Source: Mobula hypostoma | Lineage: Eukaryota | Reading direction: 5' to 3' | Length of the DNA stretch: 64,000 nt | Assembly: GCF_963921235.1 (NCBI RefSeq) | Contig: NC_086097.1 | Coordinates: forward strand, 105,650,001 to 105,714,000 | Notes under the pieces: generated by a model | What the model saw: only the letters and a program-made list of their open reading frames with translations | Databases searched by the model: none | Told to the model about the DNA's origin: nothing | Translations under genes and position numbers: made by a program | Shown: one piece after another, positions 1 through 64,000 of the stretch | Numbering within the stretch: position 1 is the first letter of the stretch | Layout: every line of letters begins with the position of its first letter

Positions 1-353
1 AATTGAGTAATGATTGTATGGAAAAAGTGGGGCTAAGTGGAGAGTTCTACCAAAGGGTTGTCACTGGCATGATAGCCAGTAACCTTTAATGTGTTATTCT
101 ATATAAAAGTCTAGATATAATGGGCTCACTCAATGAGGAGCAATGACGTTAAGTTATTGACATCAAGTTAATGATTGTCTAGGGTTGAAGTCATTAAATG
201 TCCAGGAGTAGAATATCCTTCTTAAGGATCAGTTCAGCTTGATTTTATTTAATCTTTGTTGCTCTACATTTTTGTCTCTAATTCAAGTGCTGATGACCTT
301 CCCCTCCAATCAGCTAAATCTGAGGTTACTCTGTTTCAATATTAGATTGTTAT

Positions 354-795
354 AACATAGAAACATAGAAAATAGGTGCAAGAGTAGGCCATTCGGCCCT
401 TCGAGCCTGCACCACCATTTATTATGATCATGGCTGATCATCCAACTCAGAACCCCGCCCCAGCCTTCCCTCCATACCCCCTGACCCCCGTAGCCACAAG
501 GGCCGTATCTAACTCCCTCTTAAATATAGCCAATGAACTGGCCTCAACTGTTTCCTGTGACAGAGAATTCCACAGATTCACCACTCTCTGTGTGAAGAAG
601 TTTTTCCTAATCTCGGTCCTAAAAGGCTTCCCCTTTATCCTCAAACTGTGACCCCTCGTTCTGGACTTCCCCAACATCGGGAACAATCTTCCTGCATCTA
701 GCCTGTCCAATCCCTTTAGGATCTTATACGTTTCAATCAGATCCCCCCTCAATCTTCTAAATTCCAACGAGTACAAGCCCAGTTCATCCAGTCTT
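354..795 (-). mobile_element. CR1-type LINE, 5'-truncated 3' fragment (young subfamily, near-identical to the 3' end of the copy at 34573-36118)
   Basis: ORF 447..833 ends ...LYSLEFRRLRGDLIETYKILKG...RKNFFTQRVVNLWNSL, the CR1 ORF2 C-terminus. (ACATAGAA)n octamer tail at 354-370. Confidence 0.9.
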
Positions 796-2189
796 TTGGG
801 ATAACATTTTGGGATCTTAGTCAGCAGAGACATCGTGGGCCTCTTCCTGTACTCTACTGTTCTATGTCCTATTTCAACTTAAATTATATTTTTTCCTTTC
901 TATTCCAATATATAATAATCATTCCAGATATTCCCAAATATTATCTGGAATTATTTATTTTTCTCTGGGTCTCAGTATATTTGGTACAATTTATTTCTCC
1001 ACTGTATGTTCACGTTATTTGTATATGGTTAAAGTGTGGATTTTGCATTGTGTTGGAGAGATACATCAGTAATGATGACACCAAGTACATCAGATTGTTG
1101 TAAAAAAATAGTTTGATTCATTAATGCCCTTCAAGGAAGAAGATCTGACCTCCTTCATGAGTCTGATCCAGAGGTCAGTCTGAGCCACCAAGAGTCATTA
1201 ACCTTTAAAATTCCTCAAACGATCTAATAAATCACAGTTGGGAATAGGCAATAAATTCAGGACTTGCCTGTAATGCCCAGATCTTTAAAAAATATTTTAA
1301 AAATGTGACATTGTTAAAGCTTTGATACTACTGCAGTCAGCACATCTCTGACATAGTTTAATCCAGTGGATCGTAAGCTTGCATGTTTCTCATGATTGAT
1401 CCATGGAGAGAGCATCTGTATACTGGTGCTGCCAATTCATGCCTTTCCAAATGACTTGGGTTGGAGGTTCTGCTTTGGCGAAGAATGTGTTGGCTTTATT
1501 AAACAACCCATTCATCACCTTAACTTTTCTTGCAGATTTTTCAGACTTCTTAATTTGTGCTATTCAGTTAGATTATTTTTCACTTTAGGGTTGAGCTCTT
1601 CACTAAGCAATCTTTTATTTCTTCTTATTACTTTGTATTTGCACAAATCTTATTTTGCACATTGATTATTTGTCAGTCTTTATGTGTAGTTTTTCATTGA
1701 TTCTATTGTATTTTTTATTCTACTGTGCTCGAAACAAAATGAATCTCAGCATAGTATATGGTGTCAAATCTTTACTTTGATAATAAATTTGCTTTGAACT
1801 TTTCACTATTATTATAGTTTGTAATTTCACCAGTTCTTCTGTGATTTGTCTGTACTGAACATCACATTGGGAGTAGTAGGTTGGCATTTCCTGGGGTATT
1901 GTAGAAATTTTTAATCTCTCTCTGCTTCTGTCTGAGGTCTTCACCTTCTTTAAGAAGACCACTATCATACCAGTACCCAAGTAAAACAAGGTAATGTGCC
2001 TTTATGACTGCCTCCAGTGGTCTGGCATTCATAATCTTGAGAGCTTCAGGAGGCTAGTCATGGCACCCATTAATTCTAGCGGCCTGGAGATCCACTGCGA
2101 TTCACCTACTGCCAAAACAGGTCTCTGGCAGGGGCCGTCTCTCTGGTCCTACGCTAATTTCTCTGCAGCATCAGGACAATAAAGGTACC

Positions 2190-3270
2190 TATGCTAGACT
2201 ATGTATTAACTACAACTTCTCCTTCAATTCTATAACTCCAAGCGAGTTCATCTCCAAACTCCCAAAGCTGGGGCTCATCTCCTTGCTTTGCAACTGGATC
2301 CTTGATCAACTGACTGCTATAGTAAGTTAGGTTATAACACCTGTTCTATGATTATCTTCAACGCTGGCACCCCACAAGGCTGCAAATTCAGCCTCTTACT
2401 CCACTCACGCCTGCGTGGCTCAGTTCTGCTCGAACTCCACCTGCAAGCTTGCAGGTAGTAACTTACCTCAAAAAATGATGAGTCGAAGGAGATAGTGAGC
2501 CTAGTGACAGGGTGTCGTGACAACCACCTTTCCCTCTGAATGTCAGCAAAACAAAAGAGCTGGTCTTTGAATTCGGAAGAGAGGAAGGGTGCACATGCAT
2601 GTGCTTACATCAATGATGCTGAGGTAATGGGGTTAATTTCCTAGGTGTGAACATCACCAATATTTTCTCCTAGTCCAACCACATTGACGCCATGGCTAAG
2701 AAAGCTCACTAACGCTTCTACTTCCTCAGAGGGCTAGAGAAACTTGATCCTCACCAATTTTTAACAATGCATCACTCTGGGTGCCTCACATGGCTACTGC
2801 TCTGCACATCACTACAAGGAACTGCAGAGAATTGTGGACACAGCTCAGCACATTGTGGAAGCCAGCCTTTTCTATATGGACGTTGTCTGTACTGCTTGCT
2901 GTCTCAGTAAAGCAGCCAAAATTGATCCCACCCACAATGGATGTTCTCTCTTCTCACCAAACCCTGCTCCCACCCCCCCCCCCCCCAAATTGGGCAGGAA
3001 ATACAAAAACCTGAAGCCAGGCTCAAGGACAACTTATCTCCTGCTATGATAAGGCAATTGAATGTTTCTTCCTACAATAAGATGGACTCTTGACCTCCCA
3101 ATCTACCTCAATGTAACTGCGCCATATTATTACCTATGCTACACTTTCTCTGTACTGTAACACTGTTTTCTCTTTTAAGTACTACCTCAATGCTCTGAAT
3201 TGATCTGTATGAACAGAAGGCAAGTCGAGACCTTTTCACTGTACCTCTACGTGTGACAACAATAGATCAG
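2190..3270 (+). mobile_element. Degenerate Rex1/Babar-like LINE fragment
   Basis: Decayed RT and C-terminal motifs (tgcaactggatccttga, acgctggcaccccacaaggctg, tctgaatgtcagcaaaacaaaagagctg, aaagctcactaacgcttctacttcctcag); many stops and frameshifts. Confidence 0.55.
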
Positions 3271-3359
3271 TTATTTACCATATTCTTTCCCGTTCAGCCC
3301 TTGGCACTTTAACAGGTCCTTAAGACTGCTGAGTAGGTTACCAGCCACTCATTCCACAA

Positions 3360-3590
3360 ACCCCATTTTATTCTCTCCACATTCCCAATAACTCCACCTA
3401 GATTCTGCCACTTCCCTACACTAGGGGCAGCTCACGGTGGCCAAACTACCTACCAGCCTACACATCCCTGGGATCTGAGATGAAACCAGAGCACCTGGGG
3501 AAAGCCCACACATTCACTGAGAGAATGTGCAAATGCTACGTGCACACCAGTGGAGATTAGGATTGAATCACACTAATTGTCAGGCAGCAG
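3360..3590 (-). mobile_element. V-SINE (HE1-like) relic
   Basis: gaaaccagagcacctggggaaagcccacacattcactgagagaatgtgcaaa resembles the reverse complement of the V-SINE central domain. Confidence 0.55.
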
Positions 3591-3869
3591 CTCCATAAAT
3601 TTTTTTTTAAGGCCCATGAATGCTGCTCCAAATTTTACGAATTGAATCGCTACTTGGAGGTTGGGTAACGTGATTTCAAAATGTAGTTAGAATCCACAGG
3701 TAGTTGGGAAAATTGTAAGATCTGGAGTGTTCTTGCATTTGGCCCATCAAGTCTGCTCCACCGTTTCATCATGGTTGATCCACTTTTCCCCTCAGTCCCA
3801 ATCTCCTGCCTTGCCCGTATCCCTTCATACCCTGACTAATCAAGAAACTACAACCTCTGCCTTAAATGT

Positions 3870-4880
3870 AGGTAGATACTTTAGTGATCCCAAAGGAAGT
3901 GACAGTGTCACAGTAGCATTACGAGTGCACAGATATACAAATATTAGAAGGGAAGTAAGAAAGAATAAAAAAAATAAGTTACTTCAAACAGTCTAACAGG
4001 AGGGGGGCTGTAGGTTGAGTCATTATAGAGTCTAAGGACTGAGGGTAAGATTTACCTCATATAGCGCTCTTTAGAGCAGCGCAGTTGTCTTAGTCTATTA
4101 CTAAAAGTCCTCCTCTGTCCAGCCAAGGTGGCAGGCAGAGGGTAAGGGACATTGTCTAGAATTTCCAAGATTTTCTGTAGGGTTCTTTGTTCTACCACAG
4201 CCTCCAGTGTGTGCATTTTGACTCCTATAACAGAGCCAGCCTTTCTAATCAGTTCATTGAGCCTGTTGGCATCACCCGTGTTGATGCCATTGCCCCAACA
4301 CACCACCACATAGAAGATTGTATTGGTGACAACAGACTGATAGAGCATGTGAGGAAGAGGCCTGCATACTCCAAAGGACCTCAATCTCCTCAGGAATTAG
4401 AGGTGACTCTGGCCCTTGTACACAGCCTTTGTGTTGATGCTCCACTCAAGTCTGTCATCCAGGTGCACCTCCAGGTACTTGTAGGTCCTCACCACATCCA
4501 CGTCCTCACCATCATTCGTAACGGGGGCAGTGCAGGCTTAATGTTCCTAAAGTCCATCACCATCTCATTTGTCTTCCTGATGTTGAACTGCAGATGATCA
4601 GCTTGCACCATTTGACGAAGTCCTCCACCAGGGCCCTGTATTCATCCTCCTGTTCTCCCTTTATACACCCAACTATTGCAGAGTCATCAGAGAATTTCGG
4701 CAGATGACATGACTCAGTATTATATGTAAAGTCTGAGGTTTACAGGGAAAACAAGAAGGGAGCCAATACAGCCCCTTGTAGGGCTCCAGTGCTGATGAGC
4801 TGATTATAGCCGTGTCTGACACACAGCCCTAAAGCTGCACAACCGTGTTCAACCAGTTCGGTAGTCCATTGTCCAAGATA
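3870..4880 (-). mobile_element. Rex1/Babar-like LINE, 3' part
   Basis: ORF 4052..4384 (RSFGVCRPLPHMLYQSVV...VVCWG...LRCSKERYMR). The upstream RT motif region (KFSDDSAIVG) is readable on the minus strand near 4670-4700. Confidence 0.75.
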
Positions 4881-4894
4881 CATTATTCAATATA

Positions 4895-5310
4895 CATAAA
4901 GACTTAGCCTCCACAGTTGCCTGTGGCAACAAATTCCATAGATTCACCACTCTTTGTCAAAATAAATTCCTCCTCAACTCCGTTCTAAAAGGACATCTCT
5001 CTCTTCTGATGTTGTGTCCTCTGATCCTAGACTCTCCCACCATAGGAAACATCCTCTCCACATCCACACTATCAAGCCTTCTCACCATTCGATAGGTTTC
5101 CCCTCTTTTTTCTGAATTCCAGTGAACACAGGCCCAGAGCCATCAAACGCTCTTCATATGACGAGCTGTTCAATCCTGGAATCATTTTTGAGAGCCTCCT
5201 TTGAACCCTCTCCAGTATCAGTACATGCTTTCTAAGATAAGGGGCCCAGACCCACTCACAATACTTCATGTGAGGCCTCACCAGTGCCTTATAAAGCTTC
5301 AATGTTACAT
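4895..5310 (-). mobile_element. CR1 LINE 3' fragment
   Basis: ORF 5072..5302 KLYKALVRPHMKYC...ERVQRRLSKMIPGL...LGLCSLEFR. Confidence 0.8.
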
Positions 5311-5461
5311 CAGGTTTAATATCACCAGCATATGTTGTAAAAATCTGTTAACTTTATGGCAGCTGTACAAAGAAATACATGATCAATAAATATCGAGAGA
5401 ATTGAGTTTCATTAAGTATAAGGTTCATCCATTGTCATCGATGAAGACCTCGACACCATTA

Positions 5462-5597
5462 GTACTTTTCACGAGGTCGAGTTGCTAGCTCGACGCTCAA
5501 CCCAGCACAGATGGAGAGCGTGCATGGGAGCCCGCCGGATTCGAACTCGGGACCTTTCGCCCTGAAGTCCAGCACTGATGCCACCACATCACCAGTT
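5462..5597 (-). mobile_element. tRNA-derived SINE (same family as 15524-15660 and 39437-39700)
   Basis: Minus strand reads ctggtgatgtggtggcatcagtgctggacttc...gagttcgaatccggc (A/B-box-like), then ctgggttgagcgtcgagctagcaactcgacctcgt, shared with the other copies. Confidence 0.7.
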
Positions 5598-8190
5598 GGC
5601 TTAGCACTTGATTTGGATTTAAATGAGGGAGAGATGCGCAGCATCAGCCTCACTCTCTCTTCCCAATTCCCATCTGGATCCAGTGGCAAGACAAGATTCG
5701 AGACGGCTGGAAATGGGACTAGGCGCAGTGGATGACCAGGATGTCTTCTGTGTCTTGTCCAGCTCTACACGTTCCACGACGCTTGCAGAGACCGCCTTCT
5801 TGACCATTGGACCTTCCATTGGTCTCGTCCGCTCAATCCGCCGGAGTCTGTCTTCACATGCTGGGATAGACAACTCCCTATCTCACCGAGGGTTTGAGAC
5901 CTGTCAGCTACCCTCACCTGGTTTAGCTGGCTTGTCGTAGCCGTTGCCTGGGGTGTGGCCGCTGTCGCATGCAAACAGCTAGGAGGAGTCGCAGGTGAGA
6001 GCGGAGTGCCAGGTGGGGACCAAAGGTGGACTAACCGCCCTGAAAAGGACGTGACATATTCCCCCACCAGAGGTGCTACCCCTCCCTGACACCCCATACA
6101 CCCTACATTAAATATGTACCTCTATTAAATAGTTAAGTTAAAATAAGTAGTGAAAAGGGGAAGAAGCAGAGTGGGTCCCTTGATTTTACAATGGTAAAAA
6201 TGAGAAGATGGCTTGTCCTGAATTGTGGGATTCCTTAATGATAGATGGCATCCTCCTCAGGCACTGCTCCTTAAGGATGTCTTGGATGCAACAGAAGCTA
6301 GTACCCCTGAGGGAGCTGACTAATTTTACATCCTTGCTTTTATATTCTAGTCCTCTTGAAATGAAGGCATTTGCCTTCCTCACCACCAATTTAACCTATA
6401 AATTATCCTCTAGGAAAACCTGCACAAGGACTCCCAAGTTCCTTTGTGCCTCACTTGTTTGTATCTTCTCTCCGTTTAGAGAATAGTCAACCCTTTAATT
6501 TCTTCTACCAAAGTACATGATGAGACACTTTGCCGACCCTATTCCAACTGCCACTTCTTTGTCCATTCTCCTAATACCCAAGTCCTTCTATAGCCTCTCT
6601 GTTTCCTCAAAACTACCTGCTCCCCCACCTATCTTTGTATCATCTGCAAACTTTACAATGGAGCCATTAATTCCATCATCCGAATCATTGACGTATGACC
6701 TAAAAAGAATCTGTTCCCTGTGGAACATCACTAGTCACCGGCAGCCAGCAGGAAGAGGCTCCCTTTATTCCCACTGTTTGCCTCCTGCCAATCAGATGAT
6801 TTATTCATGCTAGAATCTTCCCTGTAATACCATGGAGACTGGAGGTCTCCCAGACTTCCCACATGGAGTACAAGACACTGCCCCAGAGCCATTTTCACTA
6901 AATTACAATGTCCTAACAGATGAGAAATGAACCAATAAAAACAGAAAGAGAGAAATTTACCAAATACTTAATCTCACCTAATGAGTCGAGGCCACTCTAA
7001 ACACTGGCACATTCAAAAGAATGTCTGCTCTGCTTGCACTTAAATTATTTGTATTGGCCCTTTCTAAGTGAGCCCTAGAGAGGTTATTGTGAGGTATGGA
7101 TGTCTGGGCTCTCTGCAGCTCAGATCAATACATGGTATGGGGTTGGGTTGATGTACTAGGCGTTAATTCATTTACTTTTGAGTGCTAATCAGGGAGATTT
7201 TCTTTTGACTTTCTTAGTAATTGAATTACCCAATAGTTAGTTTCTTATCTGTTTAAATTCTCAGCATTGGTTTAAAAATTATTTAACATGTGTACTAGCC
7301 CTTGTCCATCCATTACCTCTATCCTATCGTTGTTTAGCAGCAACTGGATTTTTAAATTTTCATCAATGTTTTTGATATCTTAGGCTGGGTCTTCCATTGT
7401 AACTTCCATCGGCCAAAACCATCAGCTTGCTTGGTCTGCATTACCTATTTCCAGATCTGCCATCTGTGTAGGTTGCAATCTCTGGAATTACTCGGGCTCT
7501 CACCTTCTCTACCCGTCTGTGCTTATTTAAGATGCTTGTTAAAGCCTGGGCTTAGCTTGAGCCAGTCTTTGTGGTCGGAAGAAAAAAACTGCAGGTCTGA
7601 GAAAGACTGGCATTAATCAGAATCAGGTTTATTATCACCATATACCCTGAAATTTGTTGTTTCACAGCAGAGTACAGTGCAAATATAAAAATGATTTTAA
7701 GCTGTGAAAACAGTGCAAAAAAACAGATAATGAAGTAGTGTTCATGAACAGTTCAGAAACTTGATGTTGGAGGGAAAGAAGCCTTTCCTGAAATGCTGAA
7801 TGTGGGTTTTCAGGTTCCTGTACCTCCCTAATAGTACTAACAAAAAGAGAGTGCATCATGGATGGTGAGGGTCCTTAATGATGGATGCCACCACTTTGAG
7901 GTATCATTGCTTGAAGATATCTTTGATGGTGGGAAGGGCGGTGTTTGTGATGTACCCCGAGTCTGCAACCCATTGCATCTTCTTTCAATCCTGTGCATCG
8001 GAGGCTCTATATCGGATGAAGACGCAACAAGTCAAATGCTCTCCACTGTACATCTGTAGAAATTTGCAAGAGTCTTTGGTGACGCATCAAATCTCCTCAA
8101 ACTCCTAATGAAATATTAGGAGATAATGGTGTGCTTTCTTTGTAATTGCATCAATATGTTGGGTCCAGGATAAATCTTCTGAAATGTTTA

Positions 8191-8380
8191 CAGGTTTCCT
8201 CCGCTATCCGAAGGTAGAGCGTTCCTATGAAACGGTTCATAAGCTGGAATGTCGTAAAGTGAATAAGCAATTACCATTTATTAATATGGGAAAAATTTTT
8301 GAGCCTTCCCAGACCCAAAAAATAACCTACAAAATCATGCCAAATAACACATAAAACCTAAAATAACAGTAACATCTAGT
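8191..8380. mobile_element. Possible Tigger/pogo-like DNA transposon end fragment
   Basis: TA followed by caggtttcctccgctatccgaaggtagagcgttcctatgaaac, resembling a Tigger-type terminus; no second end found. Confidence 0.35.
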
Positions 8381-8477
8381 AAACAACAGGAATTCTGCAG
8401 ATGCTGGAAATTCAAGCAACACACATCAAAGTTGCTGGTGAACGCAGCAGGCCAAGCAGCATCTGTAGGAAGGGGTG

Positions 8478-8515
8478 CAGTCGACGTTTCAGGCCGAGAC
8501 CCTTCGTCAGGACTA
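8478..8515 (-). ncRNA. Minimal hammerhead ribozyme motif in Penelope pLTR
   Basis: Minus strand reads tagtc-CTGACGA-agggtctcggcct-GAAAC-GTC-gactg; stem I AGTC/GACT, stem II AGG/CCT. Confidence 0.7.
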
Positions 8516-9284
8516 ACTGAAGGAAGAGTGAGTAAGGGATTTGAAAGTTGGAGGGGGAGGGGGAGATCCAAAATGATAGGAGAAGACAGGAGGGGGAGGG
8601 ATAGAGCCGAGAGCTGGACAGGTGATAGGCAAAAGGGGATACAAGAGGATCATGGGACAGGAGGTCTGGGAAGAAAGACGGGGGGGGGGACCCAGAGGAT
8701 GGGCAAGAGGTATATTCAGAGGGACAGAGGGAGAAAAAGAGTGAGAGAAAGAATGTGTGCATAAAAATAAGTAACAGATGGGGTATGAGGGGGAGGTGGG
8801 GCCTTAGCGGAAGTTAGAGAAGTCGATGTTCATGCCATCAGGTTGGAGGCTACCCAGACGGAATATAAGGTGTTGTTCCTCCAACCTGAGTGTGGCTTCA
8901 TCTTTACAGTAGAGGAGGCTGTGGATAGACATGTCAGAATGGGAATGGGATGTGGAATTTAAATGTGTGGCCACTGGGAGATCCTGCTTTCTCTGGCAGA
9001 CGGAGCGTAGATGTTCAGCAAAGCGGTCTCCCAGTCTGCGTCGGGTCTCGCCAATATATAAAAGGCCACATTGGGAGCACCGGACGCAGTATATCACCCC
9101 AGTCGACTCCCCCTTTTCCTTCTCCCTGGGCCTCCTGTCCCATGATCCTCTTATATCCCTTTTGCCTATCACCTGTCCAGCTCTTGGCTCCATCCCTCCC
9201 CCTCCTGTCTTCTCCTATCATTTTGGATCTCCCCCTCCCCCTCCCCCTCCCACTTTCAAATCTCTTACTAGCTCTTCCTTCAGT

Positions 9285-9322
9285 TAGTCCTGACGAAGGG
9301 TCTTGGCCTGAAACGTCGACTG
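9285..9322 (+). ncRNA. Minimal hammerhead ribozyme motif in inverted Penelope pLTR
   Basis: tagtc-CTGACGA-agggtcttggcct-GAAAC-GTC-gactg. Confidence 0.7.
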
Positions 9323-9949
9323 TACCTCCTCCTAGAGATGCTGCCTGGCCTGCTGCGTTCACCAGCAACTTTGATGTGTGTTGCTTGAATTTCCAGCATC
9401 TGTAGAATTCCTCGTGTTAGCATTTTCTCCTTGTTTTTATATTCTATTCCCCTTAGAATAAAGGGCAACATTGCATTTGCCGCCTTTACCACAGACTCAA
9501 CCTGCAAATTAACCTTCTGGGAGTCTTGCACGAGGACTCCTAAGTCCCTCTGCACCTCTGATGTTTAAATTTTCTCCCCATTTAGATAATAGTCTGCACT
9601 ATTGTTCCTTTTACCAAAATGCATTATCGTGCATTTCCCAACACTGTATTCCATCTGCCACTTTTTTGACCAGTCTTCCAAATTGTCTTAAGTCCTGCTA
9701 CAATTGCATTGCTTCCTCAGCACTACCTAGCCCAACACCTATCTTTGTATCATCTGCAAACTTTGCCCCAAATTTCATTATCCAAGTCATTGACTAAGAA
9801 TGCGAAAAGTTGCGGACCCAATACCGAACCCTGAGGAACACAACTAATCACTGGCAGCCAACCAGCAAATGCCCCTTCTATTCCCACTCACTGCCTCCTT
9901 CCTGTCAGCCATTCCTCTGTAAATGACAGTATCTTTCTTGTAATACCAT

Positions 9950-10310
9950 GGGATTACAAGAAAAGAGGATGCTGTCTAAGTTGCATGCCATCTTGGTCAA
10001 TGTCTCCCATCCACTACATAATGTACTGGGTGGGCACAGGAGTACATTCAGCCAGAGACGCATCCCACCGAGATGCAGCACAGAGCGTCATAGGAAGTCA
10101 TTCCTGCCTGTGGCCATCAAACTTTACAACTCCTCCCTTGGAAGGTCAGACACCCTGAGCCAATAGGCTGGTCCTGGACTTATTTCATAATTTGCTGGCA
10201 TAATTTACATATTACTATTTAACTATTTATGGTTCTATTACTATTATTTATGGAGCAACTGTAACGAAAACCAATTTCCCCCAGGATTAATAAAGTATGA
10301 CTATGACTAT
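9950..10310 (+). mobile_element. Rex1-like LINE 3' end nested in CR1
   Basis: ORF 9948..10166 HPLH...PRCSTERHRKSFLPVAIKLYN; ends aataaagtatgactatgactat. Confidence 0.75.
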
Positions 10311-11104
10311 TTTACCTGGTTAAGCAGCCTCGTGTGGCACCTCATCAAATGACTTCTAAATATCCAAGCAAATGACATCCACTGCCTCACCTTTGTCCAT
10401 CCTGCTGGTTACTTCCTTAAAGAACTCTTAACAGATCTGTCAGGCAAGTTTTCCCTTTACAGAAACTATGCTGATTTTGACTTATTTTGTCATTAGTTTC
10501 CAAGTAGCCCAAAACTTCATCCTTAATAATGTACTCCAACACTTTCCCAACCACTGAGGTTAGGCTAACTGGCTTATAATTTCCTTTCTTTTACCTTCCT
10601 CCCTTCTTAAAGAGTGGAGTGACATTTGCAATATTCCAGTCCTCAAGTCATTCTTGAAAGGTCATGACCAATGCATCCATTATCTCTTCAGCAACCTCTC
10701 TCAGGACTCTGGGATGTAGTCCATCTGGTCCGGGTGAATTATACACATCAAGACCTTTGAGTTTGCCTAGCACTTTTTCCTTTGTAATAGCAATGGCGCT
10801 CACTCCTGCTCCCTGACACTCAGAGGCCTCTGGCACACTGCTGGTGTCTTCCACAATGAGGACAGATGCAAAGTACCCATTATATTCATCTGTCATTTCT
10901 TTGTCCCCGTTACTACCTCAACAGAATCATTTTCCAGTGGTCCAGTATCAACTCTCACCTCCCTTTTACTCTTTATATAACTGAAAAAAGTTTGCCCTCG
11001 TATTTCATCTTTTCCCTTCTTATGGTTTTTTTAGTTGTCTTTTGTTAGATTTTTAAAAACTGTCCCAATTATCCAACTCCCACTCACTTTCGCTACATTA
11101 TATT

Positions 11105-11712
11105 AGATTATGAAGACACGCAGTCCTCTTTTATTGTCATGCATTAAGAAATGATACAATATTTCCTCCGGTGTGATATCACAAAACGCAGGACAGACCA
11201 AGACTGAAAAAACTAACAAAACCACATAATTATCACATATAGTTACAACAGTGCAACAATACCATAACTTGATGAAGAACAGTCCATGGCACAGTAAGAA
11301 GTTCAAAGTCTCTCAAATGTCCCACATCTCACGCAGACGGGAGAAGGAAGTAAAATTCTCCCTGCCATGCCGACCACAGTCTGACTCTGAGTCATCCGAA
11401 AACTTCGAGCCACCGATCAGCCCTCCGACTCCGAGTACCGAGCACCATCTCTATCCGAACGATTCAACCTCAATCTCAGTCGCCAACAGCAGGCAAAGCC
11501 GGGGATTTTGAGGCCTTCCCTCCGGAAGATTCTCGATCGCGCAGTAACAACAGCAGCGAACCTGCGTTTCAGAAATTTCTCCAGATGTTCCTCTGTGCTT
11601 TCACGTCTGTCTCCATCAAATCAGAGTTGTCCACGGCCCCATTTAACGGATACGATATCATTTTCACTGGAGGGCTGCCCGCGCGGGGCGCGCTGCTATC
11701 TCCTCCTCCCAC
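11105..11712 (-). mobile_element. Non-autonomous SINE-like insertion with CpG-rich head and LINE-type tail
   Basis: Interrupts the CR1 relic and is flanked by TTATAT on both sides. The minus-strand 3' end reads gacaataaaagaggactgcgtgtcttcataatctaat. No credible ORF. Confidence 0.55.
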
Positions 11713-13477
11713 GCTTTATATTTGTGATTATATGCCCTTTCCTTAGCTTTTATGCAGTCCTTAACTTCCTTTGTCAACTATAGTTGCCTACCCCTGCCAT
11801 TTGAGAACAACTTCTTCTGTGGGACATATTTATCCTGCACCCTGTGAACTATTCCCAGAAACTTCAGTCATCTGTTTTTCCATCATCCCCGCCTGTATCC
11901 TCCTCCAATCCACCTGGGCAAGTTCATCTCTCATGTCTCTAATTCATTTTATTCCAATGTGACTTGTGCTTCTCCCTCTCAAACTGCAGTATGAATTCAA
12001 TCATATTATGATCATTACCTCCTGAGGATTCCTTTACGTTAAGCTCCCTAATAAGATCTGGGTTATTACTCAACACTCAATCTAAGATGGCCATTCCCTG
12101 AGGAGGCTCAAGCACAAGCTGCTCTAAAAAGCCATTTTGTAGGCATTCAACAAATTCCCTCTCTTGCGATCCGCACCAACCTGGTTTTCCCAATCACTTT
12201 GCATATTGAAGTCCCCCTTTACAATTGTGTCATTACCCTTACTACATGCCCTTTTCAGCTCCCTTTGCAATCTCAACCCCACATCTTGGCTTCTATTTGA
12301 AGGCCTATATATGACACCCATATGTTTTTTTCACCCTTACAGTTTCTTAACTCCACCACAAAGATTTGACAATCTCTGACCCTATGTCACCTCTTTCTAA
12401 AGATGTAATTCCATCTCTTATCTATAGAGCCACGCCACCGCCTATGCCTTCCTGTCTGTCCTTTTGATACAAAGTATATCTTTTGATGTTAAGTTCCCAA
12501 CTGTGGCCTTCTTTCAGTCACGACTTAGTAATGCCCACAGTGCCATACAGACCAATCTCTAATTGCGCCACGAGTCCGTCCACCTTATTGTGAATGGCAC
12601 ATGCATTTAAATACAGCGTATTCAGTCCTGTATTCTTTGCCCTTTCGAATCTTGCCTCTGCGGTACAATTTAACTCTTTGCTTTGTCTTCATTTGTACCC
12701 AATGTTTGGCTTGACCTTCCTTACATTCATGTTACACCCATCATCTGCTGGCTCATCCTCAGCTCTATCATACTGGTTCCCATCCTCCTGCCACATTAGT
12801 TTAAACCACTCCCAACAGCTCTATCAAACCTGTCCACAAGAATATTGTTCCCCCATGGATTCAAGGGCATCCTGCCCCTTTTGTACAGGTCACACCTGCC
12901 CCAGAAGAGGTCACAGTTATCCAGAAATCTGAATTGCTTGCCTCTGCTCCAATTTTTCAGCCATGCATTTATCTGCCACATTATTCTATTCCTCTCCTCA
13001 CTATCCTCGGCAGCAATCCCAAGATTAGAACCCTTGAGATCCTGGTTCTTAGCTTCCTTCCTGTATTCTGTTTTCAGGACCTCTTCCCCTTTTCTACCTA
13101 TTTCGTTGGCAATAGAACCAGGACTTCTGGCTGCTCGCCCTCCCTTTTCAGGATATTGTGGATGTGTTCAGAAACATCACAGACCTTGACACCTGGGAGG
13201 CAAACTACCATCTGTGTTCATTTCCCCATTTAGGACAATGTAAAGTATAATTCTGTAAACGGTGCCCTACTGGAATGGTACCTTCTGAATTCAAGCAAAA
13301 GGTAGCTTTTATAGGAAACCCGTGAAAAGACTTAAAAGCTTTGTCATGAAACTTGCATGCATATATCGAGATATCTCAGCATAAGACATGAGTCTGGTCA
13401 GATACGAGATGATTCCCTAAATCATGCTGATTATATTTGCGTAAATCATGTCGGGTTCTTAAGTTTGTTAAAGCCAG

Positions 13478-13930
13478 GGATGGTAATGGGGACAAGCTCC
13501 CACTACCGATTAAATGCTCCCAATGGTGTGCATCTCAAATAGTCTCTGAAAATGAAGGCCAGCTCCTGGCCTTCACTTATGGCTTAGCTACTAAGCCTGG
13601 TGGAACTGTTTCTACTGATAGGCAGGTCACTGGCACCTTAAAACCAGGTGCTTTGAGGAGAGATGGGGCGCTTCAGCCGTGGTTGGCAGCTCATCTTGGA
13701 GAAGGAAAATTGATCTCAAACCTTTGCTGCCTTGCAGTTATACCCATTCATGGGGAAGGCTGCAGCAACTCCTGCGACGCTGCTGATGCCAAACTGTATT
13801 GGTCTTTTGAATTCATCAGCTGTATCAAGAGGGGAAGCCTGCTACATGGACAACAGCTTTCTCCATGTTGTACTGCCCTGGCCTGCGTATCACGTAGACA
13901 GCTGGGACTGACGGAGGGTCTCAAAGTGAT
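13478..13930 (+). repeat. Interspersed repeat (RTE-related non-autonomous?), second copy at about 62255-62480
   Basis: Both copies share gggatggtaatggggacaagctcccact...aaatgctcccaatgg...gcatctca...cctggcyttcac...ggctt...ctactaagcc. Confidence 0.55.
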
Positions 13931-14620
13931 CTAATTGAAAATGGTATGTGAAAGGCTTGATTATCATATATCTCATGGGCACAATTTCAATATCGCCTTT
14001 GCTGGATTGTGATAATGAACTTTGTTTAAGGAAGAGGGTGCATGTTTGTTCTGAATCTGCAGCAGTGCCTAGCATTGGTGAATATTTTGAAGTGTGCAGT
14101 ATATAATGAGATGCCCACAGTTGGAGGCATTACCAGCATCAGCAAATTCATGTGATGCCTCCAAGTACACATTGAGTCATCTCATTTGGCATATTGTGAG
14201 TAGGGAAAATTGGTAGAAATATAACAGCAATAAATTATACTAGAATAAACTTCATAATGTCTGATAGTTATCAACTCTTGAAGTCTTCTGGCTGGTTACT
14301 GATTTGCTCACTGTAGCCTAGCAGCATAGGCACTGAATCAGAGGTTACTAACACATTAACTTCAGTGTCTACCGTCTCAAGATGATCACGTGCTAGCTTA
14401 AACTCCTAGATCTGCCCTTCTAACCCAGCACCTAGCGCATAACTGTGATAATACTGCTAACAGCCAGCCAGTTTTTTTCCTTTGTCAAAGATATTCTCTG
14501 GATCTTACCCCATACCTTCTCAATATCATGTAAAAGCCATATTTCAGTAGACTCAACATTGATGGTATATTTCATCCAGTTATTTTCATTAATATTATCA
14601 AACTGGAATATTTTATTCTG

Positions 14621-14925
14621 GGTTGGCGTGTGGCCAAGTGGTTAAGGCGTCGGTCTAATGATCTGAAGGTCGCTAGTTCGAGCCTCAGCTGAGGCAACGT
14701 GTTGTGTCCTTGAGCAAGGCACTTAACCACACATTGCTGTGCAACGACACTAGTGCCAAGCTGTACCGGCCCTAGTGCCCTTCCCTTTGACAGCATTGGT
14801 GGCGTGGACAGGGGAGACTTGCAGCATGGGCAACTGCCGGTCTTCCATACAACCTTGCCCAGGCCTGCACCTTGGAAACCTTCCAAGGCGCAAATCCATG
14901 GTCTCACGAGACTAATGGATGCCTA
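14621..14925 (+). mobile_element. tRNA-derived SINE with CORE-like segment
   Basis: A box TGGCCAAGTGG and B box GTTCGAGCC, followed by gtgtccttgagcaaggcacttaacc (CORE-like) and a roughly 200-bp body. Confidence 0.75.
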
Positions 14926-15523
14926 TTTTATTCTGGTTAAAACTAAAACCCTCAGCCCCCCTCCTTTTTTCTGTAGTAGGTTTGATGACTTCGGTCATTG
15001 TTTTAATTTAATCTCATGTAACGCTTAATTTGTATGTACTTCTTATCACTTGGGTTGCGTCAGAATATCGTCGGATTGCAATTGGAATTATCTTCTTAGT
15101 ATTATAATCTGAGTATTGTAGGATAGTAGTTGGAAATACCTCAGGATTGGAATCGAAGTACTATTAGTTTGAAAACAACAGGTTTTTATTTCATTGGATT
15201 GCAATATAAATGTTTTTAAGCACCAGGTTACAATTGGAATGTTTCTTAGGTAGTTCACCTAATGAATTTAATTTGAGTATAATGTTAATTTTGGTGCTAT
15301 TCCAGAATAGCAAAGTCTAATACCATAGTTTTCCTACACTCTTAAACTTCCACTAGGTGGTGTATTAAAACAAGAACTAGGCAATTTCTCAGATAATTTG
15401 AAAAATACCTTCATCTTGCTGAAATTGATTATAATGTTTTTGATCCGGGATTATTCATAAGTCAATGAAGCATAAAAATAGTTGCTTATGGCAGTTTTTT
15501 ATTAAATGCTAAAAGAACAATTA

Positions 15524-15662
15524 CCGGCTGGTGGCGTAGCGGCATCAGCGCTGGACTACGGGGCAAGACGTCCCAAGTTCAAATCCGGCCAGCTCCCTTG
15601 CACACTCTCCATCCATGCCTGGGTTGAGTGTCGAGATAACAACTCGACCTCATTTAAAAAAA
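15524..15662 (+). mobile_element. tRNA-derived SINE
   Basis: ccggctggtggcgtagcggcatcagcgctggact...aagttcaaatccggc...ctgggttgagtgtcgag...caactcgacctc followed by an A-rich tail. Confidence 0.7.
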
Positions 15663-16674
15663 ACCTGCCAGGTTTCAGAAGCCCAAGACATGCTGTATGA
15701 TGAGCATACCAAAAAGCTTGTCATGACAGCACCCCGATGACTCCACCAGGAGTTAAGGGCACGCGTGTGGACAGACAGACAGACACAGACACACGCGGGC
15801 GAAAGCAGAACTTAATAGCAAAGGGAAGGTGAAGACAAAGAAAAGAGACCGATACAACATGGTCTGGTCTTCGAATACCAATTAGCTGAATGCAATAAAT
15901 TCCATTGCTTGAAGCAGTTAATAAGATAGCTCCCATTTGAGTAAATCTGTACCGTCTCTGAAACCAAGAAGTTTCCAGAAAAATACCGAGGAACTGTAGC
16001 CATTATAAAGCCAGTGAGCAGTTACATACATGGGTAATTTATATAAAAATATAAACAAGCATAAGAAAGTTAAACAGCAATTAAAATAACAATTATATAG
16101 TCTCATCTAACAAGAAGTTCAGGTTTGGAAGCTTGTTGATTAGGACCAAGCAGATGATAGTGATGAATCCTGAGCTAAAAATTGATTAAAAGCTGTTGAC
16201 AAGGTGTGCCAAAGTTGAGTAAACGGCCAGTGAGATTGGATCCACTCTAGACCTGTTTTGGTGGTAAGCAAATTGCGACAGGTGCAGTCCTTGGTCTGGA
16301 GTTAATTCTAGTCATGACCAACCACTTCATCATAGTAGACGGGAGTACTTAGCCCCAAAACAGTCAGCTTGAAGTTCAGTAAGTGTGTAAACAAGGAAAC
16401 CCCAAGCTTCCCAAAATGCAGTCACTGTGGTCTTTATGACTGTGGCGAGGAATGCAGCATTGGAGATAGGAACTTTATATTCTCTAGGTTTATTTGCAGA
16501 TTTACCCTTTGTTTTTATCCCTAGTTCTGGCTCATAAAGCCATTGCCTCGTGTTACAGGTTTATAATGGGTTTATAATGTGGTAACCACCTGTCTTGTTC
16601 CTGACCAGACATATCTGGACATAGAAAAGAAAGCAGCCACAACCTGCCAAAGTTGTGAGCAGGCCGGTTTGAAA

Positions 16675-16761
16675 ATGGATAGTGCTGATGAAAATGAGGA
16701 GTGTGTTCCTTTGCTGATCCTTAGAGAGGAGGTGGCTGAAGAGACTGTCAGACCTGATCAG
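16675..16761 (+). CDS. PSEN1: Candidate first coding exon of presenilin (MDSADENEECVPLLILREEVAEETVRPDQ, 29 aa)
   Basis: Strong Kozak context gaaaATGG and donor CAG|gtaggc. Phase 0 matches the next exon. The 87 coding nt equal the length of the human PSEN1 first coding segment, which ends ...TVRSQ (here TVRPDQ). Candidate acceptors upstream end at 16524, 16558 and 16608. Overall sequence similarity is weak, so this is an inference. Confidence 0.65.
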
Positions 16762-17968
16762 GTAGGCTATGGACCGTGCAGAGATGTGAATCCGCAATGT
16801 GTGCAGAGGTCTGTGCCTGATAAAACGGGTGTTTCTCCTCCCTGTTCAGGCAGTTTTGTAACTGCACATCGACATGGAAGTCTGTATCGAAAAAAGAACT
16901 CAGCTGAGAGACTTTATTTTTGTAGAGAATGATAATTTTCCCAGATGGATCTAAATTTAAATGTGAGCCTGAACTCAGCCTATCGGTTATTCGGTGTGTA
17001 GGAGTGGAAGTTGCTCATCATATTTACTTTGTGTTGCTGAAGGGGTTTGTTGTGGTATACTTGTAGAAATAAGTACAATCCAGTCTGCCTTGGTGATTTC
17101 AGCTGAAGCTCTGAGATGTTTAGTGAACAGATGTATCTTTTTAAAGGAGCATAAAAGAAGATGCTGGGGAATAAGCAACAAGCCAAGCAGCATCTGTGGC
17201 AAGTTGCTAACTTTCATCAAAACTCAGTGAGAAGACACCATGCTTCAAGTTGCAGAGATGAAGAAATTGGATGGAATTTCTGTAATGACTCCAATTCTCC
17301 TTCTGTCCCACTCTAAACTCTGCACGTGGTTGTACTTGCTTCGGTTTATCACTTTTGTGTTGATTCTTAATTGCTGGGTTTTGAAGTAATTGTTGCCTGA
17401 TCGGTACCCTATCACATATCTCCTCAACCTCTCTCATCTTTAGGCTTAGAACTGTACAGCACGGAAACGGGCCCTTCAGGCCATCTAGTCTGTGCCAAGT
17501 CATTAATCTGCTTAGTCCCATCAACAAGCATTCAGACCAGAGCCCTCCACACCTCTCCCATCCAGGTACCTATACAAACTTCTCTTAAATGTTGAAATCG
17601 ATCCTGCATGCACCAACTTGCACTGACAGCTCATTCCACACTCTCATCATCCTATGGGTGAAAATGTTCCCGCTCATGTTCCCATAAACTTTACACCTTT
17701 CACCCTTAACCCATGACCTGTAGTTGTAGTCTCACCCAACAAATGCCTGCTTCCATTTACAAACACAAGAAAATCTGCAGATCCAAGCAACACACACAAA
17801 ATGCTGGAGAAACTCAACAGGCCAGGCAGCATCTATGGAAAAGAGTACAGCTGGCATTTTGGGCCGAGACCCTTCGTCGGGCTTGTACTACCCAGTCTGT
17901 ATCCCTCATAATTTTATATCCCTCTATCAAATTTCTCTTCAATCTTCTACCTTCTAGGGAATAAAGTC

Positions 17969-20186
17969 AGAATTGAAAATACACTTGGACTGAGATGTTA
18001 ACTGTCCTGTGCTATCACCAGTGGGATCATCAGTTGATCTGCCACCTGTCTTCAGGAGTTTCAGCCCGCTTATGATCAAGACTCCCTCGAGGTGGTGGGC
18101 CAGCAGTGCTAAAGCACCACCTCCCACTGGTGAGCTTAAAAACTTGGCATCTGCTTCTATCAGACTTGTTGGTCACTTCCATCCAACAGATAGTCTACTC
18201 TTCAGGTGTCTATGCAACTACTGAAGGGTTTGCAAAAGATGGATACACTGTCTGACTATCTGCCCCTCTGGACATACTTGGTCCACACCCATGATGGTCC
18301 TGTCTCTGCTGCCTCAGCTGGTTGACTTGATCTCTCTTCTAGTGAAGTCAAGGTCACGCAGCCACTTCTGGAAAGTGAACGCAATAAAGCCATGGCAACC
18401 TACTTCGAATGGATAGCATGAGACCTTCCACCCTCTGCCTCTGCACTCTGATCTTAATTCTGCATACTTGGTTAACTTGCACTCATGGGCTTCATCGATG
18501 TTGTCTTCCCAGGGAACTGTGAGTTCACCAATAACCACTTCTCTATTGGTGTCAGAGCATATGATTATATTTGGACGCAATGTGGTGAAAGCTATTTGCT
18601 CCAGGAAACTGCCTTTCCCATCCAGGTCAGCCTTGACACACCAATCATTGGCTGAAGAAAGTATGCTTGATTGTGGGCTTGTGCTGTACACCCTTGACTT
18701 GGAGCCTTCTTTCACAATCAATATGCGATGTTCTGTGCAGCAAGGGGCATGAGATGAGTTATGCTGCAGTACTCTCTGCTCAACCGCTTCTGTTACAACT
18801 TTGAGAATGTTGTTATGTCTCCGAGTGTACATGCTGCTGGAAAGATTGACTCTGCATGCACTCAAAATATGTTGAAGTGTTCCCTTCTCGCCACAAGCAG
18901 CACACCTGTCTGTCTTACCTTCATACCAGGTGCTGAGGTTGGCAGGTATTGGAAGCAGGTCATACGCTGCTCTGCATAGAAAAGAAATGCAGAGTGGTTC
19001 CATCTGCCACAGAACATTCCAAGATAGAAGTCGTTGTTCAACACTTTCCCACCTGGTCCAAGCCCCTTGTTTGGCCAGACCAGCTATTTTAGCTAACCTC
19101 TTCTCCTCTTCTACCTCTCGTATTTCTTGCGTTACAAGCTCATGGCGCTCCTTACCTGTAAAAGATGACCACCACTTGTGGGTTGTCCATCCAAGTCCCT
19201 GGAAGCCTAGCTGGGTAGCCCCAACCGTATCTTTGTGCTTCAGTCTAGACTCTGCCTCATCAACTGCTACATGGGCTGACCACTTCCTGCCTGATCTCAC
19301 ATCCGGCTGGGTGTTCTTGATGACAGGGTCTTTTGAATCTCGAAGCATCAAGACTGATCTTACCTTGGCTACCTTGACCTCTTCAACAAGGGATTGTACT
19401 GGGATGGTAAGCTTTGTCTGGCTACTGTAGATTGCAACATTGGTGAGGCTGCTCGGTACTCCAAACCACTTCTTCACATACTTGTTGATCTTCCATTCCA
19501 TTGCCTCAACATGGGACATTGCTACTTCATAGACAGTTAGTGGCCACGTTATCTGTGGCATCAGTCCGTACTGCAAGCCCCACAACTTCAACTTGCCAGG
19601 CAAGCCACACTTGTTGACAGACATCAGACCTCTGCTGATCTGTTCTCCTGTCTGTTGAACCCTCTTGGTGTCTCTCAGCTCCTCTGTGTACCATCGCCTG
19701 AGGCTCTTAGCTGGTTGGTCCTGAATGGATGGAATCTCCTCTCCACAAAGGGTGAAATGAAAGTCAACCAGCTTTCCTCTCCTAAGAACAAGGCTCCTTG
19801 GCTCCTTGACTTCTTGGTTTTGAACTTCATTCTTCCCCAATCCATTAGTTCCTGGAGTCTAGATGGTACACTTTCCACTGCCTCTGTGCTAGGACCCAAA
19901 AGGGTGAGATCGTCCATGAACGCTTGTATTGGTGGTAACTCCCCTCCGCCATCAAGTGCGACACCTGGTCCCACTGATTCTGCAGCCCTCGCAATGACCT
20001 CCATAGCTAACACAAAAAGGATGGGTGAAATCGCACATCCCATTGGGATTCCAACATCCAAGCTCTGCCACCTAGTTGTAAACTATTGAGTGGAAAACCT
20101 CATCCGGAAATCGTTGTAGTACCGCATAACAAAGTTCCTCACCTGAGCAGGAATCCATAGGAATTCCATCGCAAACTCAGGGCATA
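17969..20186 (-). mobile_element. HERO-like non-LTR retrotransposon (RT plus CCHC finger plus restriction-like endonuclease), 5'-truncated, one frameshift
   Basis: ORF 19675..20061 GIPMGCAISPILFVLAME...AFMDDLTLL. ORF 18314..19840 CAACGEKGTLQHILSAC, RHNNIL, RPNIII...ELTVPWE...KLTKY...EVGCHGF. Interrupts a CR1 relic. Confidence 0.85.
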
Positions 20187-23100
20187 TGATCTATTCCACC
20201 ATTCCCTATAAATATAAATTCTCTGTACTCTTTCAATCTGATTTACATCTTTCCTGTACATGGTATAACTGGACACAATATTCCAAATTAGTCTCACCAA
20301 CATCTTAGGCAATTTCAACATAATATTCCAATTCCTGTAATCAGTGTATTGACTTATGAAGGCCAATGTCCCAAAAGCTTTCCCTATCTATCTGTGATGC
20401 CACTTTCAAGGAATTATGGATCTGTATTCCCAGACAACTCTGATACACCACACTCCTTAATGACCTACTGCTCACCGTGCTGGTCCTCCCAAAGTGCAAC
20501 ATTTCATGATTGTCTGCATTAAATTCCATCTGCCGTTTTTCCAGCTGGTCTAGATCCAGCTGAAAGCTTTGACGATCTTCCTCACTATCCACTGCATCCC
20601 CAGTCATGGTGTCATCTGCAAATTTGCTGATCCAGTTTCCCACAGATCATCCAGATTGTTGATATAGATGACAAATAACAACTGATCCAGCATAGATCCC
20701 TTCGGAACAGCAGTAGTCACAGGCCTCCAGTCCTAGAGGCAACCATCTACCACGCTCTGGTTTTGTCCACAATGCCAATGTCTAATCCAGTTCACTGCCT
20801 CATCTTAAATGCCATTTGACTGATCCTTCTTGACCAACGTCCTATGTCAAATGCCTTGCTAAAGACCTTGCCACATTATCCATTGCCTTGCCTTCATCAA
20901 CAGTGGATATGATGGGGTCTTTTAAGAGACATTTAGATAGGTACATGGAGCTTAGTAAAATAGAGGGCTATATAGGTAAGCCTAGTAATTTCTAAGGTAG
21001 AGACATGTTCAGCACAACTTTGTGGGCAGAAGGGCCTGTATTGTGTTGTAGGTTTTCTATGTTCTAACTTCCCTGGTAACTTCCTCAAAAAACTATTAAA
21101 TCGGTTAGACGTGGCTTACCACACATAAAGCCATATTAATTATTCCTATTCAGCCCTGAATATCCGAATACTTGTATATCTGGTCCTTTAAAATACCTTC
21201 TAATAACTTTCCCACCACTGATGTCGTGTTCACTGGCCTATAATTTCCTGGTTTATTCTTAGAACCTTTTGTAAACCACGGAACAACTCTATGTATCCTC
21301 CAATCCTCTGGCACCTCACCCATCGCTAAGAATGTTTTAAAAATCTCTGCTAGGGCCCCTGCAATTTCTGCACTAGCCTCCCACAGAGTCCGAGGGATCA
21401 CCTTGTAAGGTCCAGGGGATTTATCCACCCTAATTTGCCTTAAGACAGCAAACACCTCCTCCTTTATAATCCATATAAGGTCCATGACTTCGCTGCTGCT
21501 TTGCCTCACATCTACAGACTCGGTGTCCATCTCCCCAGTAAATACAGATGCAAAAAATCTGTTTAAGATCTCCCCTGTCCCTTTCGACTCTACACATGGA
21601 TTACCGTTGTGGTCTTCCAGAGGACCATTTTGTCCCTTGCAATCATTTTGCTCATAATATATCTGTCAAAGTCTTTGGGATTTTCCTTTACATTTTCTGC
21701 TGGAGGAAACTTGTGTCTTCTTTTTGCGCTCCGGATTTCTTTAAGTGTTCTCTTGCATTTCTTACACTATTCAAGTATCTCGTTTGTTACCGCCTGCCTA
21801 TACCTGCATCTCCTCCTTTTTCTTAACCAGAGCCTCAGTATCTCTCAAAAACTGAGGGAACCTAAACTTGTTATTCTTGCCTTTTATTCTCACAGCAACA
21901 TATAAAATCTGTACTCTGAAAATTTCACTTTTGAAGGCCTCCCACTTCCCAGATCCTTTCTGATGTCATCCAAATTGGCCTTTCTCCAATTTCGTATCTC
22001 AACCCAAGGACCAGACACATCCTTTTCCAAAATTACCTTGAAATTGATGGCATTATGATCGCTAGATGCAAATTGTTCCCCTGCATAAACTATCATCTGC
22101 CTTGTCTTTTTTCTTTATAGAAGATCCAGTATCACACTCTCTCTAACTGGCACTTCTGTGTACTATGTACTGATTAAAGAAGCTTTCCTGAACATACTTA
22201 ACAGACACTTAACCTTATCAGCCATGTTCCAATAAGGGAGTCCCAGTCAATATGTGGAAAGTTAAGCTCACCTACTATCACAACCTTATGGTTCCCTGAC
22301 TAATAATGCCATCCTTCCCACTCTGTCACATCTAAAACAATGGAACCCCAGAACATTGAACTGCCAGTCCTAGCCTTCCTGAAGCTAAGTGTCACTAATG
22401 GCTACAATGTAATAACTCCACATGCTAATCCATGCCTTAGCTCATCCACCTTTCCTATAATACACTGTGCCTTGAAATATACACAGCTCAGAGCAGTGGT
22501 CCCACCATGCCTGACCTTTTGATTCCTGACTTTGTTTGTAGACTTAACGACCACTTTCTCCACAACCACTCCACTCTCTGTTCTGGTGTTCTGATTCCCA
22601 ACTCTAGTTTAAACCCCCTCGTGCATCACTAGCAAACCTGCCCACTAGGATGTTAGTTCCCCTCCAGTTCAGATGCAAACTGTTCCTTCTGTACAGATCC
22701 CACCTTCCCTGGAAGAGAGCCTAATGATCCAAAAATCTGAAGCCCTCCCTCCTACACCAACACCTTAGCCATGTGTTAAACTGTAATAATCTTTCTATAT
22801 CTGGCCTTGCTAGCACAAGGCCTTGGAAGCAATACTGAAATTACAACCCTGCAGATCCTGTCCTTAACTTACTACTGAACTCTCTGAGCTCACTTTGCAG
22901 GACCTTATCACCCATCCTATTCATGGCGTTGGTGCTGACGTGGACTACGGCCTCTGGCTGCTTGCACTCCCACTTAAGAATGCTGTGGACTCAAACTGAC
23001 ATGTTTCTGACCCTGGCACCTGGGAAGCAACAAACCATTCTGGAATTTCAATCTCGTCAACCTTTCTGTTCCTCTAACCAACCAATCTCCTATCACAGCT

Positions 23101-23460
23101 AGCCTCTTCTTCTCTCCCTCCCCCACCTTTCCTTCTGAGCCACAGAGCCCAAATTATTGCCAGAGACCTTACCATGTGTTTCCTCTGCTAAGTCATCTCC
23201 CCTCCCCCCCCCATACAATATCCAGAGTGTTGTTGAGGGGAATGGCCAAAGGGGTACTCTGCACTGGTTGATTATCCCCTTCCCCCTCCTGATCACCCAG
23301 TTACCAGTGTCCAGCACTTTGGGTGTATCAGCCCTACAGCTTCCTGAATGATCCAGAGTTAATCCAGTTCCAGCTCAACACAGTCTGTTGGAAGCACTTC
23401 TTGTAGATATAGTCATCATGGATACTGGAGCTCCCTGCCTTCCCACATTCTGCAAGAGGA
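20187..23460 (-). mobile_element. Degenerate CR1 LINE (its 3' end continues at about 17440-17968)
   Basis: ORFs 20341..20643 (WISKFADDT), 21150..21530 (KSPGP...GNYRPV...VVGKLLE) and 21890..22096 (SSDHNAINF). Confidence 0.8.
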
Positions 23461-24787
23461 GCATTCTGGTATCCTGAATGGCATTCCCACTGCTCTCAAA
23501 GTGCAATAAGAAAGAAATAAAGAATAAATAACAAAGAAAAAATCTACCTGATGCCTACACCTCTCCGCACCAAAGCCTCAACTCTCCAATCCAACACTAG
23601 CCCACTCACACAATGGCTGCTCCACTTAAACCTAACTTCTTTTTATTGGTCCTTGCCAAGTGCTGAATTATGCTTAAACTCTGTCTAACCCTATGCATTT
23701 CGGTGTCTCCTTGGGACTGTCGCACACAAAATGTTTTCTCGTTTTTCTAGATTTAATGAAGGATCCTTGACCTAAAACATTGATTTTTTTTTTCCAGTGC
23801 AGAGTGAGTTACACATTTTATTCCTTATGAAATAGTTTCTTTGTATTTACTGCACAAAATCCTTTTATGCTCAGTCAAAACCTCTGTTGGATAAACCAGG
23901 ATTTGCATCATCTGCCCTTGTAAGGCCACGTATCATTATTCTGTCTGGAGATATGATCATGAGAGGAAGTGGCTATCTTTTGTATGGACCATAGACTAAC
24001 AGAGATTGGGTTTAAAAGTTACATAGCTTTGAAAGAGGAAGAATTGCATGTGGTGTTCCATTGCTGGTTAAATGACTGAAAACTAGACGAAACAATCTAC
24101 AATGGTACCCACCACCTGACCCTTGTCAGAGGTGAGGGTGACCAGAAAATAGGGAAATGTTTTAATTTGCTTCAGTTGGCTTTAAATATATCCATTGTAA
24201 AATTTTTAATGTTTTTCTACCTTTTAAAATTTACATTTTGAAGCTGTTGCAGGCAGAGGACAAACATACCTAATTGGAACCATGTACGTACAAAAAGAAA
24301 TGAGCAAGCAGCTTAATTAGTTAGGAGTTCTGCAATATTTTCCTTTTTTTAGCTGTTCCAGAGGCAAAAATTACTTGAAAAGCCTTGTGGAAGTTTATAG
24401 AAGCCCTGTTTATCTGAATGCTGTTAAATATGCCGCAAGCATTTCCATAACATTTAAAATTCTTTGATTAAAATAATGCACCTTACAATGAAATAATATT
24501 TTAACTAAATATGCAAAAAGTAAATGCCTATAGTTTTATTGATGACCATCATTACTTGATGTTGGGCAGGTTCAGTTGCTAAGGTTATTGGCTGATAGAG
24601 AACTGAATTGTGTGGAGTAGAATGATCTCGATTTGGTCCTCTGTTTTATTCGGGGAACTAGGGAAAGTGGTCCTTTATCCCAGCTCGTTCACATTGACCA
24701 AGTTTTCCATTTAAGTGAGGCCCATTTTGCCTGCATTTGGCCCATATTTCTCTCATAAAACAGTAGAGGGACTGGTCAGCTGCTATA

Positions 24788-25503
24788 CAGTGCCTTGCAA
24801 AAGTATTCAGACGTCACCCCTTTGTTCACATAAGTGAGTATTACAACCAAGGATTTTGATTAATTTAACTGAGAATCTTTATGAATCAAATGCTCGTTTT
24901 TTCATAGTAGAGCCCAAAAATCAGGGAAAATAGCGAAACATGAAAATCTAAAAATTCAAAAACTGAAATATCAACAGTTCAAAAGTATTCACCCCTTTGT
25001 TCAGTACTTAGTTGAACCATTTCTCACAGCTTTTATAGTCAGTAGTCTTTTTGAATAAGCTTTGCACAGCATGATGGAGTAAGATTTGCCCATTCCTCCT
25101 TGCAAAATTCCTCAAGCTCTGCCAGGTTAATTGAGGTCTCACCAGAGATGTTCAATCGGATTAAGGTCAAGACTGACTGGGCCACTCAAGGACATCAATT
25201 TTCTTCATTTGAAGTCACTCCTTGGTTGCTCTGGCAGTGTGCTTTAGGTCCTTGTACTGCCAAAAGTTGAATTTCCTCCCCAATTTAAGCTTTCTGGCAG
25301 AGGCGAGCAGCTTTTTTATCCAGGATCTTTCTGTATTTAGTAACATTCATCTTCCCATCAGTCCTGACAAAATTTCCAGTCCCTGCTGCTGAAAAGCTCC
25401 CTTACCATACTTTACAGAAGGGAAGGTGTTGCATGGTTGACGCGCAGTATTAGATTTGCACCACCTGTTCCACTTAGTGTTGTGCCCAAAAGTTCCACAT
25501 TAG
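24788..25503 (-). mobile_element. Tc1/mariner DNA transposon fragment (one TIR plus transposase C-terminus)
   Basis: TA-CAGTGCCTTGCAAAAGTATTCA terminus with internal direct repeat aaaagtattcacccc near 24981. The minus strand near 25140-25190 reads LEWPSQS..LNPIEHLW (Tc1 motif, frameshifted). Confidence 0.75.
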
Positions 25504-27400
25504 AGCAGGGGGCAGGGATTCAGATTACTGGATCATTGGGATCTCTTTTGAGGCTAGTGTGATCTGTACAAAATGGATGGGTTGCACTTGAATCCCAGGG
25601 GGACCAATATCCTGGCGGGGAGGTTTGCTGAGGCTACTGGGGAGAGTTTAAACTAGAGTTGTTGGGGTGTGGGAACCGAACTGAAGAGACTGGGGAGGAG
25701 ATGGTTGGCTCACAAATAGAGAAAGCTTGGAGACAGTGTGTGAAGGAGGATAGGCAGGTGATAAAGAGGGACACGCTCAGACCGACGGTTTGAGATGTGT
25801 CTATTTTAACGCAAGGAGTATTGTGAACAAAGCAGATGGGCTTAGAGCGTATATCAGTACTTGGAGCTATGATGTGGTGGCCATTACAGAGACTTGGATG
25901 GCTCAGGGGCAGGAATGGTTACTTCAAGTGTCGGGTTTTAGATGTTTCAAAAAGGACAGGGAGGGAGGCAAAAGAGGTGGGGGCGTGGCACTGTTGATCA
26001 AAGATAGTGTCACAGCTGCAGAAAAGGTGGACGCCATGGAGGGATTGTCTACTGAGTCTGTATGGGTGGAGGTTAGGAACAGGAAAGGATCAATAACTTG
26101 GTGTTTTTATAGGCCGCCCAATAGTAACAGGGCTGTCGAGGAGCAGAAAGGGAAACAGATTTTGGAAGGGTGTAATAATAACAGATTTGTCATGATGGGA
26201 GATATTAATTTCCCAAATATTGATTGGCATCTCCCTAGAGCAAGGGGTTTAGATGGGGTGGAGTTTGTTCGGTGTGTTCAGGAAGATTTCTTGACACAAT
26301 ATGTAGATAAGCCTGCAAGAGGCAAGACCACAGTTGATTTGGTATTGGGAAATTAACCTGGTCAGGTGTCAGATCTCTCAGTGAGAGAGCATTTTCGAGA
26401 TAGTGATCATAATTCCATCTCCTTTACAATAGCATTGGAGAGAGATAGGAACAGACAAGTTAGAAAAGCATTTAATTGGAGTAGGGGGAGTTATGAGGCT
26501 ATCAGGCAGGAAATTGGAAGCTTAAATTGGGAACACATGCTCTCAGGGAAAAGTACGGAAGAAATGTGGCAAATGTTCAGGGGATATTTGTGTGGAGTTC
26601 TGCATAGGTATGTTGCGATGAGACAGGGAAGTTATGGCAGGGTACAGGAACCGTGGTGTACAAAGTCTAGTAAATCTAGTCAAGAAGAAAAGAAAAGCTT
26701 ACAAAAGGTTCAGAGAGCTAGGTACTGTTAGAGATCTAGAAGATTACAAGGTTAACAGGAAGGAGCTTAAAAAGGAAATTAGGTGAGCCAAAAGGGGCCA
26801 TGAGAAGGCCTTGGCGGGCAGGATGAAGAAAACCCCAAGGCATTCTGCAAGTTTGTGAAGAGCAGGAGGATAAGACATGAAAGAATAGGACCTATCAAGT
26901 GTGACAGCAGGAAAGTGTGTATGAAACAGGAGGAAATAGCAGAGGTGGTTAGTGAATACTGTACTTCAGTATTCACTATGGAAAAGGATCTTGGTGATTG
27001 TAGTGTTGACTTGCAGCAGACTGAAAAGCTTGGGCATGAAGACGGAGGATGAGAGGAGACCTGATAGAGGTGTATAAGATGATGAGAGGCGTTGATCGTG
27101 TGGATAGTCAGAGACTTTTTCCTGGGGCTGAAATGGTTGCCACAAGAGAACACAGGTTTAAGGTGCTGGGGAGTAGGTACAGAGGAGATGTCAGGGATAA
27201 ATTTTTTTACTCAGAGAGTGGTTAGTGCGTAGAATGGGCTGCCTGCAACGGTGGTAGAGGCGGTTACAATAGGGTCTTTTAAGAGACTTTTAGATAGGTA
27301 CATGGAGCTGAGAAAAATAGAGAGCTGTGGGTAAGCCTAGTAATTTCTAAGGTAGGGACGTGTTCGGCACAACTTTGTGGGCCTGTGTTGTGCTGTAGGG
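25504..27400 (+). mobile_element. CR1 LINE with AP endonuclease and a large internal RT deletion
   Basis: ORF 25790..26356 YFNARSI...VAITETW...GGGVALLI...YRPPN...MGDINFP; SDH at about 26400. Jumps at about 27040 directly to the ORF2 C-terminus and 3' tail. Confidence 0.85.
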
Positions 27401-30400
27401 TTGCTATTAGTCTCATGGACCAGAAGACCTTCCACATATTTACAGTATCTTCTCAGTGACGCTTTGCAAAGTCTTTACAGGCAAGGGTATGCTTTTTTTA
27501 GTGGTACATGTGGCATAGATCTAATACTGCACACCATTGTGGAGGAGGGGCAGAGCGCAAGTTATCCAAGTTTGCTGATGATGTGAAAATAGGTGGAAGA
27601 ATATGTAACAATGTGCAAAAATGTTGGTGTTTAAGAATGGGTTTAGAAGAATGAGCGGTGATCTTATTGAAGCATGTAAGATTCTTGGAGTGCTTGACGG
27701 GATAACTGTTGAGATATGATGAATCACCAGTTATTTAAAACTGACGTATAGGAATTTCTTGTAGAGGGTGGTGAAACACTTCAGTTCTTCATCTGGTTGT
27801 GAAAGCTAGATCATGGGGCATATTTAAGAGGAAGTAGATAAGTTTGTAAAGATCAGGGAATTAAGGGCTATGGAGAACTGGAAAGAAGAGATAAGTTTGG
27901 GAGAGGTCAGCATGATATTAAATATCAGGATGGGCTGTGAAGTACCAAGTGGCCTCGTCCTGTTATTTTCATATGAATCAAGTCAATTAAGAAGTGCTGC
28001 CAATTACTTGGAGCCCTACCCAGAAAACACATTAACTTGGAAGGGATCAGGTTTTTTACTGAGGAATAGAGAATTTTTCACAACAGACTCTGGCTGCCAA
28101 TTTCATTTACTCTGACTGTCGATTTCAAGTTTATACTGTAGAATAGAGAATTTTTCATACGGACTCCGACTGCCAATTGCATTCTTTGTTTTGTGCAACA
28201 GCCAAGTTACTCGGAAGGGAAGTGCTGTCATGTCAGATGTTACTCTCCACAATTACACTTGTTAATGTATTGTCTCCTAAACTATTGTCAGAACTGTTTG
28301 TTTTAATGTTCGTCTGAAGATTTGATAAATTTCGCATATCCAGTGTTAGTACTGAGCATGGAGCTTCCTTTGACTGTTTGTGAACATTTTAATTATCCTT
28401 TATCTGAGCTGTGTTTTTGCCAATAGGATATTAACTGCAAGATCCATTTGAAGTGGTAATTATATTGTTCATCAAAGTAAAAATGTTTAATATACAGTTT
28501 TGATTTTGGCTCTTATGGTTATGAGGTGTACGATTACTTGAGTTTTAACGTTTTGAATGACTTCATTCTGAATTGCTGACCATTACAGGACCTCATTCTG
28601 ACAAAGAACACTAAGTCGGATATATTCTGTAGCTCTGCAAGTCTCTGATTGTAAACTAAATTGTAATCATGGAAAATTTTATGCCAGAAAGAGGCCATTG
28701 TGTCTGTGCTATTCAAAGAGCTAGATACATTATCCTACCTCCCAGCATTGTGTTGACCCAGCTTCCCCCATGTAAAAATATATTTCCTTATTTCTCCAGT
28801 AATCATCCCACCAAGTACTTTAAGTCTGTGCATCTGGTGTTTGATCCTCTGTGAGGTACTCTTAGACTTTCAAAGTTTTGCACTCATTTATCAAGACTCT
28901 TCTGTCAGCTCTTATATTCGAAAGGAAGCAGCCCCAGCTTTTCTCACCAATAATTTTTCAGTCCTGGCAACATCCCTTTAAATCTCCCTTGCACCCTATG
29001 CAGAGCAGTTGTACCCTTATTGTAATGTGGTGTGCACAGTACTCAAACAGAACACTAACGGGTTGTAGGATCCTGGAGTCATAGAGCATTACAGCACAGA
29101 AACAGCTACTTTGACCCAACTAGCTATGCTGAACTGTTACTCTGCCTAGTCTGATCGACTCACCCCTGGACCATAGCCTTCCATATCCCTCCCAGCCATG
29201 TACCTATATAAACTTCTCTTAAATGTTGCAATCGAGCCCATATCCACTACTTTTTCTGCCAGCTCATTCCATATTCACACCACCTTTTGAGTGGAGAGGT
29301 TCCCCCTCAGGGTCCCCTTAAATATTTCACCTTTCACCCTGAACCAATGATCTCTAGTTCCAGTCTTCCTTAATTTAAGTGTAAAAAGCCTGCTTGCATT
29401 TTCCCTGTCTATAGTCTTCATGATTTTGAACACGTCTATCAAATTTTTCCTCATTCTCTTATATTCTAGGGAAAAAAGTCCTAACCTATTCGACTTTCCC
29501 TATAACTCAAGTCCTCAAGTCTCATCAGGTCTTCTATACAGTTCCATGCTCTTGAGTACTGTCCCTTGATTAAAAGAGAAAAGATTGTCTTTGTCACTTT
29601 ATCAGCTAATTGATCCGTTATAACATTCAAGGATCTATGGGCATAGAGACTAAGGTTCTTTTGTTCCTCCTTGCCCAAAACTATCTTTTGTATACAATAT
29701 CGCATGCCACCTCTTCAAATGCAATTCAGTGCACTTGTCTGCATTAACTTCACTTTTCCATCCTCTGCTCAAGTAACAGGTATGTTGTCCTACATCTTGA
29801 ATCTGACCTCCTTATTGCCAAATGCATGGCCATTTTTAGTATCATTTGCACACTGCTTTCTTATTTTGGTTGAAATCGTTAAAGTATAAAGCAAAAAACA
29901 AGGGAGCAGATACTGAGTTTGTGGAGTACTGCCGGTAATGTTTTCTAGCCTCAGAATATCAGCTAACTGTTATCCTTCACTTGCTTCTGTAGCCAGTTTT
30001 GGATCCACTTTGCTCCTTTAACTTGGATCCCAAGGACTTTTACTTTGAACCAGCCCTCCATGTGGTATCTTTGCAGTGTCTCTGAAGGCATTTACAATTT
30101 ATCTGTCAAAGCTAGTATATGCATTACTTGTTTTTACATTTTTGAGCTCTTCTGCTAGAGAACTGTATGAAATGGTAGAACTAATTAACAACCCAACCTG
30201 CTACAACACTCCAGCTCCTCCCTCAGGGTGTGTTTTGTTGGGTGACATGCACCCCACTCATGGTGAATCACAGAAACCCAAGCCAGAGTACAGTACTGGA
30301 ACAGACAGGAGTGTTTCTCCTGGTCTGTCTACTCCAGGGGTATGTGGTTAACTGTGATTATTTTAATGCCAATCCCTCTGCTCGTCCTCAAATCCCCTTG

Positions 30401-30710
30401 CAGAGTTTCTTTCCTCATCCTCTCCTTCCTTGCTTTCCTCTTCCCTTTCTTCTTCACTTCCATTCTGATTGCTTCCTTACCTCCTTGTCCCCCCTTCTCT
30501 CTTCCCAATGCTGCCAAACTTTGTGAGCCTTCTCTCAGTGAACCCTTTTTTTCCTCTCTGCCAGCTCTCACCCCACTGCCTGCAGCACCTCCTAACTTCT
30601 CCAGAAAGCAAGTTGTCATTGTCATTGGGAAACTGCATTTTGGCACTTGTTGGCATATAATTGTTTTGTTTTTGTTTTTCCCCCCTCCCCCCCCCCAAAT
30701 CTTTTCCCAG

Positions 30711-30943
30711 TCCAATCTTGCTCGCAGGGGTCTAGATGAAGATGATCTTTGTCCAGAGAGTAATGGTCAGTCACAGAATGACATGAGGCAGACGCAAGAG
30801 GAGTTTGGGGATGAAGAAGAGCTGTCTCTAAAATATGGAGCCAAGCATGTCATCATGCTGTTTGTTCCTGTCACTTTGTGCATGGTGGTGGTGGTGGCCA
30901 CGATCAAATCAGTCACTTTTTACACAAGGAAGGATGGCCAGTT
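30711..30943 (+). CDS. PSEN1: Presenilin coding exon (N-terminal tail plus TM1; equivalent to human PSEN1 exon 4)
   Basis: Encodes ...[44 protein letters not shown](L). Polypyrimidine tract with cccag| acceptor; TT|gtaagt donor splits the Leu codon as in human PSEN1. CMVVVV and YTRKDG match PSEN1 rather than PSEN2. Confidence 0.95.
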
Positions 30944-31914
30944 GTAAGTATTTCTTTGCTCAAAGTTTCTCCACCTCCTCTGACTTGCCATTTTAAGGAA
31001 ATGTTGTTTTGGTAGTGATGTAGCAGAGGCAGCACCTTGAACTTGAAGTACTGTAGAATGTATAGTGCTAAGCACGCTGTTTATCTCCTGTAGTGGTCTC
31101 CTGCTCCTCCTCACCCCAGTATCCCTTTCCCATTTGTGCTCATCTTCACTCGACCTTCAATAGATATGCCTTATCATATTTTTTCCCAACAGCTTCCACC
31201 TTCTAAATACTTCCTAAATTAAGTCTCGGATACTTTATTGAATTTCTTAGTGCTAATCTTGTGTATCAGTCTTGATTTTTGGAAGCCAAGTATAACATCT
31301 CAACTATATTTGTAGGCTTTTCTGCATGTTTTGAGGCATTGAGAAAATTAACACGGTGCTCTTAGTTTGCAAAACTGTCCACTTAAACACCAAACTAAAG
31401 CTCTGACTTCTAACATCACACCCTGGTCTGGGCACCTTGAGTGAAGCAAGGAGATGGAATATGAATTACATTTGGCTTGGTGGATTCTTTAAATTACTTC
31501 TAGTGAGAAAATTGGGAGGAATTTGTGAAACTGCTGTAAACTTTGATTAAGGTGGATGTCTGCGGCACATAGTCATAAAGTACAGCACAGAAACAGGCAC
31601 TTTGGTCCATCTATCCATGCTGAAACGGTTATTCTGCCTAGTCCCATCAAGCCATTGCCCTGTACTTAGACAATGTTCCTTAAATGTTGAAGTCAAACCT
31701 GCATACACCACTTCTGCTGGTAGCTTGTTCCACACTTGCACCCCCCCCCAACGAAGATCCCCCTCAGGTTCCCCTTATATATTTCACCTTTCACCCTTAA
31801 CCCATGATTTCCAGTTATAATCTCATCATCCTCGGTAAAAAAAAGCCTGTTTGCATTTACTATTTCTAAACCATTCATAATTTTGCATGTTTTAATCCTT
31901 AACTCTGTAGGCAG

Positions 31915-33470
31915 GATGGTAGTTAAGGCACTGGAATGCTTCTCCTGTAAGATATGGGATCACAGGATCCCTGATGATTACATCTTTGGGAAGTACAACC
32001 AGCTTCAGCTTCTGACTGACAAGGTCAAAAAACTGGAGCTACAACTGGGTGTGCTCAGACCCATCTGGGAGGATGGAAACCTTATGCATGAAACTTTGAC
32101 TGAAGTGGTCACACCCAGACTTCAGGATTCATATGGTAGATGTGTGACCACCAGGGGAAGCAAGGGGTGTAAGCAGTCAGTCTAGGGTTCCCCTGTGACC
32201 ATTCCCCTCAGCAATAATATCTCTTTGGTTATTTGAGCAACATACACAAAATGCTGGAGGAACTCAGCAAGCCAAGCAGCATCTATGGAAAAGAGTATAG
32301 TCGGCGTTTCGGGCCAAAACCCTTTGGCAGGACTGGAGAAAATAAAGCTGAGGAGTAGATTTAAAAGGTAGTGGGGAGGGAAGAGAGAAACACCAGGTGA
32401 TAGGTGAAACGGGGAGGGGGAGGGATGAAGTAAAGAGCTGAGAAGTTGATTGGTGAAAGAGACAGAGGCCATGGAAGAAAAAAAGGGGGGAGAGCACCCA
32501 AGGGAGGCGATAAGCGGGCAAGGAGATAAGGTGGGGGAGGGATAAGGGAGGGTGGTGGAAGACATTACTGGAAGTTTGAGACTGAGACTCCCCCCTTTTA
32601 TTTCTTCCATGGCCTTCTGTCTCTTTAACCAAACAACTTCCCATCTCTTTACTTCATCCCTCTCCCTCTCCCACCCCCTCCCAGTTTCACCCATCAGCTG
32701 GTGTTTCTCTCTCCCCTCCCTCACCTTTTAAATTTACTCCTTTGCTTTTTTTCTCCAGACCTGCCAAAGGGTTTCATTCCAAAATGTTAGCTGTACTTTT
32801 TTCCATAGACGCTGCCTGGCCTGCTGAGTTCCTCCAGCATTTTGTGTGTGTTGCTCGGATTGCCAGCATTTTGCAGATTTTCTCTTGTTCCCTTTGGATA
32901 TTGCTGAGTGGAATGACCCGTCAGGGCACAGCAGTAGCAGCCAGGCAAGTGGCACTGAGACTGGTTTTAAGGCTCAGCAGGGAATGGTAAAGAAAGGTAG
33001 GGTGATAGTGATAGGAAACTCAATAGCTAAGGGGGCATATAGGTTGATTCTATGGCCATGAAAGAGAGTACCAGGATGGTGTGTTGCCTCCCCGGTGCTA
33101 GGGTCCAGGATGTCTCAGAGTGGCTGCAGAAAATTCTCATGTGGGAAGGTGGCAGTCAGCAGTCGTAGTGCACATTGGCTGTAATGACATGGGTAGGAGG
33201 GGGAAGAAGTACAGTGAGTATGGGGAGTTACAATAAAGAACAGGACCTCCACAAAAGAATTGGCAAAAAGCAGAGAGAGTTAATTGGGAGCAGTTGTTTT
33301 TGGGCAAGTCCACATCTGACGTGTGGAGGGTGTTTAAAGACCAACTTTACAGAGTACAGGGCAGGTATGTTCCAGTCAGAAGGAAGGACAAGGATGGCAA
33401 AGTAAGAGAACCTTGGATGTCGAAAGAGGTAATGAATGTAGTTAAGAAGAAAAAGGGAAAATATATAAAA
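31915..33470 (+). mobile_element. CR1 5' region relic (ORF1 zinc-finger/zipper and SGNH-esterase-like parts) interrupted by a Penelope fragment
   Basis: ECFSCKIWD...QLQLLTDKVKKLELQL (31883..32185); RVIVIGNSI and MVCCLPGARVQDVSE near 33000-33120. Confidence 0.7.
32227..32890. mobile_element. Penelope-like pLTR pair in inverted orientation (no ORF left)
   Basis: Left arm caaaatgctggaggaactcagc...gcagcatctatggaaaa is mirrored by right arm ttttccatagacgctgc...gctgagttcctccagcattttg. Hammerhead cores are mutated (CTGCCAA). Confidence 0.75.
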
Positions 33471-33654
33471 GAGGGTTTGGTTATTCATTTTTTTTCCACT
33501 GTTATTTGAAGAGAGGGAAACGTCATTTCCCTCCATGACGTCACACGCCTGCGCAGTCCTGACTCTCTCTACGCCTATGAAAAAAAACCGAAAAATTTAA
33601 AAAAGACTTCCTCCACACTCCCGCTTGGAATCTCAGTCTTCTTTCACCCAATTC

Positions 33655-36600
33655 TTTAAACTAGAATGGTTGTGGGGAGGGAATCAAATTAAGGAGACTA
33701 GGACAGGGGAGGAAGAAAAAGATAACAAAGTTGTTTGCTCAATTAAGGATAAACAGAGAGTTGGAGGTGGAGAGTTTCTTAAATGCATCTATTTTAATGC
33801 TAGGAGCATTGTAAGAAAGGTGGATGAGCTTAGAGCATGCATTGATACCTGGAAAAATGATGTTGTAGCTGTTAGTGAAACATGGTTGCAGGAGGGGTGT
33901 GATTGGCAACTAAATATTCCAGAATTTCGTTGCTTCAGGTGTGATAGAATAGGAGGGACAAGAGGGGGAGGTGTTGCATTGCTTGTCAGAGAAAATATAA
34001 CAGCGGTGCTCTGGCAGGATAGATTAGTGGACTCATCTAGAGAGGCTACTTGGGTGGAATTGAGGAATAAGAAAGGTGTTGTGACGCTTATAGGGGTGTA
34101 TTATAGACCACCTAATGGGGACCGAGAACTGGAGGAGCAAATTTGTAAGGAGATAGCAGATATTTGTATTAAATTTTCCACACACAGACTGGGAAGCCCA
34201 TTTTGTAAAAGGGCTGGATGTTTTGGAGTTTGTAAAATGTGTGCAGGATAGTTTTTTGAAGCAATACATAGAGTTACCAACTAGAGAAGGATCAGTGTTG
34301 GATCTCCTGTTAGGAAATGAGATAGGGCAGGTGACGAAGGTATCTGTTGGGGAGCACTTCGGGTCCAGTGATCACAATACAATTAGTTTCAGTGTAATTA
34401 TGGAGAAGGATAGGACTAGACCTAGGATTGAGATTTTTGATTGGAGAAACTTTGAGGAGATGCGAAAGGATTTAGAAGGAGTGGATTGGGAAAATTTGTT
34501 TTACGGGAAGGATGTAACAGAGAAATGGAGAACATTTAAAGGTGAAATTTTGAGGATTCAGAATCTTTACATAGAAACATAGAAAATAGGTGCAGGAGTA
34601 GTCCCTTCGAGCCTGCACCGCCATTTATTATGATCATGGCTGATCATCCAACTCAGAACCCCGCCCCAGCCTTCCCTCCATACCCTCTGACCCCTGTAGC
34701 CACAAGGGCCATATCTAACTCCCTCTTAAACATAGCCAATGAACTGGCCTCAACAGTTTCCTGTGGCAGAGAATTCCACAGATTCACCACTCTCTGTGTG
34801 AAGAAGTTTTTCCTAATCTCGGTCCTAAAAGGCTTCCCCTCTATCCTCAAACTGTGACCCCTCGTTCTGGACTTCCCCAACATCGGGAACAATCTTCCTG
34901 CATCTAGCCTGTCCAATCCCTTTAGGATCTTATACGTTTCAATCAGATCCCCCCTCAATCTTCTAAATTCCAACGAGTACATGCCCAGTTCATCCAGTCT
35001 TTCTTCATATGAAAGTCCTGCCATCCCAGGAATCAATCTGGTGAACCTTCTTTGTACTCCCTCTATGGCAAAGATGTCTTTCCTCAGATTAGGGGACCAA
35101 AACTGCACACAATACTCCAGGTATGGTCTCACCAAGGCCTTGTACAACTGCAGTAGTACCTCCCTGCTCCTGTACTCGAATCCTCTCGCTATAAGTGCCA
35201 GCATACCATTCGCCTTTTTCACCGCCTGCTGTACCTGCATGCCCACTTTCAATGACTGGTGTATAATGACACCCAGGTCTCGTTGCACCTCCCCTTTTCC
35301 TAATCGGCCACCATTCAGATAATAATCTGTTTTCCTATTTTTGCCACCAAAGTGGATAACTTCACATTTATCCACATTAAATTGCATCTGCCATGAGTTT
35401 GCCCACTCACCCAACCTATCCAAGTCACCCTGCATCCTCTTAGCATCCTCCTCATTGCTAACACTGCCACCCAGCTTCGTGTCATCCGCAAACTTGGAGA
35501 TGCTGCATTTAATTCCCTCATCCAAGTCATTAATATATATTGTAAACAACTGGGGTCCCAGCACTGAGCCTTGCGGTACCCCACTAGTCACCGCCTGCCA
35601 TTCTGAAAAGGTCCCGTTTATTCCCACACTTTGCTTCCTGTCTGCTAACCAATTCTCCACCCACACCAATACCTTACCCCCAATACCGTGTGCTTTAAGT
35701 TTGCACACTAATCTCCTGTGTGGGACCTTGTCAAAAGCCTTTTGAAAATCCAAATATACCACATCCACTGGTTCTCCCCTATCCACTCTACTAGTTACAT
35801 CCTCAAAAAATTCTATGAGATTCGTCAGACATGATTTTCCTTTCACAAATCTATGCTGACTTTGTCCGATCATTTCACCGCTTTCCAAATGTGCTGTTAT
35901 CACATCCTTGATAACTGACTCCAGCAGTTTCCCCACCACCGACGTTAGGCTAACCGGTCTATAATTCTCCGGTTTCTCTCTCCCTCCTTTTTTAAAAAGT
36001 GGGGTTACATTAGCCACCCTCCAATCCTCAGGAACTAGTCCAGAATCTAACGAGTTTTGAAAAATTATCACTAATGCATCCACTATTTCTTGGGCTACTT
36101 CCTTAAGCACTCTACCCTTTTACATTCCTATTAGGTTGAAAGGAAAGGTTAAAAGTTTGAGAGAGCCATGGTTTTCAAGAGATATTAGAAACTTGGTTCA
36201 GAAAAAGAGAGAGATCTTCAATAAATATAGTCAGCTTGGAGTTAATGAGGTACTCGAGGAATATAAAGAATGTAAAAAGAATCTTAAGAAAGGAATTAGA
36301 AAAGCTAAAAGAAGATACGAGGCTGCTTTTTCAAGTAAGGTGCAAATAAATCCAAAGGGTTTCTAAAGTTATGTTAGTGGCAAAAGGATAATGAGGGATA
36401 AAATTGGTCCCTTGGAGAATCAGAGTGGACGGCTATGTGCGGAGCCAAAGGAGATGGGGGAGATTTTGAACAATGTCTTTGGTATTCACTAAGGAGAAGG
36501 ATATTGAATTGTGTAAGGTAAAGGAAACAAGTAGGGTAGTTATGGAAAGTATGACAATTAAAGAAGAGGAAGTACTGACACTCTTAAGGAATATAGAAGT

Positions 36601-38117
36601 GGATAAGTCTCCGGGTCCGGACAAGATATTCCCTAGGACTTTGAGGGAAGTTAGTGCAGAAATAACAGGGGCTCTGAGAGAAATATTTCAAATGTCATTA
36701 GAAACGGGAATGGTGCCGGAGGATTGGCGTATTGCTCATGTGGTTCCATTGTTTAAAAAGGGTTCTAAGAGTAAACCTGGCAATTATCGGCCTGTGAGTT
36801 TGACGTCAGTGGTGGGTAAATTGATGGAAAGTATCCTTAGAGATGGTATATATAATTTTCTGGATGGACAGAGTCTGATTAGGAACAGTTAACATGGATT
36901 TGTGCGTGGAAGGTCATGTTTGACAAATCTTATTGAATTTTTTGATGAGGTTACTTAGAAAGTTGACGAGGGTAAAACGGTGGATGTTGTCTATATGGAC
37001 TTCAGTAAGGCCTTTGACAAGGTTCCACACGGAAGGTTAGTTAGGAAGGTTCAATCGTTAGGCATTAATATGGAAGTAGTAAAATGGATTCAGCAGTGGC
37101 TAGATGGGAGACGCCAGATCTGTACTGGGTCCAATGTTGTTTGTAATATATATTAATGATCTAGATGATGGGGTGGTAAATTGGATTAGTAAGTATGCAG
37201 ACGATACTAAGATAGGTGGTGTTATGGATGATGAGGTAGGTTTTCAAAACTTGCAGAGAGATTTAGGACAGTTAGAAGAGTGGGCTGAAAGATGGCAGAT
37301 GGAGTTTAATGCTGAAAAATGTGAGATGCTACATTTTGGTAGAACTAATCAAAATAGGACATACATGGTAAATGGTAGGGAATTAAAGAATGCTTTAGAA
37401 CAGAGGGATCTAGGAATAATGGTGCATAGTTCCCTGAAGATGGAATCACATGTGGATAGGGTGGTGAAGAAAGCTTTTGTTTTGCTGGCATTTATTAATC
37501 AGAGCATTGAGTATAGGAGTTGGGATGTAATGTTGAATTTGTATAAGGCATTGGTAAGGCCAAATCTGGAGTATTGTGTACAGTTCTGGTCACCGAATTA
37601 TAGGAAGGATGTCAATAAAATTGAGAGAGTATAGAGGAGGTTTACTAAAATGTTGCCTGGGTTTCATCTCCTAAGTTACAGAGAAAGGTTGAACAAGTTG
37701 GGTCTTTATTCTTTGGAGCGTAGAAGGTTGAGGGGAAACTTGATAGAGGTGTTTAAAATTATGAGGGGGGTTGATAGAGTTGACGTGGTTAGACTTTTTC
37801 CATTGAGAGTGGGAAAGATTCAAATGAGAGGGCATGGGTTGAGAATTAGAGGACTAAAGTTTAGGGGTAACATGAGGGGGAACTTCTTTCCTCAGAGAGT
37901 GGTAGCTGTGTGGAATGAGCTTCCAGCAGAAGTGGTTGAGGCAAGTTCTATGTTGTTGTTTAAAGTTAAATTGGATAGATGTATGGACAGGAAAGGAATG
38001 GAGGGTTATGGGCTGAGTGCAGGTTGGTGGGAATAGGATAGGGTAAGAGTTCGGCACGGACTAGAAGGGCCGAGATGGCCTGTTTCCATGCTGTAATTGT
38101 TGTATGGTTATATGGTT
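33655..38117 (+). mobile_element. Near-full ORF2 CR1 LINE (EN plus RT, several stops), interrupted by a younger CR1
   Basis: ORFs 33625..34251 (APE), 34223..34582, 36136..36366, 36473..36892, 37104..37634 (KYADDT) and 37650..38036; tail tgtatggttatatggtt. Confidence 0.9.
34573..36118 (-). mobile_element. Young 5'-truncated CR1 with uninterrupted 485-aa RT ORF
   Basis: ORF 34653..36110 with YRPVSLTS, DFQKAFD, GVPQGSVLGP and KFADDT. (ACATAGAA)n tail. TTTACAT duplicated at 34566-34572 and 36119-36125. Confidence 0.93.
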
Positions 38118-38119
38118 AA

Positions 38120-40300
38120 AGCTAAGAATCTATGATCAGAGAGCTCTATAGGATAAAAAGAAGCCAGAAGAGAACTCAAGGGAATTAGGAAAGCCAGGAG
38201 GGGCCATGAAAAGTCCTTGGCAAGTAGGATTAAAGAGAATCCCAAGGCATTTTACACATACAACGAGAGCAAGGTGATAACTAAGGAGAGAGTAGGACCA
38301 CTGAAGGATAAAGGAGGGAACATTCCCTTGAATGCAGAGGATAGCCTAAATGAGTACTTTATATCAGTATTTACCAAGAAGGAGGATGTGGAGGATAGGG
38401 AGATTAGTGCTGAGTGTATTAATTTGCTAGGGCATTTCAAGATAAAGGAGAATGTAGTGTTGGTCTTTTAAACAAGATTGAAGTGATAAATATCTAAAAC
38501 CAGATGGGACCCCAGGTTACTGAGAGGCAAGCAATAAGATTGTTAATATCTTTGTGTCCTTTCTGGTCACAGGCCAGGTTCTAGAGGACTGGCAAGTAGC
38601 TACTATTGTTCCATTATTCAAGAAGGGAACCAGGGATAATCCTGAAAAGTATAAACTGGTGAGCATCACATCAGCGGTAGGGAAGTTCCTGGAGAGAATT
38701 CTTAGGGATAGGGTTTATGAGAAATTGGAAAACCATGGCCTAATTAGGGAGAGCCAGCATGGCTTTGTGCAGGGCAAGTAACTTGACTGAGTTTTTTGAC
38801 AAGGTGATGAGGGTGATTGATAAAGGTAAAGCCATGGATGTTGCCTACATGGATTTTAGTAAGGCATTTGACAAGGTCCTTCATGGGAGGCTCATCCAGA
38901 GTGAGGTGCATGGGATCCATGGTGAATTGGCTGTTTGGCCTATTGATCACAGTGACTGAAGGCACTTAGTCTAGCTGGAGGTCAGTGATTAGTGATGTTC
39001 TGCTGGGATCTATACTGAGACCTCTGCTGTTTGTGATGTTATATAAATTACCTGGATGAAAATGTACAAGGGTGCATTAGTAAGTTTGCAAATGATGCAA
39101 AGATTGCTGGTGTTGTAGATAGCTTAGAAGATTGGCAAAGAATACAGCAGGATACAGATCTGTTGCAGATATGGACAGAGAAATGGTAGATGGCGTTTAA
39201 CTGGCCAAATGTGAAGTGTTACACCTTGGTAGGTCAAATGTAAAGAAACAGCACACTGTTAAGGGCAAGACTTGTAGCAAAGTTAATGAGCAGAGGGATC
39301 TTGGGATCCAACTTCATGGCTCCCTGAAAGTGGTTGTACAGGTCGATAAAGTGGTTTAGAAGCCATATAACACGCTTGCCTTTATTACTCGAGGCATTGT
39401 GTTCAATATTCAGGTATTGATGTTGCAGCTTTTCAACCGGCTGGTGGCGCAGTGACATCAGCGCTGGACTCCGGAACGGAGGTTCCCGGGTTTGAATCCA
39501 ATCGGGCTGTTCCTGAGTACACTTTCCATCCGTGCCAGATTGAGTGCTCACAACTCGACCTCGTAAAAATAAAGAAAATACAGTACTGCAAAATGTCTGC
39601 GTGAGGAGTGGAGTGCCACACAGTCTCTTGTTCCGCGCCTTGTAAGGCATGAAAATTCCTGACGCTGTCCTCTTGGGCCTGAGTCGACATCATCATTTTT
39701 CAAAACTTCAGTTAGGCTGAATCTAGAGTATTGCATATAGTTCTGGTTACTTCATTATGGGAATGACATTGAGGCTTTGGAGATGGTGCAGAAGAGGTTT
39801 ACCAGGATACTGCCTGGATTGGAGGGTGTGTGCAATTATGAGAGATTGAACACACTTGGGTTGTTTATTCTCGAGCGGCAGAGGCTGAGGGGAGATCTGA
39901 TAGAGGTTTATAAGATTATGACTGCCATAGATGGAGTAGACAGGGAGCATCTCTTTCCCAGGGTTAAAATGTCTTAATAGCAGAGGGTATGCATTTATGG
40001 TGAGGGGAGCATCTCTTTCCCAGGGTTAAAATGTCTTAATAGCAAAGGGTATGCATTTATGGTGAGGGGGGTAAGTCCAAAGGAGACGCAAGGGTCAAGG
40101 TTGAGTGGTGGGTACCTGGAATATGCTGTCAAGTAATTAGGGGTTCGTTTAGATAGGCACATAAATGTGAAGAAATTGGAAGGATATGTAGATTGTGTAG
40201 GTATAAGGGATTAGTTAAGTCAGCCACGATTACTAATTCAATTGGCTTGACACAACATTGTGGGCTGAAGGGCCTGTTCTTGTGCTGTACACTTCTCTGT
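38120..40300 (+). mobile_element. Older CR1 RT region, with SINE insertion 39437-39700 and a 62-bp tandem duplication
   Basis: ORFs 38217..38471 (KENPKAFY), 38554..38781, 38759..38959 (MDFSKAFDKV) and 39777..39977. Confidence 0.8.
39943..40066. repeat. 62-bp tandem duplication
   Basis: gggagcatctctttcccagggttaaaatgtcttaatagcaragggtatgcatttatggtgag occurs twice with one mismatch. Confidence 0.9.
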
Positions 40301-40309
40301 TCAATGTTC

Positions 40310-42390
40310 TTTATTGAATCTTCCCTCATTCTCCTACATTCCAGGGAATAAAGTCGGAACCTATTCAAACTTCCCCTATAACTCAAATCCTCAGGTCCCA
40401 GCAATATCCTTGTAAATGTTCTCTGTACTCTTTCAACCTTACTGTTATCTTTTCGGTAGGGAGATGACCAGAACTGCATACAGTGCTCTAGATTAGGCCT
40501 CACCAAAATCTTGTACAACTTCAACATAACATCCCAACTCCTATACGCAATATATGTTAAAAGCTCACTTTATGACAGTATCTACCTGTAATGCCACTTT
40601 CAAGGAACTATGGATCTGTATCCCCCGATCCCTCTGTTCTGCTGCATTCCTCCATGCCCTACCACTCACAGTACAAGTCCCCCCAAAGTACAACACCTTA
40701 CATTTGTCTGTATTAAATTCCATCTGCCATTTTTCAGCTCATTTTTCCAGAGGTCCAATTAGCCTTGACTCCCAATCTTGGTGTTATCAGCAAATTTGCT
40801 GAGCCAGACTCTCATAGATATAAATGACAAACAACAATGGGCACAGCACCAACCCTCAGCACGCCACTAGCCCCAGGCCTTCAGTCACAGAGGCACCCAT
40901 CTACTATCTCTGGCATTCGTGAAGCCAATGTAGAATCCAGCTGACTACCTCACCCTGAATGTCCACTGACAGAACCTTCTTGACTAGCCTTCCATGTGGG
41001 ATGTTGTCTTGCGGCCTAACTAAAGTCTATGTAAACAACATCCACTGCCTTTCCTTCATCAACTTTCCTGGTAACCTTTCAAAAAAACTTTAAGATTGGT
41101 TAGTCACAACCTCCTACACATAAAGCCATGTTGACTATTCCTAATGAGGCTCTGTCTGTCCAAAGACTTCTATATCTGGTCCCTTAGAATGCCTTCCAAT
41201 CATTTACTGACGAGAGGTATGCCGGCCTATAATTTCCCAGTTTATTCTTAGACCTTTCTTGAACAATGAAAGATCAGCTATTCTCCAGTCCTCTGGCACC
41301 TTTCCCGTGGCGAAGAACATTTTAAATAGCTCTGCCAGGGCCCGTACAATTTTTGCACTAATCTTCCACCAGGTCAAAGGGGTCACCTTGTCGGGCACTG
41401 GAAATTTATTCGCCTTAATTTGCCTCAAGAAAGCAAGCTGCTCCTCTGTAACCTGCATATATGGTCCATGACCTCACTGCTGTTTTGCCTCAGTTCTATA
41501 GACTCTGTTGTCATCTGCCAAGTAAATACAGATGCAAAAATCCATTTAAGATCTCTCCCCATCTCTTTAGCTCCATGCATAGATGATCATGCTGATTTCA
41601 AGAGGACCAATGTTGTCTCTTGTTCTTTTGCTCTTAATGTATCTGTGGGTCTCTTACCTCAAGTGCCATCGCAATCCCATTCCTTTTTAGCCTTCCTGAT
41701 TTCCCTCGTTTCCTCTTGCATTTCTTATACTCAAATGCCTCATTTGTTTCTTGCCTGCTTATAATTTGCTGTGCATTTCCTTCCTAACCAAGGGCTCAAT
41801 ATCTCTCAAACCAAGGTTCCCTAAACCTGTTAGCCTTGCCTTTTATTCTAACAGGAGCATAGAGTCACCTTATGAGCATACAATCTATGTTAATAAGCTA
41901 TCTTACATATTTATAATCATAGTATTTTTGATTATTATTGTGTTCTTTATCTTACTATGTTTTTTTGCACTGCATTGGATCCAAATTGACAATTATTCTG
42001 TTCTCCTTTACATTTGTGTACCAGAAATGACATTAAAGAACCCTGAATGAATGAGACCAACTCTGTACTCTCAAAATTTCACTTTTGAATGCCTCCTACT
42101 TACTCAGTGTACCTTTGCCAGAGAACAATCTATCCCAATCGTCACTTGCCAGAACTTTTCTGATGCTATCAAAGCTGGCCTTTCTCCAGTTGAGAATTTC
42201 AGTTTAAGGACTAATCCTACCCTTCTCCACAGTTATCTGGAGATTAATGGAATTATGGTCACTAGGTCCAAAGTGTTCCCCTGTACACACTTTTGTTACC
42301 TGCCCCGGCTCATTCCCTAATAGGAGACCCAGTATCACATTCTCTCTAGTTTGGATCTCTTGTATTGATAAAGGAAACTTCGCTAAATGC
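40310..42390 (-). mobile_element. Degenerate CR1 LINE
   Basis: ORFs 40129..40527 (KLYKILVRPNLEHCMQFWS), 41204..41458 and 42204..42518 (LLGNEPGQV...GPSDHNSI). Confidence 0.8.
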
Positions 42391-43490
42391 ATTTGACAGA
42401 TGTATTTGACATGAAGTGCAACAAACCTTGTGACAACTTTCAAAATAAAACAATACATGCACATTCTTAAAATGTAAAGTAAAATGGAAAATGTACATTG
42501 TGGGGATTCCTGGCCCAAAAATTAAAGATGGTTCAATTGGGTGTATGGAGAGGAAGTAGCTAGTAATCACAAGGGTTAGTGGATTTCTCGGAACTTTTCT
42601 TCACCTAACCCAGTCCATGCAAAAAAAAGACTTAAGTAACTGAGGCAGAAGGGTGTTGAGTAAAGACAGCTTGTCAGATTGGTTGGGGATAGCCTTGGCG
42701 ATGAAAATTAGAGAAGTTAATTAGATGTGGAGGCTGGTGGAAAAAAATCTGCCCTCCTCACCATCACAGATCTTCCATTTACCTTTCTACTGACTTTGAA
42801 GTAGTTAAATCCGTAATATAGCTGCTTTGAACTGCCTTGACTGAAGCATTAACTCTGTATTTCTTAGCTTGTCTCTGCAGAGCACCTGGGTATTTCTATT
42901 TTTTTTGGCACTCATATTTTTCTTTCATTCATTTCATATGAGGGATCTATTAAATGAGGTAAAATAACAATTAACAGAACTTTTTCCATTTTTAGGACAT
43001 CACACTGGAATCTTTTTATTCTCTTTCCAAACTGCCAGTAGTGTATCAGAAACACCAGGTAGAAAGTAATCATTGAGCTAATAGGCTGACTGTGTTTATT
43101 GAGGAATAGAAGAGATCAGACTCAAGTGAAATAACCAGAAAACAATGTACAGATAAGCAAACTAAAGTAGGAAACTGTTCAGCAGAAATGCATCACAATT
43201 AAAAAGCCAGAAACTTGGCAGCAGCAAAGTGGAAAAAAATGCCATGTACCGAGTTCATTGGCAATGACAAAGATGAGGAATGAAAATAAAACTTCAGGCA
43301 AAATTTGTAAAACCTGTATTAAAAAGGAGCCATCATATACATTAAGAAAGGCGGGGAGAAGGGAAAAAATGGGGAGCTATAAACCAGTTAGCCTGTCATC
43401 AGTTTGGGAAGGGAAATGGTAGAAATTATTAGGGAAGAACTAACAGGGCATGTGGAAAATAATAGGCAACCTGGGCCTGGTTGATATAGG

Positions 43491-44075
43491 TGTCAGGGTT
43501 TCTTCTTTTATGTTACTGCTAAGGTGAATAAAATGGCTTCTCTGTACTGTTAACTGCTGAGGCAGTGGTTCTCTATAGCAGCATGTTTGGGTTATAATTA
43601 GTGATAACGGGACTTGCTAATCAATTGGGATAGATGTTATTCTTTCTGTATGTGTGAAAGCTGTTAGTTTGCGTGGGCTTGGGGGAGAAGGTGCAAAGAG
43701 GATGAAGAGAGAAGACGTGTCTTGAGGAGACAGTTGCCGGACCCACTGGGCCTGGGCTAGGGGCAGGAGCCCAGGGGTCAACAACGAGCGAAGGAGGGTC
43801 AGCGAAAGGGAATCTGTAAGCTCCAACGTTTGTGCACTAGACATGTTTATGAGATTATTGGTGCCTTTTATTTGTTTTCCTTTTCTTTTATTTCTCTACT
43901 AACCCCATACTTAAATATAAAATCTCAATCGTTTAACCGCACATTGTGGACTGAATGTTATTCTGGGGTACAGGGGACAGGACATGCAGCATCCACCCAA
44001 ACAAGAGTGCTAAAGTTTGGCAGGGTAGGGGGTGCCACCCCCGAAATCATGCCAGTAGGCAAAGCGAGTGTTACA
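43491..44075 (+). repeat. 5' LTR
   Basis: tgtcagggtttcttctttt...gcaaagcgagtgttaca; direct repeat of 47207-47806. Confidence 0.95.
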
Positions 44076-44078
44076 ATG

Positions 44079-44096
44079 TGGGGGCTCGTCTGGGAA
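44079..44096 (+). other. Primer-binding site, tRNA-Pro type
   Basis: TGGGGGCTCGTCTGGGAA versus canonical tRNA-Pro PBS TGGGGGCTCGTCCGGGAT (16/18), 3 nt after the LTR. Confidence 0.85.
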
Positions 44097-44251
44097 ATGG
44101 ATTTTTGTAGGGTGCTGCGTGTTCGCCCTGTTTAAATCAGTGCCGGTGTGTCTCTGTGGGGTTGGGGTAATGTGTGTCTCTGTGGGATTGGGGTTAGTAA
44201 TGGGCTGAGTGGGGTGGATATTCATACCTTGGATGAATTGTTAATTCGATT

Positions 44252-45100
44252 TTGAATATGGTTAAAGCTGATGGCAAGTTTGAAATTGTAGCACAAAAGG
44301 TTGATAAAATGGCTGTCTCAGACCTTGCTTTAGCGCGGGCTAGCGCTGACGTCATGAAGGTGGGATTGCCAGTGTCTATTGGTGCCCCGGGTGAGGTGGG
44401 GCCATGGACTGTCCATACTGTCAGGAGGGAGGGGGAAGAGTGTTCAGAGTTTGAACGTCTAATCAGTCCTCGTCCCCCAGTGGAGAGTGAGAATTCTGGG
44501 GTAGTGTATGCTTTTGTTTCTCTAGCAAATAGATGTTCCCGCTATGGCAGGCTTGGCTTTTCCTTTGGAACAATGCCCACCCCTGAAGGGGCGGAGGCGT
44601 ACGAGACGTGGGCAGAGGCGTACGAGACATGGGCGGAGTGGATCTCTCAGTTGTTAGATAAGTGGCAGTGCTCGGATGAGGGAAAGCGGCAGGGATTGGT
44701 TGAAAGTTTGAGTAGGCGGGCTGGTGACGGTGTTAGAACTGTCAGGGTCAATTACCCTGTAGTGACAGCTGCCAGAAATCTGAAAACAGGGGGAAATGCA
44801 TTTGGTTCAACTGGAAGTAAAATGCAGCACCTGGGGGGCTTTCCATACCTGTGTCAGGAGATTGGGGGAAAGTTTTCAGGGTATTTTCTCTGGCTGGGGG
44901 GGGCAGATAAATTGCTTGTGGTGCCGGGGGATCAGTTAAGGGGATCAGCCCCTCCCTCAGTTGTTCAGCTGATCAGAGAGGTGTTGGGAAACTTAATGGA
45001 GGCCCAGTGGGGGAACGGCTTGGGGTCTCTGGGGGAACACGTTCCCAACAATGTACCAAGGAACTTCAGGAAGAAAAAGACCCTATTTCTGAGGGCTTAG
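44252..45100 (+). pseudogene. gag, PNMA/MOAP1-like capsid (degenerate)
   Basis: F(S)GTMPTPEGAEAYETW...WQCSDEGKRQGLVESL...AFGSTGS...F..LCQ..GGKFSGY resembles the PNMA-type Gypsy capsid motifs. Confidence 0.75.
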
Positions 45101-45465
45101 TGGGACCACGCTTCAGTGTGTCGTTACGGATGGAGGGAAGCTATGCTAAGGCCATCCTCGACACTGGGGCGCAGGTCAAGTTGTTGTACAGTTCGTTTTA
45201 CAACTGGTATTTAAAGCATTTTCCCTTGACACCATTTCGGGCACTGGAAATTCGGAATATCAGTGCTAGGGATTATCCAGAAGACGATTGGAATCCAGTG
45301 AAATTGGAGTTCTTGGAGGCCAAGGTGGGGGTGTCTGAGGTTTGTGAATCGTTAGTGCTGATGTGTCCAAACACTGTTGAGACTGGCAGCGTTTCGATTC
45401 TGGAGGGGACCAACACCCTGCTGGTGAGGAAGGCACATGGGGGCCTGCCAGGAGGAGGTGGGTGA
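45080..45465 (+). pseudogene. Retroviral-type aspartic protease
   Basis: EGLVGP...[11 protein letters not shown] (DTG at 45160-45168)...ILEGTN. Confidence 0.8.
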
Positions 45466-45635
45466 GAGCTGTTTAGGGGCACTGTCTGTGCACCCCTTGT
45501 TTTGAGCTGCTTGTGAGGATGTGTGTAGCAGCATTGGGCCGGTACCGAATTTAAGCGAGAGCCAATGCTGGAAGTATCTGAGGGTGAGCCCCTCTTTGTG
45601 GACGCTCTGACATACCACGGTGGGGGGGTGGGGAG

Positions 45636-46760
45636 TTGACTGCTGAAGACATCTCGGTGAGAGAGAGGTCGCGGCGACTGGCCCCTGCAGACATGGAGGA
45701 CATAGGCAGGGTGAGTGTGGGTTATAGGATCCTGAACAGGCGCACCGTACCTGACCAGTATGCGGTCACGAGGGTCAAAGACGCGCTGGTCTGTCTGAGT
45801 GGTGCGAAGTGGTTTAATGTGCGGGATCTGAGGAGTGGATGTTGCCAGATCCTAATGAGTGAGGCTGACAAGGAGAAGACGGACGTTATAAGTCCCCTGG
45901 GATCCTTCCAGTCCGAAAAGATGCCCCAGGTGATATCCGGAGCCCTTGCACCTTTCCAGTGGGGCATGAGGAAGACGGTGGGGAATGTGGAATTTTTTGG
46001 AGTTTTGGTGTATTTGGATGATCTCCTAGTATGTGGATCTGCCTCGGAAGAATATGAAGCGAGGCTGTTGCAGGAGCGGTTGAGAACTAAAGAGTTAAAG
46101 CTTTCTCTGGACACGTGCCAGGTCTGGCGAAGGTTGCAGCTCATGAGTGACTGTCTCTACGGGATCAAGTTTGAAGTGAAGACGGAGAGACAAAATTCCC
46201 AGCAGAGACTGGAGAAAGTGATCCAGAACCGGTTGGAAGACTTGCAAGTTGGGGAAGACAAAGAAAGCTGTCTGACTAAGGCCAACAGAAAACCAAGAAC
46301 CCAGAGAGGGGAGTTTGACTACACTTCCGAGGAGGTGAAGCAATTGCGGATAGATCTTGGAAGAGGGAAGCGGACGCTTGAAGGGAACCTGAAGATGACC
46401 ATCCACAGTTTAAATGAAGTGGAAAACCTGAAAGTTGACCTGGAAGAAGTTATCAGGAAGAAAAAGCTGGAGATAAGTTCAGTGGACACTAAACTGGAAG
46501 CTGAACAATCTTTAACTGCTGCTTTTCAGGTCAGGGTGGAAGAAGCTGGTGGAGTAACTGCGTCCCTGATTGAGATGGCCAAGAAGCGTGAGTCAGAACT
46601 GCTGAGACTGTGGCGAGAGTTGGAGGAGTCCAGGAAGAAGCTGTCGTCTCGATTACAGGAGGCTGAAGAGGCTGCAGAAGCAGACCAGGCCAGGTGCTCC
46701 AGCATGGAGAGAACCAACCAGCAGCTACATTCAACGGATGATGAGATGGAGGTGTGGTAA
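45636..46760 (+). pseudogene. Chimeric open frame: deleted Gypsy RT, RNase H remnant, then myosin heavy-chain coiled-coil
   Basis: [13 protein letters not shown]...DLRSG...[10 protein letters not shown] (YLDD 46011-46022); [12 protein letters not shown] (RNase H remnant); then myosin tail motifs from about 46200 to 46730. Confidence 0.85.
46200..46730 (+). pseudogene. Captured, intronless, internally deleted sarcomeric myosin heavy-chain rod fragment (MYH16-like)
   Basis: [91 protein letters not shown], and [31 protein letters not shown]. Confidence 0.85.
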
Positions 46761-47206
46761 ATGCTGCCTTTCGCTAACTTCCCCTTGTTGGGTGAAGAGA
46801 CTCCTGGCCCTTCTCCCACTGAGTCAGGTGAGGAGGGTGGGGTGCTAGCTGTGGGCAGCCTGGGTTACTGCAGGTCCCTGAAAGAGAGACGGGTGCCTGC
46901 ACACAGGACAGAACGCTCCGAGTTGCAGTGGGGGTACGAGTGAGAGATTGGGAGAGGAGTCGGCAAGCAGACCCGAGGTATCCCTAGTAGTGTCCGAGCC
47001 TGAAGGGTTTAGGTGAGGGGGTACGGAGGTCTCAGAGGATTAGGAAACTCCCAGATGGGTTGGCCTATGTAGCGCCTGGGGAACAGGGCGTAAGGTCTAC
47101 TGTTTGGGGAGCAAAGTCGCTGTTTGTACCTGGATTGGGTTTTTGTGTCTGCAGGAAGGGTTGGCAAGTTATTTAGGAGTCATGACTAAATTGGGTGGGG
47201 GGAGAG

Positions 47207-47806
47207 TGTAAGGGTTTCTTCTTTTATGTTACTGCTAAGGTGAATAAAATGGCTTCTCTGTACTGTTAACTGCTGAGGCAGTGGTTCTCTATAGCAGCAT
47301 GTTTGGGTTATAATTAGTAATAACAGGACTTGTATTCATTTGCTAACCAATTGGGATAGATGCTATTCTTTCTGTCTGTGTGAAAGCTGTTAGTTTGCAC
47401 GGGCTTGGGGGAGAAGGTGCAAAGAGGATGAAGAGAGAAGACGTGGCTTGAGGAGACAGTTGCCGGACCCAGTGGGCCTGGGCTTGGGGCGGGAGCCCAG
47501 GGGCCGACGACGAGCAAAGGAGGATCAGTGAAAGGGAATTCGTGAGCTCCAATGTTTGTGCACAGGACATGTTTATGAGATTATTGGCACCTTTTATTTG
47601 TTTTCCTTTTCTTTTATTTCTCTACTAACTAAATAAATATAAAATCTCAATCGTTTAACAGCACATTGTGGCCTGAATGTTATTTCGGGGCACTGATGTT
47701 ACACAGGGGACACAACACGCAGCATCCACCCAAACGAGTGCTAAAGTTTGGCCGGGTGGGGGGTGCCACCCCCGAGATCATGCCACTAGGCAAAGCGAGT
47801 GTTACA
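47207..47806 (+). repeat. 3' LTR
   Basis: tgtaagggtttctt...gcgagtgttaca (TGTAA/TTACA terminal inverted repeat), preceded by PPT gggtggggggagag. Confidence 0.95.
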
Positions 47807-47942
47807 TAGGGTTTTAAATGAGAGATGGTGCTTGACAAATCTGCTGTGGTTTTACACTTTGGAAAGGTCCACAATGAAATGTCCCATAAGAAGTTATTAA
47901 ACAGAATTGAAGTACATGAAATTGAGTCACATAGACATAAAT

Positions 47943-48145
47943 TGAAGATTGGATCATGGAGGCGTGAATTGAGGATCAGATCATGGAGGTGTGGATTGAG
48001 GATCGGATCATGGAGGTGTGGATTGAGGATCGGATCATGGAGGTGTGGACTGAGGATTGGATCATGGAGGCGTGGAATGAGGATCGGATCGTGGAGGCGT
48101 GGATTGAGGATCGGATCGTGGAGGCGTGGGTTGAGGATCGGATCG
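47943..48145. repeat. 27-bp minisatellite, about 7.5 copies, inside a CR1 RT relic
   Basis: Unit tgaggatcggatcatggaggygtggat. Confidence 0.9.
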
Positions 48146-50364
48146 GGTTTTGGACCGTCAAGGCGTGGGTCGAGGATTGTTTACGGGGTAGACAAGCAGA
48201 AAAAGATTGAACAAGTCTTTTTCCGATCACAAAATGGACCAGTTGGGTGGCAGATCAGTGCTGGCCTTTAACAAGTTTTATCAGTGAGGGTGAGGGGATC
48301 AGGTGTTTGCTAGTGATACAAATCTCAGTGGCAGTGCGGGCATTGGGAAGGATGCAGAAAGGCTTCAGAGACAAAAATGTGGCAGGTAGTAAACCAGAGA
48401 TTTTTTTGAATAGTGAGAATTTTTTTTCTCTTGACACAGAGAAAATTCAGAGCAAAGTATTCTCTTTACACTGACTACTTTCCTCTTCCACTCACAACCG
48501 TGTCAGGGTCTTAACATTGACAATTCTGCTAAATATTATGTTGGCAGCAGAATGTATGTCTTTACTTGCAGGCTGCTCCCAGCACATCCTTGAGTGTGTT
48601 GGTTTTGAATGTAAATGACTCTTTTCAGAATCAGATTTGTTATCAGGTCTATTGTAGCATTATATTAATATATATAATGTTAGATTAAAAATAGTGCAAA
48701 ACAGAAATAATATTTATAAAACAAAAGTGAGGTAGTGTTCATGGGTTCAATGTTCATTTAGGAATCATATGGCAGAGGAGAAGAAGCTGTCCTGAGTCAC
48801 TGAGTGTGTGCCTTCAGCCTTCTGTACCTCCTTTGACGGTAACAATGAAAAGAGGGCATGTCCAGCGTGATGGGGGTCCTTAATGATGGAGGCTGCCTTT
48901 GAGGCACTACACCTTGAAGATATCTTGGATGCTTTGAAGGGCTAGAACCCAAGATGGAGCTGACTAATCTTATAACTTGCTGTAGGTTCTTTCGGTCCTG
49001 TGAAGTTTCTGAATGTTTTAGTTGACAAACCAAATCTCCTCAATCTCTTAATGAAGTATAGCAGCTGTCTTGCCTTCTTTTTAGCTGCATCGATATGGTG
49101 GGACCAGGTTAGAGCCTCAGATGTTGACACCCAGGAATTTGAAATTGCTCTCTTCTGATCCCTCTGATCACTGAATGTTTTGATGTACATGCAATAACTC
49201 TGAATCTAAGGTTATCTCTCAGTCTCCTTCATTCCAGGGTATCCAGTCCCTCCTTATAACTCAAGCCTTCCAGAACCGGCAACGTCCTTGTGAATCTTTT
49301 CTGTACGTTCTACCTACGTTATCATATTTTATAGTAAGGTGACTGGAACTGCACAGACAGTATTAATAGATACATTCTCACCAACATTTGTACAGCTCTA
49401 AAATGAAACCCTAACTCTTGTACTTAGTGTCCCATCCAGAGTAGGCAAGTGTGCTATACACTTTCATCTTGACTACCTGTGTGACCACTTACGGAACCTA
49501 TATACTTGTATCTCAGAGTATTTCTGTTCTATAGTGCTGCCCATGACCCTGCCATTCACTGTAAATATCTTCCCAAAATATATTACTCTGCACTTGTCAG
49601 AGTTAAATTCCATTTGCCATCTTCAGCCTACTTTCTCGATCCTGTGGTAACCTTGGACAAGCTTCTTCACTGTCTACAACGCCACCAGTTTTGGTATCTG
49701 CAGACTTTCAGATCATGCCAGTGATATTTTCATCCAAATCATTAATATATGTGACAAACAACAGAACTCAGCACTGATGCAGAATCAAAGACCTCCACTC
49801 TAGGGGTGAAAAAACAACCCTCCACCACCACCCTCTGACTCCAATGAAGAAGCCAAATTTGTATCCATTTGTAACCATGAGATTCTGCAGATTGCTGAAA
49901 ATTCAGAGTAACACCTACAAAGACTAGAGGATCTCATCATTCCTGATGAAGGATCTCTGCCTGAAATGTCGACTGTTTATTCCTCTCCAAATATGCTGTG
50001 TGATCTGCTGAGTTCCTCCAGCATTTTGTATGTGTTACTCTCTATATCCAATTGGCTAGCTCACTCTGGATCCTAGGTGATTTCACATTTTGAACAAGCT
50101 TATCATATGCTGAATTACCTGTTGTAACTTTCCCCAGTACTGATGTCCGGCTCACCAGGCTGTCATTTCCTGGCTTGTCCTTGCAGCTGCTGCTTGTATA
50201 AGTGCACTATATGCAGGTACCTCACTTGAGGCTAAGGAAGATACAAAGATCTTTACCAGGACTCCAGTGATTTCTAGTGTCCCACAAGGTCCTGGGGTGC
50301 ACTTTGTCCAGCCTTATGCACCTCAAGATCACTAACCCACCTTGGGGTTGGTGTAGGCAACAGT

Positions 50365-50677
50365 GGGATTGACATAGGGACAGAATGGCCTATTCATGTG
50401 GTTGTATTGATCAGTGGGATTGACACAGGGACAGAATGGTCTATTCATGTGGTTGTATTGATCAGTGGGATTGACACAGGGACAGAATGGTCTATTCATG
50501 TGGTTATATTGATCAGTAGGATTGGCACAGGGATGGAATGGCCTATTCATGTGGTTGTATTGATCAGTGGGATTGGCACGATGGAACAGCCTATTCATGT
50601 GGTTATATTGATCAGCGGGATTGGCACAGGGACAGAATGGTCTATTCATGTGGTTATATTGATCAGTGGGATTGGAA
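50365..50677. repeat. 51-bp minisatellite, 6 copies plus a partial one
   Basis: Unit gggattgrcacagggacagaatggyctattcatgtggttrtattgatcagt; the fifth copy is 3 nt shorter. Confidence 0.9.
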
Positions 50678-50889
50678 CACAACAGAACAAAAACTGGGTT
50701 AGGGACGAGCCACTGAGCCATGCAGTGGTAATGGGAGTGAGATGTCAGAAATTTGTTTGTCTCAGTGCACACTAGGAAAATTGTGGACGTGGTGTTCAAA
50801 GAAATATGACAATATCACCTATGCTTCTTTACCATATTTAGAGATGATCATGATCAGTGGATTTCTCTTCTGGATTCCTCAACATTTTT

Positions 50890-51130
50890 GGCAGAATTTT
50901 GAGGAATCCAGAAGAGCAACTGCTGAAGAGAAGAGGAGACGCAGGAAGGGTCCTACTACCCAAGCGCCATATCTCAGATATTCCCAAGTCCCGACTGCTT
51001 CAGAGTCTGCAGATCCAGAATTGGCCTCTAGAGTCACCAATAATCATGCTGTCACTCCAGAGGTCTCTTCTTCACTGTTGATCTTCACAGGCGAAGAACC
51101 TGCCATCAGCATCATCAGCGATGATAAATT
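50890..51130 (+). mobile_element. RTE-clade LINE extreme 3' fragment
   Basis: NFEESRRATAEEKRRRRK, followed in another frame by RVCRSRIGL*SH (51002-51037), the RTE C-terminal zinc-finger motif. Confidence 0.7.
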
Positions 51131-52084
51131 CAGGCTAGATATTTTTCACTGTAGGGGTGCTGATGAACCCTAACAAATCATTGGAAAAGTAGTTAGTCCA
51201 AGAAAAGGGTATCAGTATCTTAAAATAATATACACAAAGGACAGGGAACTATGCAGTAGTTTGTTAATGTAACTAGGAGGATGAGAAGGGAAACTCAACT
51301 TATCAGGTCAGGGACTCATATGAAAACTGAATTAGAAGACAAATGTGTTTTTAGTTGTCTTGAGGAGTGCAGGAAGTGAAGTGGGTGTCTGATAACTGAG
51401 ATTAAAATTGGTCAATGTCCATATAGGTACTTCAACCCACCTACACTAAACCCATTTGCCCACATTATAAATTGTCTCCAGTGCCTTGCCTAGCGAAGTT
51501 TCTGTCTGTCCTTCAAGCATAATTATATGTAACTCTGTTGTCACCTCTAACAATACATTCAAGATTAACAGCCTCTGCTTTTATTTAATAAAAAACATGT
51601 TTCTCATCTCTGTTTTAAAAGATAAAGGACTCCTAGCTAAGATGCTCTTATCTCTCACATCTTTCCTCAGCTTCCTTTGCCCCTGGGAAAACAAGTTGGC
51701 AATTGCTTGCTATTAGAAACAGGAGAGGAAAAAAAGAAGCAAGTTGAATCAGAGTGACAAGAGTAGGGACACGGAAAAGGGTGGTTACCTAAAATGGTTA
51801 AGTTCTATTTTGAAGTCCAGAGGGCTACAACATGCCCAGAAGGCTTGTGTGGGCCACTTTTGGGGTGACGTAAGAGGTGAAGGGGCAGTGAGGTCAGAAT
51901 GAAAATGGGGCCGAGAATGGAAGAGGCACGGGATCTACAGTTGGTGGGATCTGGACCAACTCACAATCTGCTTCAAGCATTCAGCAGGTCAAGCAACATC
52001 TGTCGGGGAAGGATTTGTTGATGTTTTGGGTCAAAACCCTGCAACAGGATTCAAACTGCCCACAGCTCCTTCCCGCATCCCTAC

Positions 52085-52890
52085 AGATGCTCACAACACG
52101 CTGGAGGAACTCAGCAGGTCGGGCAGCATCCGTGGAAAAGATTGGTCAATATTTCGGGCCGGAACCCTTCGTCAGGACTCTAGAGGGAAGGGGCAGAGGC
52201 CCTATAAAGAAGGTGGAGGAGGGTGGGAAGGAGAAGGCTGGTAGGTTCCAGGTGAAAAACCAGTAAAGGGAAAGATAAAGGGGTGGGGGAGGGGAAGCGG
52301 GGGGCGGGACAGGCAGGAAAGGTGAAGAAGGAATAGGGGGAAACACAATGGGTAGTAGAAGGAGGCGGAACCATAAGGGAAGTGATAGGCAGCTGGGGGA
52401 GGGGGCAGAGTGACATAGGGGTAGAGGAAGGGAGGGGGAGGGAATTACAGGAAGTTGGAGAATTCTGTGTTCATACCAAGGGGCTGGTGACTACCTAGAT
52501 GGTATATGAGGTGTTGCTCCTCCAACCTGAGTTTAGCCTCATCATGGCAGTAGAGGAGGCCATGTATGGACATATCTGAATGGGAGTGGGAAGTAGAGTT
52601 GAAGTGGGTGGCTACTGGGAGATCCTGTCTGTTGTGGCGGATGGAGCGGAGGTGCTCAACGAAGCGGTCCCCCAATCTGAGTCGGGTTTCACTGAAGTAG
52701 AGGAGGCTGCACTGGGAGCACCGGATGCAAAAGATGACCCCAACACTCACAAGTGAAGTGTTGCCTCACTTAGAAGGACTGTTTGGGACCCTGAATGGTA
52801 GCAAGAGAGGAGGTGTAGGGACAGGTGTAGCACTTGCGCTTACAGGGATAGCCTATAGATGCTGCTCAGTCTACTGAGTTCCTCCAGCAA
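52085..52890 (-). mobile_element. Penelope-like element (GIY-YIG) with hammerhead-type motif at about 52144-52179
   Basis: ORF 52445..52750 VIFCIRCSQCSLLYFSETRLRLGDRFVEHL. The minus strand has agtc-CTGACGA-a-gggt-tccg-gccc-GAAA-tatt-gacc, and a short inverted arm at 52853-52889. Confidence 0.85.
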
Positions 52891-54230
52891 TTTTTTGAAT
52901 TGTTAAAGCAGGATTGTTATTTTGGAAGCTCAGGTCACCCTTGCAGGTTGAGCCAAAGATGTTCTGCAGAGTGGTTACCCAATCAGCATTTGGCTTTGCC
53001 TGCTGTCGAAGAAGTGCAGTTCAAGCACTAAATGCAATCCACTAAATTGGAAAAAGTGCAATTGCTGCTTAATTTGAAAGAATTATTTGGACCCTTGGTC
53101 TTTGTGTTCAGTCTACAAGGAAATTTCTGAGTTACTTGTGTCAGTCACCTTAACTCTTCAAAGCTCTCACATTTTCATCTGTCTTTAGTCTTTAGCTTCC
53201 CACATTGCTCCAATGATGCTGAATTCACCATTCCACTCTGGCTAATTTAATTGGCAACAGCACAAGAAAAAAAAAACTCACTGTTTACATTCAAAACTTG
53301 TAAGGGATACATGAGACATAGACATTTTAATCAGAGTAATTTTGAAAGATCTTGAGGGGAAATAACAACCATGAATATTTTGATAGCACATATCCCTTAC
53401 TAATCTTTTGTTGAAAAACATTTAAATTCTTTGAATCTGCAAATCTCTGTCAAGAGCAGAAAATAGTTATGCATCTAGATTATAACTTGGTTGAATATTT
53501 ATATTCAGATATACAATGTAGAATATGGATTTTATTTGTAATCTGTAGTAATTTTGCTTTTGCACTGCGCTGCTGCCACAGACAAATTCCGTGTCACCCA
53601 AGTGATATAACTAATTCAGGAAACAAACAGGATGAGAAGCTGGAAAGTTATAAGATATTTAAAGCAATTGATCAGTAAATAGTTGCTTTTGCTGCATTGG
53701 GAGTGAAATGCAGAGCAGTGGAATATATGGAGACAATTGTGAACAATCGTTCTCTGATGCAATTTGTCTTTTAACCCTGTTCTATCAATGTACTTGCCTG
53801 GGCTGAATGGTCAGTAGAGTGAGGTCCTGGATGATTTACAGGATCCATTTGACTTTAGCTTGGCATTGATCAGTAGGAGAAAATCCTCATCTGCAGGGAG
53901 AGTGAAAAGGGTATCTTGGGGTGTGGATGGGCCTTTCCAATTTCCTTGTTTTTAGTCAACTTTCTAATTATTTTTCTAATGCAAATGATCAGTATTGTTG
54001 GTTAAGGATATCAGTGGATTTTCTTATAATTAAAACAAACAAGGAATTATTTAAAAATGGAGGGAATAGGTGTGTTGATACTGTGAGGATTTAACCATAT
54101 CAGTTGCATAGCCTGTTAAGAAAAGTTTTGAAAAACTTTTGTTAATGATAACTGATTCGACACCAGTTTACTTAAGAAGTAATCATCCAGATGGAAGTGG
54201 TCTGACTCTATGGGCTTTTTGTGTCTGCAG

Positions 54231-54372
54231 ATTGTACACACCTTTTACAGAAGACACGGATAACATTGGACAGCGTGCTGTAAATTCCATTTTGAACACT
54301 CTTATTATGATCAGTGTAATTGTGGTGATGACACTGATTCTTGTACTCCTCTACAAGTACAGGTGCTACAAG
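54231..54372 (+). CDS. PSEN1: Presenilin coding exon (loop 1 plus TM2; equivalent to human PSEN1 exon 5)
   Basis: ctgcag| acceptor and AAG|gtaagt donor; 142 nt as in human. The first A completes the TT|A Leu codon. Encodes [47 protein letters not shown]. Confidence 0.95.
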
Positions 54373-54467
54373 GTAAGTATGTGCTACAGATTTCCTTGAT
54401 TTGTAAGGCACATGTTTTGTTATCCCCTCCGAGAGAATGAGGGGTATAAACTGTAAGCTGCTTCTAT

Positions 54468-54547
54468 CAGGGGTTCCCAAGCTGTGGCCCAGGGACCCCT
54501 TGGTTAATGGTAGGGGTCCATGGTATAAAAAAGGTTGGGAACTCCTG
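54468..54547. mobile_element. 80-bp hAT/Charlie-like MITE
   Basis: TIRs CAGGGGTTCCCAA and TTGGGAACTCCTG (12/13 complementary); no TSD recognised. Confidence 0.65.
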
Positions 54548-55494
54548 CAAGAGTTATCTCCAAAAGATTTTTCTGGTTGGTGGTGGAGACTGGGTTAAAT
54601 CTTGAGGGTGAGGGTGATGTCATTGGTTTACAGCAGTTGCACATATTTAATCTTCATAGAATGTGTTGAAGCTGGTAAGGCCAGCTTCCTCTTGTGTTAT
54701 CTTCTCTGTTCAATGTGTTTCCTTAATCAATGGCTTGTATTTGTTCACATCAGTGTTACCATGTGCTCACCAATCTGTCTTTCAACTATTCTGCTGGCCT
54801 TTTATGTATCCCTGAAGACTAGCCTGCGTACTAACCTGTGGAGTTCCTTGCTTCATTTTCTTTTCTTTCTTCCATTAAGCACCGTTTTAAAAATCTCTAC
54901 CTTTTTAATGTGTCCTATAGCTACTTTATTGTGTTAAATTTTCTAATGTGTCCTCTTGTAATGCAGTTTTGGACATCTTGCTGTTGGAAAAGCTATCCAA
55001 ATCCATGTCATTGTTTCTGTGTTCAATATTGTCTCGGGATCTGCTGCCCCTGCACAGGAAAATTTAGCAAATGTATTTTTTCTGTCCCAAATCCTAATAA
55101 TTTCTGTTTGTTAATCAAATTGCCCTAGCTCAAGTCCTGGTTTTTATTCACCTCTGTGCCAGTACTTTGCTATACTGATGTTCTGCTCAATTCTGGCTTT
55201 TATTTCTGGTTTAGGTACCATTTTGTCCACTCAAGAGTTTGCTTCTTATCTATCCTATGTTTCTAGTTTTTTGGAGACGAAAGAGGATGTATTGAAATAA
55301 TTATAAAAACATTTATAGAATATTCTTTTCTGATGGGAGTAATCATTTGAATGAATATAGTTTGTGGGAAAGATGACTAGTACATAGAGCCAATATCGTC
55401 AGGACAAGGTAAACCAGTGTTGCAGGTTGAAACCAATTTGGAAGTGGGTGGACTTCCAGGGTGAAATGAAGAGAAAGAGTGTGTGCTGGTGCCT

Positions 55495-55770
55495 TATAGT
55501 GCCAACACCTTGTGTTCAGTCTTGACCTCAGGTACTTTCTATGTGGAGTTTGCATGCTCTCCCTATGACTGTAACTTGGTGAATCATTTTTCTCCCACAT
55601 CCCCAAGATGTGCAGGTTGGTGGGTTGATTTTCCCTGTGTGTAGTTAGGTCAAGGGGGAGTCAGGTGGAGATGATGGGTGTGTGGGATAGAATGGATTAC
55701 TAGGAAATGGGACTGACGAGATTGCTCTGAGAGTTGGCATGGACTCAATAGGCCTCTATATTGGAACAAA
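55495..55770 (+). mobile_element. V-SINE (HE1-like) relic
   Basis: tgtggagtttgcatgctctccctatgactg...tctcccacatccccaagatgtgcaggttgg resembles the V domain. Confidence 0.6.
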
Positions 55771-56292
55771 ATAAATGAAATTTCCCCTAGTGTAGGTGGG
55801 TAGCAGGAAAACTGTGATGGGAAAGTTGTTGGTAATGTGAGAGAGAATAGGTTGCAAAGAAAAAGGTACTGTATATAATAGGAGACCCAACATGGGCTTG
55901 GGGTCAAATCATCTCTTCTGTTGTATGAAAGTATGAGAAATATTACATGAGAATTTGAAAAAGTAAAGAGCAGTTTGACACCATAAATTTGATATTTATG
56001 GGAAGCATTCACAGGTGGTTGTAAGCTCTGTGATAATGTGGAGACTGGTGAACTGTAGGCTCATGTAGATGATGTAGTGGCAGTAACAGTCACCAAACTT
56101 AAACGAAAAGGCAGGTGGAAACTGCATACTCTTGGCTAAAAGGAAGAATAGTGACATGATAATGTCTTCATTAATGGTAAACATCAAAATCATATGTGGA
56201 TAAAAATCTCAAAGATGCATGAACTACTGTTGTGATAACAAGGGAGATGTGGGAGCGTGGAGTGAGGCAAGAGCAAATCTTCAATTATCTCC

Positions 56293-59200
56293 TCACGTAC
56301 CCTGTGACGGGAATAAAGAACCAGCAGAGATGGAAAACACTTTGGAGTCCAGTATTGCTATTAACTAATAATATTTATTAGTAACTATGCAATACAGTAA
56401 TATAAGTGTAGATAAATCGAACAAGTTAGCATAAGTAAATCAGTAGGTGTGGAAATATATGTGAAAACCAAGCTTCATCAAGTCTAGGGGTAAAAAGATA
56501 CAGTCTTACGATGATGAGTAAAGTTCAGTTCAGTTAGTGGTATTGAGTTGAGTAGTGATGGGGAGAGAGAGGAGGAGAGATTTGAGTCTTCAGGTGAGCT
56601 GACGCCGTCGATCTTCTCGTTGTCCTCTGAAATCCTTTAAAAAGTCACTGACTATGACCACAACAAAGGGGACTAGTTTTCTGTGGTGGAGCTATCACCC
56701 AGGCAAGGGTGGACACATGGACAACTCCCCACCAGTCAACCCCTTTCCTTTTCACTGTAAGAGCCACTGATCAATCTGCCTGATCAATCCTCCAAAAACC
56801 CACTTTTTCTGCGGGCACAACAAAGCTCATTCAGTATCCAAAACATGTGTCTGAGGTCTATATCATCTGACCTCCTATTTTATCTTCCCGTACTGAGCAT
56901 CAGCTGTCAGTCAAATAACTTCTCCTTCCTTTGTGTAAGAAATGTACAAGCAAGCAAATATCCTTGAAGAAAATACAAACAATCCATGAGCAGTCTTCAT
57001 CTCCCTCCCTCTCTCTCTTTTAAAACAAGTTGTTGGTGTTAAATAACTCTCTCTCTCTCTCTCTTTTCCAAAGCACAGTTCATAGGGGTAATCGAGCACA
57101 GTTCATGGGGGTAATTCAGGACCCCGTTACACCCCTTTCTTCAGAAAAAAGAATTTTTGACGAAGGCGAAATTTTTAGTCTAAATGTAAATTGCAGAGTT
57201 TGAAACAATACATGTATGATCATCAGATGACAGCAAAAATATGTACAATTTCCAACTTAACATCTGGATGAGCAATCAGCGATAATATTGTCAGTACCTT
57301 TCACATGTTTGATTGTCAGATCAAATTCTTGCAATATCAGACTCCAATTTAACAACCTTCTATTCTTACCCTTTATCTTAGTTAGAAACACCAACGGATT
57401 ATAATCCATGTAAACCACAAGTGGTCTCTGGGTGACAGAAAGATTTCGAGGTTTTTTTTTTGAACAGAGGTCTCAAAATGTTGCAAGGCCAGAATAAGTG
57501 CTAGTAATTCCTTTTCAACAGTTGAATAATTTCTTTGAGAAATAAGCTACTGAGTGTTCAATGTCATCCACACCCTTCTGTAACAGTACTGCCCCAGCAG
57601 TTTCGTCACTAGTGTCTGTTGCTATCGAAAATAGTTTTGAAAAATCAGGTGCTTTGAGCATAGGATGATAACACAGGATGGTTTTCAGACGTTCAAATGC
57701 CTCCTGGCAAAGGTCATTCCATAAAAATCTTTCACTCTTCCCTAGGAGTTTTGTTAGGGGGAGAGCGATGTCAGCAAAGTTCTTACAAAACTTACAATAA
57801 TACCTAACCACTCCTAAAAACCTACTCAAAGCTTTCTTGCCGGTCGGAACAGGAACCTCATCAATAGCTTGAACCTTGGCCTGTACAGGAGCCAGTTGGC
57901 CTTGGCCCACCACATAGCCCAGATATGTAACTGTGGCATCACCAAATTCACTTTTAGTGAGGTTCATGGCAAGATTGGCCTTGGGAAATCTGTCACACAG
58001 TTTTCCTACAGCTGCAATATGCTCTTCCCACGTGTCATTCCAGACCATTAAATCATCGATATAAACCCCTGTGTTTTCTAAACCTCTAATCACAGAATTG
58101 ATCATTCTTTGAAATGTCCCTGGTGCATTTTTCATCCCGAAGGGTAAACCATTGTGCTCATACAGTCTAGACAGTGTCACAAATGCTGATATCTCTTTAG
58201 CCCTCTCTGTCAAAGGAACACCCCATCATCCTTTTAACAAGTCAATCTTAATAAGGTATTTAGCCTTCCCCACTCTATCAATACAATCACTCATTCTCTT
58301 TCCTTGTTCTTTCTTGTTTCTAATTTCTTCAACCATTTTACTTCTCTCAAAGTTCACTCTGTGAAGATACTGTTTCATGGGCTGGGCTGAATTTATAATG
58401 ATGTAATGCACTGCACCTGTGCACCGCTTCAAAATGCCAATTAGTCCTTTCACTTGTTTTTGAGGTTTAGGGTCCAACTGATGGACCTTATCAGTAATCT
58501 TTTTCAAAACAATGGAATCTGACGTCTTGGTGAGATTAGATTCAGTAGGTAAACATGTTTTTCCATCCCATTATCAGATTCCACGACTCCATTTTGTTCC
58601 ATAACAATTCTCCCAGCTGAATTCCAGCAAACAAGTGTTTTATTTTGATTCGACCATTCTGTAAACCCTCCTTTGCAAGGCCACAAATCTTAGTAAATCC
58701 CTTCCAGAATTTTAAAACATAATTAAGCACACTGACACATGTTTCCAAATCAGACCATAGTTCTCTGAATAGGGTCAAAGGTCCTTTTGGCCTGTAACTG
58801 GACACAGGTTCCAACAAACTACCCTCCAATGCCTTCTGAATCGAATCTCCAACAATAAATAAGAGTAGGGGAACCCTCTCGTTCCAATTTTTCCCATTTC
58901 TCACACAATATGCTTTAATCATGGTCTTAAAAGTTGAGTTGAAGCGTTCCAAGGCTCCCTTGGACTCCGTGTGATATACAGATGATACCATGTGCCTAGC
59001 TTCCAGTTCTCTAACTATCCCCTGGAATGTTCTCGAAGTAAAGTTACTGCCCTAGTCAAATTGCATTTCTTTGGGCAGACCTACCAGTATGAAAAACTTA
59101 CTGAATGACTTCACCACAGTCTTGGCCTCGATATTTTCAAAAGACACTGCTTCAGGGATCCTAGACACAGCACACACAATTGTTAACTCATACTGATAAC

Positions 59201-62036
59201 CAGCTGCAGTCTTTGGCAATGGGCCTACACAATTCGCTATGACCCTAGAAAAAGATTAATCAAAAGCAGGTATTGGTTTAAGTAGTGTGACTTGAATAAC
59301 CTGATTTAAATTTCCCCTCAACTTGACATGTATGGTAAGTCCTGTTACAATACACAACATCCTTTCTTAAACTAGGCCAGTAAAGTTCCTTCATAATCCT
59401 TTTCACTGTCTTTCTTACTCCATAATGTCCACCTAAAGGCATACTGTAAGCCATGTTTAAAATTTCAGCCCTGTAAACTTTCGGAACCACCACGTGACTT
59501 GCAGGCACAGTGGCTGGTCTCCACTTCCTCATCAATACTCCACCTTTAAGGTAATATCCCACTGGCTCTCTCCGAACCTCCTCGTCTGTGAGAGCTGTCT
59601 CCTTTAAAGCCACCATTTCAGAATCTTGCTTCTGTTCCTCTATATTCCTTCCTGCATAAGGACAAACCTTTCTCATACACCTTACTCTCATCAGCTTTAC
59701 TACCCTCTAAGTCCTGTGGAAATCTGGAAGGTAGAAAAGTCTGTGACACATCATCATAATTTAAACCTCTGGTTTTGCTGTCATAGGCCGCAACAGGCTG
59801 CCTAAACATGCTTTGAGTATCGGCACATGTAAAATAAACATCAGTCTTTCTGTGTGGTTCCTTAGCAACAGCCTTGCTCATCAGCTGAATTGCTGAAGTA
59901 CTCTTATCTTGGAGAGCTGTCAACCTCCCAATATTGTTTACCAAACTTGGCACCATCACCAGGCTTATGAGAACCATGTATACATTATGGAAGAGACCAA
60001 ACAATCCATTCATCTGATTACAACTTTCACTTCAACTTGCTTCCATAAAATCACACTGAATAACAGCATGACCTTGCAGGTGTGTACTTTCAAATGTCCA
60101 AACAAAATTCCACAGAGTAGCACATCCTTCCTCAGCAGGCCTTTGTCCTGCAAGCAGGGTCAAAGGTCACGCAACCAATCACCTTTTTCAGCACTTTATC
60201 CAAAAGTCCAGGAACAGCCCTTTTCCCATTATTTTCAGCAACACTGACCTCACCAATTTCCATCTTATCACTAACTTTTAAAACACTGTCTAATACAAGT
60301 GACTGAGAATCCTCACATTCCACTGGTACCAAGGTTAACCCCTTATTCACTGAACCAAGATCATCTGACACAAAAAAACTGCATTCCTTTTCAACTAAGT
60401 CAGACACCTCAGACTTTAACTGAGCTTCACAAGGTTCAGACCCTGTGAACTCACAGGTACTTCAACAACCTGAACACAGGCAATCGGGACAGCTGCCTCT
60501 TCTGGGCTGTCATCACTTGTCCCAGTTTCACATTCAAGGTCACCCCGAACCTCCCAGCTATTCTCTGGCAAACTCTCATCTGGAGTAAACTGAAGCTCGT
60601 GGGTTAAAACAATTTCGTCTGCTTTCTTAGCAGACCCCCGCAGGGTAGCGGCATCCTCTGAATTTAGGTATGCCCTTACATCATCAGGAACACAGCTTTT
60701 AAATTCATCAAACAAAACAAGCCCTTCTGAGCTGTAAAAATCATCAGGGTCTGACAGTAAACCTCTCAGCTGCCACACCTTCCTTTTAAACTGTCTCTGT
60801 CTTTCTGCCTCTTCTCTCTGTTTGTCTGCCTCTTTAGCCTCGTGGACCCTCCTCTTTACTGCTTCAACAGCCTCAAGCTGTTTTAATTTCAATTGCAATT
60901 TCAACTGAATCTCAGCCTCAGTAGGTTTCCTTCCAACAAACAACTCTAACGCCTCCTCATCAAACGTTCCCTTATCTATATAACGTTGGGCTATTACCGT
61001 CGGCATCTGAGCTCTCCTCATTATAGTGGTCACCTTTAGTCTTAACTTTGAGCAATTCCCAACAGCACAACCCTGGTAGCATCATCCAACGCTCCAGGGT
61101 TGGTTCCAACATAAACTTCTCAACACTAACGTCCATTTCTGCTGTATTTCCACACAACCAAATCAAAAAGTATTTTCCCCTATTAATTCGAACAAGTCTC
61201 CCACAATTTGTTCATATCACAGACGCAGGCCCCAATTTTGTCACATACCCCGTGACGGGAACAAAGAACCAGCAGAGATGGAAAACACTTTGGAGTCCAG
61301 TATTGCTATTAACTAATAATATTTCTTAGTAACTAGGCAATACAGTAATATAAATGTAGATAAATCAAACAGGTTAGCAATGATTATATATAAGTAAGTA
61401 AATCAGTAAGTTGGAAATATATGTGAAAACCAAGCTTCATCAAGTCTAGAGGTAAAAGGATACAGTATTACGATGATGAGTAAAGTTCAGTTTAGTTCGT
61501 GGTATTGATTTGAGTAGTGATGGAGAGAGAGAAGGAGAGATTTGAGTCTTCAGGTGAGCTGACGCCGTCGATCTTCTTGTTGTCCTCTGAAATCCTTTAA
61601 AAAGTCACTGACTGTGACCACAACAAAGGGGACTGGTTTTCTGTGGTGTCCACCCAGGCAAGGGTGGACACATGGACAACTCCCCACCAGTCAACCCCTT
61701 TCCTTTTCACTGCAACAGCCACTGATCGATCCCCCAAAAACCCACTTTTTCTGCAGGCTCAATCAGTGTCCAAGACATGTGTCTGAGGTCTATATCATCT
61801 GACCTCCTATTTTATCTTCCCGTGCTGAGCATCAACTGTCACTCAAATAACTTCTCCTTCCTTTGTCTGTGTAAGAAATGTACAAGCAGGCAAATATCCT
61901 TGAAGAAAGTATAGACAACCTGTGAGCAGTCTTCATCTCCCTCCCTCTCTGTCTTTTAAAAACAAGTTGTTGGTGTTAAATAACTCTCTCTCTTTTCCAA
62001 AGCACAGTTCATAGGGGTAATTCAGGACCCGTCACA
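56293..62036 (-). mobile_element. Gmr1-like Gypsy LTR retrotransposon (gag-PR-IN-RT-RH order), degenerate
   Basis: LTRs about 56293-57131 and 61239-62036; PPT (minus strand gaagaaagggg) at 57132-57142; tRNA-Pro-like PBS about 61216-61235. gag 60416..61033 (FDEFKSCVP...ADEIVLTH); IN 58542-59691 (GHYGVRKT..YWP..TCQ; YHTESKGALERFNST); RT/RH 57515-58507 (IDLLKG, PFGMKNAPGTFQR, YIDD, GAVLLQ). Confidence 0.92.
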
Positions 62037-62893
62037 CCCCATATTGGTATGTTAAGTGTTAAGGCCAGTGGGAGATGGGGGAAAGGAACAGTTCTTGAAA
62101 TGGATAGTGTGCTCTAGTCACTGCAGATGGAAGCTGAGCCAAATTGAGAGTTTTGGAAAAAGCGTAGCCTCAGTGAGGGCCATTTTTGGGAACAGTGATC
62201 ATAATATTGTTGACAGGTTCCTTAAGGTTGTCATAGCTAGGAGACGTTGGGGTGAGGATAGTGGGGGTAAACTCCCACTGAATGTTAAATGCTCCCAATG
62301 GCGTGCATCTCAGATAACCCCTGATAGCCTGTTCCTGGCTTTCACATTTGGCTTCACTACTAAGCCCAGCAGAACTGCTTCTGCTGACAGGAGAAGGGGC
62401 AAAGATGGGTTACTGACATCTTAAAACCAGTTGCTTTGGACACGTGGTGCTCATCGGCCATAGTTGGTAGCCCATCCAGGGGATGCAACATTCACATTCT
62501 ACTTCAACCAATGGAAAGCCATGTGATTGTTAGTTGTTACAAAGGCAGCGGGCACAGTTGAGATGCTTGTAAAATGGGGATACTGTTAACTTAACTGAGG
62601 AGGAGGAAGTAACAATACTGGTTAAGATCTTTCAACTCCAAATGGGATGGATCTGAGATAACTGGAGGAATGAAGGTGGTTTTTGCAGGGATTCTGGAGG
62701 ATGGTAGTTATTACAGCATGTTTAAAATTAGGTGTGAAGGATGAAGCTGACTGATGTTGGCCAGTCCATCCAGAATCAGTGGTGGAGAAAACCTGAGGTC
62801 ATAATCTAGCAAGAGCGGATAATAAATGAAAGGGAGCACAGACTTGTTCGAAGCAAATTGCATATAATCAAGCAGCATCTGTAGGAAGAGGTG

Positions 62894-62931
62894 CAGTCGA
62901 CGTTTCAAGCCGAGACCCTTCGTCAGGACTA
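62894..62931 (-). ncRNA. Minimal hammerhead ribozyme motif
   Basis: Minus strand tagtc-CTGACGA-agggtctcggctt-GAAAC-GTC-gactg. Confidence 0.65.
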
Positions 62932-63961
62932 ACTGAAGGAAGAGTGAGTAAGGGATTTGAAAGTTGGAGGGGGAGGGGGAGATCCAAAATGATAGGAGAA
63001 GACAGGAGGGGGAGGGATAGAGCCAAGAGCTGGACAGGTGATAGGCAAAAGGGGATACGAGAGGATCATGGGACAGGAGGTCCGGGAAGAAAGACAAGGG
63101 GGGGGGGACCCAGAGGATGGGCAAGAGGTATATCCCACCACTAAGCACATCTTTCCCTCCCCGCCTCTCTCTGCATTCCACAGGGATTGCTCCCTACACA
63201 ACTCCCTTGTCCATTCGTCCCCCCCATCCCTCCCCACTGATCTCCCTCCTGGCACTTATCCGTGTAAGCGGAACAAGTGCTACACATGCCCTTACACTTC
63301 CTCCCTTACCATCATTCAGGGCCCCAAACAGTCCTTCCAGGTGAGGCAACACTTCACCTGTGAGTCGACTGGGGTGATATACTGCGTCCGGTGCTCCCGA
63401 TGTGGCCTTTTATATATTGGTGAGACCCGACACAGACTGGGAGACCGCTTTGCTGAACATCTACGATCTGTCTGCCAGAGAAAGCAGGATCTCCCAGTGG
63501 CCACACATTTTAATTCCACATCCCATTCCCATTCTGACATGTCTATCCACGGCCTCCTCTACTGTAAAGATGAAGCCACACTCAGGTTGGAGGAACAACA
63601 CCTTATATTCCGTCTGGGTAGCCTCCAACCTGATGGCATGAACATCGACTTCTCTAACTTCCGCTAAGGCCCCATCTCCCCCTCGTACCCCATCTGTTAC
63701 TCATTTTTATGCACACATTCTTTCTCTCACTCTCCTTTTTCTCCCTCTGTCCCTCTGCATATACCTCTTGCCCATCCTCTGGGTCCCCCCCCTCCTTGTC
63801 TTTCTTCCCGGACCTCCTGTCCCATGATCCTCTCGTATCCCCTTTTGCCTATCACCTGTCCAGCTCTTGGCTCTATCCCTCTCCCTCCTGTCTTCTCCTA
63901 TCATTTTGGATCTCCCCCTCCCCCTCCAACTTTCAAATCCCTTACTCACTCTTCCTTCAGT

Positions 63962-63999
63962 TAGTCCTGACGAAGGGTCTCGGCCTGAAACGTCGACTG
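63962..63999 (+). ncRNA. Minimal hammerhead ribozyme motif
   Basis: tagtc-CTGACGA-agggtctcggcct-GAAAC-GTC-gactg. Confidence 0.7.
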
Positions 64000-64000
64000 C

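Follow-up and report, generated by a model that had tools for sequence, protein, structure and literature searches.

A multicopy Ty3/gypsy-type retrotransposon family of the ray Mobula hypostoma carrying a spliced myosin rod segment in the place of integrase

How does a stretch of myosin rod, read in frame with a reverse transcriptase (RT), come to lie between the long terminal repeats (LTRs) of a retrotransposon? The question is raised by positions 43491-47806 of a 64,000-nucleotide stretch of Mobula hypostoma DNA (the window, from contig NC_086097.1), which form a 4.3-kb Ty3/gypsy-type LTR element with gag, protease, RT and RNase H remnants and without integrase. Elements of the Ty3/gypsy group (Metaviridae) have the order gag-protease-RT-RNase H-integrase, LTRs of the form TG...CA, and a short (4-6 bp) target duplication. 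The answer in which we place high confidence is that the window holds a member of a non-autonomous gypsy family, in whose founder about 1 kb of the spliced transcript of a host gene, a sister paralog to MYH16, took the place of the integrase part of pol, and that this chimera was later amplified. The window copy itself is one old, dead copy of such a family, with the following features.

43487..43490, no strand: target-site duplication TAGG, 5' copy (direct reading; the four bases recur 3' of the 3' LTR)
43491..44075, + strand: 5' LTR, 585 bp, TG...CA (direct-repeat families D2-D5; compared with the 3' LTR)
44079..44095, + strand: primer-binding-site-like 17-mer, 3 nt 3' of the LTR (position read directly)
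44237..45100, + strand: gag-like ORF, 287 codons, with a PNMA-type capsid domain (Pfam PNMA)
44911..45465, + strand: protease-like ORF, 184 codons, with a D-T-G motif, in a frame that differs from that of gag (weak Pfam RVP match; DNA similarity to L053)
45588..46148, + strand: RT remnant with YLDD retained and a 31-residue internal gap, opening the 390-codon frame (RVT_1; BLASTP against L053)
46149..46178, + strand: short RNase H remnant (by-eye line-up with the frames of L047 and L052; L053 has Pfam RT_RNaseH there)
46179..46729, + strand: intron-free myosin rod piece, parts of at least seven exons, with three internal deletions (phmmer, host exons, tree)
46730..47192, + strand: remnant of the parent's Pol C-terminal end plus 3' untranslated part (DNA and protein similarity to L053)
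47193..47206, + strand: polypurine tract adjoining the 3' LTR (direct reading)
47207..47806, + strand: 3' LTR, 600 bp (direct-repeat families; LTR alignment)
47807..47810, no strand: target-site duplication TAGG, 3' copy (direct reading)

The bounded element described in an earlier note on this DNA, with two LTRs between TAGG duplications, is thus borne out. The two LTRs, which start with TG and end with CA, are 93.1% identical over 579 aligned bases (K2P 0.073), and the 17-mer downstream of the 5' LTR is one that we take to be complementary to the 3' end of tRNA-Pro. The gag-like frame, which contains a 21-bp tandem duplication at 44589-44638, matches Pfam PNMA at 6e-12 (45.8 bits against a cut-off of 25). 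The match of the protease-like frame to Pfam RVP has an E value of 0.077 and falls below the RVP cut-off; the same region has DNA similarity to the gag-PR region of L053, an autonomous relative. The RT matches RVT_1 at an E value of 5.7e-6 (26.6 bits, under the cut-off of 29.6) and, with the 31-residue gap, is 55% identical to the RT of L053 from the same genome (BLASTP, E 4e-57). Gene order in the window (gag, protease, RT, RNase H remnant) is that of gypsy elements, with integrase absent. The stop-free frame that opens in the RT is 390 codons long (45588-46757), not 374 as first counted, and the RNase H remnant that had been proposed within it does align, as judged by eye, with its counterpart in the RNase H frames of the less-deleted copies L047 and L052.

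The identification of the following ~550 bp (46179-46729) as myosin rod is confirmed: in PDB, phmmer finds MYH4 (9.2e-20) and MYH7 (1.6e-18), with the rod matching as three discontinuous pieces. Pfam Myosin_tail_1 has no match in the window copy, and in the less decayed copy L052 it scores 38.0 bits (6.4e-10) against a cut-off of 38.1. What the window copy retains is only some 185 rod residues, gapped and without a head. The piece runs contiguously over at least five exon joints, and element copies are contiguous across the exon limits mapped on contig C36, which carries the canonical MYH16 gene. Similarity to host exons ends at their splice sites: the query for exon E1 included 163 nt of intron and its matches nonetheless stop at base 105, and the match of exon E0 to L052 stops at the donor site, having begun 2 nt ahead of the exon. 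Because similarity stops at host splice sites while the element copies are contiguous across exon joints, the myosin piece derives from spliced host mRNA.

The donor lies on contig C68 (14.40-14.67 Mb) of the same genome and is a giant-intron sister paralog of MYH16. Isolated exons were located at 14401226, 14480487, 14564082 and 14612355 with the start of the Narcine protein P0122, and P0124, as queries, at 14524963 with a stretch of L052, and at 14666485 in a separate search. The four exons that were read in context (E0, E1, E3 and f) have AG acceptors and GT donors, and the exon limits on C68 fall at the same points as in canonical MYH16 on C36. Exon E3 (146 nt) matches all 39 element copies compared, at 75.5-96.6% DNA identity, and is found in the window at 46316-46459 (exon bases 3-146, 87.5%); exon f, over its first 64 nt, matches 36 of the 39 (80.6-92.2%; window 46569-46632, 90.6%), E1 (105 nt) is matched in full length in four of them (81.0-96.2%), and E0 is 91% identical to L052 over 230 nt. 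Identity of the C68 exons to canonical MYH16 is merely 70-82%. The protein search list is dominated by named MYH16-type proteins, and the earlier note had taken MYH16 as the source. Canonical MYH16 on C36 was considered as donor and rejected, as the C68 exons are closer to the element copies and the tree places the donor as sister to MYH16.

That tree has 27 rows, among them six element rows, the C68 exons and the C36 gene of the same genome, and the Narcine gene. All the element rows fall into a single clade (100/99), which a branch of 0.17 separates from the host exons; its sister is the set of own-genome C68 exons (99/97), and the Narcine gene branches off outside both (100/99). Elements and donor group together stand beside, not within, the MYH16 clade that includes the C36 gene (100/100), and the clade that unites MYH16, donor and elements is likewise supported at 100/100. 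The grouping of all element rows in one clade adjoining the host exons points to a single capture of the myosin piece.

The position of the myosin within pol is best read in L052, the least-deleted copy, in which RNase H, myosin and the Pol C-terminal tail follow one another and both joints are in frame, a 274-codon frame leading from the RNase H end into myosin and a 189-codon frame from myosin into the Pol tail. The corresponding two points in L053 (order RT, RT_RNaseH, Integrase_H2C2, rve) are ~536 residues apart, with Integrase_H2C2 and rve between them. The return to element sequence after the myosin, claimed earlier, is upheld by homology to the C-terminal end of L053 Pol: window positions 46731-46841 have 75% DNA identity to L053 6321-6436, and the L052 tail is 48% identical to L053 Pol residues 743-784 (E 2e-6). 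From this alignment of parts, myosin has taken the place of integrase in pol, as a replacement and not as an insertion into pol. The founding event replaced integrase alone, given that older copies retain the full RNase H end; the proposal that host mRNA replaced both the RNase H and integrase regions accordingly stands for integrase, and fails for RNase H, which was lost later. Secondary deletions at short repeats account for the near-total loss of RNase H in the window copy and for its three myosin gaps. In L052, a 45-nt stretch separating the RNase H end from E0 has no match to the host exon context or to L053.

In L046-type copies the RNase H-myosin joint lies at a different point, which is attributed to secondary deletion, the alternative being a second recombination event. 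The joint between myosin and the Pol tail, and that between exon f and exon j, are common to L052, the window type and Hypanus proteins. Misassembly is countered by contigs from four other sequencing runs that span the RNase H-myosin joint (one of them covering 45826-46274). The search for an autonomous master sharing the element's LTR, which the earlier note had called for, found none: L053 has no LTR similarity to the element, and of 188,433 candidates 150 were scored, the closest integrase-bearing relatives among these having only 61-73% RNase H identity.

That the chimera might form a multicopy family had been suggested from the window alone, and the genome agrees. A 701-nt query over both joints gave 1071 first-look candidates, which are unverified copies; 40 of these, when scored, yielded 46 matched pieces, 25 of them (window included) covering the whole query, and the other 24 are 86-91% identical to the window. 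The first 20 copies fetched all have the same architecture and lie on many contigs. Both ends were found for 15 copies, of which nine have perfect 4-bp target duplications, all different, three have duplications with one mismatch, and the last three show no clear duplication. A query of LTR plus leader gave 4727 candidates, with LTR pairs 3.4-4.3 kb apart among the 40 matches scored. The same joints in 24 other full-length matches, together with different target duplications, mean that the chimera itself retrotransposes, and it has multiplied as its own family to ~1,000 candidate copies by the first-look count. Batoid proteins (Mobula birostris, M. hypostoma, Hypanus sabinus, Hemitrygon akajei and Narcine bancroftii) account for all ten 'near' protein matches and the top three 'longer' ones, and several have that RNase H-myosin joint as well; Hypanus and Hemitrygon are counted as carriers from annotated proteins alone.

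Template switching is the most likely mechanism by analogy with published cases. A host mRNA would have been co-packaged in a virus-like particle, where RT, close to the end of pol, may have left the element RNA for the myosin mRNA, copied backwards the stretch that starts at about rod residue 1415 and stops at about residue 886, and then returned to the element directly after RNase H. The resulting founder would have retained LTRs, primer-binding site, polypurine tract, gag, protease, RT and RNase H, and lacking integrase it would therefore have depended on the genome's autonomous gypsy elements for that enzyme, and for every enzyme later on. Mobilized in trans by such elements, it would have multiplied to ~1,000 copies, presumably within the myliobatiform rays, with sub-lineages shedding further pieces through deletions between short repeats.

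Other origins for the same arrangement must be weighed against capture during reverse transcription. The window and the genome are rich in LINE and RT frames, and a LINE-made processed pseudogene of myosin could have landed in a pre-existing LTR element, the loci being alike through later segmental duplication. Direct reading, however, found no poly-A or target duplication flanking the myosin piece and no A-run at 46700-46800; the myosin stands in the place of integrase and does not interrupt it, both joints lie inside coding exons, and each of the copies, spread over many contigs, has LTRs at its ends and a duplication of its own, all of which makes this origin extremely unlikely. The earlier preference for mRNA capture over a LINE retrocopy unique to this locus is vindicated by this absence of flanking marks and by the recurrence of the same joints in many copies. 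Several independent captures by related gypsy elements might be read from the differing RNase H-myosin joints of the L052/L047 and L046 types, and from internal myosin gaps that vary among sub-lineages, but the single element clade with its branch away from the host exons, the joints held in common further downstream, and the fact that deletions alone from an L052-like form yield all of the differences render it highly unlikely. As for the reverse direction, in which the C68 'gene' would consist of exonised element copies and the coiled coil would be native to the element, the short Narcine models (225-234 residues, without a motor domain) are what it would lead one to expect. It is contradicted by the intron positions that the C68 gene shares with MYH16, one such exon exactly separating two Narcine isoforms, and further by exons that lie 40-85 kb apart, each with splice acceptor and donor, by the nesting of the group in sarcomeric myosins as sister to MYH16, and by L053, which has integrase and not myosin at this place; its probability is negligible.

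A different matter is whether the RT-myosin frame is, or until recently was, a selected protein, either a domesticated fusion or a coiled coil that aids the element. Both original joints are in frame in L052, an outcome expected by chance about 1 in 9 times, long frames persist in some copies (390 codons in the window, 716 in L046), and gene models exist in several ray annotations. Against this, pairwise diversity among 34 copies differs little between first, second and third codon positions (0.094, 0.107, 0.113), a comparison that sees decay after insertion and is blind to selection on the active lineage; 23 of the 34 have stops in the window's frame, many have frameshifting indels, the frames break at different places in different copies, and window-type RT has its 31-residue gap. 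The copies decay neutrally, and neither codon-position diversity nor stops in these 34 give any sign of a working gene, making selection on the frame very unlikely. Somewhat apart stands the idea, which we regard as a long shot, that the rod was active and not inert, dimerizing and so aiding entry or assembly of defective Gag-Pol in helper particles, or that the copies feed small RNAs directed at the donor gene. If true, help from the rod would explain how the chimera outgrew its unseen parent to ~1,000 copies. With regard to small RNAs, both sense and antisense copies are many, and the donor gene appears strongly represented in contigs of runs presumed to be RNA.

Among known systems, acutely transforming retroviruses are replication-defective recombinants that carry spliced host sequence in frame with viral frames and depend on helpers. 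The Mobula element resembles them in its defectiveness, its in-frame spliced host sequence and its need for a helper, and differs in that it is here without env, its cargo gives no sign of activity, and its spread was within the germ line, with no infectious cycle shown. Closer in kind are the LTR-mediated chimeric retrocopies of animals, in which an mRNA replaces part of the frame of an LTR element, both LTRs flank the product and poly-A is lacking; such chimeras are capable of further rounds of retroposition as non-autonomous elements, and microsimilarity at the joints is their hallmark (Tan et al. 2016, Genome Res 26:1663, PMC5131818). The Mobula element shares the intron-free host mRNA in place of an internal frame, the flanking LTRs and the lack of poly-A. 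The published cases are young and present in one or few copies (15 polymorphic in flies, 5 of 7 retrocopies in zebrafish, 4 of 10 in chicken), unlike the Mobula chimera, which is old (LTR K2P 0.07-0.12), has ~1,000 candidate copies and occurs in several ray genera. In the captures by crocodilian endogenous retroviruses, of nectin3 in CrocERV31 and of KIT-ligand, host mRNA was likewise acquired at the cost of a viral gene (Chong et al. 2014, Retrovirology 11:71, PMC4299795); env was the gene replaced there, whole frames are reported as intact and under purifying selection, and insertions number only a handful (six for nectin3). Both lineages went on multiplying in the genome, with the capture common to related species, but the Mobula element is a gypsy element and not a retrovirus, has integrase replaced, carries a rod fragment only, decays neutrally and forms a far larger family. 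Bs1 of maize and the gene-carrying LTR retrotransposons of rice, as cited in PMC5131818, are also non-autonomous LTR elements with transduced pieces of host genes, in plant hosts.

The kind of mechanism, LTR-mediated retroposition, is therefore already published, and the element is less novel than the earlier note supposed; in the literature searched, no vertebrate example of comparable copy number was found. The Mobula case is unusually clear and abundant. It offers a clean vertebrate example of the capture of host mRNA by an LTR retrotransposon, because the donor locus was found in the same genome, the replaced part of pol is defined by comparison with an autonomous relative, a single origin is supported by the tree, and amplification is ~1,000-fold. 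Public ray genomes list copies under the names 'MYH16', 'myosin heavy chain' or even 'transmembrane protein 192 isoform X1'; the first two names are misleading, since the window copy has neither a motor domain nor a complete rod, and through such annotation the copies contaminate both the counts of myosin genes and the orthology calls made for batoids.

The two LTRs of the element at window 43491-47806 are direct repeats, each flanked on its outer side by the sequence TAGG.

LTRs of the window element
43491-44075: 5' LTR, 585 bp, direct repeat, starts TG and ends CA
47207-47806: 3' LTR, 600 bp, direct repeat, starts TG and ends CA

The pair is 93.1% identical over 579 aligned bases (K2P 0.073). 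A 17-mer of primer-binding-site type, putatively matching tRNA-Pro, lies 3 bases downstream of the 5' LTR, and a purine run directly precedes the 3' LTR. The interval between the LTRs holds, from 5' to 3', a gag-like frame whose capsid domain is PNMA-type (Pfam, 6e-12), a protease-like frame with a D-T-G motif and a Pfam RVP match at E 0.077 only, and a stop-free frame (45588-46757) that counts 390 codons rather than the 374 of the earlier note. The first part of this frame is a reverse-transcriptase (RT) remnant that scores 26.6 bits with RVT_1, under the 29.6 cut-off, and that aligns at 55% identity (E 4e-57), with a 31-residue gap, to its counterpart in an autonomous gypsy element from this genome. 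Given these boundaries, the frames, and the similarity to a gypsy RT, the bounded LTR element with an RT frame that the earlier note described is real.

A number of other features were recorded in and around the element. The gag-like frame contains a 21-bp tandem duplication (2.4 copies, 44589-44638), and a 27-bp minisatellite (7.6 copies, 92% matches, 47941-48144) begins about 135 bp past the element's 3' end. Further downstream is a 51-bp tandem repeat (6.3 copies, 90% matches, 50361-50679), and the following long frames are found elsewhere in the window.

Other long frames in the window
18314-19858, minus strand: 514 codons, no Pfam match
34653-36119, minus strand: 488 codons, RVT_1 (3.9e-33)
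57515-58225, minus strand: 236 codons, RVT_1 and RT_RNaseH_2, gypsy-like

Translated residues 12-193 match sarcomeric myosin rods (MYH4 at 9.2e-20 and MYH7 at 1.6e-18; phmmer, Protein Data Bank), and the match consists of three discontinuous pieces, roughly MYH4 998-1108, 1151-1180, and 1385-1429. Because Pfam Myosin_tail_1 had no match on the window's myosin part, even at E 10, its identity is taken from the Protein Data Bank search, from host exons, and from a less decayed copy, L052, which Myosin_tail_1 matches at 6.4e-10 (38.0 bits, with the cut-off at 38.1). The top matches in a large protein collection are chimeric proteins of rays: two from Mobula birostris without names, and one from Hypanus sabinus, called 'transmembrane protein 192 isoform X1', that reads gag-protease-RT-myosin. 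Below them comes a long list of entries at 35-45% identity, mostly with myosin-16 or myosin-16-like names.

The chimera is one of many in the genome. A DNA query that reaches across the myosin piece at both ends (window 46100-46800) brought up 1071 first-look candidates in the 3.48-Gb assembly, and scoring of the best 40 yielded 46 matched pieces. The whole query is covered by 25 of these, the window included, and the other 24 lie at 86-91% on many contigs; a query of LTR plus leader gave 4727 candidates. All 20 copies fetched first have the build LTR-gag-protease-RT-myosin-tail-LTR, and one sub-lineage lacks the sequence of window 44435-44610. Perfect 4-bp flanking duplications, all nine different, were found in 9 of the 15 copies for which a script located both ends (the remaining 6 comprise 3 with one-mismatch duplications and 3 that are unclear), and LTR-to-LTR K2P ranges from 0.066 to 0.123 in 13 copies. 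The copies go back to separate, old insertions of the chimera itself, and the multi-copy family anticipated in the earlier note is borne out by the same joints in 24 other full-length matches and by these distinct duplications. Many copies have frames of 300-800 codons, like that of L046, whose sub-lineage retains a single 716-codon frame spanning gag, protease, RT, a fragment of RNase H, and myosin (L046 3408-5558, minus strand; C5:66899000-66906500), and which is by eye almost identical to Mobula birostris protein P0002.

The myosin piece had been ascribed to a MYH16-like source, and this holds for the MYH16 group and not for canonical MYH16 itself. The canonical gene, whose exons were mapped with Latimeria MYH16, lies on contig C36 and is not the donor; the exons of a sister paralog on contig C68 are only 70-82% identical to it. 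With the myosin frame of L047, a copy in which it is better kept, as query, a protein search returned 10 proteins, all batoid, including two Narcine bancroftii isoforms that differ by exactly one MYH exon, and thus the Narcine gene has introns. Searching the genome with the Narcine proteins and the L052 stretch located isolated exons on C68 at 14401226, 14480487, 14524963, 14564082, and 14612355, and a separate search added a sixth at 14666485. These exons are 40-85 kb apart, with a myosin gene cluster about 0.6 Mb away, and AG acceptors and GT donors are present at all 4 exons read in context.

Donor exons on C68 and their DNA identity to element copies
E0: 91% over 230 nt, to L052
E1: 105 nt, up to 96.2%, full match in 4 of 39 copies
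E3: 146 nt, up to 96.6%, 39 of 39 copies matched, window copy 87.5%
Exon f, first 64 nt: up to 92.2%, 36 of 39 copies matched, window 90.6%

An E1 query that included 163 nt of intron found no match past base 105, and the match of E0 to L052 ends at the donor site. Since the similarity to host exons stops at splice sites, the cargo is the C68 gene's mRNA in spliced form. The search of C68 did not recover the 3' donor exon, whose short length keeps it from ranking among the roughly 1,000 element copies. The donor gene (loci L049, L050, L051, L054, and L055, C68:14401226-14666742) is itself an odd one, a MYH16 sister paralog with exons spaced 40-85 kb from one another. In Narcine, the annotation of its counterpart comprises only proteins of 225-234 residues, which open with a non-myosin exon and have no motor domain; the donor may be either a complete myosin or a rod gene without a head. 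Host-type sequence occurs in contigs at a depth of 343-380 from two runs whose RNA label is a guess. Contigs of four runs, likewise with a guessed RNA label, contain family members and host-type sequence and are no evidence of transcription.

What the myosin replaced can be read from L052, the least deleted among the copies examined, in which one frame of 274 codons runs from the RNase H end into E0 and a second of 189 codons runs from myosin into the tail. In L053, an autonomous gypsy relative, gag, protease, and RT share a frame of 1065 codons, and a second frame of 1461 codons covers RNase H and integrase (Pfam RT_RNaseH, Integrase_H2C2, rve). L053 shares the RNase H end with L052 at 27 of 28 bases, and about 536 residues past that end has a stretch 48% identical to the L052 tail (E 2e-6). 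As L053 carries the integrase between the shared RNase H end and Pol tail, the first chimeric element lost integrase only, with both joints in frame. Of the proposed replacement of RNase H and integrase, the integrase part therefore stands, and RNase H was kept by the founder and largely lost from the window copy by a later deletion. The RNase H remnant noted in the window also stands, because 46149-46178 agrees by eye with the RNase H frames of L047 and L052, which speak against its being myosin; so does the return to element sequence after the myosin, with window 46731-46841 at 75% DNA identity to L053. At the 5' joint of L052, 45 nt resemble neither the surroundings of the host exon nor L053. 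The Pol frame of L053 terminates in tandem repeats of about 84 bp period that extend over at least 2 kb (L053 6430-8501; C76:3025729-3027800); these repeats are open in several frames and begin directly after the stretch homologous to the chimera's tail.

In L052 the myosin continues without a break from base 1 of E0 through base 64 of exon f and resumes at the end of a later exon, with an identical short acidic motif on either side of this jump. Window-type copies differ from L052 by three further deletions.

Deletions of the window type
Deletion 1: from inside RNase H to the end of E0
Deletion 2: within E1
Deletion 3: between two similar motifs near exon 5

Exon skipping in the donor transcript is ruled out as the source of the window's three myosin gaps, both because the missing stretches are present in L052 and in another copy, L030, and because the gap edges sit within exons, at short repeated motifs. 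The gaps differ in other sub-lineages of the family.

A 27-row maximum-likelihood tree, made up of 9 MYH16 rows, 9 of further sarcomeric chains, 3 of the donor, and 6 of elements, placed donor and elements as sister to the MYH16 clade (100/100); several of its rows are less than half filled, and the branches of two element rows are long. Within the group of donor and elements the Narcine gene is outermost (100/99), the C68 exons of the own genome come next (99/97), and all 6 element rows, one Hypanus protein included, form a single clade (100/99). This topology fits a single capture, which would postdate the split from the Narcine lineage and predate, or roughly coincide with, the divergence of Mobula and Hypanus. 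The chimeric family may also have spread horizontally.

In the account of Tan et al. (2016, PMC5131818), RT template switching between element RNA and co-packaged mRNA, guided by microsimilarity, replaces part of the internal frame, and the resulting chimeras are able to retrotranspose again, the same kind of event as this myosin capture; capture of host mRNAs is likewise described for crocodilian endogenous retroviruses (Chong et al. 2014, PMC4299795). By analogy with such cases, the RT would have switched between the RNA of a gypsy element and co-packaged mRNA of the C68 gene, and the integrase-lacking chimera would then have been mobilised in trans, help that is implied by copies with fresh target duplications and no integrase. 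Gypsy elements with long intact frames are present in the genome. An autonomous master with this LTR was not found among the best 150 of 188,433 RNase H candidates, which gave only relatives at 61-73% RNase H identity, and no integrase-bearing relative among these or the best 40 of 4,727 LTR candidates shares the chimera's LTR. Because only these fractions were scored, an LTR-sharing master may still be in the genome.

Across the myosin part of 34 copies, pairwise diversity at codon positions 1, 2, and 3 is 0.094, 0.107, and 0.113. Stops interrupt the window's frame in 23 of the 34, many others have indels not divisible by three, and the frame breaks at different places from copy to copy. The long frame of the window is a survivor of the ancestral in-frame fusion and not a maintained gene. 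Selection during the lineage's active phase is invisible to the codon-position test, and in a bolder reading the coiled coil may not have been inert cargo at that time.

Full-text literature searches found no paper on the chimeric family or on any myosin-carrying retrotransposon. The capture represents no new mechanism and no new function, and events of its kind have already been published. Element copies in public ray genomes (P0004, P0122-P0131) are repeat-derived gene models that carry names such as 'putative uncharacterized protein MYH16', 'myosin heavy chain, cardiac muscle isoform-like', 'myosin heavy chain, striated muscle-like', and 'transmembrane protein 192 isoform X1'. The myosin-carrying family is a clear and abundant case of such an event, and a source of mis-annotation.

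Follow-up and report, generated by a model that had tools for sequence, protein, structure and literature searches.

The question raised by this locus is how a piece of myosin rod, put together in one reading frame from segments that are not neighbours in the native protein, came to lie in the genome of the ray Mobula hypostoma, and why its frame is open. The window, by which we mean the whole stretch of 64,000 nucleotides that was analysed (assembly GCF_963921235.1, contig NC_086097.1, positions 105,650,001 to 105,714,000, forward strand), had been the subject of an original prediction made from its letters, in which the fragment was described as an intronless capture stitched together at heptad microhomologies by reverse transcriptase (RT) template switching.

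Results

The myosin fragment lies within a non-autonomous Gypsy element

The myosin-rod fragment (46176-46727) was found to sit inside a non-autonomous Gypsy LTR element of 4.3 kb, the parts of which are given in Table 1. As in Ty3/Gypsy elements, there are paired TG...CA LTRs and a short target-site duplication, and the two LTRs align with 539 matches, 40 mismatches and 4 gaps. The primer-binding-site-like stretch is one that we take to resemble a tRNA-Pro primer site. Between the LTRs, gag, protease and RT are present in the Ty3/Gypsy order, with PNMA scoring above its cut-off and RVP and RVT_1 below theirs; RVT_1 was the sole family detected in P0001. Since no RNase H, integrase or whole RT was found in P0001, P0005 or P0232, these do not represent an autonomous Ty3/Gypsy element. 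The myosin fragment takes the position expected for RNase H and integrase and is fused in frame to the truncated RT, so that a single ORF of 390 codons (45588-46760) runs from the RT remnant into the myosin piece. Relative to the 729-aa Hypanus ORF P0005, tblastn placed a frame change in gag near 44930-44945 and further frame changes in the protease and linker region at about 45430-45570 and near 45627, and the window copy has a stop codon in the family tail at a place where its relatives read through. Because of these frame changes and this stop, the window copy is a decayed genomic copy. No second copy of the myosin-bearing element was found within the 64-kb window.

Table 1. Features of the myosin-bearing element, numbered by position in the window.
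Feature	Coordinates	Strand	Basis or remark
Left target-site duplication, TAGG	43487..43490	+	Identical 4 letters at 47807-47810
5' LTR, TG...CA, 585 nt	43491..44075	+	Aligned to 3' LTR
Primer-binding-site-like stretch	44079..44095	+	Directly 3' of 5' LTR
PNMA-type gag	44237..45100	+	PF14893 E 6e-12, above cut-off; tblastn with P0005
Protease and linker region	44911..45627	+	RVP E 0.077, below cut-off; tblastn frames
N-terminal RT remnant, YLDD kept	45588..46175	+	RVT_1 E 5.7e-6, 26.6 bits, below 29.6 cut-off
Short myosin remnant, MYH16 ~953-965	46176..46208	+	Followed by 24-residue skip at KL/KL repeat
Myosin block A, MYH16 990-1096	46209..46529	+	Crosses inferred intron sites 1024/1025 and 1073/1074
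VRVEE, five residues from ARVEE site	46530..46544	+	Between 7- and 35-residue skips; P0247, X1 contig
Myosin block B, MYH16 to 1172	46545..46631	+	Ends in ELEE repeat of 208-residue skip
Myosin block C, MYH16 1381-1412	46632..46727	+	Jump alignment
Family tail	46728..46853	+	9-residue skip, then stop 46758-46760; P0005 likeness ends 46853
Polypurine tract	47193..47206	+	Adjoins 3' LTR upstream
3' LTR, TG...CA, 600 nt	47207..47806	+	Aligned to 5' LTR
Right target-site duplication, TAGG	47807..47810	+	Matches left TAGG

The fragment is composed of separate segments of the rod

Against solved structures, the myosin piece matched the MYH4/MYH7 rods in three separate places (E 2.8e-19, MYH4). A jump alignment to ray MYH16, the proteins of which were located via shark clusters, resolved three blocks corresponding to residues 990-1096, 1140-1172 and 1381-1412, between which a net 42 and 208 residues are skipped; 90 of the 172 residues (52%) are identical to Hypanus MYH16. 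The blocks follow one another directly, all in the one frame of the ORF, so that the original prediction was right both about the direct, in-frame adjacency of the blocks and about their non-contiguity in the rod. Compared with MYH16 alone, VRVEE need not form a separate block and a single skip of 42 residues would suffice; this reading was dropped on the evidence of two relatives. P0247, a protein of the electric ray Narcine, reads EQSLTAALQ, RKIKEYQ, ARVEE and LEEELDAE in succession, retaining sequence that is skipped in the window copy, and the X1 contig, from another ray, reads KEYQARVEEL directly after its AAF stretch, where 15 of 21 letters are equal to those of the FQVRVEE codons of the window (counted by eye). 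Since these two relatives are independent, the 42 residues are divided into skips of 7 and 35, in agreement with the finer split at VRVEE that had been proposed. Other relatives reveal two further skips in the window copy, of 24 and 9 residues. The part lost in the 24-residue skip is retained by the longer relatives P0004, P0128, P0134 and P0135, and X11 contigs show loose ends at 46220/46224, near this skip. Over the columns that it shares with P0247, block A is identical at 55 of 78.

Inferred intron sites are crossed without introns

Gene calls on genomic contigs leave MYH16 sequence between QIHE and LEDNW (P0284 and P0294, which show both sides) and also after EE(V/I)(V/L)KK (P0278, P0282, P0286, P0287, P0296, P0303 and P0314). 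We read both break points as probable MYH16 intron sites, and the QIHE/LEDNW site agrees with the MYH7 acceptor reported at c.3100 in the accessible text of PMC8105165. Since the window crosses both of these inferred sites without introns or any extra letters, an RNA source of the myosin piece is well supported, and with it the predicted RNA intermediate. A third boundary is provided by MYH7 exon 27, which is stated to begin at Ala1113 (PMC12734256, accessible text), and the X1 contig runs across this exon 26/27 boundary. A single exon holds the whole 35-residue skip as well as the left breakpoint of the 208-residue one, while the right end of the latter lies about two codons before an exon start; the breakpoints are thus not explained by exon boundaries, which the original prediction had named as the observation that would speak for exon skipping. 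With part of a host mRNA standing in place of internal ORFs between its two LTRs, and with parental introns lost at the two inferred sites, the element agrees with the LTR-mediated retrocopies of Tan et al. (2016). None of the runs containing the stretch is recorded as RNA (the type of X11 and X19 being a guess), and they are evidence neither for nor against transcription.

The donor was probably of MYH16 type

When summed over fixed blocks for three family members, the scores of batoid MYH16 took ranks 1-5 among 205 full-length myosins. A teleost donor, hinted at by match ranking, found no support on these fixed blocks, and the idea that rays are without MYH16 was dropped, ray MYH16 proteins having been found. 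At the 94 diagnostic columns, 33 agreed with MYH16, 24 with the shark/ray myosin-7-like gene and 37 with neither. Trees, for which we chose 31 and 19 host proteins from the 205, gave the family and P0247 a long branch, situated between the MYH16 clade and the remaining myosins. The best tree puts the family outside elasmobranch MYH16 and a forced position inside was not rejected (AU 0.14), while a sister position to MYH7B was rejected (AU 0.012, from 2000 replicates, a number flagged by the program as few). There is also an apparent MYH16-type paralogue class, comprising P0330 (Bufo) and the unnamed P0281, P0299, P0315, P0317, P0320, P0325, P0332 and P0356. Its unnamed gene calls break off after LEK or LDK, as MYH16 does, all members carry the QAKC motif, and block C fits this class better. 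As judged from these sequence features, the donor may have been a MYH16-type paralogue rather than canonical ray MYH16. P0247 (Narcine bancroftii XP_069785580) is a short-branched sister to the ray family (SH-aLRT 99.3) and spans myosin from about 796 to 1122 with skips of its own, one of which ends at an exon start; it may be either a host paralogue or a copy of the element.

A high-copy family carries a ladder of deletions

All 14 near-length matches, and the best 3 of the 120 longer matches listed, were ray chimeras, distributed over many chromosomes and carried by Mobula birostris, M. hypostoma, Hypanus sabinus and Hemitrygon akajei. In two DNA runs, 3299 and 3112 contigs matched and 30 of 30 bins were covered; with chimeras at many loci and in thousands of contigs, further rounds of retroposition are evident. 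Five more Hypanus loci besides P0005 hold single ORFs of 632-729 aa that are 93-97% identical to it. Not one of the 25 relatives that were mapped retains the part skipped at the 208-residue junction: 13 have this very skip, in 9 a larger deletion spans it, and the sequences of 3 stop short of it. The FQV junction is common to 8 of 17 relatives, P0004, P0128 and P0134 keep up to about 75 more upstream residues, and other skips in the family measure 42, 54, 101, 9, 4, 13 and 19 residues. A 126-nt deletion is present in all four runs X1, X5, X11 and X19, which represent two organisms. Since relatives retain parts that are skipped here and since deletions are shared by subfamilies, most of the stitching followed capture, stepwise, with different subfamilies carrying differing deletions; the 208-residue skip alone could date from the capture itself. 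A reading of the stitching as a single event in the window copy is not supported, the deletions being spread stepwise over the subfamilies of at least four ray species. The longer, less deleted captures that the original prediction suggested looking for do exist (for example P0004, P0128, P0134, P0247 and the X1 contig). A search of viral contigs gave 17 pattern matches, none of which was confirmed, and of 243 among metagenome contigs the only one confirmed, L001, was dropped as a chance match on an unrelated bacterial frame. The RefSeq ray proteins P0005, P0240 and P0243 bear the names of TMEM192, GSTT2 and SDHAF3 isoforms, which suggests either exonisation or fused gene models.

Most junctions share short repeated words

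Five of the seven within-family junctions at which the window has the longer form lie on repeats with a TGGA core, the longest exact match being 4-7 nt; each of these repeats reached P<=0.04 by one of two measures (longest run or matches in 11 nt), at junction places chosen by hand from the data. The other two, of 330 and 12 nt, have no repeat. Of 16 deletion lengths only 4 are divisible by 7 (P=0.19), and the 208-residue junction joins leucines of two different heptad phases. Selection for heptad register was rejected on these two grounds, and heptad microhomology, as first proposed, is not supported as the rule. What stood of that proposal is that junctions fall on repeated words, whereas its LQ/LQ repeat is absent from ray MYH16 (TLH..KEHQ) and reads LQ/YQ in P0247. 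The common factor at the junctions is repeated Leu-Glu codon words with their TGGA core and not the register of the coiled coil. We infer RT template switching at these words, which leaves the same footprint as DNA-level microhomology deletion, the parent breakpoints being known only at the protein level.

The reading frame has mostly been kept

Within the piece, 119 of 269 exact repeat pairs of at least 5 nt are in frame (44%), and microhomology alone therefore explains the kept frame poorly. Each of the five skips mapped in the window copy preserves the frame (P=0.017 given a base rate of 44%). The path leading from the split with Narcine measures 0.385 substitutions per site, a distance at which neutral evolution should have produced 4-5 stops; the 172 codons contain none (P0 0.007-0.018). 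Contig joints, which do not depend on annotation, are in frame in 5 of the 7 classifiable cases within the ORF (P=0.14 at 44%, among the 15 of 43 joints listed), and the synonymous excess is weak (12/28, P 0.08; 7/13, P 0.05, among the 40 of 623 variants listed). Among the 12 of 75 small indels listed, 10 fall downstream of the stop, and the remaining 2, within the ORF, compensate for one another. The annotated proteins are a sample biased to open frames. Conservation in the family and in the host is uncorrelated (rho 0.10, P 0.23, 152 columns), the family keeps 46 of 71 host-invariant residues, and Gly or Pro has been gained in several members, so that, on these comparisons, myosin-like constraint looks absent. 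Taken together, and on modest statistics, it is likely that the open frame, and not myosin function, was selected in the replicating lineages. The original prediction had left the choice between a by-product of codon-aligned microhomology and selection for translation; the latter is favoured here, while the former would leave only about 44% of deletions in frame.

Discussion

We propose an explanation in four steps, to which we assign a probability of about three in four. An ancestral batoid Gypsy element would have gained part of a spliced MYH16-type mRNA, probably by template switching, and the captured part, reading in frame with gag-pol, would have taken the place of RNase H, integrase and the last portion of RT. 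The resulting hybrid, dependent on a helper, continued to be copied and grew into the high-copy family that stingrays and devil rays carry. As round followed round, stretches of the repetitive rod that lay between short repeated words were lost. These words are for the most part Leu-Glu codons built on a TGGA core, and RT slipping between repeats is the most likely agent of the observed pattern. Each deletion that arose in a replicating copy founded a subfamily, 208 residues going early and then 7+35, 24, 42, 54, 101 and others. Finally, replicating lineages would have been selected for readability through the cargo rather than for myosin function; on general grounds, candidate reasons are RNA stability or packaging linked to translation.

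Two other explanations concern the deletions and the frame. The kept frame could be a by-product of codon-aligned repeats, chance and ascertainment, with no selection on translation, since annotated proteins are a biased sample, the in-frame proportion of contig joints does not differ significantly from 44%, and the window copy itself has a disrupted upstream part and a stop after block C. We consider this unlikely while giving it appreciable weight, as fewer than half of the repeat pairs are in frame, every skip of the window lineage is, the expected stops are missing, and the listed indels lie behind the stop or compensate each other. The deletions, for their part, could be the work of DNA-level microhomology-mediated repair in genomic copies, some of which later became masters, with RT slippage playing no part. 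Such repair leaves the same short-repeat footprint, out-of-frame deletions (net 43 and 97 nt) do occur among the contigs, and switching between poorly matched templates is given as at least 1000-fold rarer than homologous switching (PMC3187697, accessible text). However, since many deletions are common to entire subfamilies and to two organisms (the 126-nt deletion in all four runs), they must have passed through replication, and intramolecular switches are reported to yield deletions, also deletions with insertions (PMC3187697). Repair without RT slippage seems to us distinctly unlikely.

The remaining explanations concern the origin of the piece. Had the mosaic arisen in the act of capture, through repeated switching along one mRNA or between MYH16 and MYH7-type mRNAs, this would fit the mixed diagnostic votes (33, 24 and 37 of 94) and the absence of residues 1173-1375 from all 25 relatives, and captures with more than two switches have been reported by Tan et al. 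(PMC5131818). We judge it improbable as a general account, because relatives retain the parts skipped at the 24-, 7- and 35-residue junctions, which must be later, because a MYH16-type paralogue class that has block-C features accounts for the mixed votes with a single donor, and because the MYH7B sister position was rejected, if with only 2000 replicates; it may apply to the 208-residue junction alone. Exon skipping or cryptic splicing of a myosin transcript could be argued from the right end of the 7-residue skip, which is the exon 26/27 boundary (PMC12734256), and from that of the 208-residue skip near an exon start. Against this, left ends lie inside exons, the 35-residue skip lies entirely within one, relatives retain the end of exon 26, and the residue preceding KKL in relatives is K, R, E or P, which fits the last codon of the upstream exon and not the left-hand Ala; we regard splicing as very improbable. 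Least credible of all is a domesticated PNMA-like host gene with a working myosin coiled coil. The long open frame and the RefSeq labels (MYH16-like or myosin-like) given to such copies would suit it, yet the LTR pair and target-site duplication are intact, gag-pol is broken, a stop follows block C, copy number is high and there is no myosin-like constraint.

The mechanism of capture that we favour, LTR-mediated retroposition, is already known, and the notable part is the deletion ladder with its kept frame. In the animal cases described by Tan et al. (2016, PMC5131818), partial mRNA likewise replaces internal ORFs with both LTRs kept, there is short similarity at the switch points with more than two switches possible, and the chimeras are recopied as non-autonomous elements. 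Those cases are young retrocopies, 15 in fly and 3-10 in other species, whereas the ray chimera is high-copy, occurs in several ray genera and has undergone a later in-frame deletion ladder in its cargo; the term "in frame" is absent from their main text. Maize Bs1, as cited in the same paper, is also an LTR element with transduced host coding pieces, a hybrid ORF and further cycles of retroposition; it joins pieces of three unlinked genes, whereas the ray pieces appear to come from one myosin rod. Retroviral RT likewise deletes one repeat and the intervening sequence by an intramolecular switch, in cases that mostly involve repeats of 60-700 nt in vectors (PMC3187697, accessible text), while here the exact repeats are of 4-7 nt and are seen as evolutionary footprints only. 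As regards MYH16 and its paralogue class (PMC6402096, accessible text), batoid MYH16 provides the best-scoring full-length parents over three family members, and yet identity to the ray piece is only 52% and some residues are those of other myosin types. A literature search, with a coverage that leaves out most subscription journals, listed no paper on this ray family and none on frame selection in non-autonomous LTR elements, and the accessible text of one mobulid genome preprint has no matches for myosin.

The family offers a natural series in which the ways a retroelement deletes repetitive cargo can be counted across many lineages. It also bears on whether selection for an open frame persists in a parasite that has no working enzymes, and allows selection acting on translation to be told apart from that acting on the protein sequence. 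Tentatively, and with more doubt than confidence, we picture a helper-dependent vertebrate LTR family in which a frame of gag, protease, RT and myosin would have been kept open by selection since before the split of stingrays and devil rays, possibly since that of electric rays, even as its amino acid sequence drifted and its cargo became shorter. What was selected would be translation extending through the cargo, or else a helical tail, tethered to Gag, that brings the RNA into helper particles, and the cargo would preserve an unrecognised ray MYH16-type paralogue. In practical terms, copies annotated as MYH16-like, myosin-7B-like or isoforms of TMEM192, SDHAF3 or GSTT2 can inflate counts of ray myosin genes.

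Other features of the window

A second LTR element lies on the minus strand at about 56300-61700, with direct repeats of 92-97% identity some 4950 nt apart, and has no blastn match to the myosin-bearing element. On its coding strand RT/RNase H (57515-58222) is preceded by an integrase zinc domain (59278-59703), an order that we take to be that of Gmr1-type Gypsy elements. LINE-type RT remnants were found on the minus strand at 34653-36119 and 18314-19858 (RVT_1 E 4e-33, zf-RVT weak), and positions 397-696 are 97% identical to 34603-34902. The stretches 8382-9418 and 62856-64000 are related and have long inverted arms that are 93-99% complementary. Tandem arrays occupy 47941-48144 (27 nt x 7.6), 135 nt behind the 3' LTR, and 50361-50679 (51 nt x 6.3).
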